From Hemiscyllium ocellatum (Eukaryota), in assembly GCF_020745735.1 (NCBI RefSeq), contig NC_083409.1, positions 10,405,534 through 10,469,533 of the forward strand: DNA of 64,000 bases. Direction: 5' to 3'. The translations under genes were made by a program, and so were the position numbers. The notes below the pieces were generated by a model, which saw nothing but the letters and a program-made list of their open reading frames with translations, had not been told where the DNA came from and searched no databases. This document shows positions 1 to 64,000 of this stretch, piece by piece (the stretch's first letter is position 1; each line of letters begins with the position of its first letter).

Positions 1-1720
1 GTGTCCACGGGTCCTAATCTCCTCTCCTAACGGAAACAATTTCCTTGCCTCCACCCTTTCCAAGCCATGTATTATCTTGTATGTCTCTATTAAATCTCCC
101 CTGAATACAATCCCAGGATCCTCAGCCGTTCCTCATATATGAGATCTACCATTCAAGGGATCATCCGTGTGAATCTCCGCTGGACACGTTCCAGTGCCAG
201 TATGTTCTTCCTGAAGTGTGGGGACCAAAACTGGACACAGTCCTCCAAATGGGGCTAACCAGAGCTTTATAAAGTCTCAGTAGCACAACGGTGTTTTTAT
301 ATTCCAACCCTCTTGAGGTAAGTGACAACATTGCATTCACTTTCTTAATCACGGACTCAACCAGCATATTTACCTTTAGAGAATCCTCGACTAGCAATCC
401 CAGAACCCTTTGTACTTTGGCTTTACGAATTTTCTCACCGTTTAGAAAGTAGTCTATGCTTTTTTTTTGCCAACGTGCAAGACCTCGCATTTGCTCATGT
501 TGAATTCCATTAGCCATTTCCTGGACCACTCTCCCAAACTGTCCAGATCCTTCTGTAGCCTCCCCACTTCCTCAATACTACCTGCCTCTCACCTAACTTC
601 GTATCATCTGCAAACTTCGTTATAATGCCTCCAGTCCCTTCATCCAGATCATTAATATATATAATGCGAACAGCTGTGGCCCCAACACTGAACCCTATGG
701 GACATCACTCGTCCATTCCGAAAAAGAACCTTTCATTCCAACTCTCTGCCTTCTGTCAGACAGACAATCCTCAATCCATCCCAGTAGCTCACCTCGAACA
801 CAATGGGCCCTCACCTTGCTCAGCAGCCTCTCGTGTGGCACCTTATCAAAGGCCTTTTGGAAGTCTAGATAGACCACATCCACTGGGTTTCCCTGGTCTA
901 ACCTACTTGTCTCCTCTTCAAAGAATTCCAACAGGTTTGTCAGGCATGACCTCCGCTTACTGAATCCTCGTTGACTTGTTCTAATCAGACTCTGCTCTTC
1001 TAAGAATTTATAAACCTCATCCTTAATGATGGATTCTAGAATTTTACCAACCACCGAGGTTAGGCTAATTGGCCTATAATTTTCCATCTTTTGTCTTGAT
1101 CCTTTCTTGAACAAGTGGGTTACTACAGCAATCTTCCAATCATCCGAGACTTTCCCTGACTCCAGTGACTCTTAAAAGATCTCAAACAATGCCTCTGCTA
1201 TTTCCTCAGCCACCTCTCTCAGAGCTCTAGGAAGTATCCCATCGGGGGCAGGAGATTTATCAATTTTAAGACTTTTTAGCTTTTCTAGCACTATCACTTT
1301 TGTAATGGCAACCATACTCAACTCAGACCCCTGACTTCCTTTATTCAGGAATTTTAATATGGTTCCTAACTCCCTAAATTCTGCTTGTAGGACCTCATTC
1401 CATTTATTACCAATATCATTCCTACATGAACCATCACAGCTAGCTGTTCACCTCTGCCTTCAGAATATCCTGCAGCCGATCTGAGACATCCCTGAGCCGT
1501 ATAACTGGGAGGCAACATGCTATTCGTGAGTCTCGTTTTTGACCACAGAACCGCCGACCTACTCCCCTTACAAAGTCCAAACAAACCATATCCATGGGCC
1601 CCCCCTTATCAAATCCACTTGCTACATCCTCACACAATTCCAGTCGATTTCCCTTTCGACAATCCATGCTGACTCTGTCCAGTTCTGTCACTGTTTTCAA
1701 AGTGCTAAGCTATAAAATAT
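1..1720 (-). mobile_element. CR1-type LINE fragments (RT portion plus an ORF1 piece)
   Basis: ORF 695-1114 reads NYRPISLTSVVGKILE..VDVVYLDFQKAFDKVPH; ORF 161-529 reads RLYKALV; both are CR1 RT motifs. Boundaries approximate. Confidence 0.85.
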
Positions 1721-2429
1721 TTTATAATGAACTTGGGCATTTTCTCCACTGCTGATTTCTGGCTAATTGGTCTAAAATTTCTTATTTTCTCTCTCTCTCT
1801 CTCTCTCTTTCAATAATTTTGTTAAATTAACTCCCTCCACTCTGTAGGATCTATTCCACAGTTGCCAAACAGATAACCATCAATGTTTCTAATATTTTAC
1901 AACCACTTCCTGAAGCACTCCTGAAAATAGATTATTTGGCCCTGCTGATTTAACATACTTTAGTTTTCCCAGAACCATTTTACTCCAACAACTGACTTCC
2001 TTCAGCTCCTTCCTCTGATAAAACTCCAAGTTCACCAAAATGTCTGAGATTTATTTGAGAATTCATTTGAGCAGAAAGATCCAGAATATGTTTATCTGTC
2101 ATCTCTTTGTTCCAACTATAACATTATAACACTTGTGTGGAACTACCTTGAATGTCATCTGGACGTCCATATAAACAACACATTCCCTTATGTCACACAT
2201 TAGTGACCTTGTTAAAACATGTAACCAGGTTAATTAAAGATATCTGACCCTTTTTAAATCCATGCTGACTTACTCTGATCTGCTCATATTTGTCAGACAT
2301 TCTGTCTCTAAAACCAGATTCAACTACTTCCCAACAATAGACATTCAATAGAGATGTTCATTGTGAGTGAGGTGAGTAAACAGTGAGCACTGACATGATG
2401 GGCTGAACAGCCTCCTCCTAGAGTCACAG

Positions 2430-5400
2430 AGTCAAAGAGATGTACAGCATGGAAACAGACCCTTCGGTCCAACTTGTCCATGCTGACCAGACATCCCAAC
2501 CAAATCTAGTCCCACCTGCCAACTCCTGGCCCAGATTCCTCCAAACCCTTTCTATTCATATACCCATCCAGATGCCTTTTAAATGTTGCAATTGTACCAG
2601 CCTCCACCATTTCCTCTGGCAGCCCATTCCACACTCGCACCACCCTGTGTGTGAAAAAGTTGCTCTTCAAGTCCCTTTTATATTTTTCCCCTCTTACCCT
2701 AAACCCATGCCCTCTATTAGTGGACTCCACCAGCCCAGGGAAAAGACTTGGTCTCTTTGCCCTATCCATGCCCCTCATAATTTTATAAACCTCTGTAAGG
2801 TCACTCCTCAGCCTCTGACACTCCAGGGAAAACATCCCCAGCCTATTTACCCTCTCCTTATAGCTTAAATCCTTCAACCCTGGTAACATCCTTGTCAATC
2901 TTTTCTGAACCTTTTCAAGTTTCACAATATCTTTCTGATAGGAAGGAGACCAGAATTGAATGCAATACTCCAAAAGTGTCCTCGGTGACCTCCCAATTCC
3001 GGTACCCAATACTCTGACCATTAAAGGAAAGCATACCGAATGTCTTCTTCATTATCCTATCTACCTACAACTCTACTTTCAAGGAGCTATGAACCTGCAC
3101 TCTAAAGTCTCTTTGTTCAGCAACACTCCCGAAAACCTTACCATTAAGTGTATAAGTCCTGCTAAGATTTGCTTTCCCAAATGCAGCACCTTGCACTTAT
3201 CTAAATTAAACTCCATCTGCCATTCCTCAGCCCAATGGCCCATCGGATCAAGATCCTGTTGTAATCTGAGGCAACCTTCTTCGCTGTCCATTACACCTCC
3301 AATTTTGGTGTCATTTGCAAACTTACTAACTCTACTGCCTATGTTCATATCCAAATCATTTATGTAAATGACAAAAAGTAGTTGGCCCAGGACCAATCCT
3401 TATGACACTCCACTGGTTACAGGCCTCCAGTCTAAAAAACATCCCTCCACCACCACCCTCTGGCTTCTACCTTTGAGCCAGTTCTGTATCCAAATGGCTA
3501 GTTCTCCTGTATTCCATGAGATCTAACCTTGCTAACCTGCCTCCCATGGGGAACCTTGCCGAATGCCTTACTGAAGTCCATTCAGATCCTGTCTAACGTT
3601 CTGCCTTCATCAATTCTTTCTGTTCCTTCAAAAAACTCAATCAAGCTTGTGACACATGATTTCCCATGCACAAAACCATGCTGACTATCCCTAATCAGTC
3701 TTTGCCTTTCCAAATATATGGACATTCTATCCCTCAGGATTCCTTCCAACAACTTCCTCACAACCAATGTCTGGCTCACTGGTCTACAGTTCCCTGGCTT
3801 GTCCTCACCAACTTTCTGAAATAGTGTCACCAATTAGTGAACCTCCAGTCTTCTGGCACATCATCTGTGACTATTGAGGATACAAGTATCACAGTGAGAG
3901 GCCCAGCAATCACTTCCCTAGCTTCCCACAGAGTTCTAGGGTACACCTAATTAGGTCCTGGGATTTATCCACTTTTATGCATTTCAAGACATCGAGCACC
4001 TCCTCGTCTGTAATATGAACGTTTTTCAAGATATCACCATCTATTTCCCTACATTCTATATCTTCAATATCCTTCTCCACAATTAAACTGAAGCAAAATA
4101 CTCATTTGGTATCTGCCCCATCTCCTGCGGCTCCACACAAAGGTCGCCTTGCTGATCTTTGAGGGATCCTATTCTCTCCTTAGTTACCCTCTTGTCCTTA
4201 ATGTATTCATAAAACCCCTCTGTATTCTCCTTAGCCCTATTTGCCAAAGCTATCTCATGTTGTTGCCCTCCTGATTTCCCTCTTAAGTATACTCCTACTG
4301 CCTTTGTATCCATCTAAGGATTCACTAAATCTATCCTGTCTATACCTGACATATGCTTCATTCTTTTTCTCAACCAAACCCTCAACTTCTCTCATCATCC
4401 AATAGTCCCGACACCTACCAGCCTTTCCTTTCACTGTAACTAGAATATACTATCTCTGGACTCAAATTATCTCATTTCTGAAGGCTTCCCATTTTCCAGA
4501 TGTCCCTTTACCTGCGAGCAACTGCCCCCAATCAGCTTTTCAGAGTTCTTGCCTCATATTGGCAAAATTAGCCTTCCTCCAATTTAGAACTTCAACTTCT
4601 GGATCTGGTCTATACAGAAACCCACACAGACACAGGGAGAATGTGCAAACCCCACACAGACAGTTGCCTGAGGTGGGAATTGAACCCGAGTCTCTGGCAC
4701 TGTGAGGCAGCAGTGCTAAACACTGTGCCACAGTGCCTGATACTGGCAAAATTAGCCTTCCTCAATTTAGAACTTCAACTTCTGGATCTGGTCTATCCTT
4801 TTCCTTCACTATTTTAAAATGAATAGAATTATGGTCGCTGACCAAAAGTGCTCCTCCACTGACACCTCAGTCACCTGCCCTGCCTTATTTCCAAGAGTAG
4901 GTCGAGCTTTGCACCTTCTCTAGTAGGTACAACCACATACTGAAACAGAAAATTGTCCTGTACACACTTAACAAATTCCTCTCCATCTAAACCCTAAACA
5001 CTATGGCAGTCCCAGTCCATGTTCGGAAAGTTAAAATCCCCTAATATAACCACCTCATTATTCTTACTGATAGCTGAAATCTCCTTACAAATTTGATTCT
5101 CAATTTCCCGCTGACTACTGGAGGGGGGCTATAATACAATCCCAACAAGGTGATCATCCCCTTCTTTTTTCTCAGTTCCATACAAATAACTTCCCTGGAT
5201 GTATTTCTGGGAATATCCTCCCGAAGCACAGCTGTAATGCTATCCCTCATCAAAAATGCCACTCTCCCTCCTCTTGTGCCTCCCTTTCTGTCCTTCCTGT
5301 AGCATTGTGTCCTAGAACATTAAACAGCCAGTCCTGTCCATCCCTGAGCCATGTTTCTGTAATTGCTATGATATCCCAGTCCCATGTTCCTAACCACGGC

Positions 5401-6290
5401 CTATGTTCATCTTCCTTCCCTGTTAGGCCTCTTGCACTGAAATAAATGCAGTTTAATTTATCAGTCCTACCTCGTTCTCTGCTTTGTCCCCGCCTGCCCT
5501 GACTGTTTGACTTGCCTTTGTTCTCAACTTTACCAATCTCAGGTTGAAATCTTTCCTCACTATCTCCCTGGGTCCCACCCGCCCACCTTACTAGTTTAAA
5601 TCCTCCCGAGCAGCTCTAGCAAATCTCCCTGCCGTTATATTAGTCCCCTTCCAATTTAGTGCAATCCGTCCTTCTTGTACAGGTCACTTCTACCTCAAAA
5701 CAGCTTCCAAAGATCCAAAAATGTGAATCCTTCTCCCATACACCAGCTCCTTAGCCATGCATTCATCTGCTCTATTCTCCTATTCCTGCCCTCACTAGTT
5801 CATAGCACCAGGAGTAATTCAGATATTACTACTCATGAGGACCTCCTTTTTAAATTCCTGCCTAACGCTCTGCAATCTCCCTTCAGAATCTCAACATTTT
5901 CCCTTCTATGTCGTTGGTTCCAAAGTGTACAATGAGCTCCTGCTGGTCCCTCTCCACCTTAAGAACATTCTGCACCCTCCCTGAGACATACTTGATCCTG
6001 GCACCAGGGAAGCAACACACCATTTTGGTTTTCCACTACTGGCCACAGAAACGTCTGTCTGAACCTCGGGCTAGAGAGTCCCTGAACACAGTCGATCATT
6101 TGGAACCCGACATACCTCCCGTTACATTAGAGCCAGTGCCAATACCAGAAACTTGGCTGCTGATGCTAATGCTAAGTACCCCTGAGTTTCCATCATCCCC
6201 TACATTTTCCAAAACAGCATACTTGTTTGAAATGGGAATAGCCACAGAAGACTCCTGCACTACTTGCCTACCTCTCTTGCCTTTCCTGGA
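2430..6290 (-). mobile_element. Near-full-length decayed CR1 LINE (ORF1 esterase-like, APE endonuclease, RT, 3' tail)
   Basis: Collinear minus-strand ORF pieces: 2506-3021 (LEYCIQFWSP..FFTHRVVRVWN), 3079-3396 (YINDLD..SKFANDTK), 3582-3833, 5041-5262 (endonuclease) and ORF1 near 5900-6290. Confidence 0.85.
4614..4733 (-). mobile_element. HE1-type (V-SINE) tRNA-derived SINE head, 3'-truncated
   Basis: Minus strand reads GTGGCACAGTGTTTAGCACTGCTGCCTCACAG..GGTTCAATTCCC..TGTGTGGGGTTTGCACATTCTCCC, with A/B boxes; the same sequence occurs at 13946, 36850 and 38950. Confidence 0.8.
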
Positions 6291-6514
6291 GTAATGGTCA
6301 GAGCCCATGGGATCCAAGGCATTTTGGCAAATTGGATCCAAATATGAGGCAAAGATTGATGGTGGAGGGTTGTCTTTGTGATTGGAAGCCTGTGACCAGT
6401 GGTGTAAGACAGGGACTGGGGCTGGGATCCTTGCTGTTTGTAATGTACATTAACAAATTGACTGTGATTGTATAATTAGAAAGTTTTCAGAGGCCACATA
6501 AATTGGTGGTGTTA

Positions 6515-7280
6515 TTGATATTGATTTGATTTTTATTTTAGTTTATTGTCACATGTACTCGAGTGCAAAAGTATTGGAGTACAGTGAAAAGTATGTAACG
6601 TCACCTCACAAGGTGCCATCTTAGGTACAAGGACCTCAGTACAGAATCGTTAAGAACAAGGTAGAAAGAAAGAATAAAGTTCAAAGTTACATGTTGCAGA
6701 TCTTTTTAGTTTTAAGTAGAAAATGAAGAAATAAAGCTGAAAGTTCAAGTATTAGAGCCTTTCTTAAGAACTCAGCAACCATGGGATCATACTTTAAGTA
6801 ATCACCTCGAGACCAGAAGTCCACGCTGAGGCCTTCCCGGGTGGAGAGACAACCATATACAGAAAGGACCACTATGTGGGATGAGAGACACCCACTCTGG
6901 GCCACTCAGAGATCGCTACACTAGTCCGAGTGACCATCACGCTGGGCTGACAGTCTAGCATGCTGGGCCGAGAGGCCTCCACATCAAACTGAGAGGCCAT
7001 CATGTTGGACCAAGAGTCTGCCTCATCGGGCTGGAAGGTCTCCCTGCCAAGCCAAGACACTGCCACACCAAGCCAAGAAGCCACATCATGAGGTCTGAAC
7101 TAGGTCAGAGGCCTGGCGACTGAGGTTGGGAGTCCGTGCCCGCGAGAAGAAATAAGGGAGAAGGACAAAAGAAAAACACAAAAGAAAAGGATAAGAGAAG
7201 TGGAATAGAAAGAAGAAAAGGATACAGACAGAGCAGATGAACTCGGTCTGAAGTGTCCTACTCTGCTGCCATCTTGGATT
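6515..7280 (-). mobile_element. Probable non-autonomous LINE-tailed element (family not identified)
   Basis: Minus strand starts CCAAGATGGCAG (YY1-like) and ends ATGTGACAATAAAC followed by a short A-rich repeat tail; no coding potential. Confidence 0.4.
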
Positions 7281-7284
7281 ACTG

Positions 7285-9550
7285 GGTCTCAGGCTACAGT
7301 CTGATATTGGTCAGTTGGTAAATTGGGCAGAGCAATGGCAGATGTAATTTAATCCTGATCTCTCTGAGGTGATCCAACTTGGGAGATCTAATAAGGGAAG
7401 GATATACACAATGAAAGGCATGTGCCTTGAGTGTCCTTATGCATGAATCACAGAGGGTTGGTCTACAGGTACAACAAGCAATTAGGATGGCAAATGGAAT
7501 TTTGTCCTTCATTGCTAAAGGGATTGAGTTTAAAAAGCGGGAAGGTTATGTTGCAGCTGTACAGGGTGTTGGTGAGACCACACCTTGGGGACTGCGTGCA
7601 GTAATGGTGTCCTCACTTGGAAAAGGCAATACTGGCACTAGAGGGGTGCAGGGAAAGTTCACTAGGCTGATACTGGGGTGGAGGGGGTTGGCTTATGAAG
7701 GGAGACTGCGTAGACTGGGATATATTCATTGGAACTTAGGAGAATGAGGGGAACATGATAGAAATAAATAAAATTATAAAGAGAATAGACAAGACAGAAG
7801 TAGGGAGGATGTTCCCACTGGCAAGTGAAACTAAAACAAGAGGGTTCAGCCTCAAAATTAGGGGGAGCAGATTTAGGACTGAATTGAGAAGGAACTTCTT
7901 CACCCAGAGGGTCATAAATCTATGAAATTCCTTGCTCAATGAAGAAAATGATGCTACTTCAGTAAATGTTTTAAAGCTAAGACAGACCATCTCTGGAATG
8001 GTAGGCCTAATATATGATGAACGGCTGAGGATCGTGGGATTGTATTCATTCGACTTTCGAAGGGGAGATTTAATAGAAACTTACAAGATAATGCATGGCT
8101 TAGAACTGGTGGATGCTGGGAAATTGTTTCCATTAGGTGGGGGTACTAGGACCCGTGGGCACAGCCTTAGAGTTAGAGGGGGTCAGTTTAAAACAGAACT
8201 GAGGAGACATTTCTTCAGCTAGAGAGTGATGGGCCTTTGGAATTCATTGCCACAGAACGCGGTGGCGGCTGAAATATTAAATGTCTTCAAGGCAGAGATT
8301 GATAAATTCTTAATCTTGCAATGAATTAAGGGCTACAGGGAGAGTGTGGGTAACTGTCGTTAAATGCCCATCACCCATGATTGAATGGCGGAGTGGACTC
8401 GATGGACCAAATGGCCTTACTTCCACTCCTTTGTCTTATGGTCTTATGTAGAGCTGAGTCCATGAAAAGATCAGCCATGATCTTATTGAATGGCAGAGCA
8501 GGGTTGAAGGGACAGATGGCCTACTCCTGCTCCTAGTTCTTATGTTCTTATGTTCCTTGGGAGTACTGAGGAACAAAGGGACCTTTGTGTACAAGTCCAT
8601 CAATCCCGGAAGGTATCAGCACAGCTAGACAGGGTGGTGAAGAAGGCATATGGGATGCTTGCCATCATTAGAAAAAATAATACAGGCATGGACAATTTTC
8701 TAAACGGTGAGAAAATTCATAAAGTCAAAGTACAAAGTGATCAAGGAATGCTAGTTCCCGGATTCTCTAAAGGTTAACTTGCAGGTTGAATCCATGTTTA
8801 AGAAAGCAAATGTAGTGTTGTCATTTATCTCAAGAGTTGAAAAAGAGCCATTCCTGAAGAAGGGTTTATGCCCGAAATGTCGAATTTCCTGTTCCTTGGA
8901 TGCTGCCTGACCTGCTGCGCTTTTCCAGCAACACATTTTCAACTGCTTGCCATCATTAGCCAGGGTGTAGAATATAGGAAGTAGAAATTCTTGTCGTTAC
9001 CTGACAGAGCACTGGTTAGGTCATGTCTGGAATATTGTGCACAGTTCTGGTCGTGACACTGTTGGAAGAACGTGATTGAACTGGAGAGGATGCAGAGGAG
9101 ATTAACCAGAATATTCCCTGGGATGGAAAGTATTCGTTATGAGGATAGACTGTGTTTCTCTCAGATAGACTGTACATGTTTTCTCTGGGGGAAATCTGAT
9201 TGAGGTATACAAAAATATGAAAGGCATAGACAAAGTCAATTGTGAGAATCTTTTCCCCATGTCAGACATGTCTATGACCAGAGCGAATAAGCTTACCATG
9301 TGAAAAAATGGTTTAGAGGGGTTTTGAGGACTTTTTTCCCCAGAGGGTGGTAGAAATATGGAGTGTGCAGCTTGAGAAGGTAGTGGAGGCAGCTCCTCTC
9401 ACAACATTTAAGAAACATCCAGACGAGCACATAAAATGCCAGGGCTTGGAAGGCAATGGACCAAGTGCAGGTCAATGGAGTTTGGTAATAACTGGTTGGC
9501 ATCGACATGTCGACAAACAGAAGGGCCTGTTTGTTTGCTGTATGACTCTA
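7285..9550 (+). mobile_element. Stack of 5'-truncated CR1 3' fragments
   Basis: Repeated RT C-terminal motifs (GDLIETYKIM, RTRGHSLRV, FFSQRV) and 3'-UTR tails (CTTATGT repeats). Confidence 0.8.
8845..8945 (+). mobile_element. Penelope-derived short element with a decayed minimal hammerhead ribozyme
   Basis: ATTC-CTGAAGA-AGGGTTTATGCCC-GAAA-TGTC-GAAT at about 8850-8885; C-to-T change in stem III. Confidence 0.65.
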
Positions 9551-9559
9551 TGACAATGA

Positions 9560-12500
9560 AGAGAAGGATGTGGAAGCATTTTTCATGTTGTTAGTGAAGA
9601 TAGCAACACAAGCGAGATGGGAAAAACAAATTGGACCTTGTCCATGCAAAAATGAACTTGGGAAGCACAAGAGGTTTCTACATCCCTGTCAGAGGAATGT
9701 TCTCGGGATCATGAGGAGTTGAAAACGGCTATTCTAAGCACATATGAGTTGGCCCCAGAAACATACAGACAGATGTTTCAGAACTTACACAAACAGCCTG
9801 GACAAACCTGTACTGAGTTTAAGAGAGTTGAACAAAATAACGCTGACAGGTGGATAAGAACATTAACAGCTGAGAATACTCACAATGCTCTCAGAGAAGT
9901 TATCCTTTGAGAAGAATTTAAAACTTCCTTCACTTCTAGAATCAGAATTCATGTAGAAGACCAAAGGGGAACGACAGTAAGACGAGAAGCAAGAATGGCT
10001 AATAATTATAGATCTTGTTAAAACCAAAACCCTGCAGATGCTGGAATCCAACGTAGACAAACAGGAGGCGGGAAGAGCACAACAAGCCAAGCAGCATCAG
10101 GAGGTGGAGAAGTCACCTGATGGGAGACTGATCCAGAAACCTTTTTCCCATCAGGCCCAGAAATGGGAGAAAAATAAAAATTGGGAGAGTCTAAGGAAGG
10201 TAGATAGCCAAGGGAGAGAATGGGCAGGAGGGAACAGCCCGAGAACTCCTCCTCAGATTAAGAAGGAAATTGCTGAGAGTGGAAGTGATGATCAGAAGCT
10301 GAAATGTTTCTCTTGGAATAAGGTGGGCTATGCATGTTTGGAATGTTGGAAGTTGAGGCAAACCCATGGGATTTATGTGAGTTAGTAAAATGAGTCAGAG
10401 AAGGGAACACAGACAGATAATCCCACGGAGCAGGTTGTAGCTGTAACAATAACAAAAAGGCCGGAGGTGAATTCTGTCATTAGTAAAGGAAGTTGTCAGG
10501 TAGATGAGAGGTGGACAGGACTTTTATTAAAAGGAATGGTGACTCCTTTTTCTTCAGCTAAACCCAGAACCAAACTGAGAGATACAGGAGCAACACAGTC
10601 ACTTTTACTGGAGAAATAATTGATTTTCCCTCCAGAGAGCTCGATGGGAGCTAAGGTATTAATCAGTGGGATTAGTGGAGAATATGTTCCACTTCCATTG
10701 TATACAGTACAACTGGAATGTGATTTGTTATCAGGAGAAGTAATTGTCGGAATGGGAAAACATTCCCTGTTGAGGGAGTCGATTTCCTTCTGGGGAATGG
10801 TTTGTCAGGACTAAAGGCAGTAGCTTCCCCGATAATTACAGAATGTCCAAAGGAGGGCCAAGAAACAGAACAATGACAGGAACAGGTTCCTGGTCTCTCT
10901 CCTTTGTGTGAGGTAACCAGGGCAATGGTTAAACAAAATCCATCAATAAGGGTTGATGTGACACCACAGCAAGTGAAAGGATCGCTGAAACTTTCCGAAA
11001 GGGTGAAGATAATCCAGGTGGAGTGGTTGGTATGATGTCACTAATTACAGCAGATCCAAAAAGCAGATCCTGAATGAAATAAATGAGCACAGTCAGCTCA
11101 TACTGAGGTCGAGGCTGGAGGGGTTTCAGAGTGTTAATTATGTTCAGAATGGAGCGCTGATGAGGAAGTGGAGACACCCTCATAGACCCCCAGAAGAATG
11201 GTCGGTTAGACATTGGCTAGTGGTCCCACCCAGCTATCATAGGGAGATAGTACAAGGGGCACATGAGACTCCCATGGCAGGTCACATGGGGATTTAGAAA
11301 ACACAGGCATCCAGAAACAGGTATTTTACTGAGCCACTATTGGATAAAGATGTGGTGCAGTTTTATAAAACATGTCTTCCTTGTCAAGTTATAGGTAAAC
11401 CTCAATGCAAAACCAGCATCCTTAATTCTTCTCCCAGTTTTTGAGGAACCATCCTGTCATGTACAGGTTTGTCAAGTAGTGAGTATAATAGAGGAGGGGA
11501 TCAGAAAAAGCTTGAAATCAAAAAAGACCTGGACACTTCCCAAAGGAATCTTCCTGTTATTAGATGAACAAATGCAGAGATATTTGAGACTTCAGACACT
11601 GTATTTTTGTATCTGGAGAAAGATCAACAGGTAGATTTAGTGAGGCTGCTCAGACAATACAAAGATGTTTGTATGAGGAGTCGTTGAGGACTTTGGTTCT
11701 GTGCTTGATGGACTTTAGAAAGATGAGAGGGAATGTAATTGAAACTTACAGAATACAGGGTGGCCTGGATAGAGTGGACATGGAGGAGATGTTTCTAATG
11801 ATCGGAGATTTGGAGATCCGAGGGCACAGCCTCAGAGTGAAGAGACGATCTTTCGAACTGAGTTGAGAAGGAATTTCTTCAGCCAGAGTGTCATTAATCT
11901 GTGGAACTGCAGAGGGCCTAGGAGGCCAATTCATTGAGTGTATTTAAGAAAGAGATGGTTTGGCTCTTGATTAGTCAAGGGATCAAGATTTACAGGGAAA
12001 AGGGAAGAGATTGGGGCTGAGAAACATTATCAACTGTAAATGACCAGACATGATTGGCCAAATGGCCCAATTCTGCTCCTTTATCTTGTGGACTTGTATA
12101 GATACACTTAGATCTATCACATGAAACAAATATAACATGAATTTGGTAATCAGATAAAATAAAGCAAAAACCAACCGAAACCGCCAATGGAACAGAGGGC
12201 TTCCATGTTGGAGAATCAGCTGATTGAACCATATCAGAGTAATTGGAGTTCTCCTGTAGTATTGGCTCCTGAACCAAACTGTTCAATTTAATTCTGTGTA
12301 GACTCGAGGAATGTGAGTCTCGTCACAAAACCAGATTCATTCCCTATTCCCAGCTGAGAAGGTTGTATAGAGAGGGTTTGTAGTATATCATTCTTGTATA
12401 AAATTGATTTGTTAAAAGGATGTTGACAAGAACTCACTGATAACTCGAACTAAGCGAGTTTCTGTATTTATCACACCTAATGGATTATACCCAATGGCAA

Positions 12501-12570
12501 GTTTTGCTGTGTGGACTTAACAACTCTCCAGTCACATTTGAATGATTATTGTGAATGTGAACAAGGTCAC
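9560..12570 (+). mobile_element. Decayed Gypsy LTR retrotransposon, Gmr1-like (SCAN-like Gag, protease, integrase, then RT)
   Basis: Gag AILSTYELAPETYRQMF (9719-9910); degenerate zinc knuckle near 10300; protease LRDTGATQSLL (10576-10611); integrase HHCC AHETPMAGHMG..CLPCQVIGKP (11255-11405); RT SNWSSPVVL..DSFPIP..IDLLKG (12205-12430). No LTRs recognised. Confidence 0.8.
11680..12115 (+). mobile_element. CR1 3' fragment inserted in the Gypsy relic
   Basis: ORF 11669-11866 (GNVIETYRI..RGHSLRV) followed by a CR1 3' UTR. Confidence 0.75.
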
Positions 12571-12655
12571 ACTCCCCCACATTACACTCCATCTGCCCAA
12601 TATTTCTTCAAAGCCCAGCTGTATCTAATATTCAGCAGGATGGACCTTCACTGAG

Positions 12656-12904
12656 AAATAACCATTTGTAACTAGAATAATGATATCTCTGAGAATCACA
12701 TTAATAATTATTTTTATTGAAGCTTTCATTAGTTCTGTGTTGATTGACACAATGCTCTGGTTTGGGCTTGGCTGTCTGTACAAACCATCTGTAATGTCTT
12801 TGCTGCAATGGTTCACAGTTACATCATCAAACTCACACTCCAAATATCCCGTCATTATTCTCCATGGGATTCACTGGAATTGGCTCAGATAGAACTCCCA
12901 GCAG
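12656..12904 (-). pseudogene. Possible highly decayed Ig/TCR V-set exon
   Basis: Acceptor after a (TC)n tract; motifs across shifting frames: LSQ, LEC, YRWFVQTAKPKPE, ASIKIIINV..D, then HY(S)SYKW; heptamer-like CTCAGTG at 12655-12649 with no nonamer. Confidence 0.3.
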
Positions 12905-12956
12905 CTGAAATGGAGGTAGGGATACGGCTTAGAGAGCAAGAGATGGAGCACAGGGG

Positions 12957-13017
<61 letters not shown>
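12957..13017. repeat. (GA)n microsatellite
   Basis: Direct reading of the sequence. Confidence 0.95.
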
Positions 13018-13199
13018 CACTAAATGAGAGGGGGATAGAGCTTGGACAGAGAAAGAGGGATGGAACTCAGTGAGATCTAGGCAGCTGAGTGAGAGAGGGG
13101 TGGGGAGAGAGAGTGAGAAAGTGAGATGGAGTCAAGGAGTTCTATGTAAAAGATAAATTATATTCAGTTAAATATTGCACTAGATGAATTCTGACTCTC

Positions 13200-15420
13200 T
13201 TACTCTGTGAACTCTACCCACAAAGCTGTCTAACTTTGTGTCATTAGCAAACTAGAGTATCTGACTTTCTATGCCATTATCCAATGTATTAATAAATAAT
13301 GTAAATAATTGAGGTGTGCACACACATTCCTATTGGACACCACTGGTCACATACTGCCGATTTCAGCACTTATCCATGATCCCTATTTTCTGTCACCTGT
13401 CACTCAACCAATTTCGGTATGGCAGTATTTTAGCCTCAATTCTGTGGATTTCTAACTGAGTTGACAGTTTCTTACATGGGATTTTATCAAATGCCTTCTG
13501 GAAGTCCCCATAAACAACATCCATTGACATTACTGTGTCCAGTAATTTTGTTTCCTCTTAAAAAATGTTCAATGAGATTTTTCACCATGACCAACTTGTC
13601 ATGAATTCATGCTCATTCTCCCTGATTAACTGACCATTTTCAAGGTCATCAGTTACCCCCATCCTTGATTATAGACTCCAACAATTTCCACACCACAAAC
13701 GTTGGCTTAGTGATCCGTAATTCCCTGGCTTTTCTCTAACATCCTTGTTAAATGTGAAATGAAATTTGCAATTTTCCAGTTCAGAGGTATGACTCCTGAA
13801 TCCAGGTAACTCTGAAAGATTATAGTCAGGGTATCTGCAATGTGGTCTATTATTACTTTATCACCCTCAGGTCCTGAGGATTTGTCACTCTTTAGTTCCA
13901 TTATTCTCCTTATTACACATGCTATATTGACATTAACTTTATTCAGGTGTCACAGTAGTTAGCACTGCTGCCTCACAGCACCAGAGTCCCAGGTTCAATT
14001 CCAGCCTTGGGCAATTGCCTGTGTGGAGTTTGCACATTGTCTGCATGGGTTTCCTCCTACTATCCAAAGATGTGCAGGTCAGGTGAATTGGCCATACTAA
14101 ATTGCCCATAATGTTAATTGCATTAGTCAGAGGGAAAATGGGTCTGGGTGGGTTACTCTTCGGAGGGTCAGTGTGGACTGGTTGGGCCAAAAGGCATGTT
14201 TGCACACTGCAGGGAATTTTATCAGTCCCTGACACAGATCCTCTGTTAATTCCTTTTGGACTTCAGGCAAGTCCTCTTCCTTTTCTACTGCAAATCTTGA
14301 GGTAAAGTATTTATTTAACATGTCTGTCATTTCCCCATTGTCACTGACAATATCCCTCACTTTCAGTCTTTCATGACCAATATTGCTCCTGACCTCCCAG
14401 CTTCCCTTTTATGGAACTGTAACATTTCTCCTGATTGATTTTGTTATCCCTTACATGTTTCCTGTCAGAATCCCTTTTGGTCGCTCTTAGAAGCTGATAT
14501 GTGGCCCTTTTGTATTCTTCCCATTCAGCGGAATTTGTCCTTATTTTTTGCTTTTCTGTCAGCCTTTTTCAAACATTTTATCCTTTCCCTTATCTCTTTA
14601 ATTGACCATTGTTGTTTGTTCGCTTTTCACTCTCAGGTATAAAGTGACTTTGTTTTGTGTTGAATGTTCCTTTAAATATTCCCCACTGTTCTTCAGTTGT
14701 TTTACCCATGAGCAGATTTTCCCAGTTTACTGTGGACAGTTTCTGTCACATCTCATTAAAGTCGACCCTTACCTTAATCTCAAACTCTAGCAGCTGATTC
14801 ATGCTTTTTACTTTCAAATGCGACACTGAACTCGATCATGTTATGATCACTATTTGATAAATATTCATGCACAAATAGTTACGAACTAAATCTGGCTCAT
14901 TATTCATTACTAATTCCAACATTGCTTGTCCCCTTGTTGTATCCAGGACCTATTGCTGTTGGAAACTATTCTGGACACACAGCAGCAATTCACTACCTTT
15001 CTGACAGAGGGCTTGTCTGTCTCCCAATCTAAGTTCAAGTTAAACTTCCCCATTAATAATACACTGGCTTTGCTGCACACTTGTCTAATTCCTCCATTTA
15101 TATAATCCAGCACCTCAGAGCTGCTGTCAGGGGGGTCTGTATCCAACATCTACCACAGTTTTCGATCCTTTCCTGCTCCTCAGTCCCACTGAATGTTTTC
15201 TCCTCATTATGACCTCCCTCACCATTGAAGCCATTTTTTCCCTCATCAATGAAGCTGCTCCACCTCTTCTGCCATTTCCCCATATCCATCCTGTGAACCT
15301 TCTAACCCGATAGATATCGTTCCCAATCTGAATGATTCTGCAAATATGGCTCAGTAATTGATCCGGTACCACAATCTTAAATTTGAATTTGTGTCTGCAG
15401 ATTATTGTATTTATTCCTTA
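13200..15420 (-). mobile_element. Old CR1 fragments (RT and endonuclease parts)
   Basis: Degenerate ORFs 13707-13901, 14127-14360 and 14910-15372 resemble CR1 ORF2. Confidence 0.65.
13946..14215 (+). mobile_element. HE1-type SINE
   Basis: tRNA-like head GGTGTCACAGTAGTTAGCACTGCTGCC..GGTTCAATTCC, V-domain-like core and LINE-derived tail. Confidence 0.85.
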
Positions 15421-16269
15421 CGCTCCGTGCATTCGTATATAGAACTCTTATTTGGTCCATTCACTGGAATCTGTTCCTCAGCACTGATGCTGTACTCACC
15501 TCTTTCTTATTTCTCTCTATCTGTTTAATCAATATCCTTCTGATAGCTTTCCAGATATTGTCCAAATAGGACCTTTTGCCCATTTTTGTTGATGTTGTTG
15601 GTCCCAACACAGACAACAACAACTGGATCCTCAACCAGCCCCACCCCCATTCCCCACCCCACCCCCCCCACCCCCCAAGTCTGTTATACTTAAAAGCCGG
15701 CTCGAGATGCCCTTACCTTGAAACCAGGCAGGCAACACACCATGTGGGGCTCTCAATCCTGCTCACAAAGGATGCTATCAGTTCCCCTCATTATCAAGAC
15801 CCCTCTTTTCTTTGTGCTCTCCCAGTCTGAGTGGTCTCCTGGACCATGGTGCAGTGGTTTCCTTCATTCATTCATAGGAAATGGACATCTCTGGCCAAGC
15901 CAGCAATGACTGCCCTTAGGAGTCATCGAATCATAGAATCCATACAGCGTGAAACAGGCCATTCAGACCAATGAGTCCACACCAACATTCTGAAGAGCAT
16001 CCCACCCAGACTTGTCTCCCTACCTTATCCCTGTAAATCTGCATCTCCCATGGCTAATGCACCTAAGCTACACATCCCTACATTTTCCCCAGTTTAGACA
16101 TTATAATTTCTGCTCTATCTTTATCTTTTTATATAATGACTTTGAAACTTACAGAGTTATGGTCACTATCACCAAAATCCTCAAACGACATTTTCCCATT
16201 CTCCCGACAATCCTTTTCCTCATTGACACAGGGAGCAAGTACCTCATTCCTGTTGGACAAGGAGCTGAG

Positions 16270-16580
16270 GCACCTGTAAGGCTAAATCCAGGCTGCATCG
16301 GCCTGTTCACTTTTTGTCACACCCTCCTGTCCCTGACCACTGGCCATAATTTGAAGTATTTAACCTACAAGGTGTGACTGTCTCCCCAAACACAATGTCC
16401 AGGTAACTCTCCCCCTCCCTGATGTGTCGCAGTGTTTGAAGCTCAGATTCCAGCACATCAACTCGGAGCTGGAGTGCCTTGAGCAACCAACACTTGCTGT
16501 AGATGTGGTCACTCTGAGCTACAATGGGCTCCACCAGCTTCCCCATCGTACAATTACTACACATCGCCCGGCCCTGTATG
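16270..16580 (-). mobile_element. CR1 ORF1 fragment
   Basis: ORF 16307-16564 (HIYSKCWLLKALQLRVDVLESELQTL) matches the ORF1 N-terminus seen at 28043-28585 and near 51000. Confidence 0.7.
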
Positions 16581-17814
16581 TGGGAATTATTTGAGGAGTT
16601 TTTAATTTATATTTTAAAATTTGCTGCTGGTCGTTAGTTTTTAATCTGTAAAATATTTCCCACAAGGAGATAGAGAAGGTGCCAGCACAGGAGGAGGCTG
16701 TTCAGCCCCTTGTGTCAGTGCTAGCTGTTTACGAGCCTCAATTATAATGAACATCTCCATTGAATGTCTGTTGTCAGGAAGTGATTGAGTCTATTTTTAG
16801 AGACAGAATAACGGACAAATATGAACTGGTCCGAGAGAATCAGCATGGATTGACAAAGGTTCAGACATCTTTAACTAACCGGATTACACTTTGTTCGGAG
16901 CTCACTAGTGTGGGATATAAGGGAATGTCGATGGCTATTGTCTATAGGGAATTCCAAAAGACATTTAAGAATGTTCCACATAAGAAACATTGATTCAGAT
17001 CTTACACTCCACAACCATCTGATGAAGGAGCAGCGCTCCAACTGCTGATGCTTCCAAACAAAGCTGTTGCATTAGAACCTGGTGTTCTGTGATTTTTAAT
17101 ATTTACACGACAGTCCAACACCGGCATCTCCTAATCATGGAATTGGATGGAATTTGAGAAATGCATTTACCTTGGGTCAGGAATGGGTCTGTCTAGGAGA
17201 CAGAGAGGAAGGATAATGTGCGTGTGTTCTAATGAGCCAGATGTGAGTAGTGGTGTTGCCAGGGATCTGTGCTGGGACCTCAGCTTTTCATGATATTTCT
17301 CAATGACTTGGATCAAGAAACAGAGAGCCATATGTCCAAGATTATTGATCACACTGTGTGAGGCAGCTTGGAGGAGGTCACAGAGATAGGGAGGGTGGAA
17401 GAACAGGGAGCAGATGGAGAACAAGGATGAGAATTTGAAAATCGAGGTACTGCTGGACCAAGAGTTTATGTCAGTCAGTGAAGATTGTGGTGGTTATGGT
17501 GGGGTGGCGAGGCATGGGCAGGAGTGTGGGGTGGACTTGGTGTGAGTTTGAACACAGACAGCAGAGTTTGGGTTGAGGTGATGTTTACAGAAGTCAGTGG
17601 CTGTCATATGGGCCTGGATAACATTGGAATGGTCACAAAAACATGGTTGAGATTATCAGTGGCTGATAATTGTGATGTGGAGGATTTGGGCCTCAAATCA
17701 GCCCCAAAGATGAGGCCAAAGTTGTAAAGAGTCTGGTTGAGCAGCAGACAGTGCTCAGGGAGAGGGATGGAGTTTGTACCAGGAGCTGAAGAGGACGGCT
17801 TTGAACTTCCCAAT

Positions 17815-18080
17815 GTGTTTCCCAGTGAGCCTGGCTCCTCAGTCCTGACTGCTCTTAGCTGCTGTGATTGTCACTGATTGGACACTTATTATTAGAGATT
17901 CTGACCACAGCAGAAAGCCCCAGTGTCACAAATAACTGCAAAGACTGTCAGATCGCAAGGTTGAAACTTCACCAAGAGAGGAAGTGAAAGAAGGAGCTCG
18001 GAGCAGCTGGATGTTTGTTACTGAGACGGGAGAAAACTGTGAACCATCTGCACTCCCTGGAATCTGACAGCACAGGAGGA
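17815..18080 (+). promoter_or_regulatory. Candidate B-cell enhancer (duplicated block) with an Ets-IRF composite element and an E-box
   Basis: GGAAGTGAAA at 17980-17989 and CAGCTG at 18004-18009; near-identical copy at about 62670-62940. Confidence 0.5.
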
Positions 18081-18329
18081 GGCCATTCAGCCCATCATGC
18101 CTTTGAATGACCCAGTTAGTCCCACTGCTCCCCTCTCTCTCCCCGTAACCCAGCAAATCTTTCCTTTACAGCTCAAATTCCAATTCCCTCTTATAGACCT
18201 CATGTTCACAGAGTGAGACTGCCCTGAACCTGGCTTCAAATTGGCATCTCATTCATTCATTGGGAGATAAACTGCCTGGGCTGGGAAATGGAGTTCAGTA
18301 CCCTGAACATTCCCTCTCCCCTCCTGAGG

Positions 18330-20510
18330 AACACTTCATTTGGTTTTGCATATTCACTTGTGGAAAGTGGGCTTCACCGGCTGGGTCAACATTTTTTACC
18401 CTGTCTTGTTGCCCTGGAGTAGGTGGTGGGAAGCTGCCATCTTGAATTGTTATCGTCCACAAGCTGTAAGTTGACCCACAATGCCAGCATTTTAACCCAG
18501 CAAGGCTGAGGGATCAGCGACATATTTCCAAGTCCGGATGCTAAGCTTTTTCGAGGGGAACTTGCAGCTCACAGTGTTCCCATGTATCTGCTGCTCTTGT
18601 TCTAAATGGAAGTGAACGTGGGTTTGGAAGGAAACCAAAAGAACTGCAGATGCTGTAAATCTGAGACAAAAATAGAAAGTGCTGGAAAAGCTCAGCAGGT
18701 CTGGCAGCATCTGTGAAGAGAAATCAGAGTTAATATTTCATGCTCAACCCGAAATGTTAACTCAGATTTCTCTCCAAGATGCTGCCAGACCTGCTGAGCT
18801 TTTCCTGCAATTTCTATTTTTGTCCATGGGTTTGGAAGGTGCTATCTGAAGATCAGTGATGAATTTCTGCAGAGCATCTTATCGATAATACACACTGCAG
18901 CTATGGAGCGTCAGTGACGGTGAGTTTGGATGTTTTGAGAATGCGATGCCAATCAAAGAGTTTGCTTTGCTCTGGATGGTATCAAGCTTTTTGAGTGGAT
19001 AAGAAAGACATAGGATACAATCGACATAGATAGGAAAGGTTTCAAGGGATATGTGTGAAACGCAGGCAAATAAGATGAGTTCACTTCAGAAAACCTGGTC
19101 AGCAAGAAGAAGTTTGGCTGAAGGGTTTGTTTCTGTGCTGTATGACTCTGTGACACTATCAATCTATGAATGTTGTTGGAGCTGAACCTGTCCAGGCAAG
19201 TGGGGAGTATTTGCTCACACTCCTGACTTGGTTGACAGGCTTTGGGGGGTCAGGAGTTGAGTTACTCGTTGCAGTATTCCTAGCCTCTAACTTGCTCTTG
19301 TAACCACTGTGTTTCTTTGGTGAATCCAGTTTTGTTTCTGGTCAATAGTACCTCAAGAATGTTGATAGTGGGGATTCAGTGATGGTAATAACATTGCCCC
19401 TTGACAATCAATGCTAAGATTGTCTCTTATTGGTGATGGTGATTGGCTGGTATTTGCATGGCACCAATGGGAAATGTCACTTCTCAGACAAAACCTGGAT
19501 GTTGTCCAGATATTGTTGCATTTGCACGTGGACTGCTTCAGTATCTGAGGAGTTGACAATAATGCTGAGCATTGTGCAATCTTTGGCAATCATCCCCATT
19601 TACGAGTTTGCCTTGAGTTGCAATATCTGTTCGGAGTCTGTCCTATTTAGTACGGTGATAGTACCACACAACACAATGGAGGGGATTCTCAATGTGAAGG
19701 TCAGACTTTGTTTCCACAAGGACTGTGTGATGGTCACTCTTACCAATACTGTCAAGGATAGATGCATCTACAGCCACAAGATTGGTGAGGATGGGGTCAA
19801 GCATCTTTTTCCATCTTTTTGGTTCCAGCTGCAGAGCCAGTCCCTCAGCTACATCCATGAGGAACCAACCAGCTCGATCAGTAATGCTGCTGCCGAGCCA
19901 CTCTCAGTGGTGGACATTGAAACCCTCCCCCCACCCCCTCTCCCCCACCCAGAGTACACTCTCTGCTGTCATCACCCTCAGTGCTTCCTCCAAATGTTGT
20001 TCAACATCCAGGAGAGACTGATTCATCAGCCGAGGGAGCAAGATATCTTGTAATCACCAGGAGGTTTCCTCGCCCATGTTTAACCTGGTGTCATGAGTCT
20101 TTACGGGGTCCAGAGCCAACTTTGAGACTTCCCAGGGTAACTCCCTTCTGGCTGTAGACCACTATGTCATCAGCTCTGCTGGGTCTGCCTTTCTGGTGGG
20201 ACAGGACACATGCAGGGACAGTGATGGTGGTGTCTGGGACATTGTCTGTAAGGTATGGTTCTGTGAGTATGACTGTATCAGGCTGTTGCTTGAGTCATCT
20301 GTAAGACAGCTCTCCTGAATTTGGCACTAGCTCCCAGATGTCAGTAAGGAGGATGGAGCAGGGTAGACAGGGCTGTTTCTGTCATTGTCTTTTCGGTGTC
20401 TAGATCGATGCCTGTGGCCGTCCGGTCTCATTTCTTTGTTGAAACATTGTCATAATTGATACAACTAGGAGCCCTGCTCGGCCATTTCAGAGGGCACTAG
20501 AGAGTCAACC
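18330..20510 (-). mobile_element. Decayed LINE (CR1/L2-related) plus a palindromic Penelope-derived insert at 18640-18830
   Basis: Endonuclease end motif (LDPILTNL..GKSDHHTV) in ORF 19643-19858; interrupts the block that is contiguous in the 62-63 kb copy. Confidence 0.6.
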
Positions 20511-21339
20511 ACATTGCTAGAGGACAGTGCCGTGTACCCCGGCAGTACATTCCGACTTCCCCCACTTCCCCATTCTGTATATGGAAGGCAGAAGCCTGCC
20601 AGTAGGATATTCAACCGCAGGAGCTATCACAGCCCGTGCGTAATTCTGTCCCCACATTAAATCCACATAAATCTTGAATTCACATAACACCTTCAATATC
20701 CAAACATTCCAAGAATGTTCACAAAGTTGCAGTAAGAGGGATGGGGGAGAGGGTGGAGGAACATAAGAACTCGGAGCAGGAGCAGGCAATTCAGCCCCTC
20801 GAGCCCGCTCCACCATTTAATACAATCATGGCTGATCCCGTCTCAGACTCAACTCCACTTTCCTGCTCACTCTCCATCATCCTTTAACCCATTAATCATT
20901 AAATATCTGTTTATCTCCTCCTTGGTGTGAGACACGGAAGGACCACTCCATTTCAGAAAAGACTGACCATGGAAGGGGAAGGAGAGGGGAAAGGATTGGA
21001 ACATGTTGTGAATGGACAGAATGGGTCAATGGGTCAGAGCCTGTCCTGTGCCTCCAACTCACGCTGATGATCTGAGGATCTCCTCTCTCTGCTGGGCCTT
21101 CACGGAATGAGGTTTGTGTCCAAATCAGTCCCCAGTGAGAATAGGCCAACAGTACAGAACAGCACAGAACTGCCCTTCATTTGACCAGAATCTGTCCATC
21201 TTCCTGAGAGAGGCCAAACCCTGGTCAATGTGGAAATAGGGCCTTACTCCATGAGAAGACAGGGGTCAAGGGTTAACATCCATTAGTGGGACAGAGCAGT
21301 GGGAGATTTATCCTGCATTCACTGTCACCACCCAGGACA

Positions 21340-21389
21340 CTGTCAGAAAGAGAGAGCAGTGAGGCAGAGAGAGAGATGGAGGGAAAATT

Positions 21390-21426
<37 letters not shown>

Positions 21427-22070
21427 AAGAAAGAAAGAAAGAATGAGAGAGAGAGATAGAGGGACGGGCATCTGATACGGTGTAAGATATGTGAGCGGAC
21501 CAAGAGAGAGGTAGAAGGAGGTAAAAATGGCGAGGTTGAGGGATAGACAGAGAAACAAGATGTGAGACAGTGTGACTGAGAGGGATGGAGAGAGACAAAG
21601 AGACAAGGAGAGAGAGTGAGAGACAGGATGGGTGTGAGACTAAGCATGAAGAGAGTTGAGAGGGAGGGGAGGGTTGAGTGTGAGAGAGAAAGAGAGATGA
21701 GTATGGGTAGATTTATAATGACAGAGAGAGAGGGAGAGAGACTGCAAATTGGGATTGAGAGAGGGAAGGAGAGAGAAAGAGGGAGGAATAGAGAGTGACA
21801 GATAACAATTGGAGGCTTTTAATTGAAGTGAGAGAGGGAGCGAGGAACAGAGACAGTAAGAGATGGAGAAACAGATGATAAGATGGAGTGAGAAAGCATC
21901 AGTGAGTTGGAGAGAGTGGCTATGAGACAGAGTGTGTGTGTGTGTGTGAGAGAGAGGGGAGAGAGAGAGAGAGAGAGAACATGAAAGAGATTAACAGTGG
22001 GAGAGAGAGATAGAGGTAGAGAGAAAGAAATGGCAGATGTGAGTCAGAGAGAGAGAGAGGGACAAGTCCT
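21340..22070. repeat. GA/GT-rich low-complexity region
   Basis: (GT)n(GA)n tracts at about 21390-21460 and 21930-21980 inside purine-rich sequence. Confidence 0.9.
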
Positions 22071-22559
22071 GGTCACCACACTCTGGGAAGAATGTGATTG
22101 TACCTGAGAGGGTACAGGGGAGATTTCCCAGGATGCTGCCTGAATGTGAGCTTTGGGCACACCTCCTCCCTGCCCAGCCCTGTTAGAATTTTATATGTTT
22201 CAATCAGATCCCTTCTCATCGTTCTGAACACGAGTGAGTCCATGGCCAGGCGAGTTGGAGAGTTGGAGAGTGAGAGGAGAGTTGAGAAGAAATGTTTTCA
22301 CCTAAAGGGTGTTGGGAGTCTGGAACTCACTGCCTTAAAGGCTGGTTGAGTCACAAACTCTCGTGACATTGGAGCAGTGTTTAGATATTCCCTTGTGTTG
22401 CTGTCGCCTCCAGGGTAATGGGCCAAGAGCTGGAGAATGGGATTAGTGCCATCAGATCTTTGTTTACCAGCACAGACACAATGGACCAAATGGCCTCATT
22501 CAGTGCTGTTCACATCAATGACTCTGAGACAGAGAGAGTGACAGAGAGAGAGAGAGAGA

Positions 22560-22665
22560 GAGAAGAGGAAGTGTGAGGGGCTGACGTGGCTCTCTCTGCC
22601 TGATGCCATTTACATACTGAGGAACACCCAGTCAGACTCTCACAGGCTGCAGCTTTATAAAGCAG
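22560..22665 (+). promoter_or_regulatory. Ig kappa V promoter
   Basis: Ets/PU.1-like GAGGAAGT 22565-22572, CRE half-site TGACGT 22582-22587, octamer variant ATTTACAT 22608-22615 and TATA-like TTTATAAA 22654-22661, all upstream of the leader ATG at 22722. Confidence 0.75.
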
Positions 22666-22721
22666 AGCCCAGTGAAGGGAGAGTTTATCAGGAACCAGGC
22701 ACAGGGACAGGAGCACACACC

Positions 22722-22770
22722 ATGATTTCACACATCCAGCTGATCTGGCCCCTGGCATTCTGTGTTGCAG
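22722..22770 (+). CDS. IGKV: Ig kappa V leader exon (MISHIQLIWPLAFCVA + G)
   Basis: 49-nt phase-1 exon with GT donor at 22771; signal-peptide-like; splices in frame to the V exon. Confidence 0.92.
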
Positions 22771-22956
22771 GTACAAATCTCTCTCCTTCCACCTTGAATC
22801 TTTAGCTGCTCTCCATTTCACTCCAATTCCACTGACTTGTGACTGAAGGGAAAATGCTGAAACCAGAGGAATGCTCAGTGTCTCCAACAATCTCTCATTT
22901 GACCGGCTCTTTCTGTGACAGTTCTGACTTCACTGTGTTTCTCTCTGACCCCTCAG

Positions 22957-23253
22957 GTATCAGTGGGGACATCACCATGACCCAGTCTCCCCCGGTGCTG
23001 TCAGTGGGACTGGGCCAGACCGCAACCATCACCTGTACGGCCAGTCAAAGCATTAGCAGCTACCTTGCTTGGTACCAGCAGCGAGAAGGTCAGAAACCCT
23101 CTCTCCTGATCTATTATGCAACAACTCGATTCACAGGAGTCTCGGAGCGATTCACTGGCAGTGGATCAGGGACCAGTTTCACCCTGAAAATCAGCAACGT
23201 TCAGAATGAGGATGTGGCTGACTATTACTGTCAGCAAGGTGACAGCTGGCCTT
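22957..23253 (+). CDS. IGKV: Ig kappa (type III, NS4-like) variable segment, intact and unrearranged
   Basis: Acceptor CCTCAG ends at 22956; GISG then [44 protein letters not shown] (95 mature residues, no stops). Confidence 0.97.
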
Positions 23254-23281
23254 CACCATGATACAGAGCTGAACAAAAACC
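23254..23281 (+). other. 12-bp-spacer recombination signal of V
   Basis: Heptamer CACCATG (2 mismatches to CACAGTG), spacer ATACAGAGCTGA (12 nt), perfect nonamer ACAAAAACC. Confidence 0.93.
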
Positions 23282-23717
23282 TCAATACATAAAGCACTAC
23301 CTCCTGTCCTGACACATCCCACAGTTACATAAAATGTATAACAATGGACACACAGTCCCACCGCCTGAGCTGATATATCCACAGTTAGATCTAAACGAAA
23401 TTGATCAAATTACCCCAAACTGGGATTGCCACTGTCCACGACACACTCCAATCCCTGTGGTGTCTCAAAAGTCACTGAAGGCCTCAAGTTTCCCTCTTAC
23501 ACTCCATGGCCACATGTGAAGAGCAGCTGCAAGATTTAACATCGAAAAATAAATTTCACAAACCTCCCGAGCCCAGCTGGAAACAACCCAGAGAGAAAGA
23601 GAGAGAAAGACACATGAATGAGGGAGAGACAGAGAGGGGCAGGGAGAGGGTGAGAGTGGGTGAGAGACAGACAGAGATAGAGAGGTGGACAGTGATAAGA
23701 GGGAAGCAGAGAGCAAA

Positions 23718-23756
23718 GGTTTTTGTACAGCCTCTGCACTGGGAGCTCTCACTGTG
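23718..23756 (-). other. 23-bp-spacer recombination signal of J
   Basis: GGTTTTTGT (23718-23726), 23-nt spacer, CACTGTG (23750-23756); consensus sequence. Confidence 0.97.
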
Positions 23757-23791
23757 GCTTACGTTCGGTAAAGGAACCAAGCTCAGACTGA
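23757..23791 (+). CDS. IGKJ: Ig kappa J segment (LTFGKGTKLRL)
   Basis: FGxG motif; phase-1 donor A|GTAAGT at 23792 is compatible with the C exon. Confidence 0.97.
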
Positions 23792-24154
23792 GTAAGTAAA
23801 CCTCAATCCTCTGTTATTAACCCTGTCAATACTGAATCACACTTTCTAAAATACAGTTACTGATTTGTTGAAGGTGTTAGTGGGAAGCTGCAGTGAATGA
23901 AATGGTTGTTTGAGGAGCACTGTGTCCAGCTGTATTTCTTTACTTTCATGCCCTCTTTAAAAAAAGCAAGATATAAGTCAGTCAGTTTTACTCACCGTGT
24001 GGAGGAGCTCTGTCCATTTGCAGCCTGTGGTCCCATTCCTGCAGCATGGAGTGAAATCAGTGAGTAGCCTCCTGCCAGTCTCAGTGTGACGGACACGGGG
24101 CAGAGTTTGATGTGAGCTCTGGCTCCCTGTCCCAGTCTCTGATCTCACTGACCT

Positions 24155-24193
<39 letters not shown>
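24155..24193. repeat. (CAG)13 trinucleotide repeat in the J-C intron
   Basis: 39 nt of pure CAG. Confidence 0.97.
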
Positions 24194-24195
<2 letters not shown>

Positions 24196-24659
24196 CAGTG
24201 AGACACCGAGCTCCCACCTCCCCCAGCTTTAACTCTGCTCAATCACACAATCACAGAATTGTTACAGTGCACAAGGAGGCCATTCCGTCCATCCTGTCTG
24301 GACTAGCTCTCCGAATGAGCAATTCACTGAGTGTCATTCTCCTGCCTTCTCCCTGTCACCCTGCACATTGCTCCTTTTCAGATAACAGTCTCATTCCCTT
24401 CGGGATGTTTCAATTGAAGCTGCCTCCACCACACTCTCAGGCAGTGCATTCCACACCTTAACCACCCAATGGCTGAAAATGTTTTCCCTCATCTCACTTT
24501 TCTTACTTTTCCAATTACTTTCAATCTGTGGCCTCTCGGTCTCAATCCTTTCACAAGTGGAATCATTTTCTCCCTATTTACTCTGTTCCAGGCCCCTCCT
24601 GATTTTGAATTTCTGGAGCAATTCTCCTCGCTGCCTTCTCCAAAGACTTGGAGGTGCCG

Positions 24660-24850
24660 GTGTTGGACTGGGGTGGACAAAGTTAAAAATCACACAACAC
24701 CAGGTTATAGTCCAACAGGGGGTTTATTTGGAAGTACCAGCTTTCGGAGCGCCCCTCCTTCATCAAATGGTTGTCAGCGACGCTCCAAAAGCTAGTGCTT
24801 CCACATTAACCTGTTGGACTATAACCTGATGTTGTGTGATCTGTAACTTT
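24660..24850. mobile_element. Second Penelope-derived short family (inverted arrangement, decayed hammerhead)
   Basis: Minus strand reads TTGATGA-AGGAGGGGCGCTCC-GAAAGCTGG; related partial copies at about 17015-17130 and 35860-35940. Confidence 0.55.
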
Positions 24851-25761
24851 CTCCAAAGAAGACAGTCCCAAATTCTCCAATCTATCTTCAGAACTGATAT
24901 TCCTCATGCCTGGAATGATCTTTGTGCATATGTTTGCCAGCTCTACAAAACATTCACCTCATTTCTGCATTATTCACATTATTTATGTCCCTCATGATTT
25001 TATAAACCTCTATAAGGTCACTCCTCAGCCTCTGGCACTTCAGGGTAAAAGATCTCAGCTTTTCCAGCCTCTAATGGTCACGGAGTCATACAGCGAGGAA
25101 ACAGATCTTTCAGTCTAACTTCTCCATGCTAACTAGATATCCAAAACTGACTTCAGCCCATTTGCCAGCATTTAGCCCACATCCCTCTAAACCCTTCCTA
25201 TTCATGTACCCATCCAAACATCTTTGAAATGCTATAATTGTATCCGTCTCCAGCACTTTCTCTGACAGCTCGATCCGGACACGCACCACCCTCTGTGTGA
25301 CAAGTTACCCCTCAGGTCCCTTTTGGATCTTTTGCCTCTCATCTTAAACCTATACCCTCTACTTTGGATTCCCTTTCCCAAGGCAAATACCTGGGATATA
25401 CACCCTGTCCATGCCCATCATGATTTTATAAACATCTATAAGGCCACCCTTCAGTCTCCGATCCTGCAGGAAAAATAACCCGTCTATTGAGTCTCTTCCG
25501 ACAGCTCAAACCCTCCAGTTCCAGGCAACATGCATGAAAAATTTTCTGCAGAATTTTAAGTTTAACAGCATCCTTCCTATCACAGGATGATCAGAATTGT
25601 TCACATTATTCCCAAAGTAGCCTCACCAATTTCCTGTACAGCTGCAAATAATGTCCCAACTCTGATACTTTGTGCAGTGACCAATAAAGGCAAGTGTACC
25701 CAACACCTTCTTCATCTCCCTGTCTCCCTGTGACTCCACTGTCAAGGAATAATGCCCATGC

Positions 25762-25885
25762 ACCTGTCCCTGCCCCTGCCCCTGCCACTGCCCCTGCCCC
25801 TGCACCGGCCCCTGCCCCTGCCCCTGCCACTGGCCCTGCCCCTGCCCCTGCCCCTGCCCCTGCACCTGCCCCTGCCCCTGCACCC
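25762..25885. repeat. (CCCCTG)n hexamer expansion, about 20 imperfect units
   Basis: Direct reading; it splits a CR1 RT segment and produces the PAPA/GQGQ ORFs in the track. Confidence 0.95.
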
Positions 25886-26069
25886 TGAGGTCACTTTGTT
25901 GAGCAACACTCCACAGGGCCCCACCATTAACAGTATAAGTCCAGTCCTGGTTTGATTTTCCAAAATGCAACATCTCACATTTATCTAAATTGAACTCCAT
26001 TTGCCACACGTTTAGATCAGAGTGGTGCTGGAAAAGCACAGCAGGTCAGGCAACATCCGAGGAGCAGGA

Positions 26070-26107
26070 AAATCGACGTTTCGGGCAAAAGTCCTTCATC
26101 AGGATTC
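26070..26107 (-). ncRNA. Minimal type I hammerhead ribozyme motif (best-preserved copy) within a palindromic element at about 26010-26220
   Basis: GAAUC-CUGAUGA-AGGAC UUUU GCCC-GAAAC-GUC-GAUUU; core intact, 5-bp stem I, one stem II mismatch, palindromic ACGU stem III. Confidence 0.65.
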
Positions 26108-29100
26108 CTCTAGCCAAAACATCAATTTTTCTGCTCCTCGGATGCTGCCTGATATGTTGTGCTTTTCCAGCACTACTCTGATCTAAACTCTGGTTTCCAG
26201 CATCTGCAGTCTGCACTTTTGTCCATTTGCCACAACTCTGCCCATTTCCCCAAATGATCAAGGTCCCACTGTACTCTCAGATAGCCTTCTTCACTATCCA
26301 CTGTACCAATTTTGGTGTCATTTAAAAACTCGCCATAATTCCTATATTCACATCCAAATCATTTATTTAAATGATGAAAAGCCATGGACCCAGCACCAAT
26401 CCTTGTGGCACACAGCTGACATCTGATCTCCAGTCTGAAAAGCAACCCCTTACCACCACTCTCTGTCTCCTATCTTGAAGCCATTTTTTTACCCAAATGG
26501 CTAGCTCCCCCTGGATCCCATGTGGCCTAACCTTCCTAATCAATCTATCATGTGGAACCTTGTCAAATGCTGAAGTCCATATAGACAGTGTCTACTGTCC
26601 TGCCTACCCCAATCTTCTCTTCAAACAACCTCAATCACGTTAGTGAGACATGATTACCATGCACAAAACTGCATTGATTGTCCAAATGCATGTAAATCCT
26701 GTTCCTCAGAATTCACTCCAATAACTTACCCAGCAATGACATCAGTCCCACTGGTTTATAGTTCCCTGGCTTTTCCTTAAATAATGGCTAACATTAGCCA
26801 ACCTCTCTGGTTCTCCAGAACCTCACTCATGGCTGTCAATCAGAAACATACCTCAGCAAGGGGTCCAGCAATCTCTTTCCTAGCTTTCCACAATGTCCTG
26901 GGATACACCTGATCAGGTCCTGGAGATTTATCTACCGTCTTGCACTTTAAGAAATCCTCTTCTGTAATGTCTTTCTCCATGATAAATACTGACCTGGAAT
27001 ATTCATTTAAGACCTAAACCATTTCCTGTGGATCCACCCAGAGGTACATTGTTCATCTTCATGGGGCCCTATTCTCTCTCTAGTTACTCTTTTGCCCTTT
27101 TCTTATTTACCATAATTCTACCACTTTTGCCCTTGAGTAAGTTCAGGAATTGTTTGCCCTCCTTCAAATGTATCTCGACTATACCTGGTCCACATCCTCT
27201 ACTATTCTTTTCAGGACTTTCCTGCCAACCTTTGATCCCACTTTATTCAGATCCGTTACATCCATATCCTATAGAAGCTGGCATTTTCCCCAGTGAAGAT
27301 GTTTGACCCTGAAAAGGCCTTTGCTCTTTTCTACCGTCACTCTCAACTTTGTGATACAATGATCACTCTTCCTTAAGTGTCCTCTCACTGACACTTGATC
27401 CACTTGGGCCTCCTCATTCCCAAGATCCAGATCTAGCAGAACCTCCTTTCTGAACTGGAAACATGCAGCTGGAGAAAATTCACATGGACACACTCTCACG
27501 ACCCTGGCCCCTCTCTGTCCTTCACACTGCTACTACCCCAGTCTATATTCAGAACTTAAAGACATTCCCCCCCCCCACCCTCATTTATAATGACTATTAC
27601 ATTTGCAGGTCACTGTAAATTCCTTGCAAATGTTTTCCTCTAAATCTTTCCCACTGGCTGGTGACTTATTGACTGCACTGATGATTCTGTAGATCTTGGT
27701 GTTCCTCTCTGGTATTACCTCCTGACTCCCACAGCCCTGCCAAGTTAGCTTAAACCCTCTCCAACAGCACGAGTAGATCACCTCAAAGGAGCTCAGTGCC
27801 AGCTCTGTTCAGGAGCAACGCTGTCTGGTCTATCCAGGTCCCATCTCCCCCAGACCCACTCCCAATGTCACAAGAATCTAAAACCCTCCCTCCTGGATCC
27901 TCTTTCCAGCCCCAAAGTCACTTGTGTTATCCTCCTGCTAATCTTGTCACTTGCCTGGGGCACTGGGAGTAATCTGAAGATTCCTACTTTTGAGTTCCTG
28001 ATGTTAATTCCCTTCTGAGCTCCCTAAATTCTGACTGCAGGACTACATCCCTTTTCTCCCTCTGTCACTGGGACTGATGTGGACCACGACTGCTGCCTGT
28101 TCCCCCTCTCCCCTCAGGGTGCTCTGCAGTCGCTCAGTGACATCCTTCACCCTGGCACCAGGGAGACAACACACCATCCTGGATTCTAATCTGCAGCTGC
28201 AGAAATACCTATTGATGACCTCACTCTCGAATCTCCTTTCACGATCAGTCTTCCAGTCTTCCTTATACCCCCCTCCCCCCAATACAGCTGAGCCACCAGT
28301 GGTGCCATGGGTTTGGCTCTGGATGCACTCCCCAGATGAACCATCATTCTCATCAGGATTCCAAACTGAATCCTGGTTGGAGAGTGGGATACACTCAGGG
28401 GATTCCTGTACTAGCTGCCTGGTCCTTTTGGACTGGCTGCTGCTCCTCCATTCCCTGTCTCCCTGCATACTCTGAAGCTGCAGAGTGACCACATCTAGAA
28501 ACGTGCTCTCCACGGAGCTCTCAGCCTCACGGACGCTCCGCACTGACACCAGCTGCTGCTCAAGCTCCGAAATCCGGAGCTCCAACTGCTGTCACTGACC
28601 ACACTTCCTGCACTCATGGTATTCCAGGAACTGGGAAGCATTCTGAAATTCCCACATGGATGCACACTCTCTCCACTCTTTGGTTGTCTCTGGGCAAAGT
28701 TCTAATGACAAACAGCTCCAGCAGGGCTCACAGTCCAGTGGGTTCAGTGTTCCAGGGTTTTGGGAAAACTCTCCAGAAGTCTTTAAGAAACAGGAGCAGA
28801 AATCAGCCAATCAGCCCATTGAATCTGCTCTGCCATTTGATCTTGGCAGATATGCTTCTCACCCCATTCTCCTGCCTATTCCACAGGAACGTTCAATCCC
28901 CTTAGCAATCACAAACCTATCTATCTCTGTCTTAAATACACTCAGTGACCTGGCCTCCAGCGCACTGTAGCAATGAGTTCCACAGATTCCCCACCCTCTG
29001 GCTGAAGAAAGTCCTCCTCATCTCAGCTCGAAAGGTTGGCCCTTCATTCTGAGGCTGTGCCTTGGTTACTGAGTCTCTCCTCTTTTTGGAAACATCTTCT

Positions 29101-32100
29101 CTGCATCCACTCTATCCAGGCCTATCAGTATTCTGTAAATTTCAATAAGGTCCCTCATCCTTCTAAACTCCAGTAAGTACAGACCCAGAGTCCTCAACCA
29201 CGCCTCATATGACAAGCCTTTCATCCCCAGGATCATTCTTGTAAACCCCTTCAATGCCAGCACGTTGTTTCTTAGAATATGGGTCCCAAATCTGCTCACA
29301 ATATTCCAAATGTGGTTTGACCAGAGCCTTACACAGCCTCAGCAGTACATCTCTGCTCTTGTATTCTGGCCCTACTGAAATGAATGTGAACATTTTATTT
29401 GTTTCCCAAGCACAAACTGGACCTGCCTGTTAACCTGAAGGGAAATCTGAATGAGGTTTGTGCTTTAGATTTCCAAAGACTTTCCTCATTTAGAAAACAG
29501 TCTTTGCATCTGTTCTTCATCCCAAAGTGCATACCCTCACACTGTCACACATTGTATTCTATCTGCCACTTCTTTGCCCACTCTCCGAGCCTATCCAGGG
29601 GTTTTTACAGCCTTCCCACTTCCTCAACACTACCTGTCCCTCCACCTATCTCATGTCACCTGCAAACTTAGCAACAATGTCTTCACTTCCTTCATCCAGA
29701 TTGTTCACGTATCATGTGAATAGTTATGGTCCCAACATTGACACCTGCAGAACTCTACTCGTCACCAGCGGCCATTGTTCCTCATGTTCTGCTTTATGCC
29801 AACCTGCCAGTCCTCAGTCCATGCCAGTACATTGCCCCTAACACTGTGGGCGTTTATCTTATGTCAAGTGCCTTCTGGAAATCCAAAAAGATTACTTCCT
29901 CGGACTCTCTTTTGTCTGATTGGTTCATTGCCTCCTCAAAGAATTCTAACAGATTTGCCAGGCATGACGTCTCCTTGATGAAGCCATTGCACTTCCAAGT
30001 CCTCTGCAATTTCATCCTTAAATTGAAGTCTAAAACCTTACCAACAACTGAGTCCTGGCTAACTGGCCGATAATGTCCCATCTTCTACCTCCCTCCATTC
30101 TTAAACAGGGGTGGTATGTGAGCCATTTTCCTGTCCCTTGCCCCTACCAAATCTGTCCCCACCCCACCTCCACACCCTGACTCCATTGATTCCTGAAAGA
30201 TCATCTCCAATACCTCCACAATCTCCTCAGTGATCTCCTTCAGAACACACTGGTGTAGTTCATCCAGTCTGGGTGAGTTATCCACATTCAGACCTTCCAG
30301 CTTCCCCAGTACCTCCTCCTTAGTGATGGCCACTACACTTCCCTCCAACCCCTGACAGTCTTGAATTACTGGTACACTGCTGGTGTTTTCCATGGTGCAG
30401 ACTGATGCAAAGTATCTATTCAATTCCTCTGCTATTCCTAATTTTCCTGTTATTCTTTCTCCAGCCTCACTTTCCAGTGATCCATAGTCTATTTTTGACT
30501 CCCTCTTCCTTTTTATACACCTGATAAAACTCCTGCAATCTTCTTTTATATGACTGGCTAGATAACTCCCACATTTCACATTCTCCACCCTTAATGCTTT
30601 TTCAGTTATCCCCTGCAGGTTTTTAAAGGCTTCCTAATCCTCTGGCTTCCCACTATTCTCCACCACATTGTGTGCTTTTTCTTTTGCTTTTATGCTGTCC
30701 TTGACCTCCCCCATCAGCCATGGTTGCCTTGTCCTCCCCTTGGTATTTTTTTTCTTTTTTGGGATGAATTCCTGCTCTGCTTCCTGGATTACCCCCAGAA
30801 ACTCTGCTGTTTGCTGTCCCACCATCTTACCTGCTCGGCTCCCCTTCCAACCAACTCTGGCCAGCTCCTTCCTCATGTCTTTCGAGTTACTTTTACTCAA
30901 TTGAAATACTGTTCCATCTGATTGCAGCTTCTCCCTCTCAAACTACAGGGGGAATTGTATCATATTATGGTCACTTATCCACAGGGATACTTTCATCTTA
31001 AACTCACTAATCATGTTTGCTTCAATACACATCACTGAATCCAGACCTGCCTGTTCCATCATGGCTCAAACACAAGCTGCTCCAAAATTCATCTCGTCGA
31101 CATTCTATGAAACCTTTCCTTGAGATACACTACCCAGTCCACATATCCATTGAAGTCTGCCCTGACATTTTCTGTCTCCAGACTGATTTCCTTCCCCACA
31201 CCCTGATTACTGTTTGGAGATCTGGACATAACTTTCATCAGATTCTTTATTTATTGCAGTTCCTCAGCTCTACCCACACAGATTCTACACCTTCTAACTC
31301 TATATCACTTCTTGCTATTGATTTAATTTCATTTCTCACTAACAAGGCAACTCTTCCCCCTCTGCCCATCTGCCCGTCCTTTTGATGGGACATGTATCCT
31401 TGGGTATTTAGTTCCCAGCCTGGATTCCCTTACAGCCATATCTCTGTGATACCCACAACATTGTACCTGCCAGTTTCAATCTGCACTCCAAGCTCATTGT
31501 GTATACTATGTGCATTTAAGTACAACACCCTCAGTCCTGCATTGATTGCTCTCCTTCCCATCATTGTCCCCTTATCTGCTGTGCTTTATGTTCGATTCCT
31601 GATCCTTTCTGTACTCTCTGTCCTTTTACATCTTCTAGAAACTTGAATAACCTTTCCTGAGCCCTCCTCCACTTTAATTAGTTCAAATTCCTTAGAAACT
31701 CAATTTACCTCAATGTGTGGCATCACTTTTACTCCCTTACTCGGAATGCTTTGTGCATTGAGATACAACCTCTTTAAGTTTGTACTATTATTGATTTTCC
31801 CTGCACTTTCATGGTTCCTTTGATGTTCAAAACTTCCATCCCTTTCTTTTATTTTTTGGTAACAATCAATCCCATCACTAACCAGCAATCCTACCTTCTC
31901 CTTTACCTTCCATTTTCTCATTTTCCATCCAACTGAACCAAATTCCTTTCTCTTTGGGTTGAGTTCAGGACAATATTTATCATTGAGCCAACATCATTAT
32001 TACTCTTTGATCTCATTGCTTCTAGTGGGATCTTGCTGTGCAGAAACTGGCTGCCACGTTACTGACATTGCAACAGTGACTGCTTGTCAAACAGAAATGC

Positions 32101-32569
32101 CTGTAAATGTCTTTCAGAGAGTCAAAAATATTAAGGGCTGGATTGAAATATAATTAGTGTCAGGGGTGGACAGCACAGAAACAAATACCTTCAACTCCCT
32201 GATAATCCTGCCCACAACTGATTTCAATCTCTCCCCATGGTTATTGCCCTCTGTGCTGGTGGAAATCAGTCCTTCCTACCCACTCTGTCCAGGCCCCTCA
32301 TCATTTTACACACCACCATCAAATCTCCCCTCTGCCTCCTCTGTTCCAACGAAAACACTCCCAGCCAATCCAAACATTCCTCAAAACTCAAAGTCCCCAT
32401 TCCAGACAAACTCTTCCTCTGTCCTGGTCTCTCGAGAGATCACATCCTTCCTGTAATGTGGTGACCAGAACCATACACAGTTCTCTCACTGTGCTCTAAC
32501 TGGGGTTTTACACAGTTCCAGAATAAACAAACACCTTGCTTTCACAGTCAACCAAAAATGAGATAAGGG

Positions 32570-32910
32570 AGGTGATGGTCTAATGGTGTTATTGCTGAGC
32601 TGTTAATCCAGAGATCCAGATAATGTTCTGGGGACCAGGGTTAGAATCCAGCAGATGGTGGCATTCAAATTCAATCCAAACAAAATCTGCAATTAAGAGT
32701 CTAATGATGACCATGAAACCATCGTTGATTGTCAGGAAAAGCATCTGATTCCCTTATGTCCTTTAGGGAAGGAAACTGCCATCCTTACCATGTGACCCCT
32801 GACCCACAGCAATGTGGGTGACTCTAAACGGCCCTTTGGGTGATTAGGGATGGGCAATAAATGCTGCCGATCCAGCAATGCCCTCATTCCATCAAGGGAA
32901 AATGAAAAAC
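32570..32910 (+). mobile_element. DeuSINE (SacSINE1-like) element
   Basis: tRNA-like head (GGTCTAATGG..GGTTAGAATCC), Deu-domain-like TTTAGGGAAGGAAACTGCCATCCTTACC..CCACAGCAATGTGG and tail GGGCAATAAATGCTG. Confidence 0.65.
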
Positions 32911-34033
32911 AGTTTTTCCCATTTGTCTTCTGAACTATCTCACTGACCTGCATTCATTAGTCACCATGGCCACATCTTCCACCTCCACACACATCTGACT
33001 TCCAGCTTCAACATGATGAGAGACGTTCCTTCATTATCTGAGAAACAGAAACATCAAACACAGGAGCAGCAGTAGGCCATTCGGCCCTTCAAGGCCTGCT
33101 CCACTATTCAGTATGATCAAGGCTGATCATCCAACACAGTCCCCTGTTCCTACTTTCTCCCCACATTCTTTGATCCCTTTAATCCTAGGAACTATATCTA
33201 ATTCCTTCTTAAATACACATTGCATCTAATTCCCTTTTACTGGAAAAATGGATGACAATTATTGGGTTGTTATTTTTTGACCAGTATGGACACAATGGGC
33301 TGATGGGTCTTTTGGGCCCCTATGACTCTATTGTTATTTATTATGAATAACTGGGTACCAAGGGCTGACCCTGTGGCACCCTAAGTTGTAATTACCTGCC
33401 ATTCAGAAAAAGACTCATTCTTTCTGTGCTGCCTGCCAACCAGTTCCCAATCCATGTCAGTACGTGAACCCCAATCCTCTTGTTCATTTGGTCTAGATCT
33501 GGGGGTCCCACCCTTACTCATTGTGGGAACAGATTCTGAACAGTCTGTCTCATCCTTCGAGGGCTCCCACTGCCCTGACACTGATTTCCCATCATGTCAT
33601 TGGTTCCGATCCACTTTTACCAAAGCACCGCACAGTTTAGTAAAATGAAAACTTTTACACTTGCTCCATGGTTCTCCATTTCCATCCCTACTCTCAATCT
33701 CACTGAGTTCTGATCACTGTCACTAAAATGATCCCCCATCGATAGCCCTTCTCGATGCCCACATTCATTCCATAACCAATGGTCCAAAATTGTCCCTTCT
33801 CTCTCTCTGCTGCTTCACCATCACCTTCTCAGGGGCAACTAGGGACGGTAATGAATGCTGGCCCTGCCAGTGACACTCAGATCCCAAGAAGCAATTTGAA
33901 CAATGTCTGTTCATTTGTCGGGTTTGTTAGGTATTGACTACAAATGTTCAAAAAATTGCATTGCCAGTGAATATTGTGAGGGTTGAATTCCCTTCAAATG
34001 GCAGGGATTAAAATTGTTTCTCTTTTCTTTCAG

Positions 34034-34362
34034 GCCGTGACAACTCTCAGCCCAAGCTGACCCTGCTGCCCCCCTCCCCGGAGCAGGTCAGTGCCAAGGG
34101 CACTGCCACCCTGGTGTGCCTTGCCAATCACTTCTATCCCGATGAGCTGGAGGTGCAGTGGAAGAAGGACGGTGCAGTCATTTCGGACGGGGTTCAGACC
34201 AGCAACTACCTGCGAGCTTCCGACAGCACCTACAGTGTCAGCAGCATGCTGACACTCTCTGGGTCTGACTGGGAGTCCAACGCTCACTTCTCCTGTGCCC
34301 TCACCCACGTGACCCTCCCCTCTCCCCTCAGCAAGAGCATCAGTAAATCAGAATGTGTATAG
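34034..34362 (+). CDS. IGKC: Ig kappa constant exon (intact)
   Basis: Acceptor TTTTCTTTCAG ends at 34033; (S)RDNSQPKLTLLPPSPEQ..ATLVCLANHFYPDELEVQWKKDG..FSCALTH..KSISKSECV then TAG; C1-set Cys/Trp/Cys and C-terminal interchain Cys present. Confidence 0.97.
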
Positions 34363-34887
34363 AGAGCGTGAGACAGTCCACAGAGGAGACACAACTTTAA
34401 ATAGAACAGCGCTGAGCTGACAGGACAAAGGTCATTGTCAGCACTGAATTTCAACTCTCTTCCTTCTCAGGACTGTTCAGAGAACCTTCTGAGGTTTGGA
34501 TGTAAAAGCAGGTCATTGCGACAGTGTCGACGGAGCTTTACGCTGTGTCAAACCCCATGCTGTCCCTGTTCTGGGAGTGTTTGATGGGGACAGAGTTGAC
34601 TTGTGATGCCAAGTAAAATCTCTTGAAGTTGCTGAAGACTGTCAGCTGTACAAAACAATGTGAACCTCAGAATTCTCTGCTTCAGTAAACCAGATTTCCT
34701 TCCTGCTTAGCTGTCAGTTCCAATTTAAGGTTTTGTCACTGTTTAAAGGGACAGGATTCTCATGTTATTGAGCAAACCTCCACAAGTGTTTTCCTCAAGC
34801 TCCATTGTGGCTGTGAATTTGAGCAGCCTCCTCTGTCTGGGCTGTTAATTGCAGTTTTTTTTCTGTCTATGTGAATGTGGAAAAGGG

Positions 34888-34893
34888 AATAAA
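34888..34893 (+). terminator. Probable polyadenylation signal of the light-chain mRNA
   Basis: First AATAAA I found after the C stop (about 525 nt downstream). Confidence 0.55.
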
Positions 34894-35279
34894 GATGAAG
34901 ATTCAGTCTCTGTCTCTGTGTGCTTTGGAAATTGATGACTTTCCACGCCTCCCAGTTGATTGACTGCATTTCAGCAGGTCATTGTCAAGATTGGCTGGTT
35001 GGCCTGTCAATCAATTACAATCATCAATCATCAATCATTAATCATTTTCAAATGATCCCTTTGGTCAGGAATTTATGCAGGTTACAAGATTCCAAAAAGA
35101 ACAGAAACTGAAAGTTGTTAGGACTCAATAAGTACAATCTGATGCATTCCCTCTTCACTCTGTTGGTCCAGGCCCGGCTGATGGGATCGCACTGTGCAAT
35201 CTCTGCTGCATGTTGGGTAGCTGTTGAAACAATCTTCGGCCAATCACTGACATTGTCAGCTGTGTCTCTCTGAGGTAAA

Positions 35280-35510
35280 AACAAGGACTGCAGATGCTGG
35301 AAACCAGATTCTAGATTCGAGTGGTACTGGAAAATCACAGCAGTTCAGGCAGCATCTGAGGAGCAGGAAAATCGACATTTCGGGCAAAAGCCCTTCATCA
35401 GGAATTGAGCTTTATTCTTGATGAAAAGCTTTTGCCCGAAACGTCGATTTTCCTGCTCCTCAGATGCTGCCTGAACCGATGTGTTTTTCCAGCACCACTC
35501 TAATCTAGAA
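35280..35510. mobile_element. Palindromic Penelope-derived element with two divergent decayed hammerheads
   Basis: Arms of about 105 bp are reverse complements of each other; hammerhead cores at 35401-35374 (-) and 35418-35445 (+). Confidence 0.7.
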
Positions 35511-36849
35511 TGTGTGCCTCTCTGAGTGTGAGTGTTTAACTTAATGCTGCTTGGAGGGGTCTCTCTCAGTGTGGATTTGTTACTCAGAGAGACACCTACA
35601 GGCAGTGTTCAGTAACGCACCCACTATCTACAGCATGGAGTGTGATCATGTTCCTCAGTGCTGCCTGTCTCACAGAGTGAGTGTGTTACTCTGTGCTGTC
35701 TGTAGGTGTCTCTCCGAGGTATGTGTCTCCGAGCGTTGGATTGAGAATGGGCTTTGTGCTGGGGATTAAAGATTAGGCTTTAATCTTCTCAAATCATGAA
35801 TGGAAAACAGTTCTGCTGATTCAGTCTGAGATGGCAGCTCATTCAGATGGCCGAAGTTAAAAATCCAACAACTCCAGGTGATAGTCAAACAGGTTTATTT
35901 GAAAGTAGAAGCGTTCAGAGCACTGCTTCTTCATCAGGTAGCTGGAGGGGCAGGATCATTGGACACAGAATTTATTGTAAATTCAGATGGCAGCTGAGAA
36001 AGGTGAATACTGAGAGTGTATTCTCAGTAAGGGAGGGATTTCAGAGGCAGTGGGCACTGTGCTCCCTAATGCAGAAATGTCGATTTTCCTGCTCATCAGA
36101 TGCTGCCTGACCTGCTGTGCTTTTCCAGCACTACTCTAATCTAGACTATGCTCCCTAACGTGCTGCCCAATTACAGGGGACTTTCTGAATCCAGGGTCAA
36201 TCGTGGCTGCCTGCCCAGCCAATGCTGGCTCCCCATAGTCATATTTCAGTGGTTAATTAACCCAAAACAAGGTGCAGCAATATTACCTTCCAGGGAGGGG
36301 AGCTGTCTGAGGGAGGGAGGTTGAACTCTTGCAGCCCCAAGAGAGGTTGTGGTGGATTAATGACAGGTATGACCACCATGAAGGTGCCACCTTCTCTCCC
36401 CCTGCCCCAGCTGTGATGACCCTCAGGTTAAAAGTGTGACTGCTCTGGGATGATGACCACATTCCTGGGTGATGGAGGGAAGGTCAACTGCTCCCAAAGG
36501 CAGCACAGGCTGGATCGAAGGTGAAACAAGAGTAAGCATGGGGAGATTGAGGGTGACAGAAGGAGGGGGTTGGTTGGCAGGTTGTTATTCAGAGTCAGGT
36601 CCCAGAGTATCAGTCCTTCTGACATGCCCCTTTCTATCTGTCAGCCAGAGCTCCCTGATTGGACAAATTTAACTGGCCCTGTCAGAGAACTCATATTTTA
36701 TCAAAAAGAATAAAACATTTATTGAACAAGGAGCTCAGGAGCTAAATGACACTAGACAAAATGAATGGTTTGAAAGGTTTCATTATGGACACCGCAAATG
36801 AGATTTGGTGAAGAACTTTTTCACTCAATGGGTGGTGGGAATCTGGAAT

Positions 36850-37160
36850 GGACTGTCATAGAATCCCTACTGTGAGGAAACAAGCCATTTGGCCCAACAT
36901 GTCCACACTGACCCTTGGAAGAGTAACCTACCCAAGATCCAATCCCCTATCTTATTACTCTGCTTTTCCCCTGACTGATGAGCCTAACCTACACATCCCT
37001 GATCACCACGGGCAACTTAGCATGGCCAATTCACCTAACCTGCACATCTTTAGATTGTGGGAGGAAACCAGAGCACCCAGAGGAAACCTACACAGACACT
37101 TGGAGAATGTGCAAACTCCACACAGACAGTTGCCTGAGGCTGGAATTGAACCTGAGTCAA
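36850..37160 (-). mobile_element. HE1-type SINE
   Basis: Reverse complement of the SINE body seen at 13946 and 38950. Confidence 0.8.
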
Positions 37161-37499
37161 AACACCCAATCCAGCCTTGACTTCACTCCAACCTCTGCCT
37201 CCACTTCTGGCCCCTCCCACTCTGCAACCAAGACTGAGACTACAATTCCCAGAGTCCCCCTGAGTCCAACTGCCTACCTGCAGCCAGCCAGCATACTCCC
37301 TCTCCCTCCTCACCCATCCACCCCCAAAAGTGCACCCTATCCCTCCACTTCTCCCTCTTCACCACATCCCCACCTTCCCACTCCCACACCTCACTCCACA
37401 ACCCACCTCCGCCCCAATCTCCTTTCTCTCCCACACCCATTCTCTCCCATTCCCATTACCCTTTCCCCCTCCCCTCCTTCAGCCATCTCAGACCCCCCT

Positions 37500-39630
37500 G
37501 AAAACCTCATCCCCCACCCCGAGCCTTGCCCCTTATAATGCTATCCCCCCACGACCTCGAACTCTCTGAGTCCAAAAGGTCCATCCTGAGAAAAGGGCTC
37601 ACATTCGTTCCCCACCTCAAAAAATCCCGCACCCACCAGGACGTGGAGCTCTTCTTCCGCCGCCTCTACCTCCGTGTCTTCTTCTTTAACAAAAACTCCC
37701 AAACTCCCTCTGAGGACCCCTCCTCCCACCTTCAACCTTCCTCCTCCACTTGGTCAACCCCCCACCCCCCCCCCCCCCCACCAGCTGTGTACACCCAATT
37801 TCTTCATTGCTGACCATTGATGTGACATCCCCCTCCACCAATACCCTCCTCCATCTGGCCGAACTGGTCCTCACCCTCAACAACTTTTCCTTTAACTCCT
37901 CCCAGTTCCTCTAAATCCAGGGGTGGCTATGATTACCTGGATGGGCCCCAGCTCCCCCTGCCCCTTTATTGGCTATGCTGAACAGTCCCTCTTCAGTGCC
38001 TACACAGGCACTGTGCCCCAGCTCTGCTACCATTACATCGATGACTGCATTGGTGCAGTGACCTGCACCCAGGCTGAACTGGAGCAGTTCATCGTCTTCA
38101 CCCACAACTTGCACCCTACCCTCAAATTCACTTGGTCCACCTTCGACACCTCCCTCCTCTTTACTGACCTCTCCATTCCCATCTCCGGTGACAGTGTTCA
38201 GATCGACATTTACTGAAAACTCACAGACTCCCATTATTACTCGGACTATACTTTCTCCCACCCAGTATCCTGCAAGAACTCCATCCCATTCTTCCAATTC
38301 CTCCGCCTCAGCTCTATCTGCTCGTATGAGGAGACATTCCACTCCCAAGGATTCCAGATGTCCACCTATTTCGAACAACATGCTTTTGCTCCCTCTGTCA
38401 TCCATCGCACCACCTCCATTTCCCGTTCCACTGCTCTAAACCCACCCCCCTCCAAACAGAATAAAGACAGAGTGCCCATTGTCCTCACCTATCATCCAAA
38501 CCGATCTCTGTATCCAACACATCATCCTATTCCGCCAAGCCTAACAAGACCCCACCACCAAGAATGTCTTCCTCACCATACCCCTGTCTGCCTTCCACAG
38601 GGACTGTTCCCTTTGACAATTCTTGGTTTGCACCACTCTCTCCACCATCTCTCCTGAACCCCTCAGTACCTTCCCCTGCAAACGAAAAGGATGCAAAGCC
38701 TGCTGGTACACCAACCCCAGCACCTCCATCCAGGACCCCAAACAGTCCTTCCAGGTGAGACAGAGTTTCACCTACCTCTCCTCCAACCTAGTTTACTGCG
38801 TCAGGTGCCCGGAATGTGATCTTCTCTACATCGGGAAGACCAAACATAAACTTAGGCAGTGGTTGGCCGTGCATCTCAGCTGGGCCTGTAGGGGCCGACC
38901 AGACCTCCCAGTCACCACCCATTTTAATTCCCCTTCCCACTCCCTTTCCTCCGAGTTCAATTCCCGCCTCGGGCAACTGACTGTGTGGAGTTTACACATT
39001 CTCCCCGTGTCTGCGTGGGTTTCCTCTGGGTGTTCCGGTTTCCTCCCACAGTCCAAAAATGTGCAGGTTAGATGAATTGGCCATGCTAAATTGCCCATAG
39101 TGTTAGGCGGAGGGGTAAATGTAGGGGAATGGGTCTGGGTGGGTTGTGCTTCGGCGGGTCAGTGTGGACTTGTTGGGCTGAGGGGCCTGTTTCCATTCTG
39201 TAAGTAATCTAATCTAATCTAATCAACATGACCATCTTTGGCCTCCTCCATTGCTACAATGAACCAAATCACAAATTGGAGGAACAACACCTCATCTTCC
39301 GCCTGGGCAGCCTACAGCCCAGAGGATTCAACACTGAGTTCTCCAATTTCAAATACCCTCCCTTCCCATTCCCTGACTCCCTCCCCAGCCCCTCCCATCT
39401 CTTCCACTCCTCTCTGCCACCAAACAGATTCATTCCTTCCATTGACGAACCAGGTCGTGTCCTCTGCCTGTCTTCATCTATCCCCGTTCTCCACCCTGCC
39501 CCAGCCACCCCCTTTATCTGCAGCTCCGCCTACACCCACCGCCATTCCTGAAGAAGGGTTACACCCAAAACATCAACTTCTTAACCGCCTGATGCTGCCT
39601 GACTTGCTGTGTTCCTCCAACCTCCTGCCT
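37500..39630 (+). mobile_element. Penelope-like retroelement (RT plus GIY-YIG endonuclease), decayed
   Basis: LRKGLTFVP, MGPS..YHYIDDC (RT), NLVYCVRC..LYIGKTK (GIY-YIG) and LEEQHLIFRLGSLQPRGFN; terminal hammerhead-like CTGAAGA-AGGGTTACACCC-AAAACATC at 39548-39573. Confidence 0.9.
38950..39225 (+). mobile_element. HE1-type SINE nested in the Penelope element
   Basis: SINE body with a (TAATC)n tail interrupting the GIY-YIG domain. Confidence 0.85.
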
Positions 39631-41499
39631 GTCATTGAATGGAACCAGCAGGAAAGGGCTGGACAATCAAGTGTCGGGGCCATCAACAAATGGGAATGGG
39701 ACACACTACAGATAGATGCATTGAGACAGTCAATCACAAAGAGAAGACCAAACTGGAAATGAAATATTCATACACAGTTTGAATTTAATATCAGAAAGTG
39801 TGAGACCATACACTTTGTTCAGAATAATCGAAAGGCTGACTATTATTTAAATAGTGAGAGATTCCAACAAAGCGCAGTACAGAGTGATCTGGGTCGTATT
39901 GTGCATGAAACACTGAAGGTTAGTGCATGTACCGTCAGTAATTGAGAAGGTGAATGGAATTTTCACCTTTATTGCTGGGGATTGGAATTTAAAAGTAGAG
40001 AAATCTTGTTGAAACTTTATAGGGTGTTGTGAGCCTGCATTTGAAGTATTGTGTGCAATTTTGGTCCCTGTATTCAAGAAAGGATGGACAGTCATTGGAG
40101 TCCTACTCCTGCTTCAATTTCTCATGTTCTTGTCTGCTCCAGTGTCCCTCCCTCACAGCACAACTGGTTTGTCCCCTGCCTGCAGTAGCAGCCTCCAGTC
40201 TCTGGGTGGTGCTGCCATACGATCTGACTTGCCCAGGCTGTCACAATTTCCACATCACAACAATGCCTGGACTTTGGAAGTATTGAATTGGCTGTAAAAC
40301 ATTTTCCAACATTCAAGCTCAAAAACGGCATCATAGAAATATAATTCTCTCTCCTTTTATATTTTGTCTCCAGGCCTTCCCACCTGTCATCCAACAACAT
40401 CGCACACTTGTGTAAAATCTTGAATGGATCATGAATCTCTGGGAGAACTTACTTTGTGACAACACTGGGTCTAATGACCACATCCTCAGTGGGCTTTGAG
40501 GGTGAAGGTCAATAGCAGTCTCACTGGCACTTGATCTGAATTGTCTCCAGTCAGTCAGTGCTTTTGTCTGGTCCAGACAGTACTGACCAACCTTAGATCC
40601 CTGTGATCTGATTGAGATGAAGGGTGAGCTGTGCTGGACTTTCACACATGGCTCACACACATGGTGAAGCAGGGATTCCCCATTTCAGAAGAGTAAATGG
40701 AATGAACGAACTGGGTGGATGTGACATCTCCACCTGTCCCCAAGAGAGTGGGGACAGGAACAGTAAGATTCTCACACAGAAAGGATGTAAACATTTTAAC
40801 CCAGAGAGGGAGAGGGGGTAGGAAAAGCAATGTTCACTAAAGACAGGGGACAGTATCTGTCTGTTCCCCACTTTCTTGTTGTGTTGTGACCTTGGGAAAT
40901 TGGTTTGGTTTATATTTTCTCAGTTGTATTTAGGTTTCATAAAGCTTTGGGTCATCTTGTTTCGTAATGCCTTATCTGGCCCTTGGTGATTTTATTTTGT
41001 CCGATAACACTCCCACAAAGTGTCTGATTTAAACAGGATTGTCCGGAAGTACCCATCAAGTTTAGTCAGCATTTGTGGGGAAAGATACAGATAACATTTC
41101 AGGGGCTGACGTTCTTTCAAACTCAATTTACTTTTTCTGAAAAGGGAAATGCTGTTTGAAGCTTTTAATTTTGTTCTGATCAGGACAGAATTGGAAGAAT
41201 ACCAAATCTCAAAGGATTATGTTGATTTTGTGGCAGGTCTTAGTCCTTGCGTTCTGGTTTTCTTTGTTTTGTTTTTGCATGTGCCTTCACGTTTTTGATG
41301 TTGGACTGAGTCCCCTGTGAGATAATGCACCTTTCCAGAGGAAAGATTCCTCTGTGGGACAGCCTGGTCCTTTGTGGGTGGACTTGACCTTTGGAAAGAC
41401 TGAACACCTGTGTGTGTGCTGGGAGGTGAGCATTTGCTGCTTCCTGGATTGGACCCTGGATTGGATGGGTCACTACTTCCTTGGGAAGAGCTCATTCAT

Positions 41500-42100
41500 T
41501 CATCAGCGCTGCTGGAGGCGGGGCCAGTGACGTCATTCCACACAGGTCGTATTTGCTCACGTGATCACAGGGTCTTACGCCTCAACGTGGCGCCAATGAA
41601 TCGCTGTATCTCGCTTGGTCCTTATTCGGTAAAAAAAAGTTGAACAGACTGAAGTAAAACCGCTTATTCAAGTCGTACTTATATTTAAAATAGTAGTTTA
41701 TCATAATTGGAGTGCGACCGATTCCGTTGCCTTGCACGAATTCCTCCTTTTCCCTCAGTGGGGGAGGGTATTCTCTGTGTCCGTGTATTGTTTGGGAGGT
41801 GGACCCGCCGATGGCGGCTCCGGGGTTGACCGGGACAGCGGGGGAATGACGTTTTAGAGAAAGCCGTGAGGTTACCCGCTGCGGTGTCATTGCGCAGGCG
41901 CGGTACAATATGACGCGGTGTCAATGCGCAGGCGTGGGATTATCGGCTTGGGTCGTGCGCAGGCGCGCCGCTGCCGGCCAATGTGTCGTTGCGCAGGCGC
42001 GGCATGACCGGCTACGGTGCACGAGTCTTTGGATCGCGGGGAATTCAAAATGGAACGGCTCAGTGTCAGAGAGAACAGCCCAGTGAGGCTTGGAGCTCCT
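41500..42100. promoter_or_regulatory. CpG-island, housekeeping-type promoter
   Basis: CpG-rich in a CpG-poor window; TGACGTCA 41528-41535, TCACGTGA 41557-41564, CCAAT boxes, YY1-like GATGGCGGC 41810-41818 and four TGCGCAGGCG(C/T) at 41891, 41925, 41956 and 41990. Confidence 0.75.
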
Positions 42101-42875
42101 CTCAGAGTCAAATCTAACACCAAGACTGTCCAGACTGGCTTCACCTACTGTTGTAATGGAGACTGGATTCAAAGCAATTACGTTAATTTTCAGTTGGAGG
42201 AAATCCCCTGCTCATCTGTGATTACGGAAAACAAAAATGTAGTGGATGTGTGTGTCCTGCTGGTGCAGCATTATTGTTCACACCGAGTTACCTTTGAGTA
42301 GGTGGCAGTGGGCTGTCTTGAACCACTGCAGTGTGTGAGCTGTAGGTAGATCCGCAGTGCCCTTGGGTGGAGTTCCTGGATTTTGAACCAGTGATAGTGA
42401 AGGAGTGTCAGTATATTTCTAAGTTAGGATGGTGAGTGGCTTGAAGAGGAATTTGCAGGTAGTAGTTTTCCCATATATCTGCCTTTGTTCTTTTAGATGG
42501 AAGGTTTTATTTTTGAAGGAGCTGTTCAATAACTGTCATAGTTGAGGAGGGAATAAAGGCTAAGTTCATTGGCTTCTTTGGCTACAAACACATCCATTGA
42601 ATTTGGACTAAATGATAACAGCCCCTGAGCTGCCAGCTGGATACCAGAAGATTGTGTTTTAGGAGGATTGTGTGTTAGACGGAGATGTGTGTAGATTGAG
42701 ACGGAGAAAAAACAATTTACTTCAGTCGTCGTGTTAGATATGGCTTGGATAAGAGTTATTTCAAAAACGTGGCAAATTACAAAATTGATTGGAAGGGTTT
42801 ACATGTCGGATTTGGGAAAGATGAGCACAGATTTGAGGCAACAACGTATGTTATATGAAAATTAGCAGGCACTGA

Positions 42876-44419
42876 TGTTAAAGTACAGATTTGAGATGGC
42901 CCAAGGAATCCCTTGTGGCCTCAGACCTGTAAGCCTCTCTTGGTTTGTCCCGGCTATTGCACTCTGAGTCTGGAATAGCCTGGAATAAAAACATCTTACG
43001 GACAGTTTAGTTTAATTTTAGTCTTCCCCTTTATTTACCAATAACATCTCTGTTACAACATAACACTGGGACTTATTAGCCTGACTAACTAAGATTCTAA
43101 AATCTTAGGAGAGTAGCGACCAGCTCTGCCTTGAAGAGCTCTAGCAGGTAACTCTCTCCTGTCACAAACAGGTTTCCTTTATACAAAATTTTACAAAAAC
43201 ATTGCATTTGATTAGATTTAAGCACTTGGCGAGACAAGTCCTTACTATAATAAGGAGGTACCAGTCGAAACTAAGTGGGAGAAGTCGTAAGGTAATCTTG
43301 CATGTCAAGTATCGTTTTTTCCAAAATGGCTTCTTAGCAAGGAGGGCAAACTTTGACCATTTAAAAAATGGCTTCCTCATAGATTGTGTCAGAATCTCTT
43401 CTATATTGGGTGAGAATAATTTTTAAACTATGAGCAGACTCTTGCTTTTTATCTTAAGCAAACAATCATTCTGAACCTGAGGCTGAATTGTTACTGCAAA
43501 GTTGTATTTCAAATGATTCATTTGTCTTGAATTAGACATTTAATTTCTTTTCAGGGTTGTGGTTCAAATTCAAAGAGGACATAGATCTGACTCGTTAGAA
43601 TTGATAGTGGGGCAGTCATGGTCTGTAAGAACAGCAAGTAAGTTAAAAGCTTCGTCAGCATTACCTTTTATAGAATTTGCATTTCATAATCAGCGATTGT
43701 TACTTAAAATAATCATAAAGTCCCAAAATGCAATTAAGTTCAAAACAAGGGTTATGGAGATAACAACGGAACAGGATAATGATTGTACATAATCAGCCAT
43801 GGCCATAATAAATGATGGTGCTAGCTTGAAGGGCCGAATGGCCTACTCCTGCACCTGTTTTCTATATTGAATCCACAACAAGTAAGCGTGCATTCCAACC
43901 AAATCACAGTTAATTTTCTATTGGTTTTGGCAATCTCAGCGTTAAAATGTTGTTCTCTCACTCTAGTGTCTTTTTGAACACCCAGGTTAGGGACTGTAAC
44001 AGAATAATGTTTTTCCCTTTCTGTCTGCCGAGCCTGCATGGGTAATAAGAATCCAGTATAATTAATACGACCTGACCATTAATTACAAGGCTTTTGACAT
44101 GCTTGCAGGATGATACCAAGTCAGAGATCAGAATTAAACACTGTCATTAATTTCACAAGTAAACACCCATGAATGTTATCACTCTGTGTCCTGTTTACAC
44201 AGATTCATTGCTGTTAAGGCAATTGTTCTTAATTGCCTTGGAGCATCCTGTTACCACTTGGTGAGAACAGATGTTTTTATCTTCTGCACATCCTGGGTTC
44301 ACCCTTTTGTGGCCTGGTGCCTCCCTGGCTGTCCTGTTTATTTTCTACTGTGCAACAAATATGTTCTATAATTCAACATTACATTTAGTCAAAATGTTTT
44401 AAGGCTATAAACTTTCTCA
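42876..44419 (-). mobile_element. ERV 3' LTR (with a small CR1-tail insert at about 43790-43870)
   Basis: Minus strand runs TGAGAAAG...CTTTAACA (imperfect terminal inverted repeats); preceded by polypurine tract AAAGGAGGGAA (44430-44420); TATAAA 43183-43178 and AATAAA 43035-43030; its U5 end matches 48204-48320. Confidence 0.8.
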
Positions 44420-44489
44420 TTCCCTCCTTTAGTCATTTCATGACAACTACATAAGTTATACAAGTATAATTAGTTCATTCAGTCTATTT

Positions 44490-46785
44490 GTATTCTCAAT
44501 AATTTGAGTGCTTCCTCTTGCGAGTCATTGTCCGGAGGATCAGAGCGGAAAGACACTGGATTTCAGCAGAGACATTCAGACGTGGAGCTACAGGGGTAGG
44601 CAAGGGTCGATTAACAAGATTCCTCTATGGCTTAGGCGAAAAGCAATGTACAGTCCATTCCATGCATAAGTGGATGACACTGAATATTCCTAGGATGAGA
44701 CCGGGGCCTATCAGTACGTTCCACACAGCGACCAAAGCCAGCAAGTAATACTCCATCCATATGGATCGGATGATGGTGCGGCAGGTGTCTTCCCTACATC
44801 TTGACCAGTTTTGTTGATAACATCTATGTTGTCCAAAATGTCTTTAGAGAAATCATTGATGTAGATGCAACATTGTTGGCCAATAACAGAACAAGCACCT
44901 CCTTCTTCAGCAAGGAGGAAACGTAGCATGAGCCAATTCTGAAGTGTTACCATCCAGGTCTCCTGTACCTCTTTGTTCACCAGTTTCAAAGCGTGGGTAG
45001 TTGAGTTGGCAAGTGTATCGATGTCATGCACACGGTCAGTTACCTGATCTCGGGCCTTCTCAACATCCCAGCCAGGAGTAAGGCCTCCCAGCAACTTGCA
45101 TCACCAGGTTTCTTGATGGAAGAAGTTGTCTAAGTCCTGCTTGAATTTCCTCTACGTTTTGTTCCATTATGCTTCACATGTTGGTAGGCGTTCATTCATC
45201 ACCTACCTCAGATACTTCATGGTGGAGGGTAAAAAGTGGTAAATTTTGTACTAGGGCACAACATTGGTACCAGTCATTGGGTAAATATGGGTGGCCTTTG
45301 TTTTCACATCGCCAATGAAGGCTAAAAGGAGTTCCAAAGGCACACTTCTGTGCGTGAATGATGAGTCCACTCAAGGCGAGAGCTGATTCTTGTAAATAGT
45401 GGGTGCTCTCAAACGTTTGGATGTCCAAGTGTATTAATGAATGAAGAGCAGGAGTATGAACAGTGTCTTTGATAACATTTTTACACAGTGCTGGCTTCAC
45501 TTTCCCCATGTCTTGGGTACCGGATGTTCTTTCAACGCACCATTCTAACAGCAAAACAACATCAAAGTTGAATCCTTGACGTTTGTTAGTGCATTTCACA
45601 TAGAGATGCACCTTCTACCGAATGGGTTTTGCCATCATAAATGAGGGGTTGCATAAGTGGGTGAATCCTATTTCTACACTGTACATCAGAATGATGGAAG
45701 AGTGAGCAAATGACACATGGATCGGGGGTTTAGCTTGAGTAAAGAAACTATTGGTAACAGAAGGGAGATTGGGAGTGCATAGTATCTTTCCAGCTCGTCA
45801 TCTTAATTACAGTAAGTATTGAATACAGGAACTGTATACAGAGGAACCTCGATTATCCAAATGAGACGGGCCGGCACTATTTCATTCAGATAATTGATTG
45901 ATTATTCGGTTAATTGATTTCCTCTGGGTCTGTGAAGTCTGATCCCCGATCAGGACGCACGCAACATTTTGACAGGTTCTGCCTCTGTCCTGTACAGGGC
46001 AATGTTGGAGCGATAATCTAGGGATGGGGTGTTTGGGGTTCACCCCTGTTTAGAACTCTGGGGAGAGAGAGAGGGCAGGAGGTCAGTCATTTGGAGATGG
46101 TGTCTGGACTGGTCAGGACTGTCCTCGGCAGCATTTCAGTGAGCCGAGCATGCTTTTAATCATTGTACCTGTAAACAGAAGACGTGATCAGGATTGAAAT
46201 CCTGATGTAATGTTTCTATCGGGACCTTAAGATCACCTTCGGATAATCCGATATTCGGATAATTGAGGAACCTGTGTAAAGGTATTTCTGTCAGTGGTGG
46301 TAGGTCGAATAGGTGAAGGTGCCATCGAGAAGGCATAGGTTGTCTGTCACGGGAGTAGATGCCTGAGGGTTTTGTGATTTCGGTACTATGTGCTCAATAC
46401 TGCAATCCGTACGGTTTGTTTTGAGAGGGGAACAGACAGACATTTCAAAGTAACAGTTTTCGGTTGACAGAATTGTGCCATCTCATGATGTCTGGCATGG
46501 AAGTGTTGCGAGGATGATGACAAGGTCGAGAGTGATGTTTGGATACAAAATGTGAGCAGTTTAACTGAGTTTCAGCTGGGCAGCTGCATTCATAACTTCC
46601 AATGGTATTAGTACAGGTTTCATTTGTACAGTTACATTGGAATTGTAGGCAGTCTGAGATATCACAGATTAGTCGGTTACATCTGGACGTATGTACTTGT
46701 GTTGGGTTTTCATCGGATACCTGTATCAGTACTAACACAGGACTGTGAGGGAGATACACGCTTGCAATGTCCTTTGTCGATCCAA
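44490..46785 (-). pseudogene. env: ERV envelope (class I, gamma-type TM) with an N-terminal EGF-like domain; disrupted by stops, frameshifts and a MITE
   Basis: TM immunosuppressive domain LQNWLMLRFLLAEEGG plus CX6CC (CSVIGQQCC) in ORF 44711-45094; SU motif HWRCENKGHPYLPNDWYQCCAL in ORF 45192-45611; hydrophobic anchor region near 44660-44745; EGF-like segment 46556-46666. Confidence 0.88.
45839..46276. mobile_element. Tc1/pogo (Tigger-like) MITE inserted in env
   Basis: TIRs CAGAGGAACCTCGATTATCC / GGATAATTGAGGAACCTGTG flanked by TA at 45837-45838 and 46277-46278. Confidence 0.85.
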
Positions 46786-47755
46786 GTTGAACATTCTTCT
46801 ACCTTTACTGCAGTTTCAGTTGTCAGAAAATCTTGATAAGGACCTTTCCAGCGAGGGCCCAATCTTTGATGATTAAAGTCCTTCAATCGTATGTAGTCAC
46901 CAGGATTGATGTTTTTAAACTTTGGAGTTAGCTCCTCTTCCTTCCCTGGTACACAATAGGCTGCTTTGACTTGTTCTTAAAAATGTATTGCTTCAGGAAA
47001 TGGCCTGAAGAAGGGCTTATGCCCGAAACGTTGATTGTTCTGTTCCTTTGATGCTGCCTGACCTGCTGCGCTTTTCCAGCAACACATTTTTAAGCTCTGA
47101 TCTCCAGCCCTCACTTTCTCCTGCTTTGACCTGTTGATGATACGACTGCAATGCTTTGGTCAGCTTAATCTGGTACGTGTGCATTTCTTCTGCCGTGACA
47201 TGCACATCAACCGGGTGTTGGAGAGTTAATGGTGCAGACCAGGGAGTCCTCATGGGCTTTCCATATATCAGTTCAGTCGCCGAGAATCCCGTCTTTTTCT
47301 ATGTCATGGTTTTCTCATATAAAAGGGCATTTGGGAATACTTGCAGCCAATTACGACCAGTTTCTTCCACCAACTTGCTGAGCTGACCTTTTAAATTACA
47401 ATTGGCTTTTTCTACAATTCCCACTGCTGGGAGATGTTTGGCACAATGGAATTTTCACTCATATTCAAACTCTTACATAGTGCCTTGTTTAGCTCCGCAC
47501 AGAAATGGGAGCCATTATCAGAAGAAACCTTTACTGGGATTCCAAATCTGGGCATGATTTCCTTTAACAGAATTTTACAAGTAGTTGTTGCTGTGCAGTC
47601 AGTACAGGGATAAACTCCAATCCGTTTGTTAAATACATTGATTATCACTCAGCAATACTTATAACAATGGCATCTCGGTGACACCCTAAACACTCACTGG
47701 ATAGTGTCAAAAGGTGCACTAGGCAAGGGAAGTGAATGGACTAATTCCCCTTTTA
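46710..47755 (-). pseudogene. pol: ERV integrase (core and C-terminal domain), decayed
   Basis: PSAPFDTIQ, LLKEIMPRFGIPVKVSSDNGSHF, GIVEKAN, PGDYIRLK..GPRWKGPY..TTETAVKV..TWIDKGHCKRV; stop at 46712-46710. No RT or protease seen, so an internal deletion is inferred. Confidence 0.9.
46976..47120 (+). mobile_element. Hammerhead-bearing short element inserted in the ERV integrase
   Basis: CTGAAGA-AGGGCTTATGCCC-GAAAC-GTT at 47005-47032; flanked by a 15-bp direct repeat CTGCTTTGAC(T/C)TGTT (46961-46975 and 47121-47135). Confidence 0.75.
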
Positions 47756-47759
47756 ATAC

Positions 47760-47900
47760 AATTTTGTCTCCATGATGATTGAATTTTCATTTTTCCCGAG
47801 CTACCTTTTACCGTGCTGATATGGCTTCTTTCTGCTTACTTCCCTTTCTTTTTTCCCAAATTTGTTGCTCAATTTTAATACGCGCCCATATTTATCCAAC
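47760..47900 (-). pseudogene. gag: Possible remnant of the gag matrix region
   Basis: Basic degenerate frame IKIEQQIWEKRKGSKQKEAISAR*KVAREK between the leader and the integrase; called mostly from position. Confidence 0.3.
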
Positions 47901-48095
47901 TTAGTTTAAATCTTCACATAACTATTGATCTACAGGGGCTCCAATCCACAAAACACAGGGGCCTCTAATCCCACAAGATTCTGTTTTTAGTACCTAATTT
48001 AAACAATCTCATTTAGGGTTTCGTCCGGGTACCGTGAGAATGAAATGGGGGAAGCAGCACACAAAGAAGCAGACCGAGAGCAATCGAGGTATAAT

Positions 48096-48103
48096 CTTAC
48101 CTT
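48096..48103 (-). promoter_or_regulatory. ERV major splice donor
   Basis: AAG|GTAAG about 80 nt downstream of the primer-binding site. Confidence 0.6.
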
Positions 48104-48182
48104 GTGGACCCATTGGTCTCGAGTCCGACCCTTCGATGAAGCTCCTGTTTTCGAGTTTCATTCAAACTTATCCCTTGTTGGA

Positions 48183-48200
48183 ACCCTGCTCGCAGCGCCA
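48183..48200 (-). promoter_or_regulatory. Primer-binding site, tRNA-Ser-like
   Basis: TGGCGCTGCGAGCAGGGT; the + strand GAACCCTGCTCGCAGCGCCA resembles the 3' end of vertebrate tRNA-Ser(UGA/CGA) as I recall it; 3 nt from the LTR end. Confidence 0.8.
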
Positions 48201-48203
48201 AAT

Positions 48204-48320
48204 TGATAAACTACAGGTTTGAGATGGCCCAGGGAATCCCTTGTGAACTCAACCTGTAAGCCTCTCTTGGCTCATCCCGGAGATAGTATTTTTGGTAGTC
48301 TGGAATTAAAATATTCCTGA
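48204..48320 (-). mobile_element. Truncated ERV 5' LTR (U5 end only)
   Basis: About 10 differences in the first 78 nt versus 42876 onward (counted by eye); homology is lost after about 48320. Confidence 0.8.
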
Positions 48321-49019
48321 TGAAAGGCACTTCATGAAAGTGCTTGACAAGTTCTCATACTGTCCATTCTTTTCTGAGCATTCAATGTAGGAAATCACTG
48401 AAATAGGAGCTTGGATCAGTTTGATTTGACACAGCAACATCCTGACTAAACCGACATATGTTTTTCTGATTTGTCAATATTTGCGTTTACCCATAAAGAG
48501 CAGGAATAAAAAAGGGGTGCAGCAGTCGACGAAAGTGACCTGAAGTTGGAAAGTTGAAGCTCAGAACATTCAGCCTGAAATCATTCATTCCCCTAAATAC
48601 ATGACAGTTGGTAGATGAAGAGATTCTCCATACTTCTACATGGAACCAGGAAAGGTTTGAACAGCCTGTATCAATTTCCAAAAATGTGGTTAATTGTAAC
48701 TCGCCATATTTCTTGCGGTTGAACAGTTTGAAGGATATTCGCTGGTTTCATCATGATGTATCTGACCCTAAACTGTTCAAAAGCTGTATTCTTCTCATCC
48801 TCCACACTCCATGATATCAGCGGTGGGATCTCTCCCTTTGTGAGCCGAATGAAATACTGATTACTACTAATGGATAAGTGTGACAAGTTTATTTTTAAAG
48901 CTCAGTAAGATGATTTGTGATACTTTGCAACTTCGTAAAGATGATTTTTTCGCCACCTTGATTAGGACAAAAAATTTTAAAAATTAAAACGGAGTATAAA
49001 ACAAAGGCATTTCGTATGC

Positions 49020-49640
49020 TTTCCTTCATTGGTCAGAGTATTGAGTCCTGGAGTTGGGAGATCTGTTGTGGCCATACATGGCATTGGTTAGGGCACTGTT
49101 GGAATGTTACATGCAATTCTGGTCTCCTTCCTTTCGGAAAGAGATTGTGAAACTTGACAGGATTCGGAAAAGATCGACAAGGATGTTGCCAGGGTTGGAG
49201 GTTTTCAGCTATAGGGAGATGTTGAATTGGCCTGGGCTGTTTTTCCTGGAGTGTTGGAGGCTGGGGAGTGACCTTACAGAGGCTTACAAAATCATGAGGG
49301 TCATGGATAGGATAAATAGACAATGTTGTTTTCCCTGGGGTGGGGGAGTTCAGAACTAGAAGTTTAGGGTGTGAGGGTTAGGATGTAAAAGAGACCTAAG
49401 GGGCAACTTTTTCACGCAGAGGGTGGTGTGTGTATGGAATGAGCTGCCAGAGGAAGTGGTGGAGGCTGGTACAATTGCAACATTTAAAAGGCATCTGGAT
49501 GGGGCGATAAATAGGAAGGGTTTGGAGGGATATGGGCCGGGTGCTGGCAAGTGGGACTAGATTGGGTTGGGATATCTTATCGGTATGGGTGTGTCAGACT
49601 GAAGGGTCTGTTTCCATGCTGTGCATCTCTGACTCTATTT
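49020..49640 (+). mobile_element. CR1 3' fragment
   Basis: ORF 49054-49359 (LLECYMQFWSP..DLTEAYKIM) plus a 3' UTR. Confidence 0.85.
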
Positions 49641-49929
49641 ATCCTGATCCATTAAGTGAATTTTGTATTGAGTTTGAGTACTCACTCGAATATAAAATAC
49701 ACTCTTTGATGTTCTGGTTCTCACTCCATGTGGAAACCATGACTTTCATTACATGGCTGAGAATAAATTGGAAATGAATTCCAGCCTGTGTTGAACTCGT
49801 CAGACATATACTCTGAGAGATAAAAAGAAGGTTCTCGTTTGTTTCATGCTTTGATCACAGTTTATTAAAGCTATGTATTGGTCATTAATGTTTTGAAATG
49901 AATTTCATCGTTTTTGTTCCTGTTCTTCA

Positions 49930-50320
49930 GATTCTAGATTGACCAACAGCCTGTACTTTGTAACAGGGCAGCCCGGTGTTTGGCACAAGTGGGCAGGAAG
50001 ATTTGGCCAAATGCCTGGCAGAGTTAAAATTGAGTCACAAGGCACTCGATGACCTGGTAGATGACCAAGATTGGTTTGATGAGGACTTTGGGCTGAGCTG
50101 TAGCAAAGTGCAGCAGCCAGTGCAGGAGGCCCAGTCTTCAAAAGGATGTGCCTCTGAAAATCCAAAGGGAACCTGACTTTGCTGTAGCTCCTGATGCTTT
50201 AGAGGTTGAGAAGATGGTTCATGCAGCGGCTGGAAGTTGCAGGAACTTGGCCATGATCCAGCAGGTCTACAAATACTCACAGACTGTCTTGAAAATAATA
50301 AATGGAAAGATGTAGAGAGT
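49930..50320 (+). pseudogene. Unidentified decayed exon-like sequence
   Basis: Acceptor-like TTTTTGTTCCTGTTCTTCAG, protein-like frame QEDLAKCLAELKLSHKALDDLVDDQDWFDEDFG and donor-like AGA|GTGAGT near 50318; frameshifted; not recognised as a repeat. Confidence 0.3.
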
Positions 50321-50639
50321 GAGTGTAGAAGTTTATTGTGAGGTGAGATTCAGCTTTTGAGTTTGAACACAATTATTTTTTCTCAGTTAAGCAAGAAAGG
50401 TATGGGTTAATAGTGCTCTACAGCAGCTCTGAGAGGCCAGATCTAATATAATCTTTTCTCTGTTACACTTTTACTTCTTCCAGCTTGTATTTAATGTGAC
50501 AAGAGAAATTTTTGCTGAGATGTCTTCTGAAGACTCCAGTGTAAGCTAAACCCCATGGATGAAGCCAAGCTGAATTAACCCTGCTTTCTTCAAATGAGCG
50601 AGGAACTTACCATGAGCATGGGAGTCCTCCATTTCTGTT

Positions 50640-53600
50640 TTTCAGCGGCAGCAGCAACTCGAAGGGTGAGAGCTTGTACCAGGGGCCTGCTGGGAGCAGT
50701 GAGTCACTGATTTGAGCTTTTAAATTTAAAGTCAGAGAGCAGAGGTTTCTGGGAAAAGAGGGACTTCTTATTTTTATTTCCATCCAGCTATATAATTCAA
50801 TGGTTTCTCAAGCCGAGACCCTCCCTTTGTAGGGCCTCCCACCCAACCACCTCCTCTAACATTAATAACTAGGGAGATATCAAGTAGGCATCACTTCGTT
50901 TTTTTACTTTGTGATAAGGGGACTAGCAGTGATGGCAGTGCAGGGAGAGCAATGTTCCTCGTGCATGATGTTTGAGGTGAGGGACGCCATTAGTGTCCCA
51001 TCCAAGTACATCTGCACGTAGTGCACCCAACTCTCGCTCCGCCAAGACAGTGTTCGGGAACTGGAGCGGGAGATGGATGAACCTTGGATCATTCAGGAGG
51101 GAGCTGCTGTAATAGATAAGAGTTAGAGGGAAGTAGTTACTCCTAGGCACGAAGAAAGCTGGGTGACTGTTCAAAGGGGGAAAAACAGTCAGTGGAGCGA
51201 TCCGCTGTGGTTGTTCACCTGAAAAACATGTATACTGTTTTGGATACTGTTGAGGGGGACGACTTACCAGGGATATGCAGTAAGGCCCAGTTCTCTGGCT
51301 CAGAGCCTGTCCCTGGTGCATATGAGGGAAAGGAGGAGAGCGTTAGTCATTGGGGATTCGATAGTTAGAGGCTCAGATAGAAGATTTGTAGGGAACGAAC
51401 GAGACTTGCGGTTGGTGTGTTGCCTCCCAGGTGCCAGGGTCCGTGAGGTCTCGGATCGTATCTTTGGGGTCCTGAAGGGAGAAGGTGACCAGCCTCAAGT
51501 CGTTGTCCGTGTAGGTACCAACGACATAGGTAGAAAGAGGGATAGGGATATAAGGTAGGATTTCAGGGAGCTAGGGTGGAAGCTGAGAGCGAGAACAAAC
51601 AAAGTTGTTATCTCTGGGTTTGTTGCCCTGGCCACGTGATAGCGAGACAAGGAATAGGGAGAGATATCAGCTGTACACGTGTCTGCAAGGATGGTGCAGG
51701 AGGGAGGGTTTCAGGTACTTGGATAATTGGGACTCATTCTGGGGAAGGTGGGACTTGTACAAACAGGACGGTCTTCACTTGAACCAGAGGGGTACTAATA
51801 TCCTGGGTGGGAAATTTTGCTGGTGCTATTCGGGTGGGTTGAAACTAGCTCAGCAGGGGATGGGAACCGGAGGTGTAGTTGCAGTGCACAGGAAGATGAG
51901 AGTAGGAAGGACAGGGACAGGATTTCGGGGGTCGCAAGAATGTGCTGGCAGACAGCGAAGTGATTTGAAGTGTGTCTATTTCAACGCCAGAAGTATCCGA
52001 AATAAGGTAGGTGAGCTTGCAGCATGGATAGGTACCTGGAACTTTGATTTTGTGGCCATTTTGGAGACATGGATAGAACAGGGTGAGGAATGGATGTTGC
52101 AGGTTCCTGGGTTTAGATCTTTCACTAAGAACAGGCAAGGCGGTAAAAGAGGGGGAAACGTGGCCTTGTTAGTCAAGTATAATATAACGGTGGCTGAGAG
52201 AAATTTTGATGAGTACTCGTCTACTGAGGTCGTGTGGGCTGAGGTTAGAAACAGGAGAGGAGAGGTCACACTGCTTGGAGATTTTTATAGGCCTCCGCAG
52301 AGTTCCATGGAAGTGGAAGAGAGGACTAGCAAAATTATTCTGGGTAGGAGTGAAAGGAACAGGGTGGTCATTGTGGGGAACTTTAACTTCCCCAACGTTG
52401 ACTGGAAATGCTATAATTCTAGTACGTCGGATGGATCAGTTTTTGTCTGATGTGTACAGGAGGCTTTCCTGACACAGTATGTTGAAGGGCCGACAAGAGG
52501 GGAGGCCAAATTGGATCTGGTGCTTGGTAATGAAACAGGTCAGGTGTTTGATTTAGTGGTAGGTGTGCACTTTGGAGAGAGTGACCATAATTCAGTTATG
52601 TTTAGTTTAGCGATGGAAAGGGATAGGTACATGCCACAGGTCAAGAATTAACGACGGGGCAAGGGCAATTATATTGCGATTAGGCAGGAATTAGGATGCA
52701 TAGAATGGGGTAGCAAAATGCAGGGGATGCAGACAATGGAAACGTGGAGCTGGTTTAAGGAACAGATATTGCATGTCCTTGATAGGTATGTCCCTGTCAG
52801 GCAGGGAGGAAGGGATAAAGTAAGGTAAGCGTGGTTTACGACAGAAATTGCATCTCTTGTTACGAAGAAGAAGGAGGCTTATGTGTTGATGAGGCAAGAT
52901 GGTTCAGATGAGGCGATGGAGAGTTACAGATCAGCAAGGAATGATTCAACGAGAGAGTTAAGAAGAGCAAAGAGAGGACACGAGCAGTCTTTAGCAAATT
53001 GAATAAAGGAGAACCCTAAAGCTTTCTATAGGTATGTGAGAAATCAAAGGATGATTAGAGTGGGAATAGGGCCAGTCAAAGACAGAAGGGGGAAGTTGTG
53101 TGGATCCTGTGGAGATCGGAGAGGTGCTAAATGAACATCTCTCATCAATTTTCACTCAGGAAAAGGAGAATATTGGAGAGGAGAAGAACGAGGTATGAGA
53201 TACAGTAGCGCCAGAACATACGAGCGACCCCGTTCACAAACAAATTGGTTTACGAACAGTATTGTACATAAAGTTTTGCTTCTACATACGCACAAAATTC
53301 AAGGTAAGAATGATGGTATGAGCAATTCGTCTTTGGAGTATGCACAGTTCGTCTTTGGCGCGTGCGCAGTTCATCTTTGGAGCGTGCACTGTGAACATGG
53401 GAAAAATTGATTCGCGAACCGGGTGGCGGAACAGATTAAGTTCGTAAGTCGACGCGCTACTCTGTTAGACTTGAAAGGATCGAGGTTAGTTACGCACAGG
53501 TGTTATCAATTCTAGAAGAAGTGAAAATAGACAAGACCCCTAGGCCGGATGGGATTTATCCGAAGATTATCTTGGAAGCTAGGGAAGAGATAGCAGAGCT

Positions 53601-55080
53601 TTTAGCTTTGATATGTGAGTCATCATTGTCTCCAGGTTTGGTACCAGAGGACTGGAGGACTGCAAATGTTGTGCCCTTGTTCAAGAAGGGCAGTAGAGAT
53701 GACCCAGGTAATTATAGACCAGTGAGCCTTACTTCTGTTGTAGGAAAGGTTAAGGAAAGGATTATAAGAGATAAGGTTTATAATCATCTAGCAAGCAGCA
53801 CTTTGATTTCAGATCGTCAACGTGGTTTCGTCAAGGGCAGGTTGTGTCTCACAAACTACAGTGAGGTTTTTGAGAAGGTGACCAAGCATGGAGATGAAGA
53901 TAGGGCAGTTGACACTGTATACATCGACTTCAGTAAAGCCTTTGATAAAGTTCCACACGGTAGGTTGTTGGAGAAAATGCAGAGGATGGAATTTAGGGTG
54001 ATTTAGCAGTTTGGATAAGAAACTAGCTTTCTGAAAGAAGGCAGCTAGTGGTTGATGGAAAATATTCAGCCTGGAGTCCGGTTACTAGTGGTGTGCCACA
54101 AGGATCTGTTTTAGGACCACTGCTGTTTGTCAGTTTTATAAATGACTTAGACGCAGACTTAGGTGGATAGATTAGTAAATTTGCCGATGACAGTAAATTT
54201 GGCGGAGTAGTGGACAGTGTGGAAGAATGTTACAAATTGCACGGGATCTTGAATAAACTGCAAAATTGGGCTGAGAGGTGGCAACTGGAGTTCAATGCAG
54301 CTAAATGTGAGGCGATTCACTTTGGGAAGAATAACAGGAAGGCAAAGTACTGGGTCAATGGAAAGATTCTTGGTACTGTGGATCTGCATAGGCATTTTGG
54401 AGTCCATGTACATTGATCCTTGAAAGTTGCCATCCAGGTGGATAGTGCTGTTAAGAAGGGATACGATGTTTTCAGTTTCATTCGTAGATGGATTGAGTTT
54501 CAGAGACGCAATATCATGCTTCAAATATACAAAATGCTGGTGTGGCCACACTTGGAGACCAGAACTGTTGACAATATTCCATATTTTGCGAAGGATGTGG
54601 AAGCATTGGAAAAGGTGCAGAGGAGATTTACCAGGATGTTGCCTGGTCTGGAGCGAAGGTCTTATGTGGAAAGGTTGAGAGACTTGAACCTATTTTCATT
54701 GGCAAGAAGAAGGCTAAGAGGGGATTTCATCGAGACATACAAGATGATCAGAGGATGAGATAGGGTAAACAGTGAGAGTCTTTTTCCTAGGATGATGGCA
54801 TCAGCGTGTACGAGGGGGCATAACTACAAATTGAAGGGTCATAGATTTAAGACAGATGTCAGAGGCAGGTTCTTTACGCAGAGAGTGGTAAGGGCGTGGA
54901 ATGCCCTACCTGCTAATGTAGTCAACTCAACCACATGTGGGAGGTTTAAACAATTCTTAGATAAGCACATGGATGATTTTGGGATTGTGTAGGGGGACGA
55001 GCTGAGAATAGCTCACAGGTCGGCACAACGTCGAGGGCTGAAGGGCCTGTTCTGCGCTGTATCGTTCTATGTTCTATGAA
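50640..55080 (+). mobile_element. Full-length decayed CR1 LINE
   Basis: 5' UTR; ORF1 with SGNH esterase LVIGDSIVRG (51250-51850); endonuclease LKCVYFNARSIRNK (about 51960); RT (53500-54760); 3' UTR with a (TTCTATG)n tail. Confidence 0.92.
53203..53464. mobile_element. Tc1/pogo (Tigger-like) MITE nested in CR1
   Basis: TA then CAGTAGCGCC..ATACGA at the left end; TTCGTAAGTCGACGCGCTACT at the right end. Confidence 0.75.
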
Positions 55081-55439
55081 CCCACAGAATGAAATGAAGG
55101 TAATAACTCCAAGTAATCCTTTTGTCTGACTTGTCAATAATAATGTTGCAAGTGTGATGCTGGTTGGATCTAAAATATGTAGATTGAGTAAGTGAGTGAC
55201 TCATCTTGTAAACAATGGCCACTATCCTGACTTGGAAATCTGTCACTGCTTCTTGGAAGTTCCTCCCTCATGAGATTGTGGGTCTAGCTCAGCACCATCT
55301 TCTCAAGGAAAACTAGGAAGGGGCAATAAATGCTGGCCAGCCAGTAACGCTCCCAATCCATGAATGAACAAGAAAGATATTTTCTCACTGAGCAGCAAGG
55401 AACCCAATTTTAATTCTAAGCTCCTCAATGAACATTTTT

Positions 55440-58400
55440 AAAATGACTCACAGGGTCTGGGCATCGCCAGCTGGCCAGCATTTATTGATCGTTCTTAGTT
55501 CCTTTTGAGAACTTGGTGAGCTTTCTTTTGTAACCACTGCAGTCCATGTGCTGTAGGTAGACCCACATTGCCCTTTGGGAAGGAATTCCAGGAATTTGAT
55601 ACAGCAATCCTGAAGAACCAGTGAGTGGTTTGCAGGGGCTTTTACAAGAACAGTCCTGTGTATCTGCTGCTCTTGTCCTTCTAGACCTAAATGGTCGTGT
55701 TGGTGAGGATCTGGCTAAAGATCTCAGGATTTCTGCATTGCATCTTGTAGATTGTGCACACTGCTACTGAGTGAAGGGTGCTGGAGGGCTTGGCTGCTTG
55801 CGGATGTGGTGCCAATCAAGTGGGCTGCTTTGTCCTGGCTGGTGTCGAGCTTTTTGTGTGTTACTGAAGCAGTACTCGTCCAGGCAAGTGGGACATATTC
55901 CATCACACTCCTGACTTAGAACATAGAACATAGCAAAATACAGCGCAGTGCAGACCCTTTGGCTCTCGATGTTGCGCTGATCCAAGCCCACCTAACCTAC
56001 ACTAGCCCACTATCCTCCATATACATATCCAATGCCCGTTTAAATGCCCATAAAGAGGGAGAGTCTACCACTGCTACTGGCAGGTCATTCCATGAACTCA
56101 CGACTCGCTAAGTAAAGATAAGCACATGGATGTTTTTGGGATAGTGTAGGGGGTCGAGCTGAGAATAGCTCACAGGTCGGCGCAATGTCGAGGGATGAAG
56201 GGCCTGTTCTTTGTGCTTGTGCTTGTGCTTGTGCTTTGTACTGGGTGGATTTGCAATGGGGAATCTGGAGGTGAGTTATACATCACAGTATTCCAAGCCT
56301 CTGACCTGCCCTTGTAGCCCACGGTGTTTATATGACGAGTCCAGTTGAGTTTCTGGTGCATAGTAATCCCCATGATATTCATAGTGGAGGATTCAGTGAG
56401 GGTAACACCATTGGATGTCAATGGCCATTTGTTAAATATCCTCTTGGAGTCATAGAGATGGACAGCTCAAAAAATTACCTTTCAGTCCAACTTGCCCATG
56501 CTGACCAGTTATCCGAGATAAAATCTAGTCCCATTCACCAGCATTTAGCCAATTTCCCTTTGAAACATTTCCTATTCATATACGCATCCAGATGCCTTTC
56601 AAATATCGTGATTATGCCAGCCTCCTCCACTTCCTCTGGCAGCTCATTCCATAAGCACACTACCCTCTGCATGAAAAAGGTACCTGTTCGGCTCCTTCTA
56701 AATGTTTTCCCTCTCACCTTTGCCCTCTCGTTTTAGAGTTGCTTACACCAGGGAAAAGACTTGTCTATTTACCCTATCCATACCCCTCATGAGTTTAGAA
56801 ATCTTTACACAGTCGCCTCTCAGCCTCCTTTGCTCCAGGGAAAAAAGTTCAAAACCAATTCTTCCTCTTCCTATAGCAGAACCCCCCCCCCCCCCCCCCC
56901 CCCCCCACCCCACCAAACCCTGGCAACATCCTTGTAAATCTTTGCATCATCCTTTCAAAATTCACAACATAATCGGAGAACAGGGAGTCCAGAATTGCAC
57001 ACGTGGTATTCTAAAAGAGGTCAAGTCAGTGTCCTGCACAGCTACAACATGACCTCTGAACTCCTATACTCAATGCTCTGTCCAATAAAGGTAAGCATAC
57101 CAAACGCGACCTTCACTATCCTGTCTACCTGTGACTCCACTTTCAAGGAACTATGGACCTGCCCTCCAAGGTCTTTTTGTTCAGCAACACTTCCCAGGAC
57201 TTTACTATTGAGTTTACTATTGAAGTCCTGACCTGATTTGCCTTTACAAAATGCAGCACCTCACATTTATGTAAATTAAACTACGTCTGCCACTCGTCAG
57301 CCCATCTGATCAAGATCCTTTTGTATTATGAACCTTCTTGACTGTCCACTGCACCTCTAATTTAGTAGTTATTTAGTCTCCATGCAAGTCTACTCCCACT
57401 TTGCCTCATCCCATCAGCGCATCCTTCTGTATGTTTCTCCCACAGGTACTTATCCAGTTTCCGCTTAACAGGTTCATACTATTCAACTTAAGCATTGCCG
57501 GGACTAACAATTTCTATGCTTTCTTAGGTAAGAATGTTTTATTTTGAATTTCTGATTTGATCCATTAATGTTAACTTCCTGTTCAGGTCAGCCTCACAAG
57601 TGATAACATTTCTTCCTCCATGCAGTTCAAGCATCTTCGTTTTTAAAGTTCTCTTTCAAATCTTGTTTTTAAAGTTCTCCTTCCAGTCACTAGTTTATAC
57701 AGTTAATGGTCGGGCCCTGGGGAGTGTCACTGAAAAATAGAGACCTCGGGATGCAGGCGCATAGTTCCTTGAAAGCGGAGTTGCAGGTAGAAAGGGTGGT
57801 GAAGAAGGCATTTGGCATGCTTGCCTTCATTGGTTAGAAGATTGACTGCAGGGATTGAGGCGTAATGTTGCAGCTGTACAGGACATTGGTTCGGCCACTT
57901 CTAGAATACTGCATACAGTTCTGATTGCTTTTCTATACGAAGGACGTTAAACTTAAGAGAGTGCAGAAAACATTTACAAGAATGTTGCCAGGACTGAGTG
58001 ACGAGGAGAAGCTGAATAGACTGAAGCATTATTCCCCTGGAGGATTGGAGGCTGAAGGGTTTTTGTAGAGGTTTATAAAATCATGAGGGGCACGGATAGG
58101 GTGAATCACGAAGATTTTTTTCCTAGGGCACGGGAGTTGTAAACTAGAGGGCATGGGTTTAAGCTGAGAGGGGGAGATTTAAAAAGGGCCTGAGGGGTAA
58201 CTTTCTCAGGCAGAGGGTACTACATACATGGAATGATTTGCCAGAGTGGTGGAAGGGAGTTCAATTACATCTTTCTTTTAACTTTTAAAAGGCACCGGGA
58301 TGGGTACATGAATAGACAGGGTGGAGAAGGATATGGGCTAAATTCTGGCAAACTGGAACTAGGTCACATTGGGATATCTGGTTGGTGCAGATGAGTTGGG

Positions 58401-59400
58401 TCTGTTGTATAACTGACTCTATGACCCCATGCGTTTTGACCCCCATGCTCAATCAACCTTTTGAGATAAAATATGTCATGGCCAAAACAATCTAGAGTTT
58501 AATGTCTTTTTTTTTAAAACAGTGCATTTCTACTGAAGTTGATCTGTTTATTTTGTATATGAAAAAGAAAGAGAATGGATCACTATGTTTTAAAGAGGAA
58601 ATGGTGGCTGATGGTTGCATTTGACATAAAACCTGTATACTTTCTGCTGCAGAGTATTATATGCTCATCTATAATATGATCAGTTCAGTTGGGTGAGCTT
58701 TTGAGGGGGCCTGTAGAAAACGCCCAACAAAATGACTGCTCCTTTCCTGTTTTTCATTTCGACCCATACCTGACCCTGGCACCCGGGAGGCAACATGCTC
58801 TTCAGGAGTCTCACTCACGACCGCAGAATCTCCTGTCTGCTCCTCTAACCATTGACTCTCCGATCAACATCACTCTCCAATTCTCTCCTCTTTCCTTCTG
58901 AGTCACAGAGCCAGGCTCTGTGTCAGAGACCTGGCCGCTGTGGCTTTCCCCTGATACGTTGACCCCCAACAATATCCAAAGCAGTAAACTTATTATTGAA
59001 GGGAAAGGCCACAGAGGATTCCTACACTATCTGCCTATTCCCTTTCCCTCTCCCTCTCCTGACAGTCACCCAGCCACCTTTATCCTTTAACTTAGGTGTA
59101 ACGACCTCCCTATAATTCCTCTCTATCACCCCCTCAGCCTGCCAAATGATCCAAAGTTCATCCAACCCCAGCTTCAGTTCCCTCACACCTTCTGTGAGGA
59201 ACTGGAGTCCAAAACATGTTAAAAGACATTTGAACAGGTACGTGGAGAGGAAAGGTTTAGAGGGATATAGAACAAAAATAGGCAGGTGGTTCTGATTTAG
59301 TTGAGAAAACCAGGTTGGCATGGACGAATTTGGCCAAAGGGCAAGTTTTTATTCTGTGTGACTCAATGACTCTATGATTATGTAAACAATGACCTCCTTC
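55440..59400. mobile_element. Mixed LINE/SINE fragments (CR1 3' ends in both orientations, L2-like pieces, ORF1 piece)
   Basis: CR1 3' fragments at about 56430-57350 (-) and 57700-58430 (+); ORF1 piece 58690-59060 (-); poly-C at about 56882-56910. Confidence 0.7.
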
Positions 59401-59799
59401 CCAATGGATCCTTCAATAGATAGCAGTAAACATCGGCCTCCTTCCCTGTGGACCCTCCAATCGAGACCAGTGCACATGGGCTTCCTTCCCACTGCACCCT
59501 CCAGTACCTAAGCTTCAAACCCCACGTCGTCTCCATCATGTAGGTCTCTTATTTCCATCTCCACAACATTGTCCAGCTCTGTGGTACCTCAGCTCCTTAA
59601 ACACAGACACCCTTATTCCTGCTTGTCCCACCTCCAAACTCCATGCTTCCAGCTTCCTCCAATGACTCTCCATAAATCCCAACTTGTTTGAAATGGAATG
59701 GTTCTGTCCATGTTGATTATCAAGATGGAGATAGACACATTTTATATCTGTAATGATTTGAATGGTTATGGAAAGCGAGAGTGGTCAGAATTGGTTAAC

Positions 59800-60035
59800 A
59801 TGATGATGGCTTCTGCAGTTGAATGCTGGAAATGTGTTGCTGGAAAAGCGCAGCAGGTCAGGCAGCATCCAAGGAACAGGAAATTTGACGTTTCGGGCAT
59901 AAGCCCTACATCAGGCTTATGCCCGAAACGTCGAATTTCCCGTTCCTTGGATGCTGCCTGACCTGCTGCGCTTTTCCAGCAACACATTTTCAGCTCTGAT
60001 CTCCAGCATCTGCAGACCTCACTTTCTCCTTGTCC
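59800..60035. mobile_element. Palindromic Penelope-derived element with overlapping decayed hammerheads
   Basis: GACGTTTCGGGCATAAGCCCTACATCAGG followed directly by CTTATGCCCGAAACGTCGAATT; the arms are reverse complements. Confidence 0.7.
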
Positions 60036-60039
60036 TGCT

Positions 60040-60437
60040 GACAGCCTGCAGCTTTCTCCACACAGAATGGGGAAGTAGGAATGTATTTTTGGGGTCCATA
60101 GAACTATCCCACAGCAGGAAGTGTCTCTCAGGAGGGGAGAGGGTCCTGAGCTCCATTTCCCAGCCCAGGCAGTTTGTCTCCCAGTGAATGAATGTGATGC
60201 CAATTTGGAACCCAGGTTAGGGGCAGTCACTGCTGTGGATCCAGGTCCAAAAGAGGCAATTGGAAATTAAGCTGGAAAGGAAAGATTTGCTTATAGGGAG
60301 AGAGAGAGGGACAGTGGGACTAATTGGGTCACTCAGAGGCACGACGAACTGAATGGCCACCTCCTGTGCTGTCAGATTCCAGCGAGTGCAGACAGTTCAG
60401 TTTTCTCCCGTCTCCGTAACAAACGTCCAGCTCCTTG
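60040..60437 (-). repeat. Inverted third copy of the distal part of the V-upstream block
   Basis: Reverse complement of 18005-18325 plus 20520-20600 and of 62860-63260; lacks the Ets-IRF site. Confidence 0.75.
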
Positions 60438-60859
60438 TTCAGTCTGCTCCTCCCTCACCACTGATCAAGCCATGTTACCTCCTGTCACACTGAGTGACAT
60501 TGCAATCAATATCACAAGTGTCAGCGCCAGCAAACAACAGCATCACAGTCTGACACACTGGGATGATCATCACTGCCTGACATCAAAGAGTGGAGCTTGA
60601 ATCCCCTTCCCCCGATGCTCTCAAATCCTACAGCATCAAAAATATTCTGGCACTCAACCCCTTCTGTTAAAGACTGACCTTTCCAATTAAATGGGATTAG
60701 ATATCTTTAACTAACCTTGTTTCATTTTTGAAAGACATCACTAATGTGGGAGATAAGGGAATCTTGATGGATGTTGCTCATATGAACTTCCAGAAAACAT
60801 TTGAGAACATTACAATTAGGAATGATAACATTATTTTGGGAACAAATAGATAGCAGAAT

Positions 60860-62230
60860 TAATAAATACAGAGTCATAGAGACAGACCCTTTGGTCCAAC
60901 CTGTCCATACCGACCAGATATCCCAACCCAATCTAGTCCCACCTGCAAGCACCTGGCCCATATGCTTCCAAACCATTCATCCAGATGCCTTTTAAATGTT
61001 GCGATTGTACTAGCCTTTACCACTGCCTCTGGCAGCTCATTCCATACATGTACCACTCTCTGCTTGAAAAGGTTGCCCTTAGGTCCCTTTATATCTTTCT
61101 CCTCTCACCCTAAACCCAGGCCTCTAGCTCTGGACTCCTCCACCCCAGGGAAAAAAACTTTGTCGGTTTATCCAATCCATGCTCGTCATGATTTTATAAA
61201 ACTCTATAAGTTCACCCCTCGACCTCCGCCGCTCCAGAAAAAACAGCTCCAACCTATTCAACCTCCCTGTAGCTCAAATCCTCTATCCTTGTAAATGTTT
61301 TCTGAACCATTTAAAGTTGCACAACATCCTTCTGATAGGAAGGAGACCAGAATTGCACACAGCATTCCAAAAATGGCCTAACTAATGTCCTGTGCAGCTG
61401 CAACATGATCTCCCAACTCCTGTACTCAATACTCTGACTAATAAAGGAAAGCATACCAAATGCCTCCTTCACTATTCTATCTAGCCTGCGACTCCACTTT
61501 CAAGGAGCTAAACCTGCACTCCAAGGTCTCTTTGTTCAGCAACACTCCCTAAGACCTTACTATTAAGTATTCTGGATCTTTGTATAGAAAGGAAGATTCA
61601 AATACACTCCAATCATTTTGGGTTCATGAGGTCTAGAATGAGGGAGGAACTTGAGAAAATCAGTTTAATGAGTGAAGTTGTTTTGGGGAAATTATATAAA
61701 TCCACAGGGAAGAATAATCTACATCCCAGAGTCCTTCAGAAGGTGCCAGAAAATTTTGGTGGTCATCTTCCAAGATTCTATTGGTTTTGGAACACTTAAA
61801 ACAGAGTGAAGAGTTACTAACGTAACATCACCATTTAAAAAGAGAGGGAAAGAGATAACTGGGAATTTTATATCAGTCAGCCTGACCCTGTTATTGGGCA
61901 AAATACTTGAGTCCATGATCAAAGATTCAATAGCTGACTCCATGGAAAACGATGAGATGATTAGACAGTGTCAGCATGGACTGTCAAAAGGGAAATCTTG
62001 CATAACAAATCGACTGGAAATGTTTGAGGATGTGATGAATGGATTTGCTAAGGGGGAGCCAGTGGATGTAACTTATTTGGACTTTCAAAAGGCTTTTGAT
62101 AAATCCCACAGAAAAGATTAGCAAATAAAAGTAAGGAACGTGGGATTGGAGGCAGTGCACTGACATGGATAGGAAACTGGTTGGCAGATAGGAAATAAAG
62201 AGTAGGAATAAATGGGCCTTTTTCTGAAAA
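60860..62230. mobile_element. CR1 fragments
   Basis: 3' fragment on the minus strand (60860-61570) and RT piece on the plus strand (61894-62121, VDVTYLDFQKAFDK). Confidence 0.8.
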
Positions 62231-62239
62231 GGTATCATG

Positions 62240-63335
62240 AATGAGGTGATTCTGAGGAGACTACAGAAAGAGGGAGGGTGGAGGACAGAGAGCATGCTTA
62301 AGAACAAGGATCAGAGTTTGAATATTGAAGTATTGCTGACCGGAGGTCAATGTCAGTCAGTGAGCACAGGGGAAATGGGGGAATGGGACTTGGTGCAACT
62401 TCAGATACACTCAGCAGAGTTTGGGATGAGCTGACATTTATGGAGGGGATTGGCTGTGATGTGGGCCAGGTTAACATTGGAATGATCATGTTTCAAGTTC
62501 CAAAGACATGACGAGGTTTTCAGTGGCTTATCTTTGTGATGTGGGCCACAGATCAACCTCAAAGATGAGGCCAAAGTTGTAAAGACATGGCTGAGCAGTA
62601 GACATTGCTCAGGGAGAGGGATAGAGTTTGTATCATGAGCTGAAGAGGATGGGTGTGACCTTCCGAATATGTTTCCCAGTGAGCCTGGCTCCTCAGTCCT
62701 GACTGCTCTTAGCTGCTGTGATTGTCACTGACTGGACACTTATTATTAGAGATTCTGACCACAGCAGAAAGCCCCAGTGTAAAAAATAATTGCAAAGACT
62801 GTCAGATCGCAAGGTTGAAACTTCATCAAGAGAGGAAGTGAAAGAAGGAGTTCAAAGCAGCTGGATGTTTGTTACTGAGACGGGAGAAATCTGTGAACTA
62901 TCTGTACTCCCTGGAATCTTACAGCACAGGAGGAGGCCATTCAGCCCATTGAGTCTGTGAGTGACCCAATTAGTCCCACTGCTGCTCGCTTTCCCCATAA
63001 CTCAGCAAATCTTTCCTTTTCAGATCGATCTCCAATTGCCTCTTGTAGACTTGGGTCCACAGCAGACACTGCCCCGAACCTGGGCTCCAAACTGGCATCT
63101 CATTCATTGTTGGGAGACAACCTGCCCGGGCTGGGAAATGGGGCTCAGGACACTGAACATTCCTTCTCCCCTCCTGAGGGACACTTATACTAGGGGACAG
63201 CTCTGTGAGCACAAACAGTACATTCCGACCTCATCAACTTTCCCGTTCAATATGTGGAAGGCTGGACCATGTCAGCAGGGCATTCAATGACAGGAGCCAT
63301 CATCACTCTGTAACATCTGTCCCAATGTTTTAAAA
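62240..63335 (+). repeat. Paralogous copy of the region upstream of the V (17420-18325 plus 20520-20680)
   Basis: Collinear homology; near-identical core at 62670-62940 with GGAAGTGAAA 62834-62843 and CAGCTG 62858-62863. Confidence 0.85.
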
Positions 63336-63905
63336 CTTGCTTCATGGCGCAAGTCAGGAGTGTCGTGGAATATTCCCCACTTGCCTGGTTGGTACAACTC
63401 TAACAACACTTATGAAGCTTAATCCAGGACAAAGCAGCCTGCTTGATTGGCACCACATGTACAAACATCTACTCCCTTCACCACTGACGCTCAGTCGCAA
63501 CACTGTTTCATATCTACAAGACACATTGTGCAAATTCATCAACGTTCCGCAGACAGCACCTTACAAACCCATGACCACTTCCATCTAGAAGGTCAAGGGC
63601 CACAGATGCATGGGAGCACCACCCCTTGCAAATTCTATCCTGACTTGGATACATGTTGTTCCTTCGCTGTGGCTTGGTCAAAATCCTGGAAATCCCTCCT
63701 TAAGGGCATTGTGGACCTCCCCACAGCACATGGATTGCGTCAGTTCAAGGAGGCAGCTCATCACCACTTTCTCAAGGGTAACTAAGGATAAGCAATAAAG
63801 ACTGGCTCAGACATTGACACCCACATACTGTGAATGAATTTAAATAATTTATTAAAACACAGCAGCTTGATTAGGAAATGGAGTTCAAGGTTTCCCTGCC
63901 ATCCT

Positions 63906-64000
63906 GAGATCCATGTTTTCCAGTGTATGTTGGATGTTCATTGAGAAGGAGATCCATGTTTACCAGTATGTATTGGAGGGTCATATGGGAAGGAGATCCA
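63906..64000. repeat. Minisatellite with a 43-44 bp unit, runs off the window end
   Basis: GAGATCCA recurs at 63906, 63949 and 63993 with similar intervening sequence. Confidence 0.75.

Follow-up and report, generated by a model that had tools for sequence, protein, structure and literature searches.

Two EGF-like domains in tandem within the envelope frame of a class I-type endogenous retrovirus family of Hemiscyllium ocellatum

The envelope gene (env) of an old endogenous retrovirus (ERV) family, a copy of which lies in a 64,000-nucleotide stretch of Hemiscyllium ocellatum DNA (the window), carries a pair of EGF domains that is fused within the env frame and stays in one phase throughout. 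It appears probable that this tandem pair was captured from a host and made up an accessory attachment or spacer part of Env rather than its entry domain. Retroviral captures described so far consist of a separate gene that was added or of an env that was replaced, and a host adhesion-type module inside a selected Env would imply that the front third of SU accepts whole cellular domains in nature. Engineered ligand-display envelopes likewise carry added domains. Both EGF domains are complete in the long copies of the family, and most of this part is missing from the short copies, which include the window copy.

The provirus in the window and its hybrid EGF module

The window copy is a dead, internally deleted provirus of an old class I ERV family and lies on the minus strand. 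Its features are listed here in the order of the element.

48204..48311, minus strand: 3' end of the 5' LTR, 87% identical to 42953-42876 over 78 bases
48183..48200, minus strand: primer binding site complementary to tRNA-Ser, recurring in other copies
48095..48104, minus strand: splice-donor-like site for the env message, about 100 bases past the primer binding site
47731..47880, minus strand: remnant of the gag start, with a junction near 47731
46710..47730, minus strand: integrase, broken (MLVIN_C E 4e-13; rve in a sister copy)
near 47004-47120: short repeat within the integrase, repeat family D5/D6
46712..46785, minus strand: signal-peptide region of env, which shares its DNA with the end of pol, without a start codon and with a frame break near 46738
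46622..46711, minus strand: front of the Cys-rich N-terminal part, aligned to codons 25-55 of copy L062 and ending at a deletion junction
46547..46621, minus strand: back half of the second (calcium-binding-type) EGF, equal to L062 codons 230-255 (EGF_CA, hEGF and EGF_3 matches)
45140..46546, minus strand: remaining SU with CxxC motif, basic cleavage-like site and several breaks
45842..46266, minus strand: insert of 430 bases whose inverted ends are imperfect (MITE-like by eye), confined to the C9/C10 duplicate group
44500..45139, minus strand: gamma-type TM, broken, with an immunosuppressive-domain-like stretch, CX6CC and membrane span
44430-44420, minus strand: polypurine tract
42876..44430, minus strand: polypurine tract and 3' LTR, the LTR being about 1.5 kb (the LTR pair of L076 is similar in length)

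The remnant of the 5' LTR terminates in CA, in agreement with the LTR ends of other copies, and the remainder of this LTR is lost or unrecognised in the window copy. A pattern based on the primer site was found at five genomic places, all five of which are tRNA-Ser genes, and the splice-donor-like site, to which the preliminary description of this DNA had pointed at 48101, recurs in long and short copies alike. The window copy lacks capsid, protease, RT and RNase H; of eight natural gag/pol probes, the one for integrase alone matches the window. TM is recognised by TLV_coat (E 8e-4), by an Ebola-like HR1-HR2 and by PDB profile matches. The window copy is a member of a group of near-duplicates with common flanks on contigs C9 and C10, which was counted as one insertion because the flanks are shared. 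Upstream of the provirus, a LINE-like element with endonuclease and RT-like frames (by eye) occupies 50923-54760 of the window on the plus strand.

To judge from its domains, the family is a class I ERV (gamma/epsilon-like) with a gamma-type Env. RT, which is present in at least 12 family loci and missing from the window copy, exceeds the RVT_1 cut-off and has the MLV-type p80 as its best PDB match (E 1e-10), the TM profile matches are GP2, syncytins and MLV p15, and the gene order LTR, primer site, gag, pol, env, polypurine tract and LTR was found, in which the capsid is assigned by position alone, with no Pfam match. The MLV-type RT, MLVIN_C, CxxC and CX6CC are shared with the gamma-type retroviruses (MLV, syncytin, filovirus-like TM), from which the family differs by the EGF pair in SU, the LTR of about 1.5 kb and the tRNA-Ser primer site. 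All copies examined are decayed; LTR pairs diverge by 0.12-0.21 (8 loci), and the end branches in the tree measure about 0.085. Absolute dating from the LTR pairs was dropped, since, with one or the other of the two substitution rates quoted in PMC4422223, a divergence of 0.12-0.21 could stand for anything from tens to hundreds of millions of years.

The preliminary description had proposed a single captured calcium-binding EGF domain at the tip of Env, on the strength of a peptide encoded at 46666-46556 of the minus strand. This peptide is present within a stop-free frame of 117 codons, it has the signature C-x-N-T-x-G-S-Y-x-C-x-C and four sequons (46633, 46624, 46561 and 46507) as described, it is flanked by the C-terminus of the integrase and by TM in the Pfam matches, and it exceeds the EGF_CA cut-off of 27 with 28.9 and 30.3 bits. 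The env frame of the family contains an EGF module, located after the signal peptide and before SU, and the segment, recurring across family loci, is no one-off insertion. Its interpretation as one domain at the tip had to be given up: a deletion junction lies at about 46622, and the full form has two EGFs that follow a Thr-rich stretch and occupy about codons 170-255 of Env. The alignments indicate that the "EGF" of the window is a hybrid of upstream cysteines and the last four cysteines of the second EGF, and that it passes the EGF_CA cut-off partly because of a cysteine private to the window copy. This cysteine, the one of "DISDC", was found in one of 26 short copies, namely in the window copy itself, and none of nine other short copies tested is above the cut-off (best 26.3 bits). 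The acidic calcium-binding residues are absent from the hybrid module of the window, and so are Cys1 and Cys2 of the same domain, which were lost in the deletion. Two fold predictions, with a mean pLDDT of 35 and 40, were uninformative.

The two frameshifts that had been assumed for the window env fall well short of its actual decay, which amounts to about nine frame breaks, three stops, the loss of the start codon and the 430-base insert. The start that had been placed at the end of pol, together with the signal-like stretch behind it, is borne out by the family, since Met is found in 12 of the 13 long copies that align there and likewise in 12 of the 13 short ones, and the signal-peptide region is open in the natural copies L062 and L064. 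The length of about 600 codons given for env comes near the short form, which has about 570 codons from start to membrane span by the summed distances, the long form having about 750.

Long and short forms of env

A DNA search in which 40 of 143 candidates were scored gave 40 matches out of 40, and a protein search with 150 of 405 candidates scored gave 151 matches. In the long copies, e.g. L062, L061, L063 and L071, the signal peptide is followed by a Cys-rich part, a Thr-rich stretch, a first EGF, a calcium-binding-type EGF, the SU core and TM, in this order, and both EGF modules are complete with six cysteines each. The Thr-rich stretch of L062 contains 19 Thr in 68 residues, and 12 sequons occur in the first 320 codons of this copy. 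The first EGF is present in at least 26 family loci (26 of the 34 genome matches to it, E<=2.5e-5) and exceeds the EGF_3 cut-off of 28.5 in three of four long frames (29.6, 31.6 and 34.3 bits), the isolated pair scoring 43.6 bits on the same profile; hEGF stays under its cut-off in all copies tested, and the second EGF of decayed long copies stays below the EGF_CA cut-off of 27, at 16-23.5 bits. Each of the 12 EGF cysteines is the commonest residue of its column (18-22 of about 25 long copies). The consensus of calcium-binding EGFs has acidic residues before Cys1 as well as an Asn and an aromatic residue between Cys3 and Cys4, and the D-D-E-C, N and Y of this motif are the commonest residues at their columns in the second EGF of the long copies. 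Further downstream, the cysteines of the SU CxxC are kept in 35/40 and 40/40 copies and those of the TM CX6CC in 27/32, 22/35 and 33/35. The basic cluster before TM is conserved, but for the last position of a canonical furin site (R-x-K/R-R) the tally does not give R or K as commonest; the nearest family by RT, hereafter the sister family, has RGRR/RGKR in this place.

From the signal to the membrane span, env is covered by overlapping stop-free stretches of single natural copies. There is no env codon column with a stop in half of the copies, the top share being 10/21, and the highest stop shares are located at CpG-prone codons. The commonest distance from motif to motif is a multiple of three for 20 of the 21 intervals of the long form and 16 of the 17 of the short form, and the two intervals out of phase were traced to scattered private losses. 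One of the regions so affected is the Thr-rich interval: the phase is kept there in only 10 of 22 long copies, and the most frequent spacing lacks one base, in 5 copies at five different places.

These results bear on the alternative of an accessory ORF for the EGF stretch, placed between pol and a separately started env like the KIT-ligand of CrocERV29. The preliminary description had kept an accessory ORF in view because of a second hydrophobic stretch in another frame, and the EGF frame of the window copy does stop at 46445. The frame end at 46445, however, comes after a break near 46470, and natural copies read on from the EGFs into SU for 157-405 codons (157-178 in several of them). The open frames of L061, L062, L063 and L064 largely dispose of the alternative, with L064 open from Met through signal peptide and EGF stretch into SU, and L062 open from Met across both EGFs into SU without a stop. 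As the intervals from EGF to SU are also in phase in most copies, with no stop column in common, an accessory ORF retains next to no probability. The 405-codon frame of L061 (L061:4482-5696) results from a private deletion that joins the integrase frame to the first EGF, so that it runs from the integrase tail through the EGF pair into SU.

The longest Met-started open frame seen is that of L062, with 344 codons comprising signal, stalk and EGF pair and no anchor. Contigs under two other organism labels match its EGF region at 97-98% identity and single-copy depth, the same as its flank, which suggests that the L062 insertion is likely to predate the split of these organisms several times over; orthology rests here on identity and depth, the contigs having no bridge across the LTR-flank junction. 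Both the open frame and these matches would be compatible with a co-option of L062 by the host as a secreted protein, yet four codons of the Cys-rich part are missing from L062, as is a cysteine that is conserved in the first EGF, its divergence from the matching contigs (about 2-3%) is as large as that of the flank, and its end branch (0.083) is similar to those of other copies, which renders such a co-option very improbable.

The window copy belongs, as the alignments indicate, to a single deletion branch that retains only the back half of the second EGF. The short copies align to L062 through codon 55 and again from codon 230, leaving an in-frame gap of 175 codons relative to L062 and of up to 180 relative to less eroded copies. 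Among 50 distinct short junction stretches, 47 resume at one place within 3 bases and the remaining three about 30 bases later. The 11 bases behind each breakpoint agree at 5-10 positions (median 7, 18 long copies), which is what a template switch would lead one to expect. A tree was computed from 37 natural stretches with the deleted columns excluded and with no outgroup, the bootstrap being not fully settled and four rows less than half filled; in it, a 100/100 branch separates the 16 short copies from the long rows, which radiate like a star. The polarity of the deletion rests on domain completeness and the breakpoint repeat, the tree being unrooted. In the model proposed here, the template would have been switched a second time, between two 11-base stretches that repeat each other imperfectly; this would have removed most of the EGF part and joined the upstream cysteines to the last four of the second EGF, maybe creating one hybrid disulfide module.

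Gain of the EGF pair, its donor and comparable captures

The sister family was found in the same genome by the RT search, at about 49% identity, and is younger. Its env shows homology to that of the window family, beginning at about the second third of SU and extending to the end of the comparison in TM (E 1e-33 and 4e-38), and the five sister env frames scanned contain no EGF match; one more distant env of the same genome and four fish-type envs gave no match either, so that none of the ten scanned had one. Since the sister family shares the SU core and TM and has no EGF, the pair was likely gained rather than ancestral. The front thirds of the two envs give no significant alignment, and the sister frames begin with a Ser/Thr-rich stretch of their own; the Thr-rich stretch of the window family may therefore be viral, and the edges of the captured piece cannot be set.

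Several observations on these other envs can be recorded. The younger sister ERV (L245-L255, L263 and L264, e.g. L246:3033-5489 minus) has pol frames that stay open over long distances and open env frames of about 790 codons, and some of its copies have a second furin-like site just ahead of the part homologous to the SU core of the window family. One fish-type env from a public assembly, protein P0026, shows a weak Ig V-set match at its front (residues 49-84, E 0.002, under the cut-off), perhaps a second host-type domain on Env. Another env of the same genome, L258:3477-5687, starts with three CxxC-containing Cys/Trp-rich repeats that have no Pfam match.

For the host donor presumed in the preliminary description there are three leads, all weak, to an N-terminal EGF pair of the SUSD1/uromodulin type, the best host matches to the viral pair having 31-48% identity. 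SUSD1 clusters come first in the Atlas list, with weak scores of 0.75-0.79, uromodulin is the top PDB match when the pair is compared as a whole (E 0.04), and the best non-viral genome match to the first EGF is an exon of an EGF-cbEGF-sushi-Fn3 gene (48%, E 1.25). In uromodulin and SUSD1, too, a first EGF with a C-x2-C-H start is directly followed by a calcium-binding-type EGF; the loops of the viral EGFs are longer than those of their N-terminal pair. In the reciprocal search from the host gene, viral copies came 11th and 13th of 91, the tail of the first EGF fits another host exon better (presumably cubilin-like), and the second EGF fits other genes better. A profile of the first EGF scored 19.7 and 16.7 bits against host exons, with 17.3 bits for the best shuffled control. 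The degenerate DNA pattern C-x2-C-H-x-N/D-A-x-C occurs at 47 genomic places, and the 31 that were read comprise four family copies, one SUSD1-like exon and otherwise non-coding DNA. The capture, as far as these comparisons go, is old or was made from another host.

Other searches yielded no donor candidate. In a protein collection searched with the L062 frame none of 472 candidates passed, and a PDB search with a single copy gave no match. Among longer proteins, the five of 2001 retained with the EGF-pair profile were all generic invertebrate EGF proteins (37-40%), and the 18 matches in a representative library were 17 generic EGF proteins and one spurious coiled-coil repeat, so that both sets were rejected. 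A stabilin-type origin of the Cys-rich front (Pfam E 0.006, Atlas EGF leads 0.75-0.77) is no more than a lead, as shuffled controls were not beaten, the front scoring 7.2 bits against the stabilin-like exons of the genome and the controls 11.4. In passing, three host loci were seen: a SUSD1-like gene (G000:C2:118.35-118.42 Mb, L133-L139) in which the series of sushi exons is greatly enlarged, to 12 or more by motif, two of them confirmed by Pfam; a gene with open frames of 723 and 878 codons of uninterrupted EGF repeats (L111:502-2670 and 6600-9233, G000:C14); and a tandem array spanning 350 kb (G000:C54:62.87-63.22 Mb; L191, L192 and L204), in which dozens of exons of one EGF each are nearly identical, and which by its exons is a very large EGF-repeat gene.

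With regard to the capture itself, it is proposed that the ancestral virus took up the EGF pair from a spliced cellular message, by a switch of the RT onto a co-packaged message as its template. A template switch is suggested by the fact that the two EGFs abut without an intron, the corresponding exons of the best host candidate being 6.4 kb apart.

Captures by other non-mammalian ERVs have been described by Chong et al. 2014 (PMC4299795), in whose accessible text CrocERV29 has acquired KIT-ligand and CrocERV31 nectin3, in both cases a host extracellular protein at the pol-env position, as in the window family. CrocERV29 carries KIT-ligand as a separate ORF between pol and env, whereas the EGFs of the window family are fused inside env; in CrocERV31, nectin3 stands in place of env, which is otherwise complete in the window family, and the donor is plain (nectin3, about 76% identity), unlike that of the window family, which is too distant to name (PMC4299795). 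Class I ERVs with env are also known from cartilaginous fishes, as the CmiERVs of the elephant shark (Han 2015, PMC4422223) and in an env survey of 40 chondrichthyans (PMC12813294). The accessible parts of these two sources make no mention of an EGF domain, the supplement of the survey giving 3,891 intact fish env frames as coordinates (Data S1) and containing no shark env sequences, and the same holds for an EGF-bearing env in the accessible parts of PMC4977317, PMC10435555, PMC6001957, PMC4299795, PMC11905727, PMC12813294 and PMC10699275. In this literature, the scope of which ends at subscription papers, Repbase/Dfam and bioRxiv supplements, no natural retroviral env with an in-frame EGF domain was found. 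Judged against it, the EGF pair is what appears to be a family-wide host capture by a class I ERV, new in being fused inside env.

Selection on Env and the role of the EGF pair

The selection counts exclude CpG-prone columns, the long copy L206, which is divergent, and 8 rows that are duplicates. The private changes across env, 794 silent to 2346 replacement, point to neutral decay after insertion, with similar ratios for the EGFs, for the Thr-rich stretch and for SU and TM. The fixed differences between long and short copies, with 39 silent to 35 replacement, depart from this ratio (p 7e-7), and the comparison argues that Env worked while the long and short lineages diverged. The silent bias of these differences is strongest in the SU core, TM and the integrase; in the back half of the second EGF it amounts to 5:2, or to 2:0 without CpG columns (p 0.07). 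The branch under selection may be older than the deletion. L206 gave no usable signal of selection because its integrase and TM look neutral.

For the first EGF there is no direct sign of selection, the long copies forming a star, and its private changes (31:112) are as neutral as those of the Thr-rich stretch (60:179). This would agree with the EGF modules being mere passengers, that is, a host message in a tolerant variable part of env, mostly deleted later for lack of function, and so would the several independent deletions that touch the EGF region (L061, L080 and L213 in addition to the short clade). The 12 cysteines and the residues of the calcium motif, however, have been kept despite less than 50% identity to any cellular EGF found, and idle or unpaired cysteines of an Env would be expected to decay, for which reason the passenger explanation is considered improbable.

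In the preferred reading as an accessory module, the two EGFs would form a calcium-stiffened rod on a Thr-rich, glycosylated stalk, likely displayed on the virus surface as an attachment part, where it would bind a partner on the cell surface or in the matrix and aid attachment or shielding. Receptor binding and fusion would be left to the SU core and TM, which are common to the window family and the EGF-free sister family. A more far-reaching version is put forward tentatively, with both of its parts together given rather less than an even chance: the chimeric Env would have carried a SUSD1/uromodulin-type pair on a mucin-like SU stalk, bound host cells or mucus and later been reduced to a compact functional hybrid EGF, and, in view of the weak Ig-like match in another fish-type env, retroviruses of aquatic hosts may repeatedly have displayed domains borrowed from the host on Env, a strategy so far overlooked. 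Such a module offers a testable route by which new folds could arise at the variable front of Env, and EGF or Ig domains upstream of TM provide a marker for screening the thousands of catalogued fish env frames.

The receptor-binding domain of gamma-type envs is found in the front third of SU. The EGF pair occupies this very third, which is wholly different from that of the sister family, and the last four cysteines of the hybrid module are still present in 16-18 of about 20 short copies, so that the pair could itself be the receptor-binding or signalling part, acting like its cellular parent and setting the tropism. Against this stands that the lineage from which the first EGF has gone, together with the stalk and the acidic residues, outnumbers the long one, with at least 50 junction stretches against 26 long loci, and that the pair resembles structural EGF repeats (EGF_3, EGF_CA, uromodulin), not growth-factor EGFs; a receptor-binding role is thus regarded as unlikely, albeit as the foremost competitor of the accessory module, with which the success of the deletion clade is in agreement. 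It has to be noted that the loss of protease and RT is common to at least 10 short copies, RT being retained in two, and that the spread of these copies therefore need not have made use of their own Env. Ten short loci (L070, L073-L075, L214, L219-L222 and L225) constitute a non-autonomous sub-lineage, in which one breakpoint deletes protease and RT and env is kept.
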